Positions 1 to 64,000 of a stretch of DNA of 64,000 bases are shown in pieces; within the stretch, counting starts at the first letter, position 1, and each line of letters begins with the position of its first letter. The notes under the pieces were generated by a model. It was not told where the DNA came from. It made no database searches and saw only the letters and a list, made by a program, of their open reading frames with translations. Source of the DNA: Candidatus Helarchaeota archaeon (GTDB lineage: Archaea > Asgardarchaeota > Lokiarchaeia > Helarchaeales > RDOG01); NCBI GenBank assembly GCA_019058315.1, contig JAHPZH010000001.1, positions 1,411,318-1,475,317 on the forward strand, written 5' to 3'. Both the position numbers and the translations under genes were made by a program.

Positions 1-830
1 TTATAACTTATGCTAATGAAACTAATAATATTACTTGGTTTTTATATGATGATTTCAATCCTGGGCAATATAGAGTATGGACTAATGACTCAAATGATAA
101 TTATTATATCTGGCAAGACTGGACTTCATGGATTAATGATACTAATTTAAATGTTCCAATTAATCGGACTGCTCCAGGAGTTTATAATTATACAATTGAG
201 TTTGATGATGTATTTAATTTTATGGGATTACCGGATATCGTAATGGTCACAATCATAAACCAGATGCCTACTTCAAACCAACCTGCTGATATTATAACTT
301 ATGCTAATGAAACTAATAATATTACTTGGTTTTTATATGATGATTTTAATCCTGGGCAATATAGAGTATGGACTAATGACTCAAATGATAATTATTATAT
401 TTGGAGTGATTGGACGGCTTGGACTAACAATACCAATATAAATGTTCAAATTAACCGGACAATTCCAGGAGTTTATAATTATACTATTGAATTTAATGAT
501 ACTTATAGTCTAATGGGAATTCCAGATACTGTTATAGTTACCATTATAAATCAAGTCCCTACTTCAAATCAACCATCCGATATAATAACATGTATTGGTG
601 TTTTAAAAACGATAAATTGGTTTCTTTACGATGATTATAATTCAAGTCATTATAGAGTTTGGGTAAATGATTCAAATGATAATTATTATATTTGGCGGAA
701 CTGGACTCTATGGAATAATGATACATTGGTAAACATCAATATCAATGTTACAACTGCGGGAGTTTATAATTATACAATTGAGTTTAATGATACTTATAAT
801 CTATTTGGTTCAGATACAGTTATTGTTACA
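1..830 (+). repeat. Coding tandem repeat, period 291 bp (97 aa), about 3 copies visible
   Basis: ttataacttatgctaatgaaactaataat occurs at 1 and 292; a more diverged third copy starts near 583. Confidence 0.9.
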
Positions 831-2921
831 ATAGTTCAGAATAATAATGGTCAGAAAATACCTTTAACCGCAGGTTTTAATCCAAATATTTACCAATTTG
901 ACCAATACGGTTTTTTATGGGTAAATCTTTCGATCTGGGTCTCTTCTGACACTAATATCACTATTACTACTAATTTAACCAAACCAGCAACATTTCAATA
1001 TTTCACAAAAGGAAATGTATCTATATATTATCAAATAACCCTACAGAATGCATCGGCTTTGCTCAATGTTACAATCAGATTCCATTATAATGAATCTATA
1101 CTAAATGGAACGACAGAAAATAATATTGCAATTTATGTGTGGAATTCTTTAACGATTTCTTGGGAAATGTTAAATTTCAAGATTAACATTATCGGCAATT
1201 ATACCGAAGTTACGTTATATCAGCTATCGCAATTTGTATTGGCTCCAAAACTGCCTGAGGAAGAAGGATTAATGCTATTTCCACCACCAGCTGCTGAAAA
1301 TCAATTATTTTTATATATCATTATTGGAGGAATCTCTGCTGTAGCAGCAATAGCAATAGGGATTGGAGTTAGTAGAAGAAAAAAACCTACTCCTAAACCT
1401 AAAAAGATACCAAAAATATCCAAAGAAGAATTAATTGTCAAAAGAGCATATGATTATATCGGAGGAAATATAAGATATAAAGTAGTGGTAGAAAATGCGA
1501 CTAATGAAAATATTAAAGATATTCTAGTAGAACTAAGTATGAAAAAAGGATTTGAAGAAATAAATCCTAAAAATAAAATAAAAGTTTTAGAACCTGGTGA
1601 GAGTATAGGTTCAGATTTCATATTAACTCCTTTGACTTGCGGTAAAACCAGAATTCATGGAACAGTTCAATATCGTAATATAAAAGATGAATTGACTTCG
1701 ATGGAGATAACTCCTTCAGTTGTTCAAATTAAATGTCCGCTAGTTATGCCAAAGGAAATGGAATTATCAGATCTATTAGATCTAATGGATAAACTTCAAA
1801 AGAGTCATACGGAAATAAATTATGCAGGACTTAACAGATCTGTTGCCTATCAAATCGCGAAGGAACAAATTTCTTCCTTGGATGTTACTGAAGTAGAGGA
1901 AAATGCAGATATTTGTCATATTGTATATAGTGGAGAAGCTAAGGTAGGAGGAGATGTAATCATTATTAATTTGAACGTTGATGAGAAAAATATAATAATT
2001 GATGTATATCTAAAAGATGTTAAACAAGCCACGGGATTCTTAGCATATATTAAGAATCTTATAAACTTAGCAATTAAATATTCAGCAAAAATTTCCACAA
2101 CTATGGATGCAATAACAAGTAAAATTTATAATGCCTTCGAATTTGCACAAAGATTATCAGAATTGAATAATTTATGTCTGGAAAAAGCATCTATTGATGA
2201 TATTTTGCTAGTTCTAAAGGAATTAAATATCAAATCCAATTCTTATTTTGCTGGACTTAAGATAACTCAAATTTTTACTAGTATGTTTAATAATTGGATT
2301 ACAGAATTGGATAAGATAAAAGAAGAGAAAATATGGGAACGAACTTATATAAACTTACAATATGATATATTGAGCTGGATGGACGCTATAATAATTCTTT
2401 CGGAAACAAATTCTAAAACATATTTCGAAAATCCAGATGCAGATGACCAGACAAAGAAAAATATTGAAGCCGGTAATTCTCAACTTAGACAACAATTATC
2501 TCAAATGAATAGGGAATATTCCAGAAACATTTTGTTCGCCTTAATGCTTATAAATAAAGTAAGCGGTTTATCGATGTATAATCATAACTTTAAACCAGAA
2601 AAAGGCCTTGATTCTGATTTAATCGGAGGTTTCCTTACCGCGATTCAAAGTTTTGGAATGGAATTAGGTGCAGAAGCCAAAGAAACTGGAATGCAAAAAC
2701 TTTCCTATCAGCATTTCGAGATAGGGCTTCAAGAAGGAAAATATACTATGGCAGCACTCATTACTTCAGGTATGCCAAATCAATTAACTATAGAACGACA
2801 AAAAGAGATTTTAATTAAGTTTGAAAAGGAATTTGAGGTTGATTTAGAGAAATTCGTTGGAGATGTGAGTATTTTTAATGAAGCCGAAAAGCTAGTGAAT
2901 GAAATTTTTCTTAAAAAATAA
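3..2921 (+). CDS. 5'-partial single-pass membrane protein: tandem ~97-aa Ig-like repeats, S-layer-like beta domain, TM helix, cytoplasmic GAE/platform-like domain, helical region, C-terminal longin-like domain
   Basis: The frame is open from position 3 (ITYANETNNITW...), so the ATG at 222 is internal. Many N-x-S/T sequons; TM LFLYIIIGGISAVAAIAIGIGV followed by RRKK; C-terminal LMLINKVSGLSMY...DSDLIGGFLTAIQSFGMELG is an Asgard longin-like signature. Confidence 0.8.
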   Translation: MTYANETNNITWFLYDDFNPGQYRVWTNDSNDNYYIWQDWTSWINDTNLNVPINRTAPGVYNYTIEFDDVFNFMGLPDIVMVTIINQMPTSNQPADIITYANETNNITWFLYDDFNPGQYRVWTNDSNDNYYIWSDWTAWTNNTNINVQINRTIPGVYNYTIEFNDTYSLMGIPDTVIVTIINQVPTSNQPSDIITCIGVLKTINWFLYDDYNSSHYRVWVNDSNDNYYIWRNWTLWNNDTLVNININVTTAGVYNYTIEFNDTYNLFGSDTVIVTIVQNNNGQKIPLTAGFNPNIYQFDQYGFLWVNLSIWVSSDTNITITTNLTKPATFQYFTKGNVSIYYQITLQNASALLNVTIRFHYNESILNGTTENNIAIYVWNSLTISWEMLNFKINIIGNYTEVTLYQLSQFVLAPKLPEEEGLMLFPPPAAENQLFLYIIIGGISAVAAIAIGIGVSRRKKPTPKPKKIPKISKEELIVKRAYDYIGGNIRYKVVVENATNENIKDILVELSMKKGFEEINPKNKIKVLEPGESIGSDFILTPLTCGKTRIHGTVQYRNIKDELTSMEITPSVVQIKCPLVMPKEMELSDLLDLMDKLQKSHTEINYAGLNRSVAYQIAKEQISSLDVTEVEENADICHIVYSGEAKVGGDVIIINLNVDEKNIIIDVYLKDVKQATGFLAYIKNLINLAIKYSAKISTTMDAITSKIYNAFEFAQRLSELNNLCLEKASIDDILLVLKELNIKSNSYFAGLKITQIFTSMFNNWITELDKIKEEKIWERTYINLQYDILSWMDAIIILSETNSKTYFENPDADDQTKKNIEAGNSQLRQQLSQMNREYSRNILFALMLINKVSGLSMYNHNFKPEKGLDSDLIGGFLTAIQSFGMELGAEAKETGMQKLSYQHFEIGLQEGKYTMAALITSGMPNQLTIERQKEILIKFEKEFEVDLEKFVGDVSIFNEAEKLVNEIFLKK

Positions 2922-3093
2922 TTTAAAGATATAATTTTTTTATTCTTTATATAACAAACTCCCAATTCTTATTCAGAATTTTATCAACTGCATTACAGTC
3001 ACAACGATCAATAATGACTCTCTTATATGATCCTCCAAGCCTAATTTCCATTATATTCTACCTAGTGGGCTATAACCATCAAATAAATTAAAA

Positions 3094-3340
3094 TTAAGAA
3101 AATTCTGAGTTATTTATTATCAATTTTATAACATAGTTTTCTATTTTACAAAAAAAGAAATTTCATCAAATCTCAGAATAATTGAAAATATAAAAAAATA
3201 ATTGTAGAACCAATGGTGCTACCTAGAATCATAGATAGTTTATTATATTCAATTTTTATTTCTCCAACTAATTTTTAAGGAATAAATTGTGTTCCATAAA
3301 ATATTGCAGCAATTATTGGAAAAATAACATAATTATCCAC
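3094..3340 (-). pseudogene. Possible degraded N-terminus of a DMT/GRP-type transporter
   Basis: Reads VDNYVIFPIIAAIFYGTQFIP*KLVGEIKIEYNKLSMILGSTIGSTII, with an in-frame TAA and then an apparent frameshift in a T-run. Confidence 0.3.
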
Positions 3341-3430
3341 TCAATTTAAGAAAAGTATTTTTTCAATAATAAATAAAGATAGATTTATTAATTAAAATCA
3401 TTAAGCCTACTTAAAATATTAAATTAAATT

Positions 3431-3462
3431 TCTATAATAAATTAAATCTATAATAAATTAAA
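3431..3462 (+). repeat. Perfect 16-bp tandem duplication upstream of the hydrolase gene
   Basis: tctataataaattaaa twice (3431-3446, 3447-3462). Confidence 0.75.
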
Positions 3463-3498
3463 AAAAAAAATTAAAAGTAAATTTATTGAGATAGGTAT

Positions 3499-4341
3499 AT
3501 GAACGAAATTGAGATTCCTCCTAAAATAAATTATGAAGATAAGCTAATCCAGATAGGTAAAATAAAATTAAACTATTGGGAAGAAGGAAATGGACCCGAA
3601 ACTTTATTTTTTATTCATGGATTTACTGGAAATGTAGAGGAATGGTATTTTCAGTTTTTCCATTTTGAAAAAAAATATAGAGTAATAGCAATTGATTTAA
3701 GAGGTCATGGAAAATCGGAGATAGAGGATAAAGAAATAAATGCAGATGATTTAATAAATGATATCGATGGTTTTTTAGAAAAAAAAGGAATTTCAAAAAT
3801 TAATCTTATTGGTCATTCTATGGGAGGTATGATTGCTCAGTATTTTACTTTAAAATATCCAGAAAAAGTTGAAAAATTAGTGTTAATTAGCACTACTTCT
3901 GGAGGCCCTCAACGAAAAATACCAGAATCATATATTAAATTTATTAAATCGACAACTGTAGATAATTTAATTGATATAATGTCAAGATCGGCATCAATTC
4001 CTCTTAAAAAAATGAAACCAGAACGTAGAGAATTCTATAAAAAATTACAGAAATGGAGTGTAGAAAGAAGAAGTAAAGCAATTTCGATAAACACCTATAT
4101 TAGATACCTACAAACGTCTTCGAAGATTAATCTGAGGAATAGGATAAATGAAATTAAAGTCCCTACACTAATATTATATGGAGATAAAGACCGTTTAGTT
4201 GCAAAAACTAATTCAGAATTTCTAAGAGAGCATATTGCTAATTCAAATTTAATTATGTTTCCTGATTGTGGGCATGCACCTCAACGTGAATATTTTATTG
4301 AATTTAATAATTATCTTTCTCAATTCTTGGAAGAAGAATAA
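3499..4341 (+). CDS. Alpha/beta-fold hydrolase
   Basis: FIHGF, DLRGHGKS, nucleophile GHSMGG, C-terminal GH. Confidence 0.92.
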   Translation: MNEIEIPPKINYEDKLIQIGKIKLNYWEEGNGPETLFFIHGFTGNVEEWYFQFFHFEKKYRVIAIDLRGHGKSEIEDKEINADDLINDIDGFLEKKGISKINLIGHSMGGMIAQYFTLKYPEKVEKLVLISTTSGGPQRKIPESYIKFIKSTTVDNLIDIMSRSASIPLKKMKPERREFYKKLQKWSVERRSKAISINTYIRYLQTSSKINLRNRINEIKVPTLILYGDKDRLVAKTNSEFLREHIANSNLIMFPDCGHAPQREYFIEFNNYLSQFLEEE

Positions 4342-4397
4342 AATACCAATTTATAAACAAGTTTTATTCCATAAATAAATTATATAGATGAATAATT

Positions 4398-4649
4398 ATG
4401 GCAAAAGAGGAACAACCAAAGGTAGAAAAAATAATTTCAATAAATGGAACTATTAAACATCTAAAATTTGAGGGAGGTTTCTATGGGATAATTGGCGATG
4501 ATGGTAATCATTATAAACCTATTAAATTGTCTGATGAATTTAAAAAAGATGGTTTAAAGGTCCATATCGAAGCTAAAGAACGAAAAGGAATGATATCTAT
4601 TCATATGTGGGGAAAAAATATCGAAATATTAAAAATTGAAAGGCTTTAA
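4398..4649 (+). CDS. Small conserved hypothetical protein, beta-rich (OB-fold-like)
   Basis: 83-aa ORF with EGGFYGIIGDDG and HMWG motifs; follows the hydrolase gene on the same strand. Confidence 0.75.
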   Translation: MAKEEQPKVEKIISINGTIKHLKFEGGFYGIIGDDGNHYKPIKLSDEFKKDGLKVHIEAKERKGMISIHMWGKNIEILKIERL

Positions 4650-4670
4650 ATCTGGATTTATAACTTTTAA

Positions 4671-5861
4671 TTAATCTTGTTTAGCTAATGGACTCAATTC
4701 TCGTAAAATTTTCACAACATTTATTAATTTATCAACTACATAATCAACTTCTTTTTCCGTGTTTTCCCTTCCAAGTGAAAACCGAAGAGATCCATGAAGT
4801 CCTTCCTCATGAGTAAGACCGATTGCTTGTAAAACATGAGAAGGATCTAGACTTTTAGAAGCACATGCAGACCCTGTGGAACATGAAATTCCATCCATAT
4901 CCAGCCTAAAAAGCATGGCTTCACCTTCAATATATTTAAATGAAATATTTACATTATTACATAATCTCTGACTACCTTTAGTTTTTATATTAGGACCATT
5001 TAAGTGAGAATCTGGAATTTCACTCAAAACTCTATTAATCATTCTATCTCTTAATTTAGTCATATGATTTACATGATTTTCATTTGCAATCTCAACAGCT
5101 TTTGCAAATCCGACAATTCCAGCTACATTTTCAGTCCCTGCTCGCCAATGGAATTCATGACCTCCACCGTTAATCAATTTTTTAATTTTTTTTGTTTGTT
5201 GAACTTTCTTGTTGATATATAAAGCCCCAATTCCTTTAGGACCATGAATTTTATGTGCAGTTAATGACATAAGATCTAAGTTCAACTTTTGAACATCTAT
5301 TGGGACTTTAGTAAAACCTTGGACAGCATCTGAATGAAATAGAATATTATTATCTCTACAAATTTTACCAATTTCTTCTAAATTTTGTAAAGTACCTATT
5401 TCATTATTCGCAAGCATAATTGAAGCTAACAGAGTGTTACTTGAAATCTCCTCTTGTAGTTGATTTAAATCAATAAAACCCTCTTCATCAACTTTTAAAT
5501 AAGTTACCTCATATCCTTGCTCCTCTAATGCTTTACAACTATTTAAAATAGCAGGATGTTCTATTGTGGATGTTATAATATGATTCCCTTTATCTTTTAA
5601 TGCATAAGCTACTCCTTTTAAGGCAAAGTTATCTGACTCAGTTCCACCAGAAGTGAAAATCAATTCAGAATAATCAGCATTTATTTTATTTGATATCAAT
5701 TTTCTGCTATTATCTAATGCTTCATGAGCCTCTTGACCAAGAGTATGGAGGGAAGATGCATTCCCAAATTTTTCAGTGAAATAAGGAATCATTGCTTTTA
5801 AAACTTCCGAGTCAACAGGAGTTGTCGCACTGTGATCCATATATACTCTCAAATTAATCAT
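4671..5861 (-). CDS. iscS: Cysteine desulfurase (IscS/NifS group I)
   Basis: YMDHSATTP, FGNASSLH, FTSGGTESDN, TAHKIHGPKG (PLP Lys), STGSACAS (catalytic Cys). Confidence 0.96.
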   Translation of the reverse strand: MINLRVYMDHSATTPVDSEVLKAMIPYFTEKFGNASSLHTLGQEAHEALDNSRKLISNKINADYSELIFTSGGTESDNFALKGVAYALKDKGNHIITSTIEHPAILNSCKALEEQGYEVTYLKVDEEGFIDLNQLQEEISSNTLLASIMLANNEIGTLQNLEEIGKICRDNNILFHSDAVQGFTKVPIDVQKLNLDLMSLTAHKIHGPKGIGALYINKKVQQTKKIKKLINGGGHEFHWRAGTENVAGIVGFAKAVEIANENHVNHMTKLRDRMINRVLSEIPDSHLNGPNIKTKGSQRLCNNVNISFKYIEGEAMLFRLDMDGISCSTGSACASKSLDPSHVLQAIGLTHEEGLHGSLRFSLGRENTEKEVDYVVDKLINVVKILRELSPLAKQD

Positions 5862-5970
5862 CCAGTCAAATATTTTCTATAATACAAATTATAGTTTAAA
5901 TAATAACACTATTATAATATTAACTAAAATTATTATCATTTTAAAATCAAAAAAAAATAAGTGAAAAAAT

Positions 5971-6366
5971 ATGTTAGACGAATATGAAGAAGATAAACCC
6001 GAAGAAGAAGAGGAAATTCCAGAAGTAATTGAGGAACCTGCCCCTGAAGTAAAAGAAGTGGAAGCTCCTAAAGTGGTTGAGGAACCTCCTCCTGAACTAG
6101 AGGAAGAAACAATACCAGTTAAAGAAGTTCCAGAGCAAGAAGAACATAAAAGAGAATCTTTAATTGATTTATTATTACACCCTGTTCGTGTGTTATTAGG
6201 TAAAGAAGAAGCTGTAGAGGGAAAAGAAAGTATTATTGAGACTTTATTAAAACCTTGGAGAACTATTTTAGGAATAGAACCTAAAGAGGGGGAAAGAGTT
6301 AGCATAATAGAAACACTTCTAGAACCTTGGAAAAAACTCTTAGGTTTGGAAAAGAAGGATAGCTAA
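5971..6366 (+). CDS. Acidic protein with Glu/Pro-rich N-terminus and three amphipathic SIIExLLxPWxxILG repeats
   Basis: GTGA SD upstream; repeats ESLIDLLLHPVRVLLG, ESIIETLLKPWRTILG, VSIIETLLEPWKKLLG. Confidence 0.85.
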   Translation: MLDEYEEDKPEEEEEIPEVIEEPAPEVKEVEAPKVVEEPPPELEEETIPVKEVPEQEEHKRESLIDLLLHPVRVLLGKEEAVEGKESIIETLLKPWRTILGIEPKEGERVSIIETLLEPWKKLLGLEKKDS

Positions 6367-6561
6367 AGAAATTCTTACTTATTTATTATCTTTTTCTTAA
6401 AAGAATAAAAAAGAAAAAAGAACTTCAAGTTTTTACTATAAATCAGACTTGTTAGAAAATCCATTATTTGTTTTTTGAATAATTAATTATCAATAAAATT
6501 AATAAATAGCTTTTTAGATTTCATCCTATTATATAAAATTAAAATTAATAAGTGAGAATAT

Positions 6562-6858
6562 ATGTCAGAAGAAAAAAAAGAAACCTTAATAGATATATTA
6601 TTACGACCGATTCGAGTATTGATGGGAAAAGAAGAAGCTGGAGAATCAGGCGGAAGTATTATTGACTCTTTATTAGAACCATGGAAAAGAATCTTGGGAT
6701 TAGAACCTCAAGAAGGCGAAGAAAGAGTAAGTATTATTGAAAGATTGTTACAACCTTGGAAAAAAATCCTGGGTTTAGAACCTGGAGAAGAGGGCGAACA
6801 AGGGAATATCCTTGAGACATTACTAAAGCCCCTTAAATCGCTATTAGGAATGGATTAA
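6562..6858 (+). CDS. Small paralogue made of four SIIExLLxPWxxILG repeats
   Basis: ETLIDILLRPIRVLMG, GSIIDSLLEPWKRILG, VSIIERLLQPWKKILG, GNILETLLKPLKSLLG; SD GTGAG. Confidence 0.85.
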   Translation: MSEEKKETLIDILLRPIRVLMGKEEAGESGGSIIDSLLEPWKRILGLEPQEGEERVSIIERLLQPWKKILGLEPGEEGEQGNILETLLKPLKSLLGMD

Positions 6859-6992
6859 AGTAAATTTAAAGATATAATCCTTTTTAATTTTCCTTTTTAT
6901 TTTTAAGAAAAAGCTTTGAATTTGCATGAATTATGTTTGTTACTTTTTAAAAAAAACTCATAATTAAAAGTAAATATTGATATTTAACAAAA

Positions 6993-7067
6993 TGGAGCCA
7001 GAGGCAGGAATTGAACCTGCGAGAGGCGGATCTGCAGTCCGCTGCCTTACCGCTAGACTACTCTGGC
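6993..7067 (-). tRNA. tRNA-Cys (GCA), intron-less, CCA encoded
   Basis: Reverse complement folds into a cloverleaf: acceptor GCCAGAG/CTCTGGC, anticodon arm GCGGA-CTGCAGA-TCCGC, T-arm GCAGG-TTCAATT-CCTGC, discriminator U73, CCA. Confidence 0.97.
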
Positions 7068-7182
7068 ATCAAAAAGTTTAACTAAATTAGGAAAATTCTA
7101 CCAATTAAAAATTTCAATGAAAAATGATATTTAAAAATTTTGAAATTTGGAGTATTTCTTATTTTACAATAAAATTATATTT

Positions 7183-8100
7183 TCAAATTAAGTTATTTTT
7201 CTTTAAATAACGTGAAACACCTTCAATATTTAAGTTAAAAGAGTTAATTGTAACTTGTTCATAAATTTTCCTTGTTTCATTTGATAAAGAATTAAGAATT
7301 GAAGTTTTTTTTAACATAATTTCAAGGATTTTTTCCTTTGATATATTGGGATTCTCTTCTAAAATCATTCTTATTGAATTACACCAAAATTCATGCTTAT
7401 TTTTTATTTCATCATAAACATTTTTAAGCATATCATGATTTAGTTGTCCAAAATGTGTAAAAATAAGCGAGGATGGGTCAAGTTCCTTTATTAAATCTAT
7501 TGAGTTTAGTGCTTGTTCTTTATTATAATCTGGAGGTGGAATAGTTAAATATAGAGGAACTCCAGGATATTTTGCGCCCATCGCATCACCTGTAAATATA
7601 ATTTTATTATTTTTTTCCAGAATTATCAAATGGTGTTTTGCATGACCAGGAGTGAAAAAGACTTGTAATTTATTTCCTCCTAAATCAATTTCTTCTAGAT
7701 CTTGTAATGGATGCACTTGTTCAACTGATACAGGCAACATAGATCCAATAGAATCAAATCGATTTTTATATGCCCTTTTTGCGCTCTCATTTAGTCTTCC
7801 AGGATTTATTAAGTGTCTAGCACCAATCTCATGAATGAATACTTTTAAATTTCGATTTTTTGATGCCAAATATCCAGAAGCTCCAGCATGATCTAGGTGT
7901 ATATGAGTAGCCATAAAATAATCAATATCAAATAATGTTAAACCTAATTGTTTAATTCCGTTTAATAATAATTCTGTTTCTGATGGGTAACCAGACTCGA
8001 TTAAAATGTTCTTCTTTTCACCTTGTATAAAAAATGAAGCGTGATCGACTCCATTAATGTCAATCATTTTAATATCTTTATTAATTTTAATTATTTTCAT
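7183..8100 (-). CDS. MBL-fold metallo-hydrolase
   Basis: THIHLDHAG, TPGHAKHH, FTGDA, THFG. Confidence 0.93.
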   Translation of the reverse strand: MKIIKINKDIKMIDINGVDHASFFIQGEKKNILIESGYPSETELLLNGIKQLGLTLFDIDYFMATHIHLDHAGASGYLASKNRNLKVFIHEIGARHLINPGRLNESAKRAYKNRFDSIGSMLPVSVEQVHPLQDLEEIDLGGNKLQVFFTPGHAKHHLIILEKNNKIIFTGDAMGAKYPGVPLYLTIPPPDYNKEQALNSIDLIKELDPSSLIFTHFGQLNHDMLKNVYDEIKNKHEFWCNSIRMILEENPNISKEKILEIMLKKTSILNSLSNETRKIYEQVTINSFNLNIEGVSRYLKKNNLI

Positions 8101-8271
8101 TTATATCATTTATTACATTTATGAATTTCAATAACCAATCTAAATAAACTTTTTACATTTTACTTTATTTTGTTGAATTATCGGAATATTTTTATATAAT
8201 TATATATTAATAATTTTAATCATTTAAATACTATGAAAAGAATTACAATCAAAATTCATCGTGATCCATTA

Positions 8272-8388
8272 ATGCCAAAAGCAACAAAAAAGCCTAAAAA
8301 AGATGCAGTCAAGCCAAAAAAGAGAGTTAAAGTTAAAGCAAAGGTTAAAGCAAAAAAAGCGAAAAGAAAAGGTGGAAGAAGGTGTTAA
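8272..8388 (+). CDS. 38-aa Lys/Ala/Pro-rich basic peptide (not in ORF track)
   Basis: MPKATKKPKKDAVKPKKRVKVKAKVKAKKAKRKGGRRC*; GTGA SD-like motif upstream; alternative in-frame ATG at 8233. Confidence 0.6.
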   Translation: MPKATKKPKKDAVKPKKRVKVKAKVKAKKAKRKGGRRC

Positions 8389-8443
8389 ATTAAATTTTTT
8401 CTTTTAAAAAATAAAATTAAAAATTAAATGGGAGAGTTCTATT

Positions 8444-8521
8444 TTGCCAAAAGGTAAGAAAAAACCCAAAACAGCAAAAAAACCTAAAAAAGCAAAAGGT
8501 AAAAAACCAAAGAAAAAATGA
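8444..8521 (+). CDS. 25-aa Lys/Ala/Pro-rich basic peptide (not in ORF track)
   Basis: TTG start after GGAGAG; (M)PKGKKKPKTAKKPKKAKGKKPKKK*; T-rich tract downstream. Confidence 0.55.
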   Translation: MPKGKKKPKTAKKPKKAKGKKPKKK

Positions 8522-8654
8522 TTTATCAAAATTCATTTATTAAAAATTTCTAATTATTTTTTTATTTCTTTTATTTTAATTAACCAAAATACAGATCGAA
8601 TTAATGTTTTTGTTTTATTTATTGATTTAATCAATTTAAGAATAGAATAAATTT

Positions 8655-10529
8655 TTATATATGTCCTAAATACTTTAAATTATTTTTTTTTGCTATTTTA
8701 AATGCATGATTAGCTGAAATGAGTGCAATAAGAAAACAAGATAGGAAAATACCTAAAGCAATTAAAAATAAAAAAATAAATGAAAAAACTTGAGTGTAAA
8801 TTAAATAGAATGTTATAAATGAACCGATAACAATACCTAGAGCAGAAGGTAACAAGATTTCCATGAGAGATTGAATAAAAATTGTTCTTTTAATTAATGA
8901 AAATTTTGCACCAAGTGCTTTTAAAATACCAAAATCCTTTATTTGTCTTTTAATAGAGAGATTTAGATGTGAAATTAGATTACTAAATACAATACCAAAT
9001 AAAATGAAGGGAAATATCAAAAAAGGGATCCAGAAAATGTTCGTGTAAATTAAATTATTGTTTAGGAACCAATCTGTTCCAAGCATAATATAATCTTTTC
9101 CAAGTTCTCGAAGTTTATCTGCTATCTCAATTAAACTTCCGAGATGAAAATATTTAATTAGAAGAAGGTTATGATCCGGGATATTTGAAATCTCTTGCAG
9201 ATGATCAATATTCATATATAATACATTTCCACCGTTAATAGGATCGGAACATATGCCTAGAACTTGATATATTGGTATAAAATTTGGTGGACCACCTTCA
9301 GCACCATGAATAAGCAAATGCTCTACACTACTATCATCAAATAAATTATTCTCTAACCAATCACCTGATATAATAAAATAAGGCCCACTTAGATAGAGGA
9401 CCAGTCGAAAAGGTTGTCCTTTAATTAGATTTGTATCAGGAATAAAACGTTCTGGGTGAGCACCAATTATAAAACTACTAACAATCCTAGTTTGACCAAT
9501 TTGGTTATAACCCACAATATGTGGAACCTCTTGTACGATATATTCCATAACTAACCGTGGATCAATTACAATACCCCGTATAGATAAAAAATTTGAAATT
9601 ACAGTAGAATTTAGGAGATACTTATTCCTTGTGTAATTTAAATTTGAGCGAAAATGCATTTGATATAAGACCATTCGGCCAGTATATTGAAAAACAACAT
9701 CTTTATGACCAACCACAACAATATTTTCTCCATAAGCGGCTTTTTGGTTATCTATTATGGTCTGTTTGAATAAAATTGAGCCCATTAGTGAAACAGAAAT
9801 TAATATCATTCCCATTAGAATATTCAGGAATAATCGATCTGATTTTTTTCTTTGACGTTTAATGTTTCTTTTTGCGAAATTGTATGCAAGTCCAAATCTG
9901 AACCTTCGAGATTTTGTTTTTTTAGGTTTAAATAATTTTTCTTCTAGTTCAACCTCATCTGATAATAATTTCGTTACACTTTTCCCATAAGTAAATATTA
10001 CCTGTAATCCGCCAAATAACCAAGATAAAAATATGAAGAGAATAAATTGGGATATTATTCCCCATATCGGGAAATTATTACTGATGAAATACATCGATTT
10101 CATAAAAAAATAAAAAATTTCATATCCTAAAAATCCGAAAATCATTCCCAAAATAACTCCTATTATTGCGATAATTAGAATTTCCCATAATAATACCGAT
10201 TTAATAGTTTCTGGGATCCCTCCAATTGCTTTTATTGTTCCAATCTCTTTTTGCCTGCTTATTATCATTCCAGAAAAGATATTAAAGAAAATAAAGAATC
10301 CACTTATAAAACTCATTACAATTATGAGAAAATTATAACTCGCAATAAATTGAAACAACCAGTTAGAAGAATTCATATTGAATAAATCATATTCAAAATT
10401 CGCTCCTAAAATAAGTAAAAAAGTGATCAAACCATTTATTATAATAAGAGTTATAAGTGCGGCTTTAATTTCAGTCCATCTATGACTAAAATCCCGCTTT
10501 ATATATTGCCTAACATTCACATTAACCAC
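8655..10529 (-). CDS. FtsX/MacB-like ABC transporter permease (two permease units)
   Basis: RQKEIGTIKAIG and KDFGILKALGA motifs; multiple TM helices. Confidence 0.88.
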   Translation of the reverse strand: MVNVNVRQYIKRDFSHRWTEIKAALITLIIINGLITFLLILGANFEYDLFNMNSSNWLFQFIASYNFLIIVMSFISGFFIFFNIFSGMIISRQKEIGTIKAIGGIPETIKSVLLWEILIIAIIGVILGMIFGFLGYEIFYFFMKSMYFISNNFPIWGIISQFILFIFLSWLFGGLQVIFTYGKSVTKLLSDEVELEEKLFKPKKTKSRRFRFGLAYNFAKRNIKRQRKKSDRLFLNILMGMILISVSLMGSILFKQTIIDNQKAAYGENIVVVGHKDVVFQYTGRMVLYQMHFRSNLNYTRNKYLLNSTVISNFLSIRGIVIDPRLVMEYIVQEVPHIVGYNQIGQTRIVSSFIIGAHPERFIPDTNLIKGQPFRLVLYLSGPYFIISGDWLENNLFDDSSVEHLLIHGAEGGPPNFIPIYQVLGICSDPINGGNVLYMNIDHLQEISNIPDHNLLLIKYFHLGSLIEIADKLRELGKDYIMLGTDWFLNNNLIYTNIFWIPFLIFPFILFGIVFSNLISHLNLSIKRQIKDFGILKALGAKFSLIKRTIFIQSLMEILLPSALGIVIGSFITFYLIYTQVFSFIFLFLIALGIFLSCFLIALISANHAFKIAKKNNLKYLGHI

Positions 10530-10553
10530 AAAAATTTAAAAATTATCTATTTT

Positions 10554-11261
10554 TTAAAAAAGATTTTCTAAAAGTGAAGATGGCTTTTCCGTTTTCATTT
10601 CACCTTCATATAAATACATAGTTCTGTCTGCCAATTTCAAAATTTGTTGATTATGAGTTACTACAATTATAGTTTTTTCTTTGGATTTTAAATTATTAAG
10701 TAATAAAATAATATTTTCCGAATTTTGTTTATCCAAATTAGCTGTAGGTTCATCTGCTAGAATTATTGGTGGATCATTAACCAGAGCTCGTGCAAATGAT
10801 ATACGACGTTGTTCACCATTACTTAATTGGGAGGGTAAATGTTCTGACCGTTCTGCAAGATTTACTAGATTTAACATTTTTAAAGCACGCCTTTTAATCC
10901 GCTCTTCCCCAAATTCAAGTAAGAATAAGGGCAGCTCTATATTTTCTCTTGCGGTAAATGTAGAAATTAAGTTATAATCTTGAAAAACAATTCCTATATT
11001 CAAAGCTCTGTAAAGAGTCATTCTTTCTTCATTTAAAGTTGAATATTTTTTGCCAGAAACTATAATTTCTCCCGAATCAGGTTTATCTAATCCTGCAATC
11101 ATATTTAATAATGTAGTTTTCCCAGCTCCGCTTGGACCACTTATGACTAAAAATTCTCCTTCTCTAATTTTTAAATTAATATCTTTTAAAGCTGTAATTT
11201 TATTTGAATGGATTGTATAACTCTTATTTATATCAGTTAATTTTATAATATCTTCTGCCAA
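10554..11261 (-). CDS. ABC transporter ATP-binding protein (LolD/MacB type)
   Basis: Walker A GPSGAGKTT, signature LSNGEQRR, Walker B ILADEPT, VVTH. Confidence 0.95.
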   Translation of the reverse strand: MAEDIIKLTDINKSYTIHSNKITALKDINLKIREGEFLVISGPSGAGKTTLLNMIAGLDKPDSGEIIVSGKKYSTLNEERMTLYRALNIGIVFQDYNLISTFTARENIELPLFLLEFGEERIKRRALKMLNLVNLAERSEHLPSQLSNGEQRRISFARALVNDPPIILADEPTANLDKQNSENIILLLNNLKSKEKTIIVVTHNQQILKLADRTMYLYEGEMKTEKPSSLLENLF

Positions 11262-11298
11262 GATTGTAAAAACTCCAAAAAATTAGAAATACCGGTAT

Positions 11299-12177
11299 TT
11301 AACTAATAAAATTTATTTCATCACCTTGAATTCCTATTGTTTTCAGTATTTCCTCTGCTTCATTAATTATATTTTTTACTAAATCCTCAGCTGAAATTAT
11401 TTTATTAATTATTCCCGCTGCCATAGAAATAGGACTCATTTTTGGACGATCTGACTCAAAATGACAAACGGATTTAATCATTTTTGGATCAAAAGAATCT
11501 GCTTCAATAATATTCTGTTTCCAATTATTATCAATTGGGCTTTCTTTAGTAGCAAGAAATGCTGTACATAAATGAACAGCTTGTGCACCCAAGATTAACG
11601 AAGCTAAAAATCCTTTTCCATCACTAATTCCTCCCGAAGCTATGAAAGGAATATTAATTAATCTATTTGCATTGACCATATTAATGAGAAAGGTGTTCTG
11701 TTTCGGATTTTTAAGACCGCCGCCTTCGAGTCCAGTTAATATTATTGCATCAGCACCCATCTTAACCCCACTTAAAGCATGTTTCATTGTGGTTACTTTA
11801 TGAATCCAATTCATACCATATTCTCTAGATTCTTTGCCAAAAGCCTCTATTCGGCCTGCAGCTGTAATTATTGTTTTTACTCCCTCTTCATTTAATATCT
11901 CAAGATATCTATAAAATGGATGTGTGAGTTCTATTTTACCAGGCGCTGTAAAATTTACTCCGAATGGATTATTTGTAATATTTTTAATTTTCAATATTGC
12001 ATCCCTGAAATCGTCTTCGCTTTTAAAATAAGAAGCTGTTAAGATACCAAAGCCACCAGCTTTACTTACTGCAGCTGCTAATTCTGTATCATCATGTCTT
12101 GCAAATGCGCCCAAGATTATGGGATATTTGCATCCTAACATTTCAGTGATTTTTGTTTTCCATTTCAAGTTTGTCAC
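11299..12177 (-). CDS. Nitronate monooxygenase / FabK-like FMN oxidoreductase
   Basis: KYPIILG, AAAVSKAGGFG, PFGVN, GLEGGG, ASGGISDG, FLATKES. Confidence 0.88.
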   Translation of the reverse strand: MTNLKWKTKITEMLGCKYPIILGAFARHDDTELAAAVSKAGGFGILTASYFKSEDDFRDAILKIKNITNNPFGVNFTAPGKIELTHPFYRYLEILNEEGVKTIITAAGRIEAFGKESREYGMNWIHKVTTMKHALSGVKMGADAIILTGLEGGGLKNPKQNTFLINMVNANRLINIPFIASGGISDGKGFLASLILGAQAVHLCTAFLATKESPIDNNWKQNIIEADSFDPKMIKSVCHFESDRPKMSPISMAAGIINKIISAEDLVKNIINEAEEILKTIGIQGDEINFIS

Positions 12178-12204
12178 CTTTTAAAAAAAAATAGAAAAGA
12201 AATA

Positions 12205-13098
12205 TTAGATCATTTTTGCACTTTTTAATCCTTTTATGTACCAATCGCCAAACATATTGGAAAATGCTTCCAGCTCTTGTTCACTTGCTTCTGTAAATAC
12301 TTTTTTTAATTCAATTTTCACTGCGTTAATCATACCTTCTGTAGTTGGATTTTCCTTCCATTTGGAGATCAATAATTTTTTCCAGTAATCATAGAATTTC
12401 TTTGCTTCATCTGGAAATTTTTTTGCTAGATCTTCTGTTAAACAGCCAAAATGTGCGGGAGAAAGTGTTATATAATCGATTTTTTTAACTTTGTCAATTG
12501 ATGCAAGCAATTTCTTTTCAGAAAATTCCGGGGGCATTAATGGAGCCATCATGAGATCTTCAGCGGGTTTGTAGCCTAAAGAATCACCTAAAAATAAATT
12601 TTTATTCTTTTGATCAAGAATAGCAATACAACAATTTGTATGACCTGGAGTTTCAAAAATCTTTAATTCTATGCCTCCTATATCAATAATATCATTTTCT
12701 TTTAAAGGAGTAACATCTTCTATGGGCTTTAATTTTGAAACAAATTCTGAAAATCCTCCATTAAATTCTTGTTGATTTTTAAGTGATTCCAAACCCTTAT
12801 TGGAAGCCATTATTTCGAGTTTTGGTAACTTTTTTTTAATTTTATTTGTTCCTCCACTATGATCCCAGTGAGAATGAGTTAGAATAAGAATATCAGGTAT
12901 TAAATTCAAGTCTTCTAATTTTTTAACTATTCCTCTGGCTTCCGAGGGCCCTGAAGCATCAATTAATACTTTCTTTTTTGTCCCAACGACCAAATAGCAA
13001 GCCATACTTTGCTCTCTACCAAATAGCATTGAGTCAATTAAATAAGTGTCGTCGTTTATTTTTCCTTCTTCTTTTATCCATCCCAATCTAAACACCAA
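12205..13098 (-). CDS. MBL-fold metallo-hydrolase
   Basis: THSHWDHSGG, TPGHT, GDS, AHFG. Confidence 0.92.
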   Translation of the reverse strand: MVFRLGWIKEEGKINDDTYLIDSMLFGREQSMACYLVVGTKKKVLIDASGPSEARGIVKKLEDLNLIPDILILTHSHWDHSGGTNKIKKKLPKLEIMASNKGLESLKNQQEFNGGFSEFVSKLKPIEDVTPLKENDIIDIGGIELKIFETPGHTNCCIAILDQKNKNLFLGDSLGYKPAEDLMMAPLMPPEFSEKKLLASIDKVKKIDYITLSPAHFGCLTEDLAKKFPDEAKKFYDYWKKLLISKWKENPTTEGMINAVKIELKKVFTEASEQELEAFSNMFGDWYIKGLKSAKMI

Positions 13099-13105
13099 AT
13101 TTTAT

Positions 13106-13339
13106 TTAATGAGTTAAAATATGTTCTTCTAATATTTTAGCTTGATCTTTAACATGTTTTTTAAGAATATTTATTATTTGGTTTCTTAGTTTATCATGAG
13201 AAATTTGACATTGTTTGGGGATTTCCATAGATTTTCTAGCTATCTTTGAAGTATTTTCAGTAATTTGTAACGTTTCGGCAGCAATTATGCTGTTTAATAA
13301 TATGAGATCTTTTAATAATTCTTTAATATCATCTGACAT
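13106..13339 (-). CDS. Hypothetical helical protein
   Basis: 77-aa ORF tightly packed within the minus-strand operon. Confidence 0.75.
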   Translation of the reverse strand: MSDDIKELLKDLILLNSIIAAETLQITENTSKIARKSMEIPKQCQISHDKLRNQIINILKKHVKDQAKILEEHILTH

Positions 13340-13349
13340 TTTTATTCAG

Positions 13350-13916
13350 CTATTTATTTAATTGCAACACTAAAGATTCTACTTTTTTTGCCAAATTTAT
13401 GACGGTTTTTAACCCGATTTCATCTTTTTCAGCAGGTTCGTGAGCTAAACCTCCAAAATGAGCAGTTTCCTGATCACTAACAATAAGACATTCATGAACT
13501 AAGAATGCACTTTGTATCGATCTGGCAACTAATTCCTGACCACCATTTCTAGAACGACCTACAGCTATAACTCCAACTACTTTATTTCTTAATGCCATTT
13601 TATGACGTCTTAATACTAAAGTACGGTCAATTAAAGCTTTACATTGAGCAGTCATATTTCCAAAATATACTGGACTTCCAATAATTAACCCATTACAGTT
13701 TCGTAAAGATGGATAAATTTTCTGCATATCATCTTGGATAGTACATTCCGGCTTTTCTTTACAAGCATCACAACTTGTACAAGGTTTTACCTCTAGTTCA
13801 GCCAAGGAAATAAACTTGGTTTCACAATTTTTAATATTCTCTAAAGCTTTTTTAATTAAAAATTCGGTATTTTTATTCTTACGAGGACTTGTTGAAATTC
13901 CTAAAATTTTAGCCAT
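13350..13916 (-). CDS. Iron-sulfur flavoprotein (Isf/WrbA-like flavodoxin family)
   Basis: STSPRKNKNT, CTSCDACKEKPEC cluster motif, GSPVYFG, RNGGQE. Confidence 0.92.
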   Translation of the reverse strand: MAKILGISTSPRKNKNTEFLIKKALENIKNCETKFISLAELEVKPCTSCDACKEKPECTIQDDMQKIYPSLRNCNGLIIGSPVYFGNMTAQCKALIDRTLVLRRHKMALRNKVVGVIAVGRSRNGGQELVARSIQSAFLVHECLIVSDQETAHFGGLAHEPAEKDEIGLKTVINLAKKVESLVLQLNK

Positions 13917-14054
13917 TAATATTTCACCCTTAAATGTTTTAATTCAAATTACTGTCAATTAATTTATAATTGTATTTCTAATTTAGATGATAACAAATAG
14001 TGTTTTACAAAAAAAAGGCTCTAAAAAATTTTTAAAATAAAAAATTAGAATTTC

Positions 14055-14843
14055 TTAACTTTTTAATAAATCCATAGCAACTTTTGCGGCTTGTTTTCCA
14101 CTAATGAGCATACCTCCAAAAATAGGACCCATTCGAGGGGAACCAAGAACTGCATTTGCTGCCATTCCAGCTACAATTAAACCGGGATAAACCTCGACCG
14201 TATTTTCGACAAGAGCTTTTTCTCCTATATCTGCCCACATAGGTAACTCTCCAACTATCTTACCCGTTTTTGTTTTTAATTGTGCTCCAGGTATTTTATT
14301 AAGCACTACATTACAGACCTCTGCAGCATGGCCAGTAGCATCAATTACTAATTTTGCTCGGATTGTTATAGGGTCCACATGCAATTTAGCTAATTCAACT
14401 GCACTCCAATTAAGTACGAGACCTGTTATCCGTTTATCCTCTCCTCTTATCATAACATCTTCTACTGAAATTAGATTAAAAATTTTTGCACCTGCATCAC
14501 ATGCACCAGATGTAATTTTTGCTACAGATTCTACAGAATTTGCATAATAATAATTGGGCACATATTGTTCTGTTTTAATGTTATATTCTTCTAATATTTC
14601 TTTGCCTTCTTTTTGTACAACAATCAGAGGAAACATAGCACCGCCGCCCCACATTCCTCCACCTACAGATAACTTGCGTTCGAATATTACAGTTTTTACA
14701 TTATTTTCTGCAAGTTCTTTAGCAGCGACCATTCCTGCGGGTCCAGCACCTGCTATGGCAACATCAACATCGGTATATTCCACAAATAACTTCGTAAAGT
14801 TCTCGATTATCGCTTTAGTAATGACTACTTCATCTAATTTCAT
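14055..14843 (-). CDS. thi4: Sulfide-dependent adenosine-diphosphate thiazole synthase
   Basis: GAGPAG, GGGMWGGG, LHVDP (His at the position of the yeast sacrificial Cys), DATGH, PRMGPIFGGM. Confidence 0.95.
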   Translation of the reverse strand: MKLDEVVITKAIIENFTKLFVEYTDVDVAIAGAGPAGMVAAKELAENNVKTVIFERKLSVGGGMWGGGAMFPLIVVQKEGKEILEEYNIKTEQYVPNYYYANSVESVAKITSGACDAGAKIFNLISVEDVMIRGEDKRITGLVLNWSAVELAKLHVDPITIRAKLVIDATGHAAEVCNVVLNKIPGAQLKTKTGKIVGELPMWADIGEKALVENTVEVYPGLIVAGMAANAVLGSPRMGPIFGGMLISGKQAAKVAMDLLKS

Positions 14844-15032
14844 ATTCGATCAGACTCAATTATAGATTTATTTCTTTTGAATTATAAACAAATTTGCTCT
14901 TATAATAAAACTTAATAAATATAATTTTAAATTGTCCTTTAAGGAGTGAATATCATACTTTTGATTTAATTATTAAGATAATATCGAATCATAAAATTGA
15001 ATTCAAAAATATTGTTATATGTGGGACAATAA

Positions 15033-16889
15033 ATGAGAAAAGGTTTTTTATTGGGTGGAATAGGTAATTTAATTTATTTAATAATAACTCCAATTTATGT
15101 CTTTTTACGTCATACAACCTACTTTTCTTTAGGGGGTTTAAATATTTTTATTAACTTTGATTATGATAATTCTCTTCATCTATTTTATTTTATTATAGGT
15201 ATTAGTATATTTTTAATGGGATTTGGACACCTTGAATTTTTCAATGAGAATCGTATCGAGATTTCACGCTCTACTTTTATTTTTTCTTTGATAATAGTTG
15301 TTTTTTCAATTTTTTATCATCCTAAACTAATAAATCCTATCTCAATTGATTATAGACTTTTTGATTTTATTGTATTATTTGCATCTAACACTTTAATGGC
15401 ATTTTTTTTCCTATTTTCTGCTGCAAGTTTAATTAAAAATCGGGAATTTGGGAAAAATGAAACCATTATTCTAACAAATGGATTATTTATTTTGATTTTA
15501 AGCTGCATTTGTGAACTATTATCCATTATTAATTTCATTATTTCATTAGATTTTTATTTTACAAGAGCAGGAATATCAAATCAATTATTTTTATTTATGT
15601 TGTGGACCGGTTCAACTGATCCTCATGTTTTTCCAATTTACACTTTATTTTATTTCACAACTGTCTATGGTGCAACTTTTCCAAATATTGCTACTTATTT
15701 CCTCATTTGGTTTTTCTCATTAATACCCTTAGGATTTCTAGGAATTTTAACTGCATATAATTTCTTTAAAGAAATAGTAACAACTGGAATTTATAACAAG
15801 AACAAGGAAAAAATTAAACAAGAATTATTATTAGAGCTTAGAGAAGCGTCAAATAGATATAGTGGGACAACTTTGGAGGCTTTAAAATCAAAGACAGGAT
15901 ATAATAAATCATATTTAAGTTCATTAATCAAAGAAATGATATCTGAAGGAATTTTTCAAGGGGTTATTAGAAGAAATATTATATCTTTTGAAACTAGATA
16001 TAAAACTCCATCTCGTTTAATTAAAAAAACACCAATAAAAGATTTTGATAAAGTGATAGCATCTGAACATGTTGGTATTAAAGCATTTAGAGGTGGCGAA
16101 ATTCAAGGAAGAACATATATTTATAAAATAAAAGTCGAAAATAATACGAAATATAACATTACAGATTTAATATTTCAAATTGTTTCTTATCCAGAAGATA
16201 GTATCGAATTACTGGGGGAACCTTATGATGAAGTTTCGAAATTGGATGTAGGAGGTTTTGTAAGTCCAACTTTTGAATTCGTACCAACTAGAGATTGTAT
16301 TATGGGAACTATTCATTCGACAGTCACTTATATTGATCATTTAAATAAACCTCATACAATAAATGTTGAACCATTTACAATCTCTTTAGTTTGTGGTCTA
16401 TTAAGAGCAAAAGAAATTGATATTAATGAATTTACCAGAATTACCGAAGAATTATTGGATTTTGAAAAAACTGGTGAAGAGATAAAAATACCCTATAATT
16501 CCAAATTGATATTTGATAAATTAAAGATTTTATTACCTGATTACAACTTCTGGTTTGTTACAAAACCGGAATATCGAATCCTTGGAGATATGTTTATTGG
16601 AGAATTTAATGGTTTTGCAGAAGGCAAGTATAATAAGAAGGGTGTTGGACTAAAAATTACTATTACAGGGAAGGTTGATAGTGATTTTTGTATGGGATTG
16701 ATTGAAGTTTATGCTCAAGACAATGCAATGCTCCCGCCTTTAATTTCCGAATTAAGTAAAAAGATTATTATTTGGAGCTGTAAAGAATGTAATGCTCCAA
16801 TTGATAAAGAAGCTGTTGAAAAATTATTAAGAAATCAACCTATTGAATGTAAATACTGTGGATTTGTGATTACAAAATTATTAATCTAG
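15033..16889 (+). CDS. Polytopic membrane protein with cytoplasmic PCI-like winged helix, GAE/platform-like domain and C-terminal Zn ribbon
   Basis: About 6-7 hydrophobic N-terminal segments; LIKEMISEGIFQGVI; YKIKVENNT...FEFVPTRDC...IHSTVTY region resembles ORF 3-2921; CKEC...CKYC. Confidence 0.75.
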   Translation: MRKGFLLGGIGNLIYLIITPIYVFLRHTTYFSLGGLNIFINFDYDNSLHLFYFIIGISIFLMGFGHLEFFNENRIEISRSTFIFSLIIVVFSIFYHPKLINPISIDYRLFDFIVLFASNTLMAFFFLFSAASLIKNREFGKNETIILTNGLFILILSCICELLSIINFIISLDFYFTRAGISNQLFLFMLWTGSTDPHVFPIYTLFYFTTVYGATFPNIATYFLIWFFSLIPLGFLGILTAYNFFKEIVTTGIYNKNKEKIKQELLLELREASNRYSGTTLEALKSKTGYNKSYLSSLIKEMISEGIFQGVIRRNIISFETRYKTPSRLIKKTPIKDFDKVIASEHVGIKAFRGGEIQGRTYIYKIKVENNTKYNITDLIFQIVSYPEDSIELLGEPYDEVSKLDVGGFVSPTFEFVPTRDCIMGTIHSTVTYIDHLNKPHTINVEPFTISLVCGLLRAKEIDINEFTRITEELLDFEKTGEEIKIPYNSKLIFDKLKILLPDYNFWFVTKPEYRILGDMFIGEFNGFAEGKYNKKGVGLKITITGKVDSDFCMGLIEVYAQDNAMLPPLISELSKKIIIWSCKECNAPIDKEAVEKLLRNQPIECKYCGFVITKLLI

Positions 16890-16930
16890 CCTATAATAAG
16901 CAGTAAAACGAAATATTATTAGATGCCTTT

Positions 16931-17584
16931 TTAGAAATATAGTATTTTAGCAGATTTTAAACTTTGTTGAATTAAATCATTTATATTAATTTTTGCTTCT
17001 ATCTCCAGAATTTTATCTAAATTGGCATATGTTACAGGATATTTAGGGTTGGCTGTACAAGAATATGCCTTTTGAATAGAAGCTTTATAAGTTCCTATTT
17101 TTTTAGCGATATTTTCTATTTCTAATTTAAATAATGCTATTAGAGGTTGGATTATTAAAAAATCTCCAACGGATTCTTTCATTATATATAAGTTCATTGG
17201 AGTTTGGCTTGCTTTTTCGCCTAAACTTTCACCAGTCACAATTGCTTTTGCTTCATTTTCTAAAGCAATTTCCTTTGCAATCCTATACATCATACGTCTA
17301 CAAAGTACACAAATATTTCTTCCTGCATTACTTTGCTGTAATTCTTTAATTATCAAATTATGATCAATTAAATACGTTTTTATTTGCTCATCAAGAAAAT
17401 TTGATAAAATTTTAATTATCGCAAATACTCCATTCGCTAATATTTCATCAGAAAGAGGATCAGTTAGAGATTTATGAAAATGAACTATTAAAGGAATATA
17501 ACCTTGTTTAATCGTTAAATAACAAGCAACTGGCGAATCCGTTCCACCAGACATTAAGCAAACAAATTTTTCTTTATCTTTCAT
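16931..17584 (-). CDS. thiI: ThiI-family tRNA sulfurtransferase catalytic (PP-loop) domain, no THUMP domain
   Basis: SGGTDSPVA, CVLCRRMMYRIA, TGESLGEKASQT, KKIGTY, distal Cys. Confidence 0.85.
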   Translation of the reverse strand: MKDKEKFVCLMSGGTDSPVACYLTIKQGYIPLIVHFHKSLTDPLSDEILANGVFAIIKILSNFLDEQIKTYLIDHNLIIKELQQSNAGRNICVLCRRMMYRIAKEIALENEAKAIVTGESLGEKASQTPMNLYIMKESVGDFLIIQPLIALFKLEIENIAKKIGTYKASIQKAYSCTANPKYPVTYANLDKILEIEAKININDLIQQSLKSAKILYF

Positions 17585-17694
17585 AACCTCAATCCTTAAC
17601 TTTAAAATTAAAATTTCGTTTTTTATTACAATTAAGTAAATTTTAAAAATTATCTAATTAAATCTTAAAAAAATTCAATATAGGTTTTGATTTT

Positions 17695-18501
17695 TTGGAT
17701 AAAAACATTCAAAAAAAAATTGATGAAGTCCATAAGATTCTAAAAAATAAAAAAGTACTAGTTGCCTATTCTGGTGGAGTGGATAGTAGTACAATTTCTA
17801 GTTTAGCTAAGGATGTTTGTGATAGAGTTTTTGCAGTTACTGTGTATTCTCAATTAATGACAGAGGATGAATTAAAAAATGCCAAAGAAACTGCAAATAA
17901 AATGGGCATAGAATGGAAAGTAATAGAACTTAATATATTATCTAACGAAAAATTTGTTGAAAATCCACCTGATAGATGTTATTATTGTAAAAAAGAAATT
18001 TTAAACGAACTTTTATCTATTGCAAAGGAAGAAGGATTAGATCTTATTATTGATGGAACAAATGCAGATGATTTAGAAGATCATAGACCAGGTCATGTAG
18101 CGCTTGTAGAATTAAATGTCAGATCTCCACTAGCTGAAGCAGGTATTAGAAAAAATGAAATAAGGGAAATAGCTAAATCTCGGGGTCTAGATGTTTGGGA
18201 TCGCCCTTCTTTGGCATGTTTAGCCTCACGTATACCTTATGGGAGGAAAATTACAGAAGAAAAATTAACAATAATTGAAAAAGCTGAAAGAGTCATCAAA
18301 CATAAAGCCCATGTCAAGGTTGTGAGAGTGAGATGCTATGATGATTTAGCAAAAATAGAAATTGGAAAAAAAGAGATGAAAAATATATTATCTGAAGAAA
18401 TTTTAAACGATATAACGGATTATTTGAAAAATTTAGGGTTTAAATATGTAACATTGGATTTAGAAGGATATAGATCCGGTGCTTTAGATGAAATTCTTTA
18501 A
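17695..18501 (+). CDS. larE: LarE-family ATP-dependent sulfur insertase
   Basis: AYSGGVDS, NPPDRCYYCK, DGTNADD..DHRPG, ACLASRIPYG, RVR, DLEGYRSG. Confidence 0.93.
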   Translation: MDKNIQKKIDEVHKILKNKKVLVAYSGGVDSSTISSLAKDVCDRVFAVTVYSQLMTEDELKNAKETANKMGIEWKVIELNILSNEKFVENPPDRCYYCKKEILNELLSIAKEEGLDLIIDGTNADDLEDHRPGHVALVELNVRSPLAEAGIRKNEIREIAKSRGLDVWDRPSLACLASRIPYGRKITEEKLTIIEKAERVIKHKAHVKVVRVRCYDDLAKIEIGKKEMKNILSEEILNDITDYLKNLGFKYVTLDLEGYRSGALDEIL

Positions 18502-18512
18502 TATTATAAAAT

Positions 18513-19385
18513 TTAAATAAAAGGCTGTGGAGGTTTAATTTCTCCTACAATTAATGCTGAAGGATTTTTTTTACTCTCTTTTTGTCTAAAATCCAGTAAT
18601 TTTTGGCCAATTTCAGAAAAAGCTAGAACGGGGATTATTTTTCCATATACTTTTCTAGCCTTTTTAGCTACTATTTCTCTCATGACTTTAGAACTACATG
18701 TCTGTGCAAAATCGAGCTGTAAAATATAAGGAACTATATCCTCGGTAATACCAGTAGAGTGCATTCCACAAACTATTGCCTTTGCATTATATTTTTTTTC
18801 GAGAGCACGAATTTTTTCTATATCTTTTGCCATTGCTGCTGGAATAGTGACGCCTACTTTTTTATAACCTAATTGAAATGCTTTTTCTAAACCAGCTATT
18901 TGATCTATTGTGGCATTTTCAGGATCTAGAACAGTTGCACCCAATTCTTTTAATCTAGAAATTACTTCAGGAATTGGAGTTGTTGAAATAAGGGCATTCA
19001 TTGCAATTCCAATACCTTGAACTATTTCTGGGTTATTAGTAATAACTGTTCCAGCCCCATCACATGGTTCTATCATACAATCAATTAAACCATTTTGTAA
19101 TGCAGTAGTAAATGTTTCAGATGCCCCAAGTCCGACTCCGAAGACCTTTGAGACTAATATCCTATTAGGAGTACATAAACGGGAAATCGATCTTATTTTA
19201 TTTTCTAGATGTTTTTTAACTGTTTCTTTTGTATGATAAGTTGTTCCAAGCATGCGTTCATGTAGAGGACAATATTTTACTAGTGGTTCAGTTTCCACTG
19301 CGATCACTTTCTTATTACTCACAATTACTCGAGCTTTGGCTATTTCCCAAACATGTCGATCCTCTTTTTTAGACAATTGTATCAC
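18513..19385 (-). CDS. DUF2099 / methanogenesis marker protein 8-like protein
   Basis: EPLVKYCPL, GASE, CDGAGTVI, VQGIG, TTPIPEVI, IDQIAG. Confidence 0.8.
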   Translation of the reverse strand: MIQLSKKEDRHVWEIAKARVIVSNKKVIAVETEPLVKYCPLHERMLGTTYHTKETVKKHLENKIRSISRLCTPNRILVSKVFGVGLGASETFTTALQNGLIDCMIEPCDGAGTVITNNPEIVQGIGIAMNALISTTPIPEVISRLKELGATVLDPENATIDQIAGLEKAFQLGYKKVGVTIPAAMAKDIEKIRALEKKYNAKAIVCGMHSTGITEDIVPYILQLDFAQTCSSKVMREIVAKKARKVYGKIIPVLAFSEIGQKLLDFRQKESKKNPSALIVGEIKPPQPFI

Positions 19386-19536
19386 TTTAAATTTTAATTA
19401 AGTAAAAGAATTTTCACTAATTAGATTGATAAAACTAAATATAACATAGAAATTCTATTTTTAGAATTATTTATTACTATGTATAAAATATTTCAATATT
19501 ATTTTTTATGTAAAATTTCGAGATAATTTAATTAAG

Positions 19537-19866
19537 GTGGTTGAAATCGGGAAAAGGACTTTGTTTAAAGGAATAATTCGTGGAACTGCAACTTCAAATT
19601 TGGAGGGTTGTAGTTTTGTCATGAAAATAGATGATAAGATTGAAGGTATACCAGAAGAATTCGTAGTTTATTCTACTAGTTTACGATCAGCATATGATTA
19701 TCAAAGTGGGAGTAATAAAAGAACCTTAAGCACTCAAATTAGACAAGGAGATTCTTTGGTAGTAGAAGGTGAATTAATTCAAGAATTCTTAGGAAATGAA
19801 AATCTTGAACTTATAAGAATGGGAGCGAAACATATCTATAATGTAACGTTGAAATGTGGTTTCTAA
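19537..19866 (+). CDS. Hypothetical protein, possible OB fold
   Basis: 109-aa ORF; IRQGDSLVVEG pattern; GGTGG SD-like motif suggests a start a few codons downstream. Confidence 0.65.
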   Translation: MVEIGKRTLFKGIIRGTATSNLEGCSFVMKIDDKIEGIPEEFVVYSTSLRSAYDYQSGSNKRTLSTQIRQGDSLVVEGELIQEFLGNENLELIRMGAKHIYNVTLKCGF

Positions 19867-19902
19867 TTTTCAATATTTTTAAAAAAACGAACAAAATATT
19901 GT

Positions 19903-21105
19903 CTAATTTATTTTTATATTATTTTCTTCAGCTATCTTCTGAAAAACTTCTGCAACCTTTTTAATTTCATCCCAAGTTAAACCATAAGTATTTAATTTAA
20001 AATGTTTTGAGGATCCTGGAAAGATTCCAGCAATTTTATCCTTTTTTAAAGCTTTATAGAGGAAATATCCTTTTTCTTTATGTTTTAAAGATGCTTCATA
20101 AAGAGAAGGGGTCTCAAATTGTGTTAAAGTGTGTTGTTTTGGTCTAACTCCCAGAGCTTTAACATCTTCGATTCTTTCCATTTCAGTAACAAAATATCTA
20201 ATCTTTTTTATTTCTTCATCCCAATTTTCTTGCTTTGTTCTTTTAACTACTCTAGGAAAACTAGCGATTAAAGTTGCGAGTGGTGCACCATATACAGGAG
20301 GACAACCAAAAAAGTGATACTCTTTCTGTAAAAATTGTCTAGAAGACCAATCACCTTTTATTGTAGAAGTTGAAAATATTTTTTTTGCCCATTCTGATGT
20401 TGTCCCAAGGACACCTATAGGTCCAGAGGCAGCCATACTTTTATGCCCACTACCAATAAGGATGTCTGCACCTACTTCTTTTCCTTTTATTGGCATAACT
20501 CCTACAGAATAAGCCCCATTAACCACAAGGGGAATTTTGTAATCCTTACAAATCTTAGAAACGATTTTAATATCATTTACATTTCCATAATTATAATCCA
20601 CATGAGTTAGAACTACAAATGGAGGTTTTTTTCCAGTTTGAGCATTAACTTCTTCAATTTTTTCAGCATATGCCTCCAAATTCAATTTAAATTCGGGATG
20701 ACCTTTATGAGGAACTTCTATAATTTTTACTTTATTATCTTCTGCAGCCAAATATGTTGTATAATGGGCAAGACTATCTATAACTACGACATCTCCTGGG
20801 TTGGCAATGACTTTAAAAATGATATTCATAGCCATACGTGAGCCAGCAGTCGGGCGCACTTCATCCATTCCCATAAATATTGCCATATCCGTTAAGAAAT
20901 CATGAATAGGAGGCTTATTTATTGTATCAAGCCGCCCTTCTAGACACATATCACATACAGAATAGCCATCCCCAAATTCAGATAATACTTTTTTGGCCTC
21001 TGGCGTCAATTTACCAGCAGCTTGGATTGGATGAATATTAATGAAATCCTTTTTTGTTATTCTGGTTATATTAGAATATTTTTGGAGTCTTTTAGGATCT
21101 ATCAA
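19903..21105 (-). CDS. pscS: O-phosphoseryl-tRNA:Cys-tRNA synthase (SepCysS)
   Basis: INIHPIQAAGKLT, GDGYSVCDMC, AHYTTY, THVDYNYGN, GSGHKSMAASGP (PLP Lys), FGC. Confidence 0.95.
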   Translation of the reverse strand: MIDPKRLQKYSNITRITKKDFINIHPIQAAGKLTPEAKKVLSEFGDGYSVCDMCLEGRLDTINKPPIHDFLTDMAIFMGMDEVRPTAGSRMAMNIIFKVIANPGDVVVIDSLAHYTTYLAAEDNKVKIIEVPHKGHPEFKLNLEAYAEKIEEVNAQTGKKPPFVVLTHVDYNYGNVNDIKIVSKICKDYKIPLVVNGAYSVGVMPIKGKEVGADILIGSGHKSMAASGPIGVLGTTSEWAKKIFSTSTIKGDWSSRQFLQKEYHFFGCPPVYGAPLATLIASFPRVVKRTKQENWDEEIKKIRYFVTEMERIEDVKALGVRPKQHTLTQFETPSLYEASLKHKEKGYFLYKALKKDKIAGIFPGSSKHFKLNTYGLTWDEIKKVAEVFQKIAEENNIKIN

Positions 21106-21222
21106 ATAAAACCCTCTAAATTTAATTAAATACCATATATGGAATATTACTAGTTGCTAAATATGAGAAGGAATCTAATATTAAATAAAAATCGATGGTT
21201 TAATAATATAAAAAATAAAAAA

Positions 21223-21687
21223 TTAGACATCAAGTCTTAGGCGAGTATAGCGAGGTTTAAATCCCAAATCATCAAAAATTTTCAAAGCTTTTTTTGTTTC
21301 TTCACGTACATTAGTTTCAATGGTGTCAACATTTTTTTCTCCTTTTAAAAAGTCTATAGCTGCTTTTAATAATTGATATCCAACTTGTTGACCTCGGCAT
21401 TTCCCTGATACATACCATAAAGAGATATCACCAAATCTTCTTTTTAACAAATCAGTTTCGATTTCTGCTACAACAAGACCACAGAGAGTTCCGTCTTTAT
21501 CCGCACAAAATATTTTAATGTCAGAAAAAGCTAATTCTTTGATTTCTAGCCCGACAAAATAGCTATCAAGTAAGGTTAACCATAAACTTTCGTAAAATGG
21601 CTGGTTTAGTGACTCGACGAATTCTTTTACTAAATCTGTAATTGCTTCTTTGTCTTTTTTTTCAACGGAACGAATTTTTACTGCCAA
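21223..21687 (-). CDS. GNAT N-acetyltransferase
   Basis: YV...RGQQVGYQLL acetyl-CoA motif; A.KIF..LGF. Confidence 0.85.
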   Translation of the reverse strand: MAVKIRSVEKKDKEAITDLVKEFVESLNQPFYESLWLTLLDSYFVGLEIKELAFSDIKIFCADKDGTLCGLVVAEIETDLLKRRFGDISLWYVSGKCRGQQVGYQLLKAAIDFLKGEKNVDTIETNVREETKKALKIFDDLGFKPRYTRLRLDV

Positions 21688-21861
21688 AACTTATTTCTCC
21701 TTTTAATTAATTGTTAAATTTTTACTATTGTTGGTAGGATATAAGTCTTTAAAATATTTCTTCTTTTTTGTAATGATTATTTTAATTGATAAATTTGCAA
21801 ATTTCTAACTTTTTAAAATAATAATAAGATAGATAAGTAAAAAATAATAGAGTGATTAAAT

Positions 21862-22665
21862 ATGTCCCCTTTCATGTCTTTATCGCATGTTAAAATGTAT
21901 TATGAGATTCATGGAGAGGGTGATAATTTTATTACAATGATTCATGGCTGGACTGAATCGGGAAAATTCTGGAGGGAACAGTTACCAATATTTGATAAAG
22001 ATAAATATAAAATAATTTTATTAGATTTAAAAGGACATGGAAGATCATCAAAAAACAGAAGAGGGTATTTAATTAGAAATCATTCGTATGACGTATACGA
22101 ATTGCTAGAAAATTTAGGAGTTAATGAGACTATATTATTCGGACATTCTTTAGGTGGGATGGTTACTCTAGATTTTTATTTTCGCCGTCCTATTAAGATA
22201 AGAGCCATGTGTTTATTCAATACCAGCTCCAGAGCAATGAGATTGCCAAGAAGTCTTTCAGAACTTGGAGGAATTGGTAGATTTGGGTTAAGAAAATTTT
22301 TTATGACTGTTTATGATTTTTCTCCTGACCGCGTATTTTCTCATAAAAAAGAAGAGAATGTCCAAGAACTTATTAAAGAAGCAAATGATCCCGTCATAAC
22401 TCCACCACGTGTCAGTATTATGTGTGGAATTGGAGCATTTAATTTTAATGTAGAGTACAAATTAAATAGGATAGATATTCCGGTTTTAATTATGACAGGA
22501 GAGAAAGATGCGGTTACACCTCCCAGATTAACATATAAAATGCAAAAATTTATTCCAAATTCAATTTGCCATATAATTCCAGATACTGGACATATGGCAG
22601 TCATTGAAAAATCCGATGAAGTGAATAAATACTTACTAAAATTTTTCTCTAAAAATAAACTCTGA
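21862..22665 (+). CDS. Alpha/beta-fold hydrolase
   Basis: IHGW, DLKGHGRS, GHSLGG, GEKD, TGH. Confidence 0.92.
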   Translation: MSPFMSLSHVKMYYEIHGEGDNFITMIHGWTESGKFWREQLPIFDKDKYKIILLDLKGHGRSSKNRRGYLIRNHSYDVYELLENLGVNETILFGHSLGGMVTLDFYFRRPIKIRAMCLFNTSSRAMRLPRSLSELGGIGRFGLRKFFMTVYDFSPDRVFSHKKEENVQELIKEANDPVITPPRVSIMCGIGAFNFNVEYKLNRIDIPVLIMTGEKDAVTPPRLTYKMQKFIPNSICHIIPDTGHMAVIEKSDEVNKYLLKFFSKNKL

Positions 22666-22678
22666 TTTCTAGGTTAGC

Positions 22679-23356
22679 TTATTTGTCTGATTTTTGTAAT
22701 AATTTTTTCCTATATTGTTCAATTTCCAAATTTAAAATTGCTTGTGAATCTTTTTTAGATAGAACATAAGGCTCACCAAGTAATTTGGCTTGAAATAAGA
22801 TCTGGGCCCCTGATTCTAAAACTTGTGTTCTGGTATAAGCTTCTTTAATCGATTTTCCTACTGCGATAGCCCCATGATTTTTTAAAACACAACTTGGGAC
22901 ATCCTTCATTGCTTGGACGACAAGCTGTGCCATATCTTCAGTGCATGGCGTGACATATGTCACTTGAGGAACATAATCACCCAAATAGACTACAAAATCT
23001 GGAAATAAAGGGACTAGTAAAATATCTACGGACGAAAGAGAAATTACGTAAGGAGGATGTGAATGAAAAATACAATTAATATCGGATCTGGCTTGATAAA
23101 GAAACAGATGTAATGCAACTTCGGAAGATGGCATTAATCGGGAGTCCAAAATTTTTCCGGTTGAAACATCAATAGGAACAAAATCGTCTATACTCATTTC
23201 CATAAAAGGGATTCCCGAGGGTGAAATCCACATAACACCATCCTCATCTTTAATCGAAGTATTTCCACCAGGTCCTATCACTAACCCTTCCTTTTGCATT
23301 AATTGGCTGTATTCAAGGAGTAAAGTTTTTTTCTTTTTAAGTTCTTCATCGGTCAA
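22679..23356 (-). CDS. Class II aldolase/adducin family protein (FucA-like)
   Basis: GGNTS, ISPSG, PSSEVALH, HSHP, LKNHG. Confidence 0.92.
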   Translation of the reverse strand: MTDEELKKKKTLLLEYSQLMQKEGLVIGPGGNTSIKDEDGVMWISPSGIPFMEMSIDDFVPIDVSTGKILDSRLMPSSEVALHLFLYQARSDINCIFHSHPPYVISLSSVDILLVPLFPDFVVYLGDYVPQVTYVTPCTEDMAQLVVQAMKDVPSCVLKNHGAIAVGKSIKEAYTRTQVLESGAQILFQAKLLGEPYVLSKKDSQAILNLEIEQYRKKLLQKSDK

Positions 23357-23416
23357 TCATAACACCAATATTTTATAGATTATATTCAAATAAAAATTAT
23401 AAAAAGATCGTAAAGA

Positions 23417-23755
23417 GTGTATTTAAAAATGCATAAGGCATTCCAACAAGTTGAAGAAGCGGATTTAGTTATATTTTTTTACAATTGGGAAGAATGGAAA
23501 ATTGAGAAGCCGTATAATAAAAATATAGAAGGTATTGAACAGCTGAATAAGAATATATTAAAAGAATCGATATTGAAAATGGAAATAAAACGAGATCTTG
23601 TAGTAGTAATTTTAGATAAGAGAGAATCTGATATACAAATTGATGAAATAACTAAGTTTTTAAAAATATTTAGATTTAAGAGAATGATTTTTCAAGCAGG
23701 AATATCAAATATGCATCCAGATGGTAGACCAATTCTAAAAGAGGAATGGTTATGA
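23417..23755 (+). CDS. Hypothetical protein
   Basis: 112-aa ORF, no recognised motif. Confidence 0.5.
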   Translation: MYLKMHKAFQQVEEADLVIFFYNWEEWKIEKPYNKNIEGIEQLNKNILKESILKMEIKRDLVVVILDKRESDIQIDEITKFLKIFRFKRMIFQAGISNMHPDGRPILKEEWL

Positions 23756-23873
23756 GGAAAGAAAATAAAAAGGAGATTATATAATTGAATTTACTTTAAT
23801 TTTTCAATAAAGTCTGGGATATTAGGAGCTGTTAAAATAGTTCCCTATCTTAATTAATTTAGATATTATAATA

Positions 23874-24182
23874 TTAAATTTTACCATGTTCCAATTGGTA
23901 GTACCGTGTCCATCCAACTATTGCTAATATTGCTCCAGTTATTATGATTAAAGCACCAACAATCGTAAAGATTGTAGAACTATTAAGCATTCTTTGTCCT
24001 TGAGATATTAATGGAAGTATCGTTATTATTAACATAGATGAATCGCTATCAAACGTACCCATCGTCGTTATCAAGAACAAAATGTTCGTAGTCATTATAC
24101 GATTGGCTAACATACGCATCATTAAGCTAAAACCTAAAATAATACCACCTACACCAGCCAAGACTAGGCCAATTATACCCAT
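23874..24182 (-). CDS. Small membrane protein
   Basis: Hydrophobic N- and C-terminal helices; the start may lie slightly upstream, after GAGGTG. Confidence 0.6.
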   Translation of the reverse strand: MGIIGLVLAGVGGIILGFSLMMRMLANRIMTTNILFLITTMGTFDSDSSMLIITILPLISQGQRMLNSSTIFTIVGALIIITGAILAIVGWTRYYQLEHGKI

Positions 24183-24360
24183 TGCAAATTCTCCTTTATG
24201 TTCCAGTTCTAATCACCTCTTAAGTCGATTTTTAAATAATAACTAAATTAATTTTACTTATATGCATTTTAAATATTACCAAGTAAAAATTTGTAAAATG
24301 ATTTCTTTTTTTAGTCAAAATTCTTTTTATAGATTAATAAATTCAAATTGATGTGATCAT

Positions 24361-25104
24361 TTGGAGTTGGGTATTGGAGAAAAATTTCAAAAGGAAACAA
24401 AATATAATCGTAATACCATGAAAGGTGGCTTTTTGGATTGGGTAACCAAACCTGACATTTATAAAACATATTCAGAAGTTAAAAAGATAAAGTTACCCGA
24501 ACCGAAACAAAAGAAAAATATGGTTCTTGATGAAATTTTACAAATAAGGCATAGTATACGTAATTTTTCTGAAGACCCGGTCAGTTTACAAGATCTTTCA
24601 TACCTTTTATGGGCTACAACAGGTATACAAAGAATTGAGCATGGATATGAGTTTCGAACAGCTCCTTCAGCAGGTGCACTTTATCCTATTGAGACCTATT
24701 TGGTTGTGAATAATGTAGAAGATCTTGAGCAAGGAGTATACCACTACGCAATAAAAAACCATAAATTAGAGCAATTAAAAGTAGGAGATTATAGCATTAA
24801 GATAGCTAGAGCAGCTTTAGGGCAAAAGATAGCTCAATTCGCTGCAGTTGATTTCATCTGGACAGCAATATATTTTAGATCGATATGGAAATATAAACAA
24901 CGTGCATTTAGGTATATTTATCTGGATTGTGGACATATTGGGCAAAATCTAGCTCTTGCATCAGTAAGCCTTGGGCTAGGAAGTTGCCAAATTGGAGCAA
25001 TTTTTGATGATGAGGCAAATGAAATAGTTGGAGTGGATGGGGAAAAGGAAAGTGTTATTTATATGTGTGTTGTCGGTCATCCAAAGCAAGCTTTTTTATT
25101 ATAA
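24361..25104 (+). CDS. SagB/ThcOx-family nitroreductase-like dehydrogenase
   Basis: RHSIRNF, RTAPSAGALYPIE, WKY..RAFRYIYLDCGHIGQN, IGAIFDD. Confidence 0.93.
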   Translation: MELGIGEKFQKETKYNRNTMKGGFLDWVTKPDIYKTYSEVKKIKLPEPKQKKNMVLDEILQIRHSIRNFSEDPVSLQDLSYLLWATTGIQRIEHGYEFRTAPSAGALYPIETYLVVNNVEDLEQGVYHYAIKNHKLEQLKVGDYSIKIARAALGQKIAQFAAVDFIWTAIYFRSIWKYKQRAFRYIYLDCGHIGQNLALASVSLGLGSCQIGAIFDDEANEIVGVDGEKESVIYMCVVGHPKQAFLL

Positions 25105-25167
25105 GGTTTAAAAACAGAATCTATCTATAGTTTCACAAATCAATTATGCCAGAGAAATAATTGGGTA

Positions 25168-26238
25168 ATGTATATGACTAATCAAGAATCAAAGCGTATC
25201 GAAATAATTGATTTATATCGTAATCAAAAACCTATCTATGAAGATGAAAATTTAACTTTGGTTAGATTGGAATCATTAACTAGAAATGGATTAAATAAAT
25301 TAAATAAAAACGATGCTTTAGTTATCATTCCGATTGCGCCTATCGAAGCTCATGGAAATTTTTTACCAATTGGTTCAGATTATATTGAAAGTATTTTGAT
25401 GGTTGAACTTATTAAAGAAACCTTAAAAGAAAAAAGGTCTAATAATCATTACACCATTGTTGAATCTCCAGGAATACCAATTGGAACAGGTGCCCTTCGA
25501 TCAGTTGAAGGTACTCTTGATATTGGACATAGAGCCTTTCGTGATTGTGTTATTGACTTTATTGATGGTTTAGTTAAAGCAGGATTTAAACGATTTTTAA
25601 TTATTACAGTTCATCATGGCATGATTCATGCTTATGCGTTGGAGGAAGCAGCAGATAAAATAGTAAAAAGATATAGAAAAAAAGATGTGAGAGTTACTTC
25701 TCCTGTGCATTGGATAGCTAAAACATTGTATATGGACGACCCTAAAAAAACATGGTCTAGATTAGTGGAGAAAATAGGACAAAAGTCTTTAAGCGATGAA
25801 GAGTTAGAAGCAATTAAACATGATCATCATGCTTCTATAATGGAGACGTGTTTTATGAAAAAAGTCAACCCTGATCTTGTAGATCCAGAATACAAAACTT
25901 CTGGACCTATTTTCGATGGAATTAACAATCAATTATTAGGTTTACTTACCAGCCGATATAAATATGACCACCAAGGACTTGCATACAACGGCAATCCAAG
26001 CTTAACAGACAATAGAGATTGGTATTCTCTTTATGTAGAAAAGATAAAAGAGATTGGTTTGGAATTTATTGATGCACTTTATAATAAAGATCCAAACGCT
26101 TTTAAACCATATCTTCACTCACATATTTGGCAATTTAAATTTCTTAAGACCAATTTTAAGCAATATTTTATTATTCCTTTCATTATCTTTATGATAGTTC
26201 TTCCATGGATCTTATTTTTTATAAATTTACAGACTTAA
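25168..26238 (+). CDS. Creatininase-family amidohydrolase with C-terminal TM anchor
   Basis: PIEAHG..LPIGSD, GFKRFLII..HHG, DHHAS.MET; hydrophobic C-terminus. Confidence 0.8.
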   Translation: MYMTNQESKRIEIIDLYRNQKPIYEDENLTLVRLESLTRNGLNKLNKNDALVIIPIAPIEAHGNFLPIGSDYIESILMVELIKETLKEKRSNNHYTIVESPGIPIGTGALRSVEGTLDIGHRAFRDCVIDFIDGLVKAGFKRFLIITVHHGMIHAYALEEAADKIVKRYRKKDVRVTSPVHWIAKTLYMDDPKKTWSRLVEKIGQKSLSDEELEAIKHDHHASIMETCFMKKVNPDLVDPEYKTSGPIFDGINNQLLGLLTSRYKYDHQGLAYNGNPSLTDNRDWYSLYVEKIKEIGLEFIDALYNKDPNAFKPYLHSHIWQFKFLKTNFKQYFIIPFIIFMIVLPWILFFINLQT

Positions 26239-26261
26239 TTAATTATTAACTTCTAATTTAT

Positions 26262-28385
26262 GTGGTATCATTGGTATTTTTATCAATTTTAAAAAAAATT
26301 ATCAATAGGAGAGTTTGGTTAGCAGCATGCTTTATAATTTTTAGTTTGAGTATGGTTAATTGTGCTAGAGGAACTTTTGATGAAATAAATGTGCAACGGG
26401 TTTCATTTACAGTGAATCCTAGATATACTTACGAAGTTAATTTATTTTTCAACAGAACTATGTTAAATTATGCAAAAACTCATAGTGTGGCGGGTTATTT
26501 ATTCACTCCACCCCCATATTACGCACTATTATATGTGAATAGGACTTCAGGACATTTCTCAGGATTTCCTACTATTATATGGTGTCATGGTGGATTAGGA
26601 AATGCCGAATTACAATACCATTATGCAAAAGAACTTGCAGCTAGAGGTTTTAAAGTGTTAGTAATAAATCAACCAGGTCATGGAGATAGTGGAGGTCAGT
26701 ATACAAAAGGAATAAACAACCTACCAGTGCTTTATTCAGCTGTTGATTATCTTTATTATCTTTGTTGGGATGTGGATCGTAATAGAATTGGTGTATCAGG
26801 TCATTCACATGGGGGAGTTCTTACCACCAGAGGAGGTATATTTGATAATTGGACAAATCCAAAAACAAATAACTCAATTGGGACAGGGGGTAAAATTAAA
26901 AGCTTTGGAGCAATATATTGTTGGGATACTTTGCTTGGGGCTACCACTTACATGGGGTTAAGTGAAAGACCACTTTATGCTCTTTATCCCGAACTTTTAT
27001 ATTATGATCCTGATTTCCAATGGATTTTTAGTCGTTCAAATTTTCTATCAAGCACCTTTCCTTTTACTATGCCAAATGAATTGGAAGCTCGCTCAGTTTC
27101 TAATTTCATTAATAGCACAAATATTGGCAATTATATGTTAATAATCGGAGCTGCAGAAGAATATATTTCAGTTCCTCAAGAATGTTTATTAATGGAGGCA
27201 GCTACAAAAAATTCAAGCGGCATACCTCAAGTTAGCGCTGAGGATATATTTAAAAATGTAATTTCAAGCTTGTCATGGAATTATGGAAATATAACGGATA
27301 ATAATTCAAGACGGTTGATTATAGTCCCAGGTGTTAACCATATAGGAGAGGGAAGTGATTCTATCGTACTCCAAAGCCTAGTTACATGGTTTCATGAATC
27401 GTTTGGAACAGGATACGAAAACTTTCCAATTCGTCTAGATTGGGAAAGAAATTATAATCTAAGACAAAGTTGGGCTATTGGTCTATTTGCAACTTTGTCA
27501 GCTATACCGGGTCTTGTTTCATATTTATCTAGCTGGTTTTCTCCAAAATTAGGAAATTTGCCAGATAAAAAGAAAATAAATAAAAATAATCATTTAATTA
27601 AACCGATTGATTTGAATACAAATAGCAAAATTAAATTATTAATATCATATTGTCTCTTTCTGATAATTTCTTGTATAATCGGCAGTAATTTAGTCAGAAA
27701 TACATTAGATATAAAAACATTTATTCAATTCTGGAATTGGAATTTAGCTTCTATCCCTTTATTAGTAATATCATTAATTCAGATTCCAATTATAATCTTA
27801 ATAATCCAATTTGAAAAGAAACATTATAAACTTGATTCAAATGATTATAAACTCTCTCCAAAATCTGTTTTAAGAGGGTTAATGATAGGTGCATTACCCA
27901 TTCTTCTTATAGTATGTATCTATGATATTTCAGCCTTTATTTGTAACGTTCCAATGCTACTGCCTCGCCCCTTTGAAGTTAGTGTTTATATAGATTTCTT
28001 TATTTTATTGGGAATTATGCTCCTTTTTTCATTAACTAATGAACTAGTCTTTCGTAAATTAATTCAATCAAAAATTGATAAGGGAAAAAGAAAACTAAAA
28101 CGTTGGAAAACGAATTTTATGGTTTCCTTATTGAATATTTTTATATTAATTATAAATTTTGGAATTATAGCTAATTTAACTTTCGGCACTGGCTTTTTTG
28201 GTCATTTTTCACCTTTAGAAGCGACAGGTCCATTTTTAGCCATAATTTGTGGTTGTATGATTATTTTAAATTTTGTTAATGCGTTTATTTATCAACGTTC
28301 AAAGTCAATCACGAGCACTAGTATATTTACTGCCTTAATTTTAACATTATTACAAACTGGAAAAATATTTGGAAATTATATCTAA
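26262..28385 (+). CDS. Secreted alpha/beta hydrolase fused to a polytopic membrane domain
   Basis: Signal peptide; HGG, GHGDS, GHSHGG nucleophile, NH; about 8 C-terminal TMs with an NE..FR (CPBP/Abi-like) motif. Confidence 0.82.
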   Translation: MVSLVFLSILKKIINRRVWLAACFIIFSLSMVNCARGTFDEINVQRVSFTVNPRYTYEVNLFFNRTMLNYAKTHSVAGYLFTPPPYYALLYVNRTSGHFSGFPTIIWCHGGLGNAELQYHYAKELAARGFKVLVINQPGHGDSGGQYTKGINNLPVLYSAVDYLYYLCWDVDRNRIGVSGHSHGGVLTTRGGIFDNWTNPKTNNSIGTGGKIKSFGAIYCWDTLLGATTYMGLSERPLYALYPELLYYDPDFQWIFSRSNFLSSTFPFTMPNELEARSVSNFINSTNIGNYMLIIGAAEEYISVPQECLLMEAATKNSSGIPQVSAEDIFKNVISSLSWNYGNITDNNSRRLIIVPGVNHIGEGSDSIVLQSLVTWFHESFGTGYENFPIRLDWERNYNLRQSWAIGLFATLSAIPGLVSYLSSWFSPKLGNLPDKKKINKNNHLIKPIDLNTNSKIKLLISYCLFLIISCIIGSNLVRNTLDIKTFIQFWNWNLASIPLLVISLIQIPIIILIIQFEKKHYKLDSNDYKLSPKSVLRGLMIGALPILLIVCIYDISAFICNVPMLLPRPFEVSVYIDFFILLGIMLLFSLTNELVFRKLIQSKIDKGKRKLKRWKTNFMVSLLNIFILIINFGIIANLTFGTGFFGHFSPLEATGPFLAIICGCMIILNFVNAFIYQRSKSITSTSIFTALILTLLQTGKIFGNYI

Positions 28386-28398
28386 TTTTGAATTGAAT

Positions 28399-28827
28399 TT
28401 ATTTAATTCTTTTAATTAAAAACTGTCCCTTTTTTTTCTGAAATGGTGGAGGAATATAAAAATTATACTGTTCATCATCTAAATTGATAATCCAGGAATG
28501 AGTAGATTTACGAATTATACTAACAGGTCCAGATTTAATTTGTTTCCAAGTTCCTTTTCCGTAACCTTTTTCAATAACTCCTTCTTTATCAAATAAATAT
28601 ATTGGGTCGTGTAATTCCATCATTATTCCTAGCCGAGGCCGTTCGTTTACTTTTGGTAATCCTTTTGGGACTATAAAATCAATTGCTACCTCTAAAACTT
28701 TACTTCCAAGAGCATAGTCAAGATGTTTTCCTCGTTTTTCTGCTATATGTTCACGAATAGAAAAAAAATCGATTTTGGATATAAATTTTTCATTTTTTAG
28801 CTGAAATAACGAGTTTTCATAACTCAA
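28399..28827 (-). CDS. Hypothetical protein
   Basis: 142-aa ORF, TTG start after GGTG. Confidence 0.6.
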   Translation of the reverse strand: MSYENSLFQLKNEKFISKIDFFSIREHIAEKRGKHLDYALGSKVLEVAIDFIVPKGLPKVNERPRLGIMMELHDPIYLFDKEGVIEKGYGKGTWKQIKSGPVSIIRKSTHSWIINLDDEQYNFYIPPPFQKKKGQFLIKRIK

Positions 28828-29149
28828 TTGTCATTACACCATTTTAAGATGAGATAAATATTTTCAATTTACCATTATTTAATTCAATCAACCTATTTAA
28901 ATCAATTAAGAAGAGTTAATAAATTGATATCATTAATTTTTTATATTGCGTAATTCCTAGATAAATATGACAAAAATATTGGGACTGATTGCCATAAATC
29001 ACCATCAAATATTTGAGAAAAAAGAAATTTATAAGAAAAATTAAAATTTTTTAAAAATTCTGATGGGAGGGCAATCTAAAATTGAGCATTTACAATTTCA
29101 TTCCCATAGGAAATTATTCAAAAATTAAAATGTATATGAGGGAAATGAA

Positions 29150-32100
29150 TTGGGGTTTGAAGAACATTCACTTGAATCAAAGTTAAAAGAATCAGAAGAA
29201 AAGTTTAGAACTATCACGGAAAACGCTTTAATGGGCATAAGTATTATTCAAGATAATCAATTAAAATATGTAAATCAAGCAGCTGCTGATATTTTAGGAT
29301 ATTCTCCTGAGGAACTGATGAGTTGGAGGATATCCGATATTTATAAGGTTATTCACTCAGAAGATCTCGATATTCTCTTGAATGTAGTAAAAAAAGATAA
29401 GGGTTTAACTGAACCAAATTTTATTCAGTATAGAGCTATTAAGAAAAATGGAGATATAATTTGGGTTGATAATTATACTAAACAGATTATGTATGAAGAA
29501 CAACCTGCTATATTAATTATATCAATAGATATTACAGATAAGAAAGAAGCAGAACAAAGAATCAGAGAATCTGAAGAGAAATATAGATTAATAACTGAAA
29601 ATGCCAATGATATGATATGTGTTTTAGACGAGAAACAAAAAATTGAATATTTCAACGAAGAAGTTCATCAAAAAATTTTAGGATATAATAAAAATGATTT
29701 AATTGACAAATATGCTTTGGATTTTGCACATCCAGATGATATTCCAATTCTACTTGAAGAATTAAAGAAAAAATGGGATGTGGGATATGGAATTAAGGAT
29801 CTCAGATTTAAACGTAAGGATGGTACTTATGCTTGGATTGAAGTAAAGGGGAAAATATTTCATGATAGAAAGGGAAATACAAAAATTCTGCTAATCGGTA
29901 GAGATATTAACGAAAGGAAACAAGCAGAACAGAAATTAAAAGAATCAGAAGAGAACTATCGAATAATAACAGACAACGCAAATGATATGATCAGTAAGAT
30001 AAATATGAATTTTAAAATTGAATATGTGAACGAACAAGTGCATCATAAAGTTTTGGGATATACAAAAGATGAATTAATTGGAAAAGATCTAACAAAATTA
30101 ATACATCCTGATGATTTTGTGAATGTCCTAGAAATAGGAAAGAAAAGTTGGGAAAGGGGAGAGGCTAATGCCATAATAAGATTAAAAAATAAAGATGGAA
30201 TATATATTTGGGTTGAAGTTAAAGGGAGAAAAATAATAGATATAGATGGGAAAGAGAAAATATTAGGAGTTAGTAGAGATATTACTGAACGTAAGAAGAT
30301 GGAGCAAGATTTAAAGGAGTCCGAAGCGAAATATCGCCTAATTTCAGAAAATGTAAATGATCTAATAGATGTTCTAGATGATAAATTTAAAATTGAATAT
30401 GTAAACGAAGAAGCGCATAATAGGATTTCTGGTTATAGTTGGGGGGATTCAATTGGTAAAGATGCTTTTAGGTATATGCATCCTGAAGACCTGACTAGAG
30501 TTGTTGAATTAACAAAAAAAGATTGGAATAAAGGGGAGGGTAGTTTTGAAGCAAGATTTAGAAAAAAAGATGGAGACTTTTATTGGCTTGGATTAAAGTG
30601 GAAACGATTTACTGATAGAGATGGTAGGGAGAAAATTTTAACAGTTGGTCGAGATATAACAGAACGTAAGAAAGTGGAGCAAAGGCTTAGGCAGTCTGAA
30701 GCCAAATACAGGGAGATATTAGGCTTTCTTCCCGATATAGTTTATGAACTTGATACTAATTTCAATATAACTTATATAAATCAAGCAGGATTAAAAAAAT
30801 TTGGTTATAGTCAAGATGAATTTGATAAGGGCTTGAATATGTCTAATTTACTTCCATCTAATGAATTGGAACGAGCAATAAAGAATTGTAAAAATATACT
30901 TAATAAAATTCCACAAAAACCACAAGATTATGTAATGGTAAAAAAAGATGGAACTAGATTTTGGGGTAGAATACGTGCAAAACCTATTATAAAAGGTGAA
31001 AGAAATTTAGGCATTAGAGGTGTTATTAGTGATATTACTGAGCAAAAATGGTTCCAAGATATGGTAATCGAATCCGAGGAAAAATTCAGACGGATTTTTC
31101 ATTCAATCCCCGATTTATTCTTCATAGTTTCAGGAGATACTACCGTTTTAGATTATAGTGGTAAACAACAAGATTTTTTCATTCCGCCAGAGGAAATATT
31201 AGGGAAAAAAATGAGTAATATACTACCTCATAAACTCGGAACCAAATGTCTTGAATTAGTTAAAAAGACTCTAAAAATTCAAAAACCTCAAACTTTAGAA
31301 TATACACTTCCAATTAAAGAAGAACTTGAATATTTTGAAGCTCGCTTTTTTTACCTAACTGAAGATAAAATATCAATTTTCATTCGGAACATTACTAAAA
31401 GAAAAATTGCTGAAGCAAGATTTTCTAGGAAAAATAAATTGTTAAATGCAATAAATCAGGTTTTACAAGAAGCATTAGTCTGTCAGACTGATGAAGAGGT
31501 TGCCAATACATGTCTCAAAGTAGCATTAGAGTTAACAGATAGTGAGTTTGGTTTTATTGGTGAAATAACAAGAGATAATCAATTTAATTTCATGGTATTG
31601 GATGCCCCAGGTTATGATTCGAATCAACAACCAGCATTAGTTGGAGAAAAAATGATGAAATTTATGAATGTGGGTGGATTTTTGGATAATTTAATTAAAA
31701 ATAAAAGAACCTATGTAATCTCTGACGCTTCTAAGAATCCTTATATCGCTGAGCTTCCAAACTACCATCCGAAATTAATTTCATTTTTAGGAGTTCCAAT
31801 AATACAAAGAGAACAAACTATAGGGATGATTGGACTCGCAAATAAGAGATTAGGTTATGATATAACTGATCAGAGAGATATCGAATCTTTATCAGTGGCT
31901 TTTATTGAAGCTTTAATGCGTAAACGTGCAGAAAGAGAAGTAAAAGAACATCATGAACGTCTTGAAGAAATGATGCAAGAGTCCATGATTCAATTAAAAA
32001 TAAGTCAAAAAGAACTTAAAAAGAAAACTATTGAACATATAAAGACCGGAGAAGAATTAAAGGAATCTGAAGAAAAATATAGAGAAACTCTAGATTTACT

Positions 32101-33946
32101 TCCGGATATCGTATTTGAAGTAGATAATAAAATGAATTTAACATATGCAAATCAAGCTTTATATGATAAATTTGGATATACTCAAGACGATTTTGATAAA
32201 AGAGTGAAAACCGTCGAATTGATTTCTAAAGATCATTTAGAAAAAGCAATGAAAAGTTTTAGGATAACTCTTAATGGAATTAAAGTTGAACCAACTGAAT
32301 ATTTATTAATAAAAAAAGATGGTTCAAAATTTTGGGGTAGAGTACACACCGATCCTATCTATAGAGAAAAAAATATCACTGGAGTTAGGGGTGTAATTAG
32401 TGATATTTCTAAGGAAAAGAAGGCAGAAGAGGAATTGATACAAAGAATGAGAGAAATGAAGACTTTCATTAACAACATTCCTCACATGGCTTGGCTCAAA
32501 GATATAAATTCAAATTTTATTCTCGCCAATCAGAAATTTGGCGATGTTGTGGGAATGGATCCTGAATTTCTTCGAAATAATACTTGTGCTGTTTGTTTTG
32601 GTGAAGAAGCAGCTAAGAAATTCAAAGAAGATGATAAAGTAGTAATGGAAGGAAAGAACAAAATTACAGTTGAAGAAACTATTATGGATAAGGATGGAGA
32701 GGAAATAAACCTTGAGACTACAAAATCGCCCATATTTAATTATAACGGGGATATTATAGGTACTGTAGGGATTGCTATTGATATTACTGAACGTAAAAAA
32801 ATTGAAAGTAAGCTTAGAGAATCCGAACAAAGGTTTAGAAATTTTATCGAAAATAATCCTGATGGAATACTTGTTGCAGATGTTGAAACTAAGAAATTTA
32901 TTTTTGGTAATAGAAGGATTTCCGAAATGTTAGGTTATAACTTAGAGGAGATTGAGGATATGGGGGTCATGGATATTCATCCAGAGGAGGATGTCCAATA
33001 TGTTATTGAACAATTCGAGAAACAAGCAAGGAAAGAGATTTTATTGGCTAAGAATATCCCAGTTAAAAGGAAAGATGGGAGTGTTTTTTATGCAGATATA
33101 AACTCGTCTGATACAATATTAAACGGGAAGAAATGTTTAGTCGGTGCTTTTAGGGATATTACAGAGCGTATGAATATGGAGGAGCAGCTTCGGGAATTGT
33201 CTGAAAATTTAAGTCAAAAAGTGGAAGAACAAACTCACGAGTTGAAAGAAACTCAGGAGAAATTAATATATAGAGAGAAGATGGAAGCAGTAGGAAAATT
33301 TGCAGGAGGTATTAGTGGCAAACTTAAATCTCCATTTGAAATTATCAATAATTCACTTTTTAATTTAAGATTGAAATTAAAAGATACCGGCGAGGATGTG
33401 AGAAGAGATTTAAATATTATACAGCAAGCAATAAACAGAGCATGTGATTTAGTTTTAGGTCTACCAGAATACACACGATTTAAAGTACCAATGCTTATTA
33501 AAGGTGATATAAATACAATTGTCCAAGAGGTACTGATAGATTCTGAAATTCAGGAAAATATTGTCGTTGAATCCCAATTGGATAAGAATTTGCCTCAAAT
33601 TGACTTTGATCCAAATCAAATTAAACAAGCATTCATTAATATTATATTAAATGCTGTACAAGCTATGCCAAATGGAGGAAGATTGACAATAAAAAGTAAA
33701 TTAATAGATGATAGTATAGAAGTGGATTTCAAGGATACAGGAGAGGGAATCTCAGAAGAGAACCTAAAAAAAGTATTTGAACCATTATTTAGCACAAAAA
33801 CCGAAAATATTGGATTAGGACTACCAATTGTTAAGGATATCATTAATAAACATAATGGAACAGTGGCAATAGAGAGTAAAATTGGTGAGGGTACAAAAAT
33901 AACAATAAAATTACCTATTTCTCAAAATAAAACTGAAAAAAAATAG
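29150..33946 (+). CDS. Soluble multi-PAS (about 9) / GAF sensor with HisKA-HATPase module lacking the phospho-acceptor His
   Basis: Repeated ESEEKYR...HP(E/D)D...DITERK PAS units; GAF (SFLGVPI...IGMIGLAN); N-box NIILNAVQAM, DTGEGI, FEPLFSTK, GLGL; H-box reads AGGISGKLKSP. Confidence 0.9.
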   Translation: MGFEEHSLESKLKESEEKFRTITENALMGISIIQDNQLKYVNQAAADILGYSPEELMSWRISDIYKVIHSEDLDILLNVVKKDKGLTEPNFIQYRAIKKNGDIIWVDNYTKQIMYEEQPAILIISIDITDKKEAEQRIRESEEKYRLITENANDMICVLDEKQKIEYFNEEVHQKILGYNKNDLIDKYALDFAHPDDIPILLEELKKKWDVGYGIKDLRFKRKDGTYAWIEVKGKIFHDRKGNTKILLIGRDINERKQAEQKLKESEENYRIITDNANDMISKINMNFKIEYVNEQVHHKVLGYTKDELIGKDLTKLIHPDDFVNVLEIGKKSWERGEANAIIRLKNKDGIYIWVEVKGRKIIDIDGKEKILGVSRDITERKKMEQDLKESEAKYRLISENVNDLIDVLDDKFKIEYVNEEAHNRISGYSWGDSIGKDAFRYMHPEDLTRVVELTKKDWNKGEGSFEARFRKKDGDFYWLGLKWKRFTDRDGREKILTVGRDITERKKVEQRLRQSEAKYREILGFLPDIVYELDTNFNITYINQAGLKKFGYSQDEFDKGLNMSNLLPSNELERAIKNCKNILNKIPQKPQDYVMVKKDGTRFWGRIRAKPIIKGERNLGIRGVISDITEQKWFQDMVIESEEKFRRIFHSIPDLFFIVSGDTTVLDYSGKQQDFFIPPEEILGKKMSNILPHKLGTKCLELVKKTLKIQKPQTLEYTLPIKEELEYFEARFFYLTEDKISIFIRNITKRKIAEARFSRKNKLLNAINQVLQEALVCQTDEEVANTCLKVALELTDSEFGFIGEITRDNQFNFMVLDAPGYDSNQQPALVGEKMMKFMNVGGFLDNLIKNKRTYVISDASKNPYIAELPNYHPKLISFLGVPIIQREQTIGMIGLANKRLGYDITDQRDIESLSVAFIEALMRKRAEREVKEHHERLEEMMQESMIQLKISQKELKKKTIEHIKTGEELKESEEKYRETLDLLPDIVFEVDNKMNLTYANQALYDKFGYTQDDFDKRVKTVELISKDHLEKAMKSFRITLNGIKVEPTEYLLIKKDGSKFWGRVHTDPIYREKNITGVRGVISDISKEKKAEEELIQRMREMKTFINNIPHMAWLKDINSNFILANQKFGDVVGMDPEFLRNNTCAVCFGEEAAKKFKEDDKVVMEGKNKITVEETIMDKDGEEINLETTKSPIFNYNGDIIGTVGIAIDITERKKIESKLRESEQRFRNFIENNPDGILVADVETKKFIFGNRRISEMLGYNLEEIEDMGVMDIHPEEDVQYVIEQFEKQARKEILLAKNIPVKRKDGSVFYADINSSDTILNGKKCLVGAFRDITERMNMEEQLRELSENLSQKVEEQTHELKETQEKLIYREKMEAVGKFAGGISGKLKSPFEIINNSLFNLRLKLKDTGEDVRRDLNIIQQAINRACDLVLGLPEYTRFKVPMLIKGDINTIVQEVLIDSEIQENIVVESQLDKNLPQIDFDPNQIKQAFINIILNAVQAMPNGGRLTIKSKLIDDSIEVDFKDTGEGISEENLKKVFEPLFSTKTENIGLGLPIVKDIINKHNGTVAIESKIGEGTKITIKLPISQNKTEKK

Positions 33947-34028
33947 TTAAAATTAATTAATTTTATCTTTCTGAAGATTTTTAAAACAAACTATATAAAA
34001 AATAAAAAAAAGAAATAAAATAAAATTT

Positions 34029-34490
34029 TTATTCTTCAAGACCAAGTAATTTTCTTAGTTCTACCCAATCTTCTTTTAAACCAGCGACATCCAGGATTTC
34101 TAACATTTTTTCTTGTCTTTCTTTTACGCCTAGATCCTCAAGAATATCTTGTACTCTTTCACCTTTAACTCCAATTTTTTCAAGAGTTTCTTCTAATTTT
34201 TTTCTTTGTTCAGGTAAATCCATTCTTTCAATGAATTCTTTAAGTCTGTTGTATTGTTCGGTAATACCAAGTATTTCATTAATTTTTCTGATTTTTTCAA
34301 CTCTTTTTGGAATTTCTAATTCAGTTATTACAGCTTTGATTTTTTCGTCTATTTTATCTATACCTAAACTTTCTCTTAATTTTTCAATTCTATCAGCTAA
34401 TGATTCTCTTTCTTCACCTTCAGTTCCTAAAATATTTCTTAAAGGTTTCAAGAGAACATCAAAAATTGATTCTTTTTTTTCATCTTCCAT
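34029..34490 (-). CDS. Amphipathic helical-repeat protein; N-terminus carries the same motif as ORFs 5971 and 6562
   Basis: ESIFDVLLKPLRNILG, then short helices ending in LG/IG; GGTGA at 34496-34500 supports ATG 34490. Confidence 0.8.
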   Translation of the reverse strand: MEDEKKESIFDVLLKPLRNILGTEGEERESLADRIEKLRESLGIDKIDEKIKAVITELEIPKRVEKIRKINEILGITEQYNRLKEFIERMDLPEQRKKLEETLEKIGVKGERVQDILEDLGVKERQEKMLEILDVAGLKEDWVELRKLLGLEE

Positions 34491-34533
34491 TAAAATCACC
34501 TATTTCTTTTTTTTACCTCATTTTTATTTTTAT

Positions 34534-34647
34534 TATAGAGGTCTTAATTATATGTTTAGACCTCTAATATATAAATGTTTCTATACAGAATTTTCGATTA
34601 TAAATAAGGTTCTCAAAAAAGTTTTTATATAGACGTCTTAATCATAT
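34534..34647. promoter_or_regulatory. Candidate PadR operator sites in a divergent promoter
   Basis: Inverted repeat TAGAGGTCT-N13-AGACCTCTA (34536-34566); 18/20 direct repeat tatagaggtcttaattatat (34534) and tatagacgtcttaatcatat (34628). Confidence 0.6.
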
Positions 34648-34694
34648 AATTAATAATTATTAAGTTCTCAGAAAAAATTTGAGTCAGATTTATA

Positions 34695-35243
34695 ATGATG
34701 TTTCCTTCAGGATATAATCTAAAATCGCCAATAGAATTACTCATATTATTGACAATAAAAAAAGAAAAAGAGATTCATGGCTTTGATCTAATTAAAAAAA
34801 TGGATGCTTTTAAATATTGGGAGCCCAAAGCCGGAACTATTTATCCAATTTTAGAGAGACTTTCGAATAAAGGAATATTAGAAAAAATTGAAGCTTCTGA
34901 AGGAACGACTCGGAAAAAAGCTTTCTATCGGTTAGCAGAAGAAGGAGAAGCTATCTTAGAAAACAATAAAGAAATATTTGATATAAGTTTTGACTTTTTT
35001 GAGAAACTTTTTGAAATAGGAAACGAATTTATCCTCGACGATTTAAAATTTATTAAATTTCTGAGTAAAAGAATAAATAGATATTTAACATTAATTCAAG
35101 AGAAAAAATTTGAGCCTTCCCCCGAGAATATAACAGAATTAGATAATATAATTGATCTATTAAATTCAAAAATTGAAAAAATTGACAAAAAGATTTCAGA
35201 TTTAAAAAAAGAGGGAAAATTTGTAAAAATTAAAATTGAATAG
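34695..35243 (+). CDS. PadR-family transcriptional regulator
   Basis: LLILL...HGFDLIK...PKAGTIYPILERL..KG...KKAFYRL.EEG. Confidence 0.92.
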   Translation: MMFPSGYNLKSPIELLILLTIKKEKEIHGFDLIKKMDAFKYWEPKAGTIYPILERLSNKGILEKIEASEGTTRKKAFYRLAEEGEAILENNKEIFDISFDFFEKLFEIGNEFILDDLKFIKFLSKRINRYLTLIQEKKFEPSPENITELDNIIDLLNSKIEKIDKKISDLKKEGKFVKIKIE

Positions 35244-35251
35244 GTGATTTT

Positions 35252-35761
35252 ATGGTTTTCAAATGGTTGAGAGATGTAGTAGAGGAAGAAAGATTACGTT
35301 TAAAAAATCAAGTTGAAAAGGCTTTAAAGAGAATAAGCGAAGATACTCGAGTAGAAACAATTAGAGAAACTATTCGGGATGTCTGGGGAGAAGTTAGGGA
35401 CGATTATTTGGATACATTAGAAAAAATTCTGGGTTATGATCCTAAGAGTGATATTTATCTATTACAAGATTTCAATCAATTATTAAATCAAATAGGTCTC
35501 AATCCTCCTTATCCAAGGATTGATATTTTGGATGATGAAAATAAATTAAGCATGATAATTGATGTTCCTGGATTTTCAAAAGAAAATATTGAACTTGAAT
35601 GTGCTCCGAATAAAATTGTTATAAGAGGAAAGGTAGATATAGAGGGAAATCAACGAGAGATTGACAAAATTATTAATTTACCTCGAAGAGTTGTTCCAGG
35701 AGAAGCAGTGGCAAAACTAAAAAATGGAATATTAATTGTGAAACTCCCCTTATCAAAGTAA
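35252..35761 (+). CDS. Hsp20/alpha-crystallin domain protein with helical N-terminal extension
   Basis: PRIDI...IIDVPGFSKENI...INLP....AKLKNGILIVKLP. Confidence 0.9.
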   Translation: MVFKWLRDVVEEERLRLKNQVEKALKRISEDTRVETIRETIRDVWGEVRDDYLDTLEKILGYDPKSDIYLLQDFNQLLNQIGLNPPYPRIDILDDENKLSMIIDVPGFSKENIELECAPNKIVIRGKVDIEGNQREIDKIINLPRRVVPGEAVAKLKNGILIVKLPLSK

Positions 35762-35784
35762 TATCCTAAATTTTTGGAAGAACC

Positions 35785-36144
35785 TTATGTATCAATTTCT
35801 AATTCTTTGGCTTTCTTTGTAAAAAAAACTTTAATTACTCGATTCGCATTTTCTATTCCATTGAATAATAAACTGCGTAATAAGTTTTGTAAGAGTTCTG
35901 ATGCAATATTCTCATTTTCCAAATTATTTAAAACAATTGCTCCAATAATACCCCTCATACGTTGAAATAATATTTTATGCTTTTCTAAAATAAGTGAGGG
36001 TAAATAAATGGAAGTTAATTTTGTCATATATAAATCTATTAAAGGGAGAAAACCCGCAGCAGTAGAATTTTCCTTAAAAACTTCACTTTTTGAAACTATT
36101 TGTTTTCCTTTGCTATCAAAAATTATTATATCGAGAATTTCCAA
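35785..36144 (-). CDS. Small longin/roadblock-like protein
   Basis: IIIFDSKGKQI...AAGFL..I..Y...LEKHKILF....IIGAIVL; paralogue of the adjacent ORF. Confidence 0.65.
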   Translation of the reverse strand: MEILDIIIFDSKGKQIVSKSEVFKENSTAAGFLPLIDLYMTKLTSIYLPSLILEKHKILFQRMRGIIGAIVLNNLENENIASELLQNLLRSLLFNGIENANRVIKVFFTKKAKELEIDT

Positions 36145-36173
36145 GAATATAACCTTCTATTTTAAAAAAATCA

Positions 36174-36539
36174 TTAAATATCCCTAAAATTGGATTTATC
36201 AATAAAAAAATTGTTAATTACTTGATCTGAATTATCTAATCCTTTAAGATTCAGTTCAGTTAATAAATTCTTTAACATTTCAGATGCTAATCGTTCATTT
36301 TCTCCAATATTCAATACAATGGCCCCGGTAATTTCTTTCATGCGTTCAAATAAAATTTTATGTTTCTCTAATGTTAATGAATAAATTTTTTCTGCCAATA
36401 ATTTAGCCATATACATACTTATTGAATAAAGTAATCCTGCAGAAAGAATTTTTTCTTTAAAAATTTGACTTTTACTAAAAATTGGTTTTCCATAACTATT
36501 GAAAATGATAATTTCTGGAATTTTCAACCTACAAGCCAC
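36174..36539 (-). CDS. Small longin/roadblock-like protein (tandem paralogue)
   Basis: IIIFNSYGKPI...SAGLLYSI..Y...LEKHKILFERM..ITGAIVL. Confidence 0.65.
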   Translation of the reverse strand: MACRLKIPEIIIFNSYGKPIFSKSQIFKEKILSAGLLYSISMYMAKLLAEKIYSLTLEKHKILFERMKEITGAIVLNIGENERLASEMLKNLLTELNLKGLDNSDQVINNFFIDKSNFRDI

Positions 36540-36736
36540 TTTTGATGGTTATTCTTTATATTAATAATCAAGGATCAAAAAAGGTTTGGTTTTTAATAAG
36601 TTATAAAGTTAAATCGATTTTACTGATTTAAATTAAGATAAATTTCCAAAAAAAGTAGGTAAATTTAGATTTTTTGAAAAAAAAGAGGATAAATTGACAG
36701 TTTTTATATTTCTAATTCATCCTTTACTAAGCTTTT

Positions 36737-38752
36737 TTATTCAGGTTTTCCATATAGCTTTGTAACTTCTCCACGTTGCACTTTACCGACTGCAGTAATT
36801 GGAAGATCCTTAGCAAAAATTACACTTTTTGGTTTTTTAAAACCAGCGATTTTACCTCTACAAAACTCAATTATCTCTTCTTCAGTTGCAGATTGACCTG
36901 GTTTGAGTTGAACAACAGCACGTACAGATTCTCCCCACTTTTCATCAGGGACTCCAATCACAATTACTTCATCTACCGCAGGATGATCATGGATTACTTC
37001 TTCGACTTCTAATGGGTAAACTTTTTCTCCTCCGGTATTGATACATGCCTTGATTCTCTCCACAATGTATATTTCACCTTCTTTTATATATCCAAGATCT
37101 CCAGAATGAAGCCAACCTTCTTTATCTATTGCTTTTTTAGTTTTTTCCTCGTCTCCATAGTACCCTTTCATCACCGAGGGGGATCTATAACATAATTCTC
37201 CTGTTTCTCCTTCTTTAAGCTCTTCACCGGTATCAGGATTTATAATTTTTACTTCTATACCATCAAGAATTTTACCAATTGAACGATTTTTAACAACATC
37301 TTCTTCTGCATCTAATTTTATACTAGTAATTGGAGACATTTCAGTTAAACCAAAACCATCGACCAATAGAGCATTGGAAAATGTTTGCATTATCATTTTT
37401 TTATACTTGGCTCTTAAAAGGGAACCTCCACTTGATGCAACAATTAATTTAGAAAGGTCATAATTCCCATTTGTCACTAAAGGACTAGTAACAATTTCTT
37501 GCCACATAACAGGGACAAGAAATGCCCAATATACATTTTCTTTATCAATTAAATCAAGTGTCTCTTCAACACTAAATTTTTTATTCATGGGAAATAAGAC
37601 TTCAGACACTGGGTTAAAGCCCCAGTTGACAAGCCATACACCAAACGCAGCTGAATGGAATAAAGGTGGGATAACTAAAATATTCATATTCCGTTCTATT
37701 TTAGGTTTATGAGTTAAACCACTTATTACAGCTCGTTTATACTTACCCTTTCCTTCCATCTTAGCGCCACTTCCTAGCAGCATTTTCATGATTTTTGGAA
37801 ATAATTTTAATTTTCCCAACTTAGAAAAGGTTAGTGGGATTATTTTCACGAAATCACGAAGTTGGTCTGTAAATTTTGCGTCAAATAGCAGATCAAAATT
37901 CTTTGGCTTATCCCTGAATAATCTCATTTTATCATTAACTGTTGTTATTGTAATAGGCGGAAATGAAGGGCCAGTCTGCGATTTTGAATGAAATACTACA
38001 ATTTTATCCTTTAAAGTATCTGTGATGAAATTAATCATGTTTGATCCAAATAATGAAAAAGCTTCTTGAACTTTCTTTTGAAATTTGTTTAATTTCTTTA
38101 TTTCTCTATCTGAGTCAAGTTGTCTAGCGTGAGGTAGCGTTTTAATCAAAAATGAAAATAGCGATTCTTGATTGAATAAAATATTCTCGTATGTCAACAT
38201 TACCCCTTTAGGCCGTCCAGTTGTTCCACCAGTGTAAACGATGACAGCTACATCTTCATCAGGTTTTATTTTTACTTTTGGTTCTTTATCTTTAGATTTT
38301 CTAATTAAGCTTTCATAATTTAATACACCAGAAGGAATTTTTTCACCCTTACAAATATAATTTTTGATTTTAGGAACATTGGGTTGAGTCTGAAGTACAA
38401 CATCCAACACATCTTCTTCAAAAATTATACAAATTGAATCACTATTGTTTAAGACATATTCCAATTCGCTTGAGACATAACGATAATTTATTAAAACCGG
38501 AATTCCTCCGAAACTCTGGATAGCCATAACTGATTCTACAAAATAAGGGCTGTTGTGAAAGTCTACAGCAATTTTATCGCCAAATTTGTAGCCTAGCTTT
38601 TTTAAACCATAAGCCAATTTATTTATACGAGTGTTTAAATCTTTCCAAGATATATGTTTTTTCCCGTAAACTATTGCATCCATTTTCTTCGGTAAATATT
38701 TTGCTTTTAAAGTTATCATTTCTTTAAATGGAGATTTTTTTCCCATATTCAT
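36737..38752 (-). CDS. Long-chain acyl-CoA synthetase (AMP-binding) with a ~140-aa internal insertion
   Basis: YTGGTTGRPKG, PPLFH, GFGLTE, GWLHSGDLG, GGEKVYP.EVE, VGKV. Confidence 0.92.
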   Translation of the reverse strand: MNMGKKSPFKEMITLKAKYLPKKMDAIVYGKKHISWKDLNTRINKLAYGLKKLGYKFGDKIAVDFHNSPYFVESVMAIQSFGGIPVLINYRYVSSELEYVLNNSDSICIIFEEDVLDVVLQTQPNVPKIKNYICKGEKIPSGVLNYESLIRKSKDKEPKVKIKPDEDVAVIVYTGGTTGRPKGVMLTYENILFNQESLFSFLIKTLPHARQLDSDREIKKLNKFQKKVQEAFSLFGSNMINFITDTLKDKIVVFHSKSQTGPSFPPITITTVNDKMRLFRDKPKNFDLLFDAKFTDQLRDFVKIIPLTFSKLGKLKLFPKIMKMLLGSGAKMEGKGKYKRAVISGLTHKPKIERNMNILVIPPLFHSAAFGVWLVNWGFNPVSEVLFPMNKKFSVEETLDLIDKENVYWAFLVPVMWQEIVTSPLVTNGNYDLSKLIVASSGGSLLRAKYKKMIMQTFSNALLVDGFGLTEMSPITSIKLDAEEDVVKNRSIGKILDGIEVKIINPDTGEELKEGETGELCYRSPSVMKGYYGDEEKTKKAIDKEGWLHSGDLGYIKEGEIYIVERIKACINTGGEKVYPLEVEEVIHDHPAVDEVIVIGVPDEKWGESVRAVVQLKPGQSATEEEIIEFCRGKIAGFKKPKSVIFAKDLPITAVGKVQRGEVTKLYGKPE

Positions 38753-38844
38753 ACAACCTAAATTTGTATTATATCAGATAATTATTCAAAATTTTTTTTT
38801 AACTTTATTTAACAAATATAAAATAAAAATTCATAAATTGATAA

Positions 38845-40293
38845 TTACCCCTTCTTATTTGCTAATTGCCTAAGTATATCCCAATAAGCTCCCCTATATC
38901 CATTTTGAATTGCATTTACTAATATTAGATTCTCATTATAATTATAATTTTGATCTTGTTCTTCCGGATCTGCGAAAAAAAACATGGGATCTTTCCCTAC
39001 GAGTTTGCTAATATATGAAAAGCATTTTTTACCTTTTAATTCAGCGGATAAATAAAAAATTGGTTTTAAAAAATTTGGATTTTTATCTTTAAAACCAAAT
39101 AAATTAGGATTTTTTTCAAATGAACCTTCTTCTTTAACAATCCTTGAAAGTTCTGTTCCGGGATAGATTCTAACACCTATCGAAAGTCCAACTCGATTAG
39201 GCTGGATTTTTTTCATCAAATGTATCGTATTTTTAATTGTATTGTTAGTTTCCCCAGGTCCACCTAGTAATAAGTCATACATAAAGGTAATATTAAGAGA
39301 TTTACAAATTTCGGCAGTCTTAATAATATCCTTCACTTTAAAATCACGCTTAAGATTTTTTAGAATTGTGTTATTTCCGCTATCAACTCCGAAATCTATC
39401 CCAACACATCCTGCTTCCTTCATAATCCGTCCCATTTCATCAGTAAAAGGCTTTGGGATACAATAGGCATACCATGTCATTTTTTTATTTAAGCCCTCCT
39501 GAATTATTGCAGAGCATACTTTTTTAGCGTGTTGGCTATTATTATTGAATTCAGAATCACATAGATGAAAACAGTTAACACCTTGTTCAATCAAGGTCCT
39601 AAATTCGTTAATTACTAATTTTGGTTCCTTTAGTCTAATTATCTTGCCTTTACTGATTGGGTCTGCACAATAAATACACTTTCGATCACAACCACGCTTA
39701 GTTTCAATATTCCCTTGTCCACCTTCGTTAAAATAATTTAAATTATTTATTACATTACGTACTGGAGACCCTAGTGAATTTAAATCAACAAATTTATTAG
39801 GATTGTGTATCAAATCTCCGTTTTTTCTATAAATTAAATTTGGAATTTTTGAATAATTTTGATCAGACTGAAGTGCTTTTAAGAATAATAATAGAGCTTC
39901 TTCTCCACCACCTTGAACTCCAAAATCAACCTCACAATAATTCATGATCATTTCAGGTAATAATGAGAACCCAACACCACCTAATATTACCGGAATTGAT
40001 ATAATTGATTTTATGAATTCAATAATTTCTTTTATATCATCTATAAAAGATTTTTGACTCTGAAAATAACAATCATCAGTATTACGGACGGTTATTCCTA
40101 TTGCAAGAGGTTTATACTGATTTAAATAGTCTTTTAAAGATTTTTTAATATCTATAGAAAAAGAATTATCAATAAAATCTATTATATAGCCATTTTGCTT
40201 AAGAACGTATCCAAGATAATCAATAGCAATAGGTCCAACAACAGGTCTAATTTTAATAGGATTAATAAAAAGAATTCTATTATTTTTCTCCAT
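38845..40293 (-). CDS. Cobalamin-binding radical SAM protein
   Basis: N-terminal B12-binding-like domain (GITVRNTDD, LGGVGFS), ETKRGCDRKCIYC, DSEFN, GGPGET. Confidence 0.9.
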   Translation of the reverse strand: MEKNNRILFINPIKIRPVVGPIAIDYLGYVLKQNGYIIDFIDNSFSIDIKKSLKDYLNQYKPLAIGITVRNTDDCYFQSQKSFIDDIKEIIEFIKSIISIPVILGGVGFSLLPEMIMNYCEVDFGVQGGGEEALLLFLKALQSDQNYSKIPNLIYRKNGDLIHNPNKFVDLNSLGSPVRNVINNLNYFNEGGQGNIETKRGCDRKCIYCADPISKGKIIRLKEPKLVINEFRTLIEQGVNCFHLCDSEFNNNSQHAKKVCSAIIQEGLNKKMTWYAYCIPKPFTDEMGRIMKEAGCVGIDFGVDSGNNTILKNLKRDFKVKDIIKTAEICKSLNITFMYDLLLGGPGETNNTIKNTIHLMKKIQPNRVGLSIGVRIYPGTELSRIVKEEGSFEKNPNLFGFKDKNPNFLKPIFYLSAELKGKKCFSYISKLVGKDPMFFFADPEEQDQNYNYNENLILVNAIQNGYRGAYWDILRQLANKKG

Positions 40294-40319
40294 TTTAACT
40301 GTCCGACTTCAATTTTTGT

Positions 40320-41246
40320 TTATTTTTTTCGTATATAAGAAATAGTTTCTTTAAGAAATCTGAAAATATTACGAAATGCTTGAGTTTTTATCATCATTGA
40401 AATTATCTTAATAAAATCCTTTTTGAAAATAGGCAAGGACATTTTGATAGCGTCATTAATAAACATATGTCTCTTGGGAATATTGATTCCCATCGATAAA
40501 TTAACCAATTCATTTATATCCCAAATATTTATCTTCTTTCCCAATTTTGAAGCCCAAACTCTTGCCGAGTCTTCAAAACCCAGCACACATCCCATACAAG
40601 GCACAACTAAATTAGTAGATCCCTTTTTAATTATATTATCAAATAATTTCCTCTGATTTTTATAAGCGGTATCTTTACCGATAATACCTTTTAAATTAGT
40701 TCCAAAACCTAATGTTTTAGTAGCTAGTAGTCCACAGCAAAAAGCATTATCCTTTATATAATCAGATTCAATTAATTTTATTCCAGGAATTTTTTCTAAT
40801 ATCTCCCGGGGAGTATCATATAATGGCTCGCCTATTAATTCCATCCTCCTACCTATTGAACAATTATCATTGTACGTTACAGTAAGGGGAATTTTATGTG
40901 TTAATTTAATTCTATCTTCTTTTATTAATTCTAAAATATATTCTGTTATGTGTTTAACTTCTATAGGTTCATCAAGTTTTTGTAATAAATTAAAGGGAAG
41001 TGTTAGCCCCCACTTTGAGAGGTTAAAGGAGTAACTAACAAAACAGCCTGGACAATGAAGTAAAATTGTTTTAGGTCGCGGTTTTAATTTTAAATAATTT
41101 TGCACAACTTTATAGGTTTGATCCACCCAAAGATCAATAAAACCAAGACCTGCATAAACTACACCACAACAAAACTCGGTATTACCAATCGTAATAAAAT
41201 CAACACCTGCTTGCTCTAAAATTGTTGTAACACAATTTTGTATCAT
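40320..41246 (-). CDS. CCG-domain (HdrD/GlpC-like) Fe-S oxidoreductase, apparently 5'-truncated
   Basis: EFCCG, CPGC, YNDNC, FCCG, PCMGC; lacks the preceding xFxGC motif and the ferredoxin domain. Confidence 0.75.
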   Translation of the reverse strand: MIQNCVTTILEQAGVDFITIGNTEFCCGVVYAGLGFIDLWVDQTYKVVQNYLKLKPRPKTILLHCPGCFVSYSFNLSKWGLTLPFNLLQKLDEPIEVKHITEYILELIKEDRIKLTHKIPLTVTYNDNCSIGRRMELIGEPLYDTPREILEKIPGIKLIESDYIKDNAFCCGLLATKTLGFGTNLKGIIGKDTAYKNQRKLFDNIIKKGSTNLVVPCMGCVLGFEDSARVWASKLGKKINIWDINELVNLSMGINIPKRHMFINDAIKMSLPIFKKDFIKIISMMIKTQAFRNIFRFLKETISYIRKK

Positions 41247-42330
41247 TTATTTCTTGATATAAAAAATCGCTCTCCCTTAATATATTTAAGGATGAAATGG
41301 CATAATAACCTTGTGATAAATCCCTAAATCCCTCAATTGATGAATTATATTTGGTTTCCTCTTTGAAAACTTTCGCAAAATCTCCCTTATTTATTAACAT
41401 ATCAAACACCGCTTCTTTTTGGGTTTCATCTTCTATCAATTCGTCTAATAATAGCACAGCATAATAATAATTCCTTACATTATCTTCACTTGGTGGTATT
41501 ATACTTACCTCCTCCTCATTATAATAGTAAGGATGTTCCCAAATCAAGTGAAGACTATTATTTGTTAATATTGTTTCTCTCTCTTTAACATATTCATCTT
41601 GAGACAATATGTTTTTTAATGATAGATAATCCAGACCTACAGCTTCAAGCCCTTTTTCTCCCTCTAATATTTTTAGAGCCTTTACCCCCCAATATTTCGG
41701 CTCTATATTTTCTGATAATAAACGCTGCCAGTCAACATCGTAACCGAGGAACTCTTTTATCCACGTGGCTGTGCCCTCCTTTTTTATTAACTCTAATTTT
41801 TCTTTATCACCTAACATATCTAATATTTCAATGGCCTTAGCCGTATTGATAATATCAGGCTCAGAAAACTCATCCTTTGAAAAGCCACATATCTTATACT
41901 TATTCATAATGAAATTTGAAATCTCATTCTTATCCACTTTATGGGGTGAGACGTGGTCGGGAGATAGATAATACCCGTAAATCTGCAAAATTTTCATGGT
42001 TTTATAGGTACTATCAATACTTTCACCATTTTCTTCTCCCAATAGACTTAAACCACCCGAGCTTGTCTGCCATTCTGATAATGTTTTCGGGAGTGAATCT
42101 TTATTAAAATGCGGTAAATATAGTAATAATTTTTGTCCAAATACTTCTTGATTCCTGATATCAGATCCTGCAAAAAATACACTTGCTCCAATAATCAGAA
42201 ACAATATGGCATATCCAAATAGATATTTAGGAAAATTTTGGTGGTTGAAAGTGCTTGAAAATTTTTTAAAATATGTTTTTTTTCTATTAAAATTCAATTT
42301 CCCTTTAATATTATTTTTTAAACCCATCAA
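41200..42330 (-). CDS. Membrane-anchored protein with prenyltransferase/terpene-cyclase-like helical repeats, probably 3'-truncated
   Basis: N-terminal TM; repeats such as GFS...PDIINTAKAIEILDMLG and GF....GYYAISSLNIL; overlaps the next gene by 47 bp. Confidence 0.55.
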   Translation of the reverse strand: MMGLKNNIKGKLNFNRKKTYFKKFSSTFNHQNFPKYLFGYAILFLIIGASVFFAGSDIRNQEVFGQKLLLYLPHFNKDSLPKTLSEWQTSSGGLSLLGEENGESIDSTYKTMKILQIYGYYLSPDHVSPHKVDKNEISNFIMNKYKICGFSKDEFSEPDIINTAKAIEILDMLGDKEKLELIKKEGTATWIKEFLGYDVDWQRLLSENIEPKYWGVKALKILEGEKGLEAVGLDYLSLKNILSQDEYVKERETILTNNSLHLIWEHPYYYNEEEVSIIPPSEDNVRNYYYAVLLLDELIEDETQKEAVFDMLINKGDFAKVFKEETKYNSSIEGFRDLSQGYYAISSLNILRESDFLYQEINDTKLCYNNFRASRC

Positions 42331-42743
42331 ATCATCCTCTCACGTATTACTTCTACTGTAATATAATTAATAATCGAAAATAATTTATTATTAATAAATT
42401 TAATAATAATGAGAAAAACCCAGTAAAATGGATAAACTTGACCATTACTCACAATTCTAATATATATTATTTTCGAAGTAAAAGTAAGTAAATATTTTTT
42501 AATATTATTTTTCGCAATAGAAATTGAAAATTTCTCAATTTTTATTAATCTAACATATATTATTCTCATCCAATTTTCTAAGTTTAAACTTACCTTTTTA
42601 TCATGATGCGGTACTGATTTTAACACCATCATATCAATTTCACTCAAGTCTATTTTTACAAATTAGAAGCTGTCTGGCATAATGATTAATATAAAAAGCT
42701 TTTTTGACATGATTTTGTCTAAAAGTCATTTGATACAAAATTG
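41233..42743. repeat. 13-bp perfect inverted repeat pair bracketing about 1.5 kb
   Basis: caattttgtatca at 41233-41245 and tgatacaaaattg at 42731-42743. Confidence 0.7.
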
Positions 42744-42955
42744 CTGAAATTTCAACTATAAAGGACTTTTGCGCAAATCTAACACTAATTAGGGAAATAG
42801 TTAAATAATACTATTAACATAATTAATATTATGGATAATATAAAGACCACTCTTTTGTATTATGATTTTATTATCGGGAGTTTTCATTATTTGTATTCTA
42901 TATTTTATATTTTTTATAATAGGTTTCTCATCAATCTATATAAGAAGGTAGTAAA

Positions 42956-43465
42956 ATGAAAAAAGAACCACAAATTATTGAGGAAATTGAAAAGATAATT
43001 GAAGTACCTTATTGTATGTTAGGGGGACCGCTTAAACATGGTTGGGCTTTTTATAATCTTAGAAAGGATGCCGTGATCGTATTTTCTTTTTCATATCATA
43101 CTTATAACTCTCCCAACTCTAAATTAATGTATGAAATATTAACAGAGGAACGTGAACTTGAAGAAATTGTTCATGATGAACATAATCCCTATCACTTGTT
43201 AAGAATAAAATGGGGAATCTGTCCAAATAATAGTGCTGGAGGACAGGCAAATTTTATTCGTGAAACATTAAGGAATATGGGGTTTAAGATAAATCAATAT
43301 CTATTGAGGTATTGGGAAATAAACAAAATTAAAAATAAATTCAAAGATAATCCCGATAAATTTGAGAGAGTTTGGCCATTTCCTCTTGAATATTATGATG
43401 ATGCCTTTCATAATGATAGTTTTAGACCAAAGTGGACTAATCTCCGTTTTTTAAAAGAGTTATAG
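42956..43465 (+). CDS. Hypothetical protein
   Basis: 169-aa ORF with AAGGT upstream. Confidence 0.7.
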   Translation: MKKEPQIIEEIEKIIEVPYCMLGGPLKHGWAFYNLRKDAVIVFSFSYHTYNSPNSKLMYEILTEERELEEIVHDEHNPYHLLRIKWGICPNNSAGGQANFIRETLRNMGFKINQYLLRYWEINKIKNKFKDNPDKFERVWPFPLEYYDDAFHNDSFRPKWTNLRFLKEL

Positions 43466-43909
43466 ATCTGTAATTGGCAATTTCTCAGATTTTCCTCGCC
43501 GATTATTTACAAAAAGTAATACACAAATAAGTACTATTAATGCTACCCATAACCAATAAATTCCAGATCCTAGCAGGAGAAACCCTTCTACCCTGAGACC
43601 GGTGTAAAAATAATAAATTCCGAAAATACCCGAAATTGTTCCCAATACCGTTCCTGCAATACCCAATGCGAAACCTACTATATAAACAACTCTACTAGTG
43701 TCATAGATATAAAAAACGAAATGGAGAATGGAGGAGGTCACTATAAAGCATATAGTAATAATAAAGAGTGGGAGTAAATGGAGTATTTCAACTCCGGGGT
43801 AAACGGAACCATACTCTATCATCCATGGAAGGAACATAAATATTATAGAACCTAAAATTAAGCCGAAGTATGTGGTATTATATATTAATAATTTATCATT
43901 TTTGTTCAT
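43460..43909 (-). CDS. Four-TM membrane protein
   Basis: Four hydrophobic segments; GGTGA SD. Confidence 0.75.
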   Translation of the reverse strand: MNKNDKLLIYNTTYFGLILGSIIFMFLPWMIEYGSVYPGVEILHLLPLFIITICFIVTSSILHFVFYIYDTSRVVYIVGFALGIAGTVLGTISGIFGIYYFYTGLRVEGFLLLGSGIYWLWVALIVLICVLLFVNNRRGKSEKLPITDL

Positions 43910-43920
43910 TTTATCACCAA

Positions 43921-44871
43921 CTATTCGTCCGGTCCGAAACTTATTCGTTGAAAGTTATTAATGGGAGTGAGTCCCTTTACTTTTCTATTTTTTATAGTCA
44001 ATAAACATAAATAAATTAATAAATTAGTCAATTGACGTGCATAATCGTTATTCATAATCTCACTCAAAAATATATCCTTTTCACTAGGAATTTTAAATGA
44101 CAGACTTTTCTTGAGATTATCTCTGACTGTTTTGATTATTAATTGTCCGATATCGGTGAGTCTATAAGGATCTTTATAGACAATTTCAGAATTTATTAAT
44201 TCTTCTAACTTATTAACATCATTCACATCTTGAAGGTTTGTAAATTTTATAATGTCACCCAAGTTATTATTGCCAGAATGAATAGCAAATAGTAATTTAA
44301 AATGACTATCTAACTGCTTTGCCTTATTTAACTCTTCAAGCTTTTCATAAATTTCTATAGCTAAAATAGATATAGTATCAAACTCAACACGAATTCGATA
44401 TGGCCAATCAGAATATAACATTTTGTTTTTAGTTATATATTCATCCTTAAATTTTTGGAAATATAAATCTGAATCTTTTTGGAATTTGTTAAGCATTTTT
44501 TTAAATTGTACATCGACTTCTAACAATTCAAATAACTCAGGTTCTCTGAAATCAATTTCTTTCTTTTTATTCTCTTCAATTTCTATGTCATTTTTAATTA
44601 TTTCTTTATAAATCTTAGATTTTTCTTTTTCTAATTTCTTACTGAATAAATAAAGCAAAAAATATGTAGAATAATCAACTTTAACAGACCTATCTTTAGC
44701 TATAAGAACTTTACAATCATTATGATTTAAATTTTCAAATATATAGGATAATTTTTCTTTTTCTACATCTACTATTACACTAAATTCCCTCTTTGTATAG
44801 TTTGATAAAAATCTGCTCATACTTACTTTCTTTTTATTATCTTCTGGGAATTTTACTACTAAAACCGTCAT
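43921..44871 (-). CDS. Hypothetical protein, possible winged-helix in the C-terminal half
   Basis: KLEELINSEIV...YRLTDIG pattern. Confidence 0.65.
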   Translation of the reverse strand: MTVLVVKFPEDNKKKVSMSRFLSNYTKREFSVIVDVEKEKLSYIFENLNHNDCKVLIAKDRSVKVDYSTYFLLYLFSKKLEKEKSKIYKEIIKNDIEIEENKKKEIDFREPELFELLEVDVQFKKMLNKFQKDSDLYFQKFKDEYITKNKMLYSDWPYRIRVEFDTISILAIEIYEKLEELNKAKQLDSHFKLLFAIHSGNNNLGDIIKFTNLQDVNDVNKLEELINSEIVYKDPYRLTDIGQLIIKTVRDNLKKSLSFKIPSEKDIFLSEIMNNDYARQLTNLLIYLCLLTIKNRKVKGLTPINNFQRISFGPDE

Positions 44872-45065
44872 CCTTAAGCCCTTTTCCTTATTATTTGGAA
44901 TATTTTATCTAAATTCAAAAGTTTGTATAATAACTTTCGTTTTTTCTGATTATTCCTAATAAATAACATTTAAATATTCATAATAAATATTTTTTAATAA
45001 TGTTTGTGAAATGATATTACATAAACATTATTACTTGGATAATATTTCTTAAAAAAAATGTTAAA

Positions 45066-46469
45066 ATGGTTTTTAGAATGAAAGTTTTATTAGTATATCC
45101 CCCTTTTCAAGTAGGTGCGGGTATGAGTCAAATTATCAGATCCCCACCCTTATCATTATTACAATTAGCAGCAACAATACCTGAACATTATGTCGAAATA
45201 TTGGATTTAAATGTAAACCCTCATATGTCAATTACTGATATCGAGAAAAAAATATCGAAATTTGATCTTATAGGAATTACTTGCATGACAAATATGCTTA
45301 AAGTTACATTAAATCTTTGTAAAATTGCTAAAAAATATAATATTACAACGGTGGTTGGAGGGTTTCATCCTACATTAAATCCAGATATGATTAAAGAACC
45401 AAATATCGATTATCTAGTCAGAGGAGAAGGCGAATTTACGTTTAAAGAATTAATTAATGGATTAGATCCCAGAGAAATTTTGGGATTAAGTTATAAAGAA
45501 AATAATGGAAATAATGGGAATAATGGGGGGTTTCATCATAATGAACCCAGACCATTTGTTCAAAATCTTGATAATTTACCATTTCCTCGAAAAGATTTGG
45601 TTAATTATTCTCCATATCATTATCTTTGGGTTCCAGCAGATGTGGTTGAAACTTCAAGAGGATGCCCCTTTGACTGTTCTTTTTGTTGTGTTACGAAATT
45701 TTATTGTAGAACTTGGCGTAAAAAATCACCAAGTCGTGTCATTAAGGAATTGATGTTAGTTCCTAAATCTCAAAAATTAGTATTTTTTGTTGATGATAAT
45801 TTTACACTCGACCATAAAAGGGTTAAAAGAATTTGCCGTTTAATTAGAGAGTATGGAATCAATAAGCGTTTATTTTTTGTGTGTCAAACAAGAGTTGATG
45901 ATGTTGCTGAAGATCCCGAAATGATTCGAGAAATGGCTAGAAGTGGGTTTATATGTTTTTTCTTTGGTTTTGAAAGTTTTAAACAAATGAGTTTAGATAA
46001 TATGAATAAGAAAATAAGTTTAAAACAAGCTAAAAAGGCAATAGAAATTTGTCATGATAATGGGATTATGGTATTTGGTTCGTTCATAGTTGGAAATATA
46101 GGGGAAACTCGAGAAGATACACTTAAAACATTTAGAATGATGAAATCATTAAAAATTGACTTTATGATGACTAATCCTTTGACACCTTTTCCAGGCACTA
46201 AATTATGGGAAGATGCAGTAAAAAATGGATGGATCGATAAAGATTTTGATTGGAAAGATTGGGAATTTGGAGCAATTATGAACACTCCTGATCTATCTGC
46301 AGGCGAGATTCAACATTTGTGTGAATATAGCCTAAAATATTTTTATAGAGATCTTAAATATTTTCTTTTTGGAAAAAGTTCTTTAAAAATGTATAAATCA
46401 CCCTTATTTATCAGAATTCTCCCGGGTTTTTTACTCAAAGGTCTTAAGAATTTCTTAATTAAAATATAA
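45066..46469 (+). CDS. Cobalamin-binding radical SAM protein (BchE/Grs-like)
   Basis: PPLSL, GGFHPT, GEGE, ETSRGCPFDCSFC, DDNF, GFES, TPFPGT. Confidence 0.92.
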   Translation: MVFRMKVLLVYPPFQVGAGMSQIIRSPPLSLLQLAATIPEHYVEILDLNVNPHMSITDIEKKISKFDLIGITCMTNMLKVTLNLCKIAKKYNITTVVGGFHPTLNPDMIKEPNIDYLVRGEGEFTFKELINGLDPREILGLSYKENNGNNGNNGGFHHNEPRPFVQNLDNLPFPRKDLVNYSPYHYLWVPADVVETSRGCPFDCSFCCVTKFYCRTWRKKSPSRVIKELMLVPKSQKLVFFVDDNFTLDHKRVKRICRLIREYGINKRLFFVCQTRVDDVAEDPEMIREMARSGFICFFFGFESFKQMSLDNMNKKISLKQAKKAIEICHDNGIMVFGSFIVGNIGETREDTLKTFRMMKSLKIDFMMTNPLTPFPGTKLWEDAVKNGWIDKDFDWKDWEFGAIMNTPDLSAGEIQHLCEYSLKYFYRDLKYFLFGKSSLKMYKSPLFIRILPGFLLKGLKNFLIKI

Positions 46470-46563
46470 GGTTCGATTTATTATTTTATAATTAAAAAAT
46501 AGTTATTCCACAATAAATACCCTTTAAATATTTTAAAATAATAAAAGAAAGAGATGAATAGAA

Positions 46564-48153
46564 ATGAAAATATTATTAGTTAATCCAACTGGTCATAAGA
46601 TTGGGATGGATCATTTTCTAAAAGCTCCCCCTTTGGGATTGATGATTCTTGCTGCTACAGTTCCAGATCATGAAGTTGAGATTTTAGATCTTAGAAATTT
46701 TAATTATAGTCCTAGTTATTTTGAGAAAAAGGTTCAAAAATTTGATATTCTTGGAGTAACATCTTCAACTTCTATGATTAATGAAGCATTACAATTATGT
46801 AAAATTGCAAAGGAACATGATGTTAAGACGATTATTGGTGGATACCATCCGAGTTTAGTTCCAGAAACAGCTATGTATCCACAAGTTGATTTGACTGTAA
46901 AAGGTGAGGGAGAATTAACATTTCCGGAAGTAATCAATGCACTTGAATATTCCAATAATTTAGTAAATGAGTTAAAAGAAATCAAAGGTATCAATTTTAG
47001 AATTGACTCGAAATTGTATCAAACCGAGAGACGTCCCCCTATAAATCTTGATGAATCTCCCTTTCCTAGGAGAGATCTCGTAAAAAAATATGATTATCAT
47101 TATTTCTGGGCATCTATCGATGCTTTGGAATCTTCAAGAGGATGCCCGCACCAATGTCATTTTTGTTGTATATCACATCATTGGGGACGTGGTTGGAGAG
47201 CTAAATCTCCCGAGAGAATTATAGAGGAATTTAATCATATGGACATAAAAAAACGTTGGTTTGTTTTTAATGATTCTGAAAGTACACTTAATATGAAACG
47301 AATTGAAAAAATTTGTGACCTCACGAAAGAATACGGGTATCATAAAAAATGGAAATCTTGTCAAGGAAGAGTTGATGATATAGTAAAAAACCCAAAAATC
47401 ATGGATAAGATGGCGGACGCAGGATGGAGAATGATATTTATAGGTATTGAAAGTATTCATCAAAAATCTCTTGATACTATTGGAAAGAGAATAACCATAA
47501 ATCAAATAAAAAAAGCTGTTAAAATGTGTCATGATCGAGGAATTACCTTATTTGGCTCTATTATAATTGGAAATTTGGGTGAAACTAAGGAAGAAGTTAA
47601 GGAAACTATAAGATTTGCTAGTGATTTAAATATTGATATAATGCAATTTACGCCCTTAACTCCATATCCCGCAACTAAATTACATAAACAAGCGAAAGAA
47701 AATGGATGGATAATTGATGAAGATTACACAAATTGGAACTTAGTAAATCCAATAATGCGAACTCCTGATTTATCTGCAGATGAAATTTTTGAGCTGGTGA
47801 AGTGGGCATATAGAGATTTTTACTTTAGATTTAAAGAAAAACACGTTAATTCGTTTTTCTTACGTTCTTTAAGACGCTTTATTTTACATCCAAAGTTTTG
47901 GTGGTTCTTTAAAATGGCTCGTGGATTTGTTTTAAACGGACTTAAAGTGGCTCCAGATTTCATGGCAGATCTAAAAAGTAAAGAATATCTTGAAATAGAA
48001 AAACAGAAAGAAGAGAAAAAAAGATTAAAGCAGCTTAAAAAATTGGAAAAGAAAAAAAGGAAGAAGGAGAAGGTTGAAAAAAAGACTAAAAAGCCATCTT
48101 CGTCTCCCTCTAAAAAAGTTGAACCATTATTAGTTACGGAGATTAGAAAATAA
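46564..48153 (+). CDS. Cobalamin-binding radical SAM protein (tandem paralogue) with Lys-rich C-terminal tail
   Basis: PPLGL, GGYHPS, GEGE, ESSRGCPHQCHFC, GIES, TPYPAT. Confidence 0.92.
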   Translation: MKILLVNPTGHKIGMDHFLKAPPLGLMILAATVPDHEVEILDLRNFNYSPSYFEKKVQKFDILGVTSSTSMINEALQLCKIAKEHDVKTIIGGYHPSLVPETAMYPQVDLTVKGEGELTFPEVINALEYSNNLVNELKEIKGINFRIDSKLYQTERRPPINLDESPFPRRDLVKKYDYHYFWASIDALESSRGCPHQCHFCCISHHWGRGWRAKSPERIIEEFNHMDIKKRWFVFNDSESTLNMKRIEKICDLTKEYGYHKKWKSCQGRVDDIVKNPKIMDKMADAGWRMIFIGIESIHQKSLDTIGKRITINQIKKAVKMCHDRGITLFGSIIIGNLGETKEEVKETIRFASDLNIDIMQFTPLTPYPATKLHKQAKENGWIIDEDYTNWNLVNPIMRTPDLSADEIFELVKWAYRDFYFRFKEKHVNSFFLRSLRRFILHPKFWWFFKMARGFVLNGLKVAPDFMADLKSKEYLEIEKQKEEKKRLKQLKKLEKKKRKKEKVEKKTKKPSSSPSKKVEPLLVTEIRK

Positions 48154-48300
48154 GATTAATCTATTTATTTAGTATTAAAAAATACCCTTTTTTTATTTAT
48201 TAAATCAAATTTTATTTAAAATAGTGTATTTGATAGATTTTTAACTACATTTTTTAATAATTTTTGTTATTATTTTTTATTAAAATTTAAACAGAAGTAA

Positions 48301-49479
48301 GTGAAACAATTGGTAAATACCTATGGCGATATTCCCGATGAAATTCCCTCAAAATGTTATTTTCCGCTATCTAGAAATATCTGGGTTATTCATAAAGAAT
48401 TAGGTTGGGAATATCTGGACCCTTCTTTAAATGATATGATAAATCATTTTCATGACATAGTTAGATTGAGGTTAGATGAAGCGATCAAAACCGCACAGAG
48501 TGCTATTAATGGGTCACTTTCTGATCTAGAAAAAGTATTTTCATATTTTTTCTTTCCTCCTGTATTAGAAATTCGAACTGATCTTCAACAAGGGACTTCA
48601 AAACTTCTATATGGAGAAAGTATAGATGTAACATACATTACTTTAAGGGAACAAAATGGGGAATTTGGATTTATCCTTAATTGCCATGGCGAAGACGGTG
48701 TGCCAGTAGATTGGTTTGTTGTAAGTAGTGATGATGAATTGATGGAAAGAAGACATATGAAACTTGGATTTAAATTAAAAGAAACTTATAATCGTTCTAA
48801 AAATCTGACACAAACAGCATCAAGAGTAATAGATATATTAAAAGATGTTCGAAATGAACGAACTCCTCAATGGACTCATTCTTCATATTTTACATTAATG
48901 GTATGGGGATTGGGAGTAGCTAATGCAGGTTTAGAAGTTAGTAATTATGAGAATACAGCTTTTATTCATGATGGTGTAAATTATAAAAACTGGGGATTCT
49001 CTGATCATTTATTTACCTTTTTTCCTTTCCCAACTTTTATGAAAATGTTATTTGATATGGATCGTATAAATTTCACAAAACGTTTTGCTGGACTTACAAG
49101 CGAACATAAACTATGCTGCCACACAGCACAATTTCCAGGAATAGCGGAATATGAAGGGCACTATCATTTTTTTGATTATTATCCCGAATCTTTTGAATTA
49201 TCTTTTATAAGAAAATGGACTAAAACTGGAATCCCATTTCCTATACAATCCTTGAATTTACAAATCCCAAATTTAAAGAAACAAATACCTGATTCTGCAA
49301 CAGATTTCGATTTTAAAGAACCTTTAGGTCAAAAAATATTTGCTGAAGATTTAGAACTTTCAACAGAAGAAGTAATTAAAGGAGTTTATTTGGATTATAA
49401 CCATGAAACCAAACCTAAAAAGCCAAATCCATCCGATATATTATCTCTAGGTAGTGGAATAAATACTCGAATTTTATAA
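48301..49479 (+). CDS. Uncharacterised protein, paralogue of 54252-55421
   Basis: Shared motifs TYGDIPD, RxDLQQG, HxEDGxPVDW, RRHxKLG, DVRNERTPQW. Confidence 0.85.
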   Translation: MKQLVNTYGDIPDEIPSKCYFPLSRNIWVIHKELGWEYLDPSLNDMINHFHDIVRLRLDEAIKTAQSAINGSLSDLEKVFSYFFFPPVLEIRTDLQQGTSKLLYGESIDVTYITLREQNGEFGFILNCHGEDGVPVDWFVVSSDDELMERRHMKLGFKLKETYNRSKNLTQTASRVIDILKDVRNERTPQWTHSSYFTLMVWGLGVANAGLEVSNYENTAFIHDGVNYKNWGFSDHLFTFFPFPTFMKMLFDMDRINFTKRFAGLTSEHKLCCHTAQFPGIAEYEGHYHFFDYYPESFELSFIRKWTKTGIPFPIQSLNLQIPNLKKQIPDSATDFDFKEPLGQKIFAEDLELSTEEVIKGVYLDYNHETKPKKPNPSDILSLGSGINTRIL

Positions 49480-49661
49480 TAGAAGTAATATCAACCTAAT
49501 TTTCGATAGATTTAAATCAATCATCTCATAAATATTATTTAACCTTGAGTTTTCATCTAATTTTCATTCTTTTGTAAAAATAATATGTAATTTATATATT
49601 TTAAAATTATAATATAATGTGAAGAAATCTTTTGTAATTCTTTTATGGAGTATTTAACCTC

Positions 49662-50426
49662 TTGATTAATCACATTTGGATAATAAAGTCAACTGGACAA
49701 AATCTGTTCTATAAGAATTTCGGCACTTCATTCCGATTTGATGAAGATTTAATTTCAGGATTTTTTATGGCTCTTAATAATTTTGCGAAAGAGAGCGGTA
49801 AAGGAGCGATTGATAGTTTAATTCTAAAGGAAGCAAAATTTATATATATGAATTTTGGCTCCATCTTCGTTGTACTTGGTTGTGATAGAAAAGACCAAAT
49901 CGATGCAATGAAGGAGAGACTAAATATTATCGGAAGTTTGTTTATTAACACGTATGGTGACCTCGAAAATTGGGACGGGGAAGTTAGAAAGTTTCGTTCC
50001 TTCTCAGAGATTCTTGATGCACAATTAAAACCGGAATATACTCCAGTTACAATACCTGATCAATTATCAAGAGAAGAATTAATAATCCAAGAATATAAGG
50101 AAGTTAGTACTGAGTTTACGTGTGAAATTATTAAAAATGAAAAGTCAAACATAAATGTATTTTTATCTAGAAGTTTAGAAGAACATTTTATTGTCAATAT
50201 TAATTTTAAAGAGTTCCCTGAAAAACCAAAAATAAAATTTCCTAAAGAACTCAAAAAATTGCTAGGAAAACCCGATGATGCGTTGCTGACGTGTTCAAAT
50301 TGGAATCCCGAAAATCCTGCAAAAATTGTAGAAATTCTACGAGAATTGGAGCACCATTTAATTAAATCAACAAAGAAAGATACCTATTCGACACAATTAA
50401 TTGTCGATAAAAATCAACCATACTAA
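49662..50426 (+). CDS. Longin-like domain fused to a UEV/RWD (E2-like) domain
   Basis: N-terminal IWIIKSTGQNLF...DEDLISGFFMALNNFAKE; C-terminal NINFKEFPEKPKIKF...SNWNPENPAKIVEILRELE. Confidence 0.7.
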   Translation: MINHIWIIKSTGQNLFYKNFGTSFRFDEDLISGFFMALNNFAKESGKGAIDSLILKEAKFIYMNFGSIFVVLGCDRKDQIDAMKERLNIIGSLFINTYGDLENWDGEVRKFRSFSEILDAQLKPEYTPVTIPDQLSREELIIQEYKEVSTEFTCEIIKNEKSNINVFLSRSLEEHFIVNINFKEFPEKPKIKFPKELKKLLGKPDDALLTCSNWNPENPAKIVEILRELEHHLIKSTKKDTYSTQLIVDKNQPY

Positions 50427-50490
50427 TCAACTTTTCAATAATTAAGTAAATTTAGTTAAATCGTTTAAATAAAGATTTGAAGGTAAAAAA

Positions 50491-51714
50491 GTGCGAATTG
50501 GTTTTTTTACTGATACCTATCATCAAATAAATGGAGTAACTACTATAATTCATTCCCTTGAAAGACAATTACTAAAAGAAGGTCATGAGATATTTATTTT
50601 TGCTCCACGAGGAAAAGGAGATGAGAAGAAAGATAATTTATATACCTCCGAATCGATTAGATTTCTAATTTCTCCTGAATACAAATGGGCAATATTCCCA
50701 ATTTATACAATTTTAGATACAAATCAACTGAATTTGGATTTAATTCATATCCATTCACCAATTTCCATGGGGTTATCAGGGTTATTTAATGGAAAACGTT
50801 TAGGAATTCCAATAGTGGGTACAATTCACACTTTGATTCCTGAATTTTGGAAAGATTTTATATTAAAATTATTTCCATATATCTCTCCACCTATAATAGA
50901 TATAATTCTTAAACCAATCATCGAGCAGGCAGTAGATATTTCTTCCATTTTTATGGAGCATTTATCATGGCGTTATTTTGCTAGATTTTTTAATCAATGT
51001 AATGCAATAACTGCTCCCTCTACCTATGCTCAACAAAAATGTATTGAGAATGGAATTAATGCTCCAATAATTATTCCTAATGGTGTTGATTTCTCTAAAT
51101 TTCAACATTCAGATAGCTCTTACGACTTCTATAAAAGATGGGATATTGATCAATCAGATACTGTTTTTTTAAGTGTCGGTCGATTAAGTGAAGAAAAAAA
51201 TTTAGAAATAATGTTACATTCAGCAAAAGATATAATTAATAAATATGGGAACGAAAATATAAAATTTCTAATCATCGGTGATGGCCAACAAGCAACAAGG
51301 TTGAAAAATTTAACAGAAAGAATGAATATTCAAAATTCTGTTATTTTTGCTGGATATATCGAATATGCTGAGTTAGGATTATGTTATAAACATTCAGATT
51401 TGCTAATAATAACATCCCCCTATGAAACTTTTGGATTAACTGTTGTTGAGGCAATGCATTTTGGATGTCCTGTTGTAGGAGTAAACTCTGGTGGGATTAC
51501 AGATATAATTGAAGACAAAAAAAATGGACTGTATTTTGATGGAACTAGTAAAGATTTAACTGAAAAATTATCTTATACAATAAACAATCGAGATGAAATA
51601 AAGAGTTTTAGAAAAAATGCAGAAAAAACCTCAAAAAAATACGAGATTGTTAATTGTACAAATAAATTAATTCAATTATATGAAAAATTAATTAATAAAA
51701 ACAAAAATAAATAA
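50491..51714 (+). CDS. GT4 glycosyltransferase (monoglycosyl-lipid synthase-like)
   Basis: FTDTY..QINGV, HIHSP, IPNGVD, VGRLSEEKN, ETFGLTVVEAM. Confidence 0.92.
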   Translation: MRIGFFTDTYHQINGVTTIIHSLERQLLKEGHEIFIFAPRGKGDEKKDNLYTSESIRFLISPEYKWAIFPIYTILDTNQLNLDLIHIHSPISMGLSGLFNGKRLGIPIVGTIHTLIPEFWKDFILKLFPYISPPIIDIILKPIIEQAVDISSIFMEHLSWRYFARFFNQCNAITAPSTYAQQKCIENGINAPIIIPNGVDFSKFQHSDSSYDFYKRWDIDQSDTVFLSVGRLSEEKNLEIMLHSAKDIINKYGNENIKFLIIGDGQQATRLKNLTERMNIQNSVIFAGYIEYAELGLCYKHSDLLIITSPYETFGLTVVEAMHFGCPVVGVNSGGITDIIEDKKNGLYFDGTSKDLTEKLSYTINNRDEIKSFRKNAEKTSKKYEIVNCTNKLIQLYEKLINKNKNK

Positions 51715-51881
51715 GGGTTTCATATTTTATTTAACAAAAAATATTCTTAATTTGAATAAATTGTTCAATAAATTATCAAATATCAAACAATTCTTCTTTT
51801 TAAGATATAATTATAAATTTTATATCATAAGTTTCTTAATATTATAGATTTTGAAAATAGTGTTTTAATAGGTCATCAAGT

Positions 51882-52886
51882 ATGAAGAAAATCATTATTC
51901 TAAGTGGTAAGGGCGGAGTCGGGAAAACTACAATTTCAAGCGCAACTGCTGTTAGGATAGCTGATCTTGATCCAGATGCGAAAGTATTGATTGCGAGCTT
52001 CGATATTGCCCACAATCTCTCTGATATTTTTGGAGTTGAGATTGGTGATAAAATCACGCGTTTGCATCCTGATATGAATCTCTTTGGGATAGAACCAGAT
52101 CCTGAACATTATATTCATCTTTTTGTTGACCCAATCTTTAAATTGGCAAAACAGACCATATATGATTTGGTGGTGACGAGATTAAGTCCCACTATAAGAA
52201 AAATGGTAGATTCGATGTTGTTGGCTGAGAATATGCCTATGCAAGCTAAGACGGCAGCATTTTTTCAAATCTTTCTTAATGCAGGTGTAGAAGAATTCGA
52301 TTATATGATATCTGATTTTCCACCTACAGGTGCAACGATAAATCTATTTGAAGTACCAGTCTTTTTTATAGATAATCTCCTTAAAAATTTCATGGGCTAT
52401 AAATCTGCTATTGTTGTTGGGTATGAAGGTGTTCGACGACTTTTAAATCCAACAAAAATCTTAGATGGTAGAAGCCCTTTAAATGATATGTTTAGTGAAT
52501 TGAGAAAGATTCAAAAAGCTGGCGATACAGTTCATGCAATGCTTAAAAAACATCTATCTTTGCGGTTAGTTGCGATTCCAGAAAAAGCTGCTGTTAACGA
52601 AACCCTCAGAGCTCTTGTAGATTTAAGTAAATTCTACGATCCAAATTGTGTTTATATTAACAAAATAATATCTAAAGATGTCATTAAAGGTAATCCATTT
52701 TTAAAAGGGAAACGTGAAGAACAATTAACGAGAATTAAGGAATTGCAAGAAAAAGTTCCAAACAAAAAAATATTTGAAATAGAATTAAAGATGAATGAAC
52801 CAATTAATGTGGATGGGTTAAAGAATATAAGTAAAGATATTTACAAAAATTGTACTCTTGATGACGTTTTAAATCCATGTATTTAG
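51882..52886 (+). CDS. ArsA/GET3-family ATPase
   Basis: Deviant Walker A GKGGVGKTT, switch I SFDIAHNLSD, switch II DFPPTG, IPE, INK. Confidence 0.9.
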   Translation: MKKIIILSGKGGVGKTTISSATAVRIADLDPDAKVLIASFDIAHNLSDIFGVEIGDKITRLHPDMNLFGIEPDPEHYIHLFVDPIFKLAKQTIYDLVVTRLSPTIRKMVDSMLLAENMPMQAKTAAFFQIFLNAGVEEFDYMISDFPPTGATINLFEVPVFFIDNLLKNFMGYKSAIVVGYEGVRRLLNPTKILDGRSPLNDMFSELRKIQKAGDTVHAMLKKHLSLRLVAIPEKAAVNETLRALVDLSKFYDPNCVYINKIISKDVIKGNPFLKGKREEQLTRIKELQEKVPNKKIFEIELKMNEPINVDGLKNISKDIYKNCTLDDVLNPCI

Positions 52887-52896
52887 TGGGAATTTT

Positions 52897-53694
52897 ATGG
52901 CAGAATTTCTTAAACCGCTTCAGAGATATGGTTTTAGACATTTAGAAATTACCTATGTCAAAAAAATTTCAAAAATATATTTAATTACAAAGCCACGGTC
53001 TTTAGAAGATTTAATTCGAGGAGAGTTAGAACTTAGGACTGAAATTTATTTTGCGCTAGGTAGTGAATTAATTACTTATGGAATTGAGAAATTTCTTACT
53101 CTTTTAAGTGATTTACGAGGAGATGAAAGTCCACCAGAATTCACTTCCACTATAAAATACGATATTACTAGAATTGAACCCAAATACACAGAAGAAGAAG
53201 AGATCCAAGTTCAAGAACTGTATCAGGAGAAAGTAAATAAGCCAATTTCAAGAGTTGTGGATGCTATTGGGAATCGTATGAAAAAAGGAAGAGAGTTATT
53301 AGAAAATACAGATCAATTCACTAGAAAAGAGGGAAGAAAAGTCGCACAACATGAAATTATCCGTCGATTAAGAAAAACCAGTGAAGATTTTGGATTTGAT
53401 TTAGGAAGAATTACAAAGCGAACTGAAAGAGTACTTGACGCAATTATTAACATTGTAGGCGAAAAAGAGATAGAAGTTGTTCCGGAATACAGAGCTTTGA
53501 TTAAACCTAAATCTAAGAGGGAAATTAATCCTCAACTTGTAATTCATCAAACTGGGCATGATTTGAGGATATTGGGTGGGAGTCAGTTAACAACAGAACA
53601 AGAATTTGATGATGTTGATCCAGAACTCCTTAAAGATACTTTAAATTTCATGTTATTAACAAAAGAAAAAAAATATCCTCCTAAAACCAGTTGA
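52897..53694 (+). CDS. Hypothetical protein, probably co-transcribed with the ArsA/GET3 ATPase
   Basis: 265-aa ORF starting 10 bp after the ATPase stop. Confidence 0.8.
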   Translation: MAEFLKPLQRYGFRHLEITYVKKISKIYLITKPRSLEDLIRGELELRTEIYFALGSELITYGIEKFLTLLSDLRGDESPPEFTSTIKYDITRIEPKYTEEEEIQVQELYQEKVNKPISRVVDAIGNRMKKGRELLENTDQFTRKEGRKVAQHEIIRRLRKTSEDFGFDLGRITKRTERVLDAIINIVGEKEIEVVPEYRALIKPKSKREINPQLVIHQTGHDLRILGGSQLTTEQEFDDVDPELLKDTLNFMLLTKEKKYPPKTS

Positions 53695-53712
53695 ATTTTT
53701 AACAAGTATTTT

Positions 53713-54237
53713 TTATTTTAATGGATAACCATGCTTTCCAAGCAAATGCCCAATTTCGTGAACTGCTGCATAATCGATTATTTCCTGTTGCAGTCGCTCA
53801 TTTAAAGTAGTAATAAAGCAAATCCCATACAGAATATAACTTGTGCCTAATATCGGAAAAATCGTCTGTAAAATTCTAGTCGATAAAAAGGGAAATGGAG
53901 TAATTCCATATTTAGTAATAAACAATAATGCCGTATCTTTTGGTCTTTCAATTTTGTCATTGACTATCCTCGCGGCATCAGTGGTGATAATGAAATTACC
54001 ACGTCTTATATTTTTGGGTATTTCAATAATTTCTGGCATAATTTTTGATTTTATTTCAAAATCATTCCAGATTTTTTCTTTAATAGAATTCAAAATATTT
54101 GGATCTTTTTCTTCCAATTGATAAATCCTAATTTCATCTAGTTTATCACGATATCTAAGTTTTATACCGGTTATAACTCTGAATAGACGACTTAAAGCGT
54201 ATTCCGAGAAATTATATAAAAAATTGTTAAAAGACAT
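53713..54237 (-). CDS. Archaemetzincin-like Zn metalloprotease (short)
   Basis: AVHEIGHLLGKH near the C-terminus. Confidence 0.6.
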   Translation of the reverse strand: MSFNNFLYNFSEYALSRLFRVITGIKLRYRDKLDEIRIYQLEEKDPNILNSIKEKIWNDFEIKSKIMPEIIEIPKNIRRGNFIITTDAARIVNDKIERPKDTALLFITKYGITPFPFLSTRILQTIFPILGTSYILYGICFITTLNERLQQEIIDYAAVHEIGHLLGKHGYPLK

Positions 54238-54251
54238 TATGATTACTAGTT

Positions 54252-55421
54252 TTATTTATAAAATTCAGTATTTCTGCCAATTCCTGACGAAATTAGATGT
54301 TTTTCTTTATCAAATGTTCCAGTTTGGGTTTCATGGTCAATATCGAAAAAATAACCTTTGTGTATGTCTTCATAATCAATTTTAAGCTCTTCTAACGATA
54401 TCCAAGTGCCATCTCCATATTTGAAGTCAAATTTTTCTTCATCATATGTTTTCTTTTTACGAAAATTCGGAAGTTGACATTTCAAAGTCTGAATTGGATA
54501 GGGGATTCCATTATTTTCTAAGTTCATTTTAAACCCGACATCATAGATTTCCGAAAATTTTTCTTTGAAAATAGCTATATATTCGTCTTCAATATGCTGG
54601 AAATATAATCTTCCATGACTCATGAGATTTGAAGTCATTAAAGTAAACCTTTCTCTTCCAGCATACACCATTGTATTTATAATTGGAGGCATTGGAACAT
54701 AAATGAACCAATAATCCGGCAAATTAAATAATGTCTTAGTAGATATACCATCAAAGAGCCCAGCTAATCCCTCATATGAACTGATAGAAAATATTAAATT
54801 ATCCGTTGAACTGCCCCATGCAATTCCAACTTGATACATTGAAGTACTCCATTGAGGAGTTCGTTCATTTCGAACATCACGTAATAACTCTAGAAATTTA
54901 CTTCCTGCATCAGAAAAGTTCTTTGTTCTTTTTGGAATATCTTTCAATTGTACTCCAAGTTTTAAATGTCTACGATTTAATAATTCGTCATCTGGACCTA
55001 CCATCCACCAGTCTACAGGTATGCCATCCTCTAAATGACCATTTATCATAAATATTACTTCTTCAGTGTCATCGCGACAGACTATGTAAGTACAATCTAC
55101 ACTCTCGCCGTAGTATAATTTCATGCTACCTTGTTGCAGATCAGATCTAATGAAACCTCCAGGAGGGAATAATGTATCTGCCATGACTTTTTCCGGGTCC
55201 TTGATTCTGCCCTCCATTATTCCTTTAGCAGTATAAATTGCCTCATCTAATCGAAGCTTTGCTAGTGGATAGCTTATTTCATTAATAACTGGTTCAATTT
55301 GACTTTCTAAATATTCATAACCGAGATTTGTATAAAGTCGCCACATGTGTCTACCAATTGGATAGAATTTTTTTGTTCTCACATCATCCGGTATGTCTCC
55401 ATATGTATAAGACAACCTCAT
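54252..55421 (-). CDS. Uncharacterised protein, paralogue of 48301-49479
   Basis: Same motif set; GTGAGG SD. Confidence 0.85.
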   Translation of the reverse strand: MRLSYTYGDIPDDVRTKKFYPIGRHMWRLYTNLGYEYLESQIEPVINEISYPLAKLRLDEAIYTAKGIMEGRIKDPEKVMADTLFPPGGFIRSDLQQGSMKLYYGESVDCTYIVCRDDTEEVIFMINGHLEDGIPVDWWMVGPDDELLNRRHLKLGVQLKDIPKRTKNFSDAGSKFLELLRDVRNERTPQWSTSMYQVGIAWGSSTDNLIFSISSYEGLAGLFDGISTKTLFNLPDYWFIYVPMPPIINTMVYAGRERFTLMTSNLMSHGRLYFQHIEDEYIAIFKEKFSEIYDVGFKMNLENNGIPYPIQTLKCQLPNFRKKKTYDEEKFDFKYGDGTWISLEELKIDYEDIHKGYFFDIDHETQTGTFDKEKHLISSGIGRNTEFYK

Positions 55422-55718
55422 ACCTCACTTTAAGTTCTTCATTTCTTTTTTTTCGTTCAATAATCAATAATAAAAATAATTCTTATTGATATCTACTTAA
55501 TAATTCTTCCATTTCTAAAAAATTTATTGATATCTTTCCCAAAAAAATAATTAAAAAAATTAAAAATTTCTAAAAATATTTTATAATTATAAAATTTTAG
55601 AACTATAAAATGAAAATATGAGTATTTTTTATTAAATTCATTCTTTAACTAATAGTTTTTACCTACGACGAAACACTTTTTAACTAGGATTAATTCTTAT
55701 TACTCCAAATACATTAAT

Positions 55719-56432
55719 TTGATGTTTAAATATAGAAAAAAGAGTATTTATGTCGGAAGAAAAAAAATGACTGAAGATTCAATGACTGACTTGGAACGGG
55801 CAAAAAAGTTAGTGAGAGATACATATCGCGAAGAGATTAAACTGGGCTTAAGACATATCAGTAAAATTATTCAAAAGGAAACTTTCGGGCTTGGAAGTCC
55901 AATTGATTTAGCTTTTAAGCTAGGTATTGCTCCTGATATTCGAAAAAATGTCCATAAACAAATTGATCTAATACTTGATAATGCAATCGAATTAGATTCT
56001 GATGATGAAATTGAGATATTAACAAATGGTAACTTTGACAACTATATGAAATACGATTTAACAATTTCCTATTTGCGAAAAAGACATAAGGCATTTAATG
56101 AGATTAAAAATATTGTTAAAGAGATTTTTAAACATAGAATTATTGTTGCACATCAATTATTAAATGCTTATAAGAAGGGCAATTTTGTCACCTACGAGGA
56201 ACTTGCTAGATTGGCTTTACCTAATCGTGAAGAGGCAGAAGAAGCTCTAAATAATGAAATTGACCTTTCAAATAAGGTTATTAGTATAGTCAAAAATAAT
56301 CCTGATATCATTTTTGCTCCCGTCATTCTTCAAGATTTTGGGTTAATTATAGTAGAACAATTGTTGAATTACGGAAATAATAGAAAGAAATCAAATTTGG
56401 ATAAAATTTATGATAATAATGGAGGCAATTAA
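55719..56432 (+). CDS. Hypothetical all-helical protein (start may be ATG 55768)
   Basis: Similar to the next ORF (EE..LG, KxH...E, TYEE.xR.A). Confidence 0.75.
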   Translation: MMFKYRKKSIYVGRKKMTEDSMTDLERAKKLVRDTYREEIKLGLRHISKIIQKETFGLGSPIDLAFKLGIAPDIRKNVHKQIDLILDNAIELDSDDEIEILTNGNFDNYMKYDLTISYLRKRHKAFNEIKNIVKEIFKHRIIVAHQLLNAYKKGNFVTYEELARLALPNREEAEEALNNEIDLSNKVISIVKNNPDIIFAPVILQDFGLIIVEQLLNYGNNRKKSNLDKIYDNNGGN

Positions 56433-57086
56433 ATGGAAATGGATAAGAAACGGGATTTAATTTTAGAGAAATTTATGGAAGAGTTTGATATTGGAATGAA
56501 ATATATGAAAGATCAAGTTCGTCATAATTTATATGATGGTCTTACAGGTTGGTTATTAAATCCCATCGCTAGTTGGCTTTATAAAATATTTGTTGCTCCA
56601 TCTATTCGAGATCATGCTTTAGACAACTTTAATACACTGCTTGAATGTGCGCAAGAGTTTAATGGGAATGAAGTCTGCATGGATTCAGCTATTAAAATTA
56701 TCGAAGAAAGATTTGATGAACTTACAGAAAATGATCCGTCTTATCAAAGATTTGACAAGAAGCACGAGAAAGCGGAAGAAATGATTCAATTAATAAAAGA
56801 GGGATTTGCTCAGCAACTTTTATTGACGAAAAAGCTGATAGATAGTCCTGGTGAAACTTATGAAGAAATTATTAGAAATGCATTTAAAACTCGTAATACT
56901 TTTATGCAATTTACCGATGAACAACTCGAAAATACTCTAAGAGGGCTAAATCTTCTTGTGACCGAAAATAAGCTTCTTAAAGTCCCAAGTCTCATCAAAA
57001 AACAAACCCAGCGTCTCCTTAGGAAGGGTTATGATTATACTGTCGAACGGGCTTACATTCAAGTGGATGAAATCTTCCCAAAATAA
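56433..57086 (+). CDS. Hypothetical all-helical protein, tandem paralogue
   Basis: Abuts the previous ORF; GGAGG SD; shared motifs. Confidence 0.8.
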   Translation: MEMDKKRDLILEKFMEEFDIGMKYMKDQVRHNLYDGLTGWLLNPIASWLYKIFVAPSIRDHALDNFNTLLECAQEFNGNEVCMDSAIKIIEERFDELTENDPSYQRFDKKHEKAEEMIQLIKEGFAQQLLLTKKLIDSPGETYEEIIRNAFKTRNTFMQFTDEQLENTLRGLNLLVTENKLLKVPSLIKKQTQRLLRKGYDYTVERAYIQVDEIFPK

Positions 57087-57329
57087 ATTTGAATTAAAAA
57101 AATCTAATATTTCCTTAATTTTTTATTTTTAGAATATTTTTTTTCTTTTATTAGTTTTATTTTCTAAATTGACTAACTAAATTGAATTTGACTTTGAAAT
57201 TTTTAATAAAACCTTACCTTATTCCTTTTTGACGAACTAAATGTTTATATTTCATGATCTAGATCTAATATAACAATTTTCAATTTGTTGTGAATTTTAA
57301 TTAGTGAATTTTTCTTGGTGAATTAAAAA

Positions 57330-57506
57330 ATGGGCGAAGAAGAAGAAATGCCTTCGGAAGAAGAAATTAAGAAACAAATTGATGAAGCCATGAAGATAGC
57401 TGAGAAGAAACGCAAAGAACAAGCATCTAAAGTAGGAAACCTTAATGAATCTGAATATGGTGATTTAGAAAAACATCTTGACGAAAAAGCTAAAAAATCG
57501 GCTTAA
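57330..57506 (+). CDS. 58-aa charged helical protein (not in ORF track)
   Basis: GGTGA SD; MGEEEEMPSEEEIKKQIDEAMKIAEKKRKEQASKVGNLNESEYGDLEKHLDEKAKKSA*; T-tract after the stop. Confidence 0.7.
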   Translation: MGEEEEMPSEEEIKKQIDEAMKIAEKKRKEQASKVGNLNESEYGDLEKHLDEKAKKSA

Positions 57507-57619
57507 TTAATTATATTTTTTCTCTTTCTTTTTTAAAAAGTAATTTGTATAGCTTTCTTTTGTATTTGAGAGAATTTTAATTTAAAAAAAGAATTAGATA
57601 GAAAGTATTAATCTTCATT

Positions 57620-58885
57620 TTATTTTCTTGCTGTCATTTCATATATTGCAATAATTGCGAAAAATACGACTACACCGCCGATTATAACCCAATATACCCA
57701 ATTTACTTGGGGTTTGGGTATTAAGTATTCCCCAAACATTATTAAGAAAGCTTGCAATATTTGAGCATCATAATATTTGTGGTACCAAGAGTTATAATCC
57801 CAATTATTTGCGACTATACGTACCAAACCATTTCCATAATAATCATCACGACCGGGTGCACCGAGATCTTTAATTCTGGAAGTTGAATTTAGTTCATTTA
57901 TAATATCTGCTGGATTAGTACCATTTCCTAATAATAACGCAACGACCCCTGCAGCCATTGGGGTAGCCATTGAAGTCCCTGCAGCGTATGCATATCCATC
58001 ATTCCGCCAAGTTGATAATATCCCGACAAATACCATTCCGAAGAAGTGCCAATCCCCACCAGGAGCCGCAAAATCAACTTGTGAACCGTAGTTAGAATAA
58101 CTAGCTTTTTCTTGAAGAACACTAATTGCTGCGATTCCTAAAACATTTGGTAATCTTGCAGGATATAATACTTCTCCGTTTTCATTTCCTGTTGCAGCTA
58201 GTACAATAATATCTTCTGCTACTGCTGCGTTAATAGCGTCCTCTAACGCTCCAGGATAAAGATCATCAGATAATGAACTAGCTCCGAGAGACATACTAAT
58301 AATATCAACACCATGGGTTTGATTATTTTTAGGGCTATAATTTGCTACAATCCAATTAATAGCTTTTGTTACATCGTATACATGTCCTGAACCATCCTCG
58401 TCAAGCACCCTAAATGGTATAATTTTCGCACCTGGAGCTATACCAGAAACTCCAACACTGTTATTAGCAATAGCCGCGACAATTCCGGCACAATGAGTTC
58501 CATGACCATTTTCATCATCAGGTGGAGTACCTGGATCCACAAAGTCCCAACCAGTATTATTAAGAATATTAGCTTTCAAATCCTCATGATCCAAATCCAC
58601 TCCAGTATCTATTATAGCAACCACAATTGGATGGCTCGCATTACTACTATTAGTACCATCTACATCCATTGAATGAGCAATATCTGCACCAACAGTATAA
58701 AGTCCCCATTCCATTCCTATAAGAGGATCGTCATAAGTGGCATTACTTGTTGAGAGAACTGTATCCACTGGTTTTTCTAATATTGTTAGATTATAGGAAG
58801 AATTTGATACGGATATACTGATTGTGTATATACATACTATCATACACATTAAAAATAGAACTTTCAATTTTTTCATTGTGTCCAC
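57620..58885 (-). CDS. Subtilisin-family (S8) serine protease with signal peptide and C-terminal TM anchor
   Basis: IIDTGVD, GHGTHCAG, GTSMATP catalytic triad motifs. Confidence 0.95.
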   Translation of the reverse strand: MDTMKKLKVLFLMCMIVCIYTISISVSNSSYNLTILEKPVDTVLSTSNATYDDPLIGMEWGLYTVGADIAHSMDVDGTNSSNASHPIVVAIIDTGVDLDHEDLKANILNNTGWDFVDPGTPPDDENGHGTHCAGIVAAIANNSVGVSGIAPGAKIIPFRVLDEDGSGHVYDVTKAINWIVANYSPKNNQTHGVDIISMSLGASSLSDDLYPGALEDAINAAVAEDIIVLAATGNENGEVLYPARLPNVLGIAAISVLQEKASYSNYGSQVDFAAPGGDWHFFGMVFVGILSTWRNDGYAYAAGTSMATPMAAGVVALLLGNGTNPADIINELNSTSRIKDLGAPGRDDYYGNGLVRIVANNWDYNSWYHKYYDAQILQAFLIMFGEYLIPKPQVNWVYWVIIGGVVVFFAIIAIYEMTARK

Positions 58886-59163
58886 TTAGTGAAAATCTTG
58901 TTAAAATTTGATAAAATTATCTTTAATGTAAATAAAGGATATATTATATATTTACCTTATTTTTTAGGAATGAATAAATTATCCTAATTAAGACAATTAT
59001 AAATAGCAAAATTTAAGAATTCAAATAAAATACTAGTTTTCAACCATTAAGTAAAATTTCTTTGAAATACTCAAAGAAAATAACCATAACATATTTTTAA
59101 ACAAAATTAGAAGTGTTTTGGTCGAGAATTTCAAAGAAAAATTTATAAGAAGGTGAATTTTTT

Positions 59164-59739
59164 ATGGAAGATCTTAAAAAAATGGTAAAAGGACTTGAAG
59201 GCGCAGATGCTGCTAAATTAAAAGAAGATATACCAAAAATAATGGCAAAAATTAAAGAAGTTGGTTTCATTAAAGTAGTACAGGATGAAGAACTCAAAGA
59301 ATTTATGCCTAAAATGAGAGAACAAATGGCTAATGTTGATATAGAAGAACTCGTTCCCCTAGCTAAAGTGGTTATGCCAACCTTTTTTGAAGGAATGGCA
59401 GAATTAATTGCTGCCTCTGAAGATGCACAAGAAGAACTGGAAGATATGGATGACATGGCAATGCAAATGCAAGTTCCAGATTTAGATGTCTATATGTACA
59501 TGAAAATTGCTGATGGAAAATTCTCTGCTGGAGCAGGAAAGACTGATGATCCTGATTTAACAATAACAATAAACAAAGATACCTTTTTGAAACAGATGCA
59601 AGGCGAAAGCGACATGATGAGTGCATACATGTCGGGAGAAATCAAAATGGAGGGAGAAATGGCAAAAGCGATGGCATTACGACCTCTTTTTGAAGTCTTA
59701 GCTGATGAATACGGTTTTGAAGCAGGTTTGGGCGGATAA
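59164..59739 (+). CDS. SCP2 sterol/lipid-binding domain protein with helical N-terminal extension
   Basis: DPDLTITI...F...MQGESDMMSAYMSGEIKMEGEM. Confidence 0.88.
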   Translation: MEDLKKMVKGLEGADAAKLKEDIPKIMAKIKEVGFIKVVQDEELKEFMPKMREQMANVDIEELVPLAKVVMPTFFEGMAELIAASEDAQEELEDMDDMAMQMQVPDLDVYMYMKIADGKFSAGAGKTDDPDLTITINKDTFLKQMQGESDMMSAYMSGEIKMEGEMAKAMALRPLFEVLADEYGFEAGLGG

Positions 59740-59994
59740 AACTTAATTAATTTAACTCTTTTTAATTTTTTTTTTTAATTTATAATGAATTAAGGACAAT
59801 TCTTTCCAAAGAATAAATATCTCAAAAAGTAATATTGGATTATGAGATTTTTTCTTATATGTTATAAATATATTTGAAAAGTAAATAATGGCGATTATTA
59901 AAAGAAGCAGATTTAAAAAAATTTAATTCTTTAAAAATAGAAGAATGATATTAACATAATTATTTTTAATTTATAAAAACGATGTAGGTTAAGA

Positions 59995-62772
59995 ATGAGT
60001 AAAGTAAATTGGCGAGAAATAGAGCTAAAATGGCAGAAGAAGTGGGAAAAGGCTAAAATATTTAAGGTTGATATTGATAAAAATAAAGAAAAATATTATT
60101 GTTTGGAGATGTATCCATATCCCTCAGCTGCGCTCCATATGGGGCATCTTAGGAATTACTCCATAGGGGATTGCTTTGCAAGATTTAAAAGAATGAAAGG
60201 TTTCAACGTAATGTATCCTATGGGCTATGATTCTTTCGGTTTACCTGCTGAAAATGCCGCTATTCATCATGGTATTGACCCTGAGAAATGGACAAATGAC
60301 AATATTGAAGCAATTAAAGCACAACAAAAAAGCATTGGTTTAAGTTATGATTGGGATCGCGAGATATATAGCCATGATGAAAAAAATTATAAGTGGAATC
60401 AATGGGTTTTTATAAAATTATTCGAAAAAGGGTTAGCTTATCAAGAAGAATCATATGTAAATTGGTGTAGCTCTTGTAATACTGTACTAGCTAATGAACA
60501 AGTGATAAACGGTAAATGTTGGCGTTGTTCGACACAAGTAAAGCCGAAATTTTTGAAACAATGGTTTTTAAAAATTAGAAATTATGCAGAAGAACTTTTA
60601 AATGAGTTAGATAATTTAGATTGGCCTGAAAAAGTTAAAATTATGCAACGAAATTGGATAGGACGTAGTGAGGGAACCCAAGTAGAATTTAAAATTGATG
60701 GAACTAATGAAATAATCCCGATTTTCACAACTCGCCCAGATACTTTATATGGAGTAACATTTTTTATTTTTGCACCTGAACATCCTCTGGTAGAAAAATG
60801 GGTAAATGGGACGAAGTATGAGAAAGAATTTAAAAAGTTACTTAAAGAAGTTCAAGAAATTGATCGGTTTAAAAGGACTGACATTGAGATCGAGAAAAAA
60901 GGAATGTTTATTGGTAAATATGCTATAAACCCGATTAATAAAGAGAAAATTCCTGTATATATCGGTAATTTTGTTATATACGAATATGGTGCAGGTGCAG
61001 TTATGGCGGTTCCTGCCCATGATCAACGTGATTTTGAATTTGCTAAAAAGTTTAATCTTCCTATTCGTGTTGTTATCCAACCATTTGATTATGAACTACA
61101 TCCTGATAAGATGAGTAGGGCATATATTGGGGAGGGAAAGCTTGTAAATTCAGAAGAATTTAACCAATTAGATAATGAAGTTGCAAAAAAAGAAATATCA
61201 AATAAATTGAATAAAATGAAGAAAGGAAGTGCGATTGTTAATTATAGATTAAGAGATTGGTTAATTTCTAGGCAACGTTATTGGGGTACTCCTATTCCGA
61301 TAATTTATTGTGATCAATGTGGTGTTGTACCTGTACCTTACGAAAACTTGCCAGTAAAATTACCTAAAGATGTAAAATTTACGGGATCAGGTAATCCTTT
61401 GGAAACATCAGAGGATTTTGTTAATACAATTTGTCCGAAATGTGAAGAACCAGCAAAAAGAGAAACTGATACAATGGATACATTCATAGATTCTTCATGG
61501 TATTTTTTTAGATTCTGCACTCCAAAGTATCATAAAGCAATAGTTGATAAAAAACAAATAGATTATTGGATGCCAGTTGATCTATATATTGGAGGTATTG
61601 AACATGCAATCTTACATCTATTATATGCTCGGTTCTTTACAAAAGTATTACGTGATTTTGGCTTTTTTAAAGGGAATGAACCGTTTTTAAAATTGCTCAC
61701 TCAAGGGATGGTTAATAAAGAACACCCTTTTTGTGTTAATTGTAACAAATTTCTACATCAAGGAGAATATAAAGAGGAAAAATGTTTAGAGTGCGGAGAA
61801 TCTTATATAATGAAAAGTACGAAAATGTCAAAAAGTCTAGGAAATGTTGTAGATCCCAATGTAATTATTGATTCATATAGTGCAGATATTGCTCGCTTTT
61901 TTATTTTGACTACAGCTAATCCTACAAGAGAGCTGGAATGGTCCGATGCAGGAGTAAATAATGTTGCTAACTTCATAAATAGAGTCTATAATTTATTTTT
62001 AGAAGACATTGAAGTAGCCCATGAAAAATCTGAAATCGAAGATGCCTTTATGTTATTCCATTTACATAATGGAATTAGAAAAGTAACTGAATCAATAGAC
62101 GCTTTAAAAATTAGGGATGCAACCAACGTAATTACAGATCTGGTAGAGAAAATTAGAACTTATAAAAGAGAAGGTGTTAATTTAGAGATATATAATGAAT
62201 GTATCCATATTTTAAACATAATCCTTACTCCTTTTACACCTCACTTATGCGAAGAAGTTTGGGAGAAACGAGGAAAAAAACCATTTGTAAGTCTTGAAAA
62301 ATGGCCAGAATTTAATGAAAAATACCTCGATCCGGAAATTGAGCAAAAATGGAAGATGTATAATGATATTATAGAGGATATTAAAGAAATTCTGAAGGTA
62401 ATTAAAATACCTAGCATTTCAACTATCGAAATTTGTGTCGCAGCAAAATGGAAATTTAATCTTTATAAATTAATTCAAGAGGATATTAAACAAACTATCG
62501 AAATGAAAAAAATTATGAAAAAAATAATGAACACTGATTTGAAAAAGAATAATAAAGAAATTGCTAAATTAATTCCAAAACTATTAAGTAATCCTGGGAA
62601 CTTCCCAAACCAAGTGCTGGAATATGACAATGAATTAGATTTTTTCAAACAAATAAAAGAAAATTTAAAACAAAAATTTCAATGTGAAATAGTTATTAAT
62701 CAAGAGGAAAAATCGAAAAACTCCAAATCAAAACAAGCACTACCTTCCAAACCTGCTATAGTCATTCAATAA
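59995..62772 (+). CDS. leuS: Leucine--tRNA ligase (bacterial-type core, archaeal-type C-terminus)
   Basis: MYPYPS..LHMGH, FTTRPDT, GAVMAVPAHDQRD, WLISRQRYWG, RETDTMDTF, KMSKS. Confidence 0.97.
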   Translation: MSKVNWREIELKWQKKWEKAKIFKVDIDKNKEKYYCLEMYPYPSAALHMGHLRNYSIGDCFARFKRMKGFNVMYPMGYDSFGLPAENAAIHHGIDPEKWTNDNIEAIKAQQKSIGLSYDWDREIYSHDEKNYKWNQWVFIKLFEKGLAYQEESYVNWCSSCNTVLANEQVINGKCWRCSTQVKPKFLKQWFLKIRNYAEELLNELDNLDWPEKVKIMQRNWIGRSEGTQVEFKIDGTNEIIPIFTTRPDTLYGVTFFIFAPEHPLVEKWVNGTKYEKEFKKLLKEVQEIDRFKRTDIEIEKKGMFIGKYAINPINKEKIPVYIGNFVIYEYGAGAVMAVPAHDQRDFEFAKKFNLPIRVVIQPFDYELHPDKMSRAYIGEGKLVNSEEFNQLDNEVAKKEISNKLNKMKKGSAIVNYRLRDWLISRQRYWGTPIPIIYCDQCGVVPVPYENLPVKLPKDVKFTGSGNPLETSEDFVNTICPKCEEPAKRETDTMDTFIDSSWYFFRFCTPKYHKAIVDKKQIDYWMPVDLYIGGIEHAILHLLYARFFTKVLRDFGFFKGNEPFLKLLTQGMVNKEHPFCVNCNKFLHQGEYKEEKCLECGESYIMKSTKMSKSLGNVVDPNVIIDSYSADIARFFILTTANPTRELEWSDAGVNNVANFINRVYNLFLEDIEVAHEKSEIEDAFMLFHLHNGIRKVTESIDALKIRDATNVITDLVEKIRTYKREGVNLEIYNECIHILNIILTPFTPHLCEEVWEKRGKKPFVSLEKWPEFNEKYLDPEIEQKWKMYNDIIEDIKEILKVIKIPSISTIEICVAAKWKFNLYKLIQEDIKQTIEMKKIMKKIMNTDLKKNNKEIAKLIPKLLSNPGNFPNQVLEYDNELDFFKQIKENLKQKFQCEIVINQEEKSKNSKSKQALPSKPAIVIQ

Positions 62773-62864
62773 ACTAATCCTATCTAAAAAAATGAAATTT
62801 ATACTCCCAGTTGCTTATAGCGTAATTGTTTTTTAATTTTTTTGCTTATTCTGATGTTTATCGA

Positions 62865-63680
62865 TTAGTCAGGCCAATTAATTCTACGTTTGAACCAATC
62901 TGGAAAACTAAAAATCACATACATAATAATTATGAAAGATAGATACAAGCTACGCGTTATAATTGGTAATATTACAAGGGGAATAAAAATGAAAAATTCA
63001 AAAATATACCCAAAGGCTATACATAATAAACCAATTCCAAACCAAACAGAGATAGAACTCTGTGGCTTATTTTCTTTTTGGATTTTTCTAGCAAAATAAA
63101 AAAAAACTCCGGGAGGAAATATAGCAGAAGGTATAGCGGTAAGATAAATTAATAATTGAAACACTAAAGGATATTCGGTGGTTAATAAATAGTAAAAAGA
63201 TTGGCCTATAACAAGTATTGCTCTAGTATTTCTAGCATCATTAATAACTGCCCAGTATATGACACTCAAATTAATAATAACAATTGGTATCACAAAAATA
63301 AAGATAAAAATTTTAACTCGTTCTGGAAAAGTATTACGAATTGCAAACAAATTAGAACAAACAGCTGCGGCTACAATACAAGTTGACGCAGTAACTAACG
63401 TAATATCTCTAATTCCATATAATCCTAAGTTTAAACTAATGTCTCTGATAACTGTGGAAATGACCCCAGTGAATAACAATATACCAGCAATGAGAAATAT
63501 AAAATCTGAAATATCTCCAGTTTTTTTATATTTTTTGAATATTGAATGTAATGTAAAAATTCCAATAATTCCACATAAACTCATTAATAGAAATGTAATA
63601 ATTCCTACTGGATTATTTAAAGTAGAAAATCCCCATAATTTATTTAGCGTAGCATAAAAACCGTAATCCCAAGTAGACAT
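62865..63680 (-). CDS. Seven-TM membrane protein of unknown function
   Basis: About 7 hydrophobic segments; C-terminal PDWFKRR. Confidence 0.75.
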   Translation of the reverse strand: MSTWDYGFYATLNKLWGFSTLNNPVGIITFLLMSLCGIIGIFTLHSIFKKYKKTGDISDFIFLIAGILLFTGVISTVIRDISLNLGLYGIRDITLVTASTCIVAAAVCSNLFAIRNTFPERVKIFIFIFVIPIVIINLSVIYWAVINDARNTRAILVIGQSFYYLLTTEYPLVFQLLIYLTAIPSAIFPPGVFFYFARKIQKENKPQSSISVWFGIGLLCIAFGYIFEFFIFIPLVILPIITRSLYLSFIIIMYVIFSFPDWFKRRINWPD

Positions 63681-63955
63681 AATTTTTTACCTCAATCTAT
63701 TCAAAATTTCAGACTTTTAAATTTTTTTAATCATACATCTTTTTTAAAATTATGTTATTTGTTTTTCAATAACAATCGTAAAACTTTTTAGAACTTGCAA
63801 ATAAATGAAGATCTCACTTTTATTAAGCTGAAAACTAAAAATTTTTAATTTTTTCAATATTTTTTAAATGATCTGAGATAATAAATTTGCATTTTTGGGA
63901 AATTTTTTATATTTTTACTTTGATATAAAATATAATAATTTTGGAGATAGAAAAT

Positions 63956-64000
63956 ATGAGTTCTGAAGAAGGATCAATTTCGTACGGAATTGTAACAACT
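63956..64000 (+). CDS. 5' end of a CDS running off the window
   Basis: GGAG upstream, MSSEEGSISYGIVTT open to the window end. Confidence 0.5.
   Translation, partial: MSSEEGSISYGIVTT

Follow-up and report, generated by a model that had tools for sequence, protein, structure and literature searches.

A giant Helarchaeales surface glycoprotein gene with a predicted trafficking-adaptor module as its cytoplasmic tail

The open reading frame at positions 3..2921 (+) of the window, a 64,000-nucleotide stretch of contig JAHPZH010000001.1 from a Candidatus Helarchaeota archaeon, makes up the final quarter of a Helarchaeales gene whose inferred course is interrupted by a gap in the scaffold. It encodes the 3' part (972 aa of about 3,780) of a single-pass surface glycoprotein whose tail is a known trafficking-adaptor module and not a coat subunit. 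What is new is that fusion to the membrane is a minority form of this module and does not define one clade, and that the split form of the module pairs with an adjacent receptor gene. We give an even chance to the reading that the product unites a giant adhesin or receptor with its own ESCRT-0-like sorting adaptor.

The reading frame is open at its 5' end, with a 100-N scaffold gap immediately 5' of window position 1. Recovering the upstream contig, as the first-pass annotation of this DNA had proposed, added 2,821 further codons of a gene of the same kind beyond the gap and placed its start some 8.6 kb before the window begins (L001:6436). The flanks of the gap share an exact 55-nt overlap in the same frame. 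If the two parts are joined across the gap, the full product would have about 3,780 aa, or more if repeat copies were collapsed, and would begin with a signal peptide and four propeller-like blocks; 13 or more Ig-like repeats would follow, then one transmembrane (TM) segment and a tail of about 500 aa. The junction between TM segment and tail is real rather than an artefact of assembly, because a contig from a separate study bridges it (window 1190-1600) and the same junction is found in P0003, P0004, P0125 and P0126, each from other contigs; misassembly is thus rejected. Among the strain differences listed in 1232-2888, 26/33 are synonymous. A decayed longin remnant lies just 5' of the giant receptor gene.

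All of the motifs quoted in the first-pass annotation are present in the frame, and its outline of glycosylation-rich tandem repeats, one TM segment and a cytoplasmic part of about 500 aa was borne out. Positions 3..845 (+) encode three sequon-rich extracellular repeats of about 97 aa, the last of at least 13, which are marked by a YNYTI motif at aa 61, 158 and 255 of the ORF. The 436 aa that precede the TM segment contain 29 N-glycosylation sequons, against a mean of 9.8 (maximum 18) in 200 shuffles; the 514-aa tail contains two. Pfam and NCBIfam searches yielded no convincing family for the repeats, which from their sequence are probably Ig-like in fold; an hGDE_N match to a 25-residue stretch was taken as spurious. 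The blocks further upstream appear propeller-like from the spacing of their repeats. The ESM Atlas assigned 0.94 to 'TolB family' clusters, a result of low recognition value, and P0125 and P0126 have beta-propeller-repeat matches below the cut-off.

Next to the membrane lies a domain of about 138 aa (834..1250, +) that sequence comparison finds in other fused receptors as well, and that matched no family or structure in profile and PDB sequence searches. It ends in x-L-[ST]-x-F, where x is Gln in this protein and His in P0125, P0126 and P0127 (His in 3/6 aligned relatives). In those three proteins the H-L-[ST]-x-F next to the TM segment resembles the GPS self-cleavage motif. A GPS/ZU5 identity is unsupported for this domain, which lacks a profile or PDB sequence match and has Gln in place of the His of the His-x-Ser/Thr cleavage site. 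The sole hydrophobic segment, at about aa 435-457 of the ORF, forms a single transmembrane helix (1305..1373, +), to which hydropathy and the asymmetry of charges and sequons assign an N-out/C-in orientation. There are no Lys or Arg residues in the 15 positions before it and seven to eight after it, which places the tail on the cytoplasmic side. A Lys/Pro-rich juxtamembrane linker of about 20 aa (1374..1427, +) leads into the tail.

Searched alone, the tail gave nothing significant in Pfam, NCBIfam or PDB sequence searches. AlphaFold2 modelled it (501 aa, 90-row alignment) with a mean pLDDT of 92.4 and a pTM of 0.67, predicting the folds that had been claimed for it: a beta-sandwich (6-105) and an alpha/beta platform (110-220), then a helical bundle that extends to residue 371, and last a longin-like domain (373-499). 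For the structure comparisons the sandwich was taken as residues 3-108 and the platform as 109-226. The sandwich, Ig-like of the GAE type (1428..1739, +), aligns with that of BBS1 at Z 12.5 (rmsd 2.4 Å, 102 aligned) and carries an invariant Cys pair, C75 and C107 in P0002 numbering. The platform, with a TBP/helix-grip fold (1740..2081, +), aligns with the AP-4 beta-appendage platform (2mj7) at Z 13.0 (rmsd 2.6 Å, 112 aligned) and directly follows the sandwich, as in appendages of the adaptin/COPI type. The beta domain that the annotation had called appendage-like is in the model a sandwich followed by a true platform, and not a generic CARDB or Ig fold. Whole-ear alignments head both structure searches of the tail: Foldseek ranks 1-9 are COPI or AP-2 appendages (E 3.8e-10 to 1.8e-7, 227-249 columns), and the alpha-appendage matches at Z 14.1-14.2. 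The angle between the two subdomains differs in the model from that of eukaryotic ears (rmsd 7-8 Å over about 200 residues). The appendage is the most conserved part of the module and the bundle the least (mean top-residue frequency 0.41 vs 0.54-0.63). By analogy, the appendage is a putative binder of partners with peptide motifs.

The C-terminal 130 aa or so (2529..2918, +; motif DSDLIGGFLTAIQSF at 2610-2654) were modelled as a five-stranded sheet between one and two helices, which is a longin fold, and align with Sec22b at Z 14.1 (rmsd 2.4 Å, 121 aligned). Two Rab GEFs, Fuzzy-Inturned and Mon1-Ccz1, are among its matches, as are TRAPP and MglB. A specific kinship to the mu, sigma and zeta subunits, in which the annotation had noted longins, was not upheld, as Sec22b and the CPLANE (Fuzzy-Inturned) chains score higher than AP-3/AP-4 mu-type chains. 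Eukaryotic longins in general (Sec22b, VAMP7, Fuzzy/Inturned, AP mu/sigma, TRAPP) have the same fold (Z 11-14, rmsd 2.4-3.5 Å) and no subfamily of them stands out; the domain belongs to a large Asgard longin family, matched by 131/8,524 ORFs of this genome.

Between platform and longin, positions 2082..2516 (+) encode a four-helix bundle (about 2118-2402) and a further long helix. The bundle is probably Vps28-C-like. PF03997 has no direct match in this protein or in the 23 scanned proteins outside the Lokiarchaeia type, and is matched by 6/6 Lokiarchaeia-type relatives (E 1.1e-5 to 3.8e-5). A PF03997 search of this genome gave no match, but neither did its control, so that it carries no weight. 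The C-termini of these relatives align with the bundle by profile (hhalign 93%, E 3.4e-7), with 28/28 scoring 20.5-29.8 bits, compared with 0.8-4.2 when reversed. In structure, the bundle superposes on yeast Vps28-C (2j9u) at Z 8.9 and 2.2 Å (92/94 aligned, 16% identity), which is only rank 26, under FAT domains and designed bundles; first place goes to the FAT domain of FAK (Z 11.7, rmsd 3.4 Å, 139 aligned), at a level where Z below about 13 is common among helical bundles. Foldseek returned no match for the bundle model at E<=0.001. By analogy with Vps28-C, the bundle is a putative binder of ESCRT-II/III or ubiquitin. The genome has an ESCRT/ubiquitin locus with E1, E2, ubiquitin, RING, UEV-Vps23, Vps25, Vps4 and three Snf7 genes, on a contig that carries none of the genome's 12 tail genes.

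Asgard proteins that combine an appendage, a Vps28-C domain and a longin in one chain, as here if the bundle is what it probably is, have already been described (Makarova 2024, PMC10936438; Liu et al., bioRxiv 10.1101/2020.10.19.343400). The proposal made there is that they do the work of ESCRT-0, reaching ESCRT-II with no need of ESCRT-I, and that they may also activate small GTPases. Helarchaeota cog.006462 is labelled 'WD40 fused to Adaptin_C and EAP30 domains' in the published table. A 541-aa partial Helarchaeales protein in Table S3 of Eme 2023 is, judged by eye, a member of the family. The extra domains named in the accessible text of Makarova 2024 are TPR, Ig-like and HTH/PCI; unlike here, that text mentions no membrane anchor or ectodomain, and neither the repeated fusion nor the pairing with receptor genes that we report. 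In the literature searched, we found nothing describing this fusion of receptor and tail. A precedent for a membrane-anchored archaeal appendage is Methanosalsum WP_013898578.1 (Meth_adaptin in Makarova 2024), where an appendage is joined via a TM segment to a GOLD domain. That protein is small, has no bundle or longin in its description there and no giant ectodomain, and lies in an ESCRT locus, whereas the present gene is outside any ESCRT neighbourhood.

The ears of AP-2 alpha/beta, AP-4 beta and beta-/gamma-COP, an Ig sandwich followed by a platform as in this tail, are its best structural matches, at 8-14% identity and with another subdomain angle than in our model. AP and COPI large subunits have a HEAT trunk before the ear; here there is no such trunk, the TM segment and the 20-aa linker take that place, and the membrane-anchored ear is followed by further domains. 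In the medium and small subunits the longin is N-terminal, with a mu homology domain in mu, whereas here it comes last, before the stop codon. The Foldseek check confirmed the COPI and AP-2 ears. BBS2/7/9, proposed as a second comparison, share with the tail only the order of GAE, platform and helical region (366-399 columns, E 1.9e-7 to 1.1e-4, rmsd about 21 Å); a longin follows the helical region here. BBSome propellers are cytoplasmic and part of a soluble chain, in which a coiled coil precedes the GAE domain; the propeller-like blocks of this product lie beyond a glycosylated stalk and the membrane.

A survey of the architecture found the full tail of appendage, bundle and longin in one order only, in 6/7 Helarchaeales genomes, and the fused form in just 11/109 tails. 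Named homologues of the module are mostly from Helarchaeota. This genome has four intact fused genes, this one included, with the other tails 58-71% identical to this one; one of the four faces a small GTPase-like gene, as judged by eye. The databases hold eight further fused proteins, and none of the 71 outside loci examined has a fused copy. Members of a second TM family (P0200, P0201, P0203, P0206 and P0217) do not belong here, as comparison of platform and bundle profiles gave no match. Forcing the fused tails into one clade was rejected for the whole tail (p-AU 1.7e-4), the appendage (1.4e-103) and bundle plus longin (1.2e-6), and with it a single origin of the fusion. The three inferred state changes could equal one gain and two losses; we favour repeated fusion because the fused rows are nested within soluble groups of strong support and have different ectodomains, and because the outgroup of Loki-type proteins is likewise soluble. 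Paralogs recombine. The fused form looks derived rather than ancestral, and the fusions look recent.

In its common form, the module is a separate protein with a triple winged helix, encoded next to a receptor gene with a short tail. A gene for a large glycoprotein adjoins 6/6 winged-helix copies, compared with 173/3,485 ORFs in the background, and 14/15 receptor-tail ORFs have a winged-helix neighbour (7/8 without the seven profile seeds). In the outside loci, 12/21 winged-helix copies have a receptor neighbour of the same kind. For one paralog pair, not including the present protein, modelling predicts that the winged helix clamps the tail of the adjacent receptor: the complex scored 0.72, against 0.00 for the best of three controls, with a mark that 116/157 solved pairs and 2/215 mismatched pairs reach, and the runs share at least 66% of contacts with a partner pLDDT of at least 76. 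Within the second winged helix, the predicted interface covers helix three (residues 105-118). The winged helices are similar in sequence to DNA-binding ArsR-type regulators, and there are eight winged-helix proteins without the module. With what is probably the recognition helix covered in the model, the arrangement agrees no less with a sequestered transcription factor than with a docked adaptor.

Outside the cell, propeller-like heads on a glycosylated Ig-like stalk would bind surfaces or ligands. Inside, if eukaryotic homologues and Makarova 2024 are a guide, the appendage may serve as a hub for peptide-motif partners, the Vps28-C-like bundle may recruit ESCRT-II/III without ESCRT-I, and the longin may dock a small GTPase or another longin. 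The tail would then do an ESCRT-0-like job, marking the receptor for ESCRT-driven placement, for shedding in outward buds or for turnover. In most relatives a separate module protein would do so through a triple winged helix that clamps the short helical tail of the receptor next door, and this gene would be the covalent version, with receptor tail and winged helices gone and the module directly on the TM segment. As a more tentative extension, Helarchaeales may have a modular receptor-adaptor system in which an ear/Vps28-C/longin effector is joined to giant surface glycoproteins either by the winged-helix clamp on a dedicated receptor tail or else by fusion, the latter on at least three independent occasions, with fused proteins as self-sufficient recruiters of ESCRT and small GTPases and an appendage that sorts cargo without a coat.

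Other readings share part of this evidence. The tail might be a scaffold for signalling or positioning, in which the longin, as a GEF/GAP or a dock for a small GTPase, links the adhesin to a site of polarity or of the cytoskeleton, with a FAT/talin-like interaction domain as the bundle and no part for ESCRT. The Rab GEF, TRAPP and MglB matches of the longin, the FAT domain as best match of the bundle, the GTPase-like gene opposite one fused gene and the 9/115 large glycoprotein ORFs of the genome that match a longin without an appendage all agree with it. We consider it unlikely though worth keeping in mind, as such Z values are commonplace for bundles, the sequence bridge points to Vps28-C, and the most conserved module, the appendage, is left unexplained. 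A released tail is improbable. Here the membrane-proximal domain would sense force or cleave itself and the freed tail act elsewhere, with the split relatives as membrane-tethered transcription factors in which the module only controls turnover; the GPS-like motif of P0125, P0126 and P0127 and the covered helix of the regulator-like winged helices speak for this. The present protein carries Gln for His and lacks winged helices, so that both the residue for catalysis and an output that binds DNA are missing, and the GPS idea found no family or structure match.

The first-pass annotation had proposed that one polypeptide combines a receptor with proto-coat modules. Receptor, ear and longin stand; the proto-coat part is weaker, because the helical region is probably Vps28-C, which points to ESCRT and not to coats. 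That ear and longin act as AP/COPI adaptor pieces that drive inward budding of the receptor has, we think, little chance of being correct. A single membrane-anchored chain does hold both ear subdomains and a longin, and Eme 2023 reports all functional domains of AP complexes, unfused, in Asgard genomes. The modelled tail, however, lacks both a HEAT trunk and the cargo-binding domain of mu, its longin is C-terminal with closest matches other than mu/sigma, the propellers lie across the membrane from the tail and cannot serve as coat propellers, and the fused form was found in one order only and looks derived. Least probable is an accident, be it an assembly error or a non-functional outcome of deletions within pairs of receptor and adaptor genes that are rich in repeats. 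The gap abutting the window, the longin remnant, the recombination of paralogs and the lack of fused copies in outside loci would suit it, but this reading is largely refuted by the independent bridging contig, the four intact fused genes with eight more in the databases, and the mostly synonymous variation.

The 'trafficking' domains of Asgard archaea (appendages, Vps28-C, longins) have been tabulated without a cargo, and covalent fusion names one, namely a surface glycoprotein. The split form is a compact pair for testing (a 210-aa winged-helix region and an 80-aa tail), and the cytoplasmic parts, each of them small, should lend themselves to expression, which makes searches for ESCRT and GTPase partners in vitro feasible. 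According to Eme 2023, the order that holds the full tail is not the closest relative of eukaryotes. Given this, the published module and fusions that look recent, the fusion speaks to the archaeal potential of these domains and not to the origin of coats. If the more tentative idea of a modular system is true, Helarchaeales would have, in the fused proteins, cargo receptors of a prokaryote able to recruit ESCRT as well as a small GTPase unaided, and an appendage domain would sort specific membrane cargo without a coat complex.

The open reading frame at window positions 3-2921 (+) is open at its 5' end, and a 100-N scaffold gap on its contig (C3) directly precedes the window start. Recovering the upstream contig, as the first-pass annotation had proposed, led to a frame of 2,821 codons (8.5 kb) beyond the gap, with a signal-peptide-like start and the same repeat at its end. 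Because the two gap flanks overlap exactly and in frame over 55 nt, the gene product is most likely ~3,780 aa long, or longer if repeat copies were collapsed. The ectodomain contains four blocks of ~55-aa repeats, in which 25 motifs of the DIYAQ type were located, and a series of ~97-aa units. The latter number 13 by position, the YNYTI-type pattern giving one extra match upstream. We read the ~55-aa blocks as putative beta-propellers and the ~97-aa units as putative Ig-like domains. After the ~97-aa repeats come a membrane-proximal domain of ~138 aa (834-1250; L004:931-1341), one transmembrane segment (TM), a short basic linker and the tail. Sequons number 29 on the outer side, where shuffled sequences average 9.8, and 2 on the inner side; together with the positive-inside pattern, these counts assign the final 514 aa, the tail, to the cytoplasm. 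The TM-tail junction is spanned by a contig from another study, and 26 of the 33 listed differences within 1232-2888 are synonymous, the listing covering 40 of 180 differences in all.

A family search with the membrane-proximal domain gave no match. In some relatives it ends in H-L-[ST]-x-F, which we take to resemble the GPS self-cleavage motif; others have Gln or Asn in place of the His. Directly upstream of the gene start, a decayed longin remnant with stop codons (C3:1402394-1402627) shares 59% identity with the longin of this gene across 66 residues and is the trace of a lost tandem gene.

The tail was modeled with AlphaFold2 from 90 sequences (mean pLDDT 92.4), and a Foldseek search placed an appendage structure of COPI or AP-2 at every one of ranks 1-9 (E 3.8e-10 to 1.8e-7). 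Using VIA-align, the whole ear matched the alpha-appendage (Z 14.1, rmsd 8.0 Å, 204 aligned), the platform alone the AP-4 platform (Z 13.0, 2.6 Å, 112 aligned) and the sandwich the BBS1 GAE domain (Z 12.5, 2.4 Å, 102 aligned). The high whole-ear rmsd means that the two subdomains sit, in the model, at another angle than in the matched ears. The last 130 aa form a longin, best matched by Sec22b (Z 14.1, 2.4 Å, 121 aligned). ESM Atlas features, used as leads only, likewise suggested ears of the adaptin and coatomer type (0.81-0.87). The surface receptor with an appendage-like and longin tail described by the first-pass annotation is real, and the structural checks it proposed bear out both domains.

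The Ig sandwich ends with two cysteines (C75 and C107 of P0002; window 1638-1640 and 1734-1736) that are invariant across the 90 tails aligned and also in 28 proteins of the Loki type and three with multiple TMs. The two residues are likely close in space; such a pair is unusual for a cytoplasmic domain and raises the question of a disulfide or a metal site.

Between platform and longin, four helices form a bundle, to which a further long helix is added; the link of this helical region to Vps28-C is indirect. PF03997 matched 6/6 Lokiarchaeia-type relatives and 0/23 other proteins, and by profile the C-termini of 28/28 Loki-type relatives scored above reversed controls against this bundle. Yeast Vps28-C superimposed on the bundle model over 92/94 residues (2.2 Å, Z 8.9), but at rank 26. 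The protein belongs with the appendage-Vps28-C-longin proteins already published from Asgard archaea. Liu et al. (10.1101/2020.10.19.343400) report Vps28-adaptin fusions. In Eme 2023 (PMC10307638), the 33 PF02883 rows of Table S3 include a family member as well as several chains whose hydrophobic N-termini precede or surround the ear match; the first 400 characters of each cell name no anchor. A term search of 10.1101/2024.07.03.601958 found no mention of appendages.

All four modules occur in 12 of 8,524 frames of this genome: four are TM-fused (this gene, C5:950828-955300, C11:707681-711460 and C1:578925-586751), six carry three winged helices and two have other N-termini. Named homologues are mostly from Helarchaeota. 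Class-wide, 9/121 genomes gave matches at E<=1e-30, six of the nine belonging to the order, where 6/7 genomes have matches; in the three genomes outside the order the matches have no longin. Of 109 full tails, 11 are TM-fused, with P0155 a twelfth added later. Fusion is the minority form, since none of 71 outside loci examined holds a fused copy, even though two homologue searches covered 275-2,505 aa only and so undercounted giants.

A tree was built from 47 tails, taking in each of the 11 fused ones and 36 of the 98 soluble ones, chosen to cover the groups. On it, at least three changes between fused and soluble were forced, and a single clade of fused tails was rejected (p-AU 1.7e-4). The same rejection was obtained for the appendage and for bundle plus longin taken separately, which matters because one paralog is mosaic. 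This paralog (C11:263725-266010) has an appendage 79/75% identical to that of its neighbour C11:272647, with bundle and longin 66/70% identical to those of this gene; its modules were exchanged at the platform-bundle junction. Ectodomains are unrelated between fused groups. We read these sequence comparisons as three or more independent fusions.

In the split form, the adaptor is a separate protein, commonly with a triple winged helix. A large glycoprotein gene lies within 600 nt of 6/6 winged-helix copies, versus 173/3,485 other ORFs, and the partner receptors have tails of ~95-135 aa with a conserved helical cap. Seven of these tails served as seeds for a profile, which matched 15 ORFs; a winged-helix neighbour was present for 14 (7/8 among non-seeds). 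Eight of these 14 neighbours lack the module, and the pairing thus tracks the winged helices. In outside loci, some of them near-duplicates, 12/21 winged-helix copies have this kind of neighbour. Three others sit beside a large glycoprotein gene that is truncated where the contig stops, and a contig end is also close to most of those left over. The complex model of the genome's own pair at locus L012 scored 0.72, against 0.00 for the best control; the mark for this score was reached by 116/157 solved pairs and 2/215 mismatched pairs. At least 66% of contacts agreed between runs, with partner pLDDT at least 76. These values support, as a prediction, binding of the receptor tail by the winged-helix region in this modeled paralog pair, distinct from the protein studied here.

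Cap and winged helices are both missing from the fused genes, which have just a linker of 21-53 aa; P0155 is exceptional in carrying a cap, located at its far end. Among soluble forms, those of the nearest group (L026-L028, L030) are encoded downstream of the receptor gene and on its strand, and such a pair could have become a fusion through an in-frame deletion. The split form may also be a tethered transcription factor, because its winged helices resemble ArsR-type DNA binders and the receptor tail covers a likely recognition helix in the L012 model. This genome has 14 gene pairs of a giant surface glycoprotein with a helical cytoplasmic cap and an adjacent triple winged-helix protein (for example L012:2986-3943 and L184-L193); these pairs may constitute a separate system of membrane-tethered transcription factors. 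The literature searched, mainly the running text of freely readable papers, contains no account of the fusion to a receptor, of its repeated origin or of the clamp.

Related parts recur elsewhere. A multi-pass membrane protein (15033-16889, +) combines a divergent appendage with a C-terminal Zn ribbon, and the genome has two more such genes. The longin precedes the appendage in P0246, P0233 and P0270, the same parts in another order; P0246 additionally has an ectodomain, TM and winged helices. A second family (P0200, P0201, P0203, P0206, P0217) pairs a divergent Ig sandwich with a longin at the C-terminus, behind a TM in 4/5 members, two of these with large ectodomains. A 13,746-codon open frame (C3:1001344-1042584, -) is rich in sequons, with a TM at its C-terminus. 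Also in the window are a leucyl-tRNA synthetase (59995-62772, +; editing domain PF13603) and two small tandem proteins (5971-6366 and 6562-6858, +) with repeated amphipathic I-I/E-x-L-L-x-P-W/V-K/R-x-I/L-L-G units, the first without a match in a Pfam search.

Several explanations of the fused tail were weighed. The proto-coat adaptor of the first-pass annotation keeps its appendage and longin folds, but identity as an AP, COPI or BBSome subunit was rejected and the longin shows no preference for mu/sigma; we consider a proto-coat improbable. With a bundle that resembles Vps28-C and a genome that contains an ESCRT/ubiquitin locus, the best reading, in which we place roughly even confidence, is an ESCRT-0-like adaptor through which the receptor carrying it would be placed, shed or turned over by ESCRT. 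ESCRT budding is directed away from the cytoplasm; in a one-membrane cell it would be outward, the opposite of a coat. A GTPase-linked positioning scaffold is a tentative second choice, signalling by a released tail is as doubtful as the proto-coat, and an accidental fusion is very improbable. The module appears to act as an effector coupled by the cell to selected surface proteins, via clamp or fusion, and we consider it about as likely as not that this protein works in the manner of an ESCRT-0/adaptor hub to which the cargo is permanently joined.
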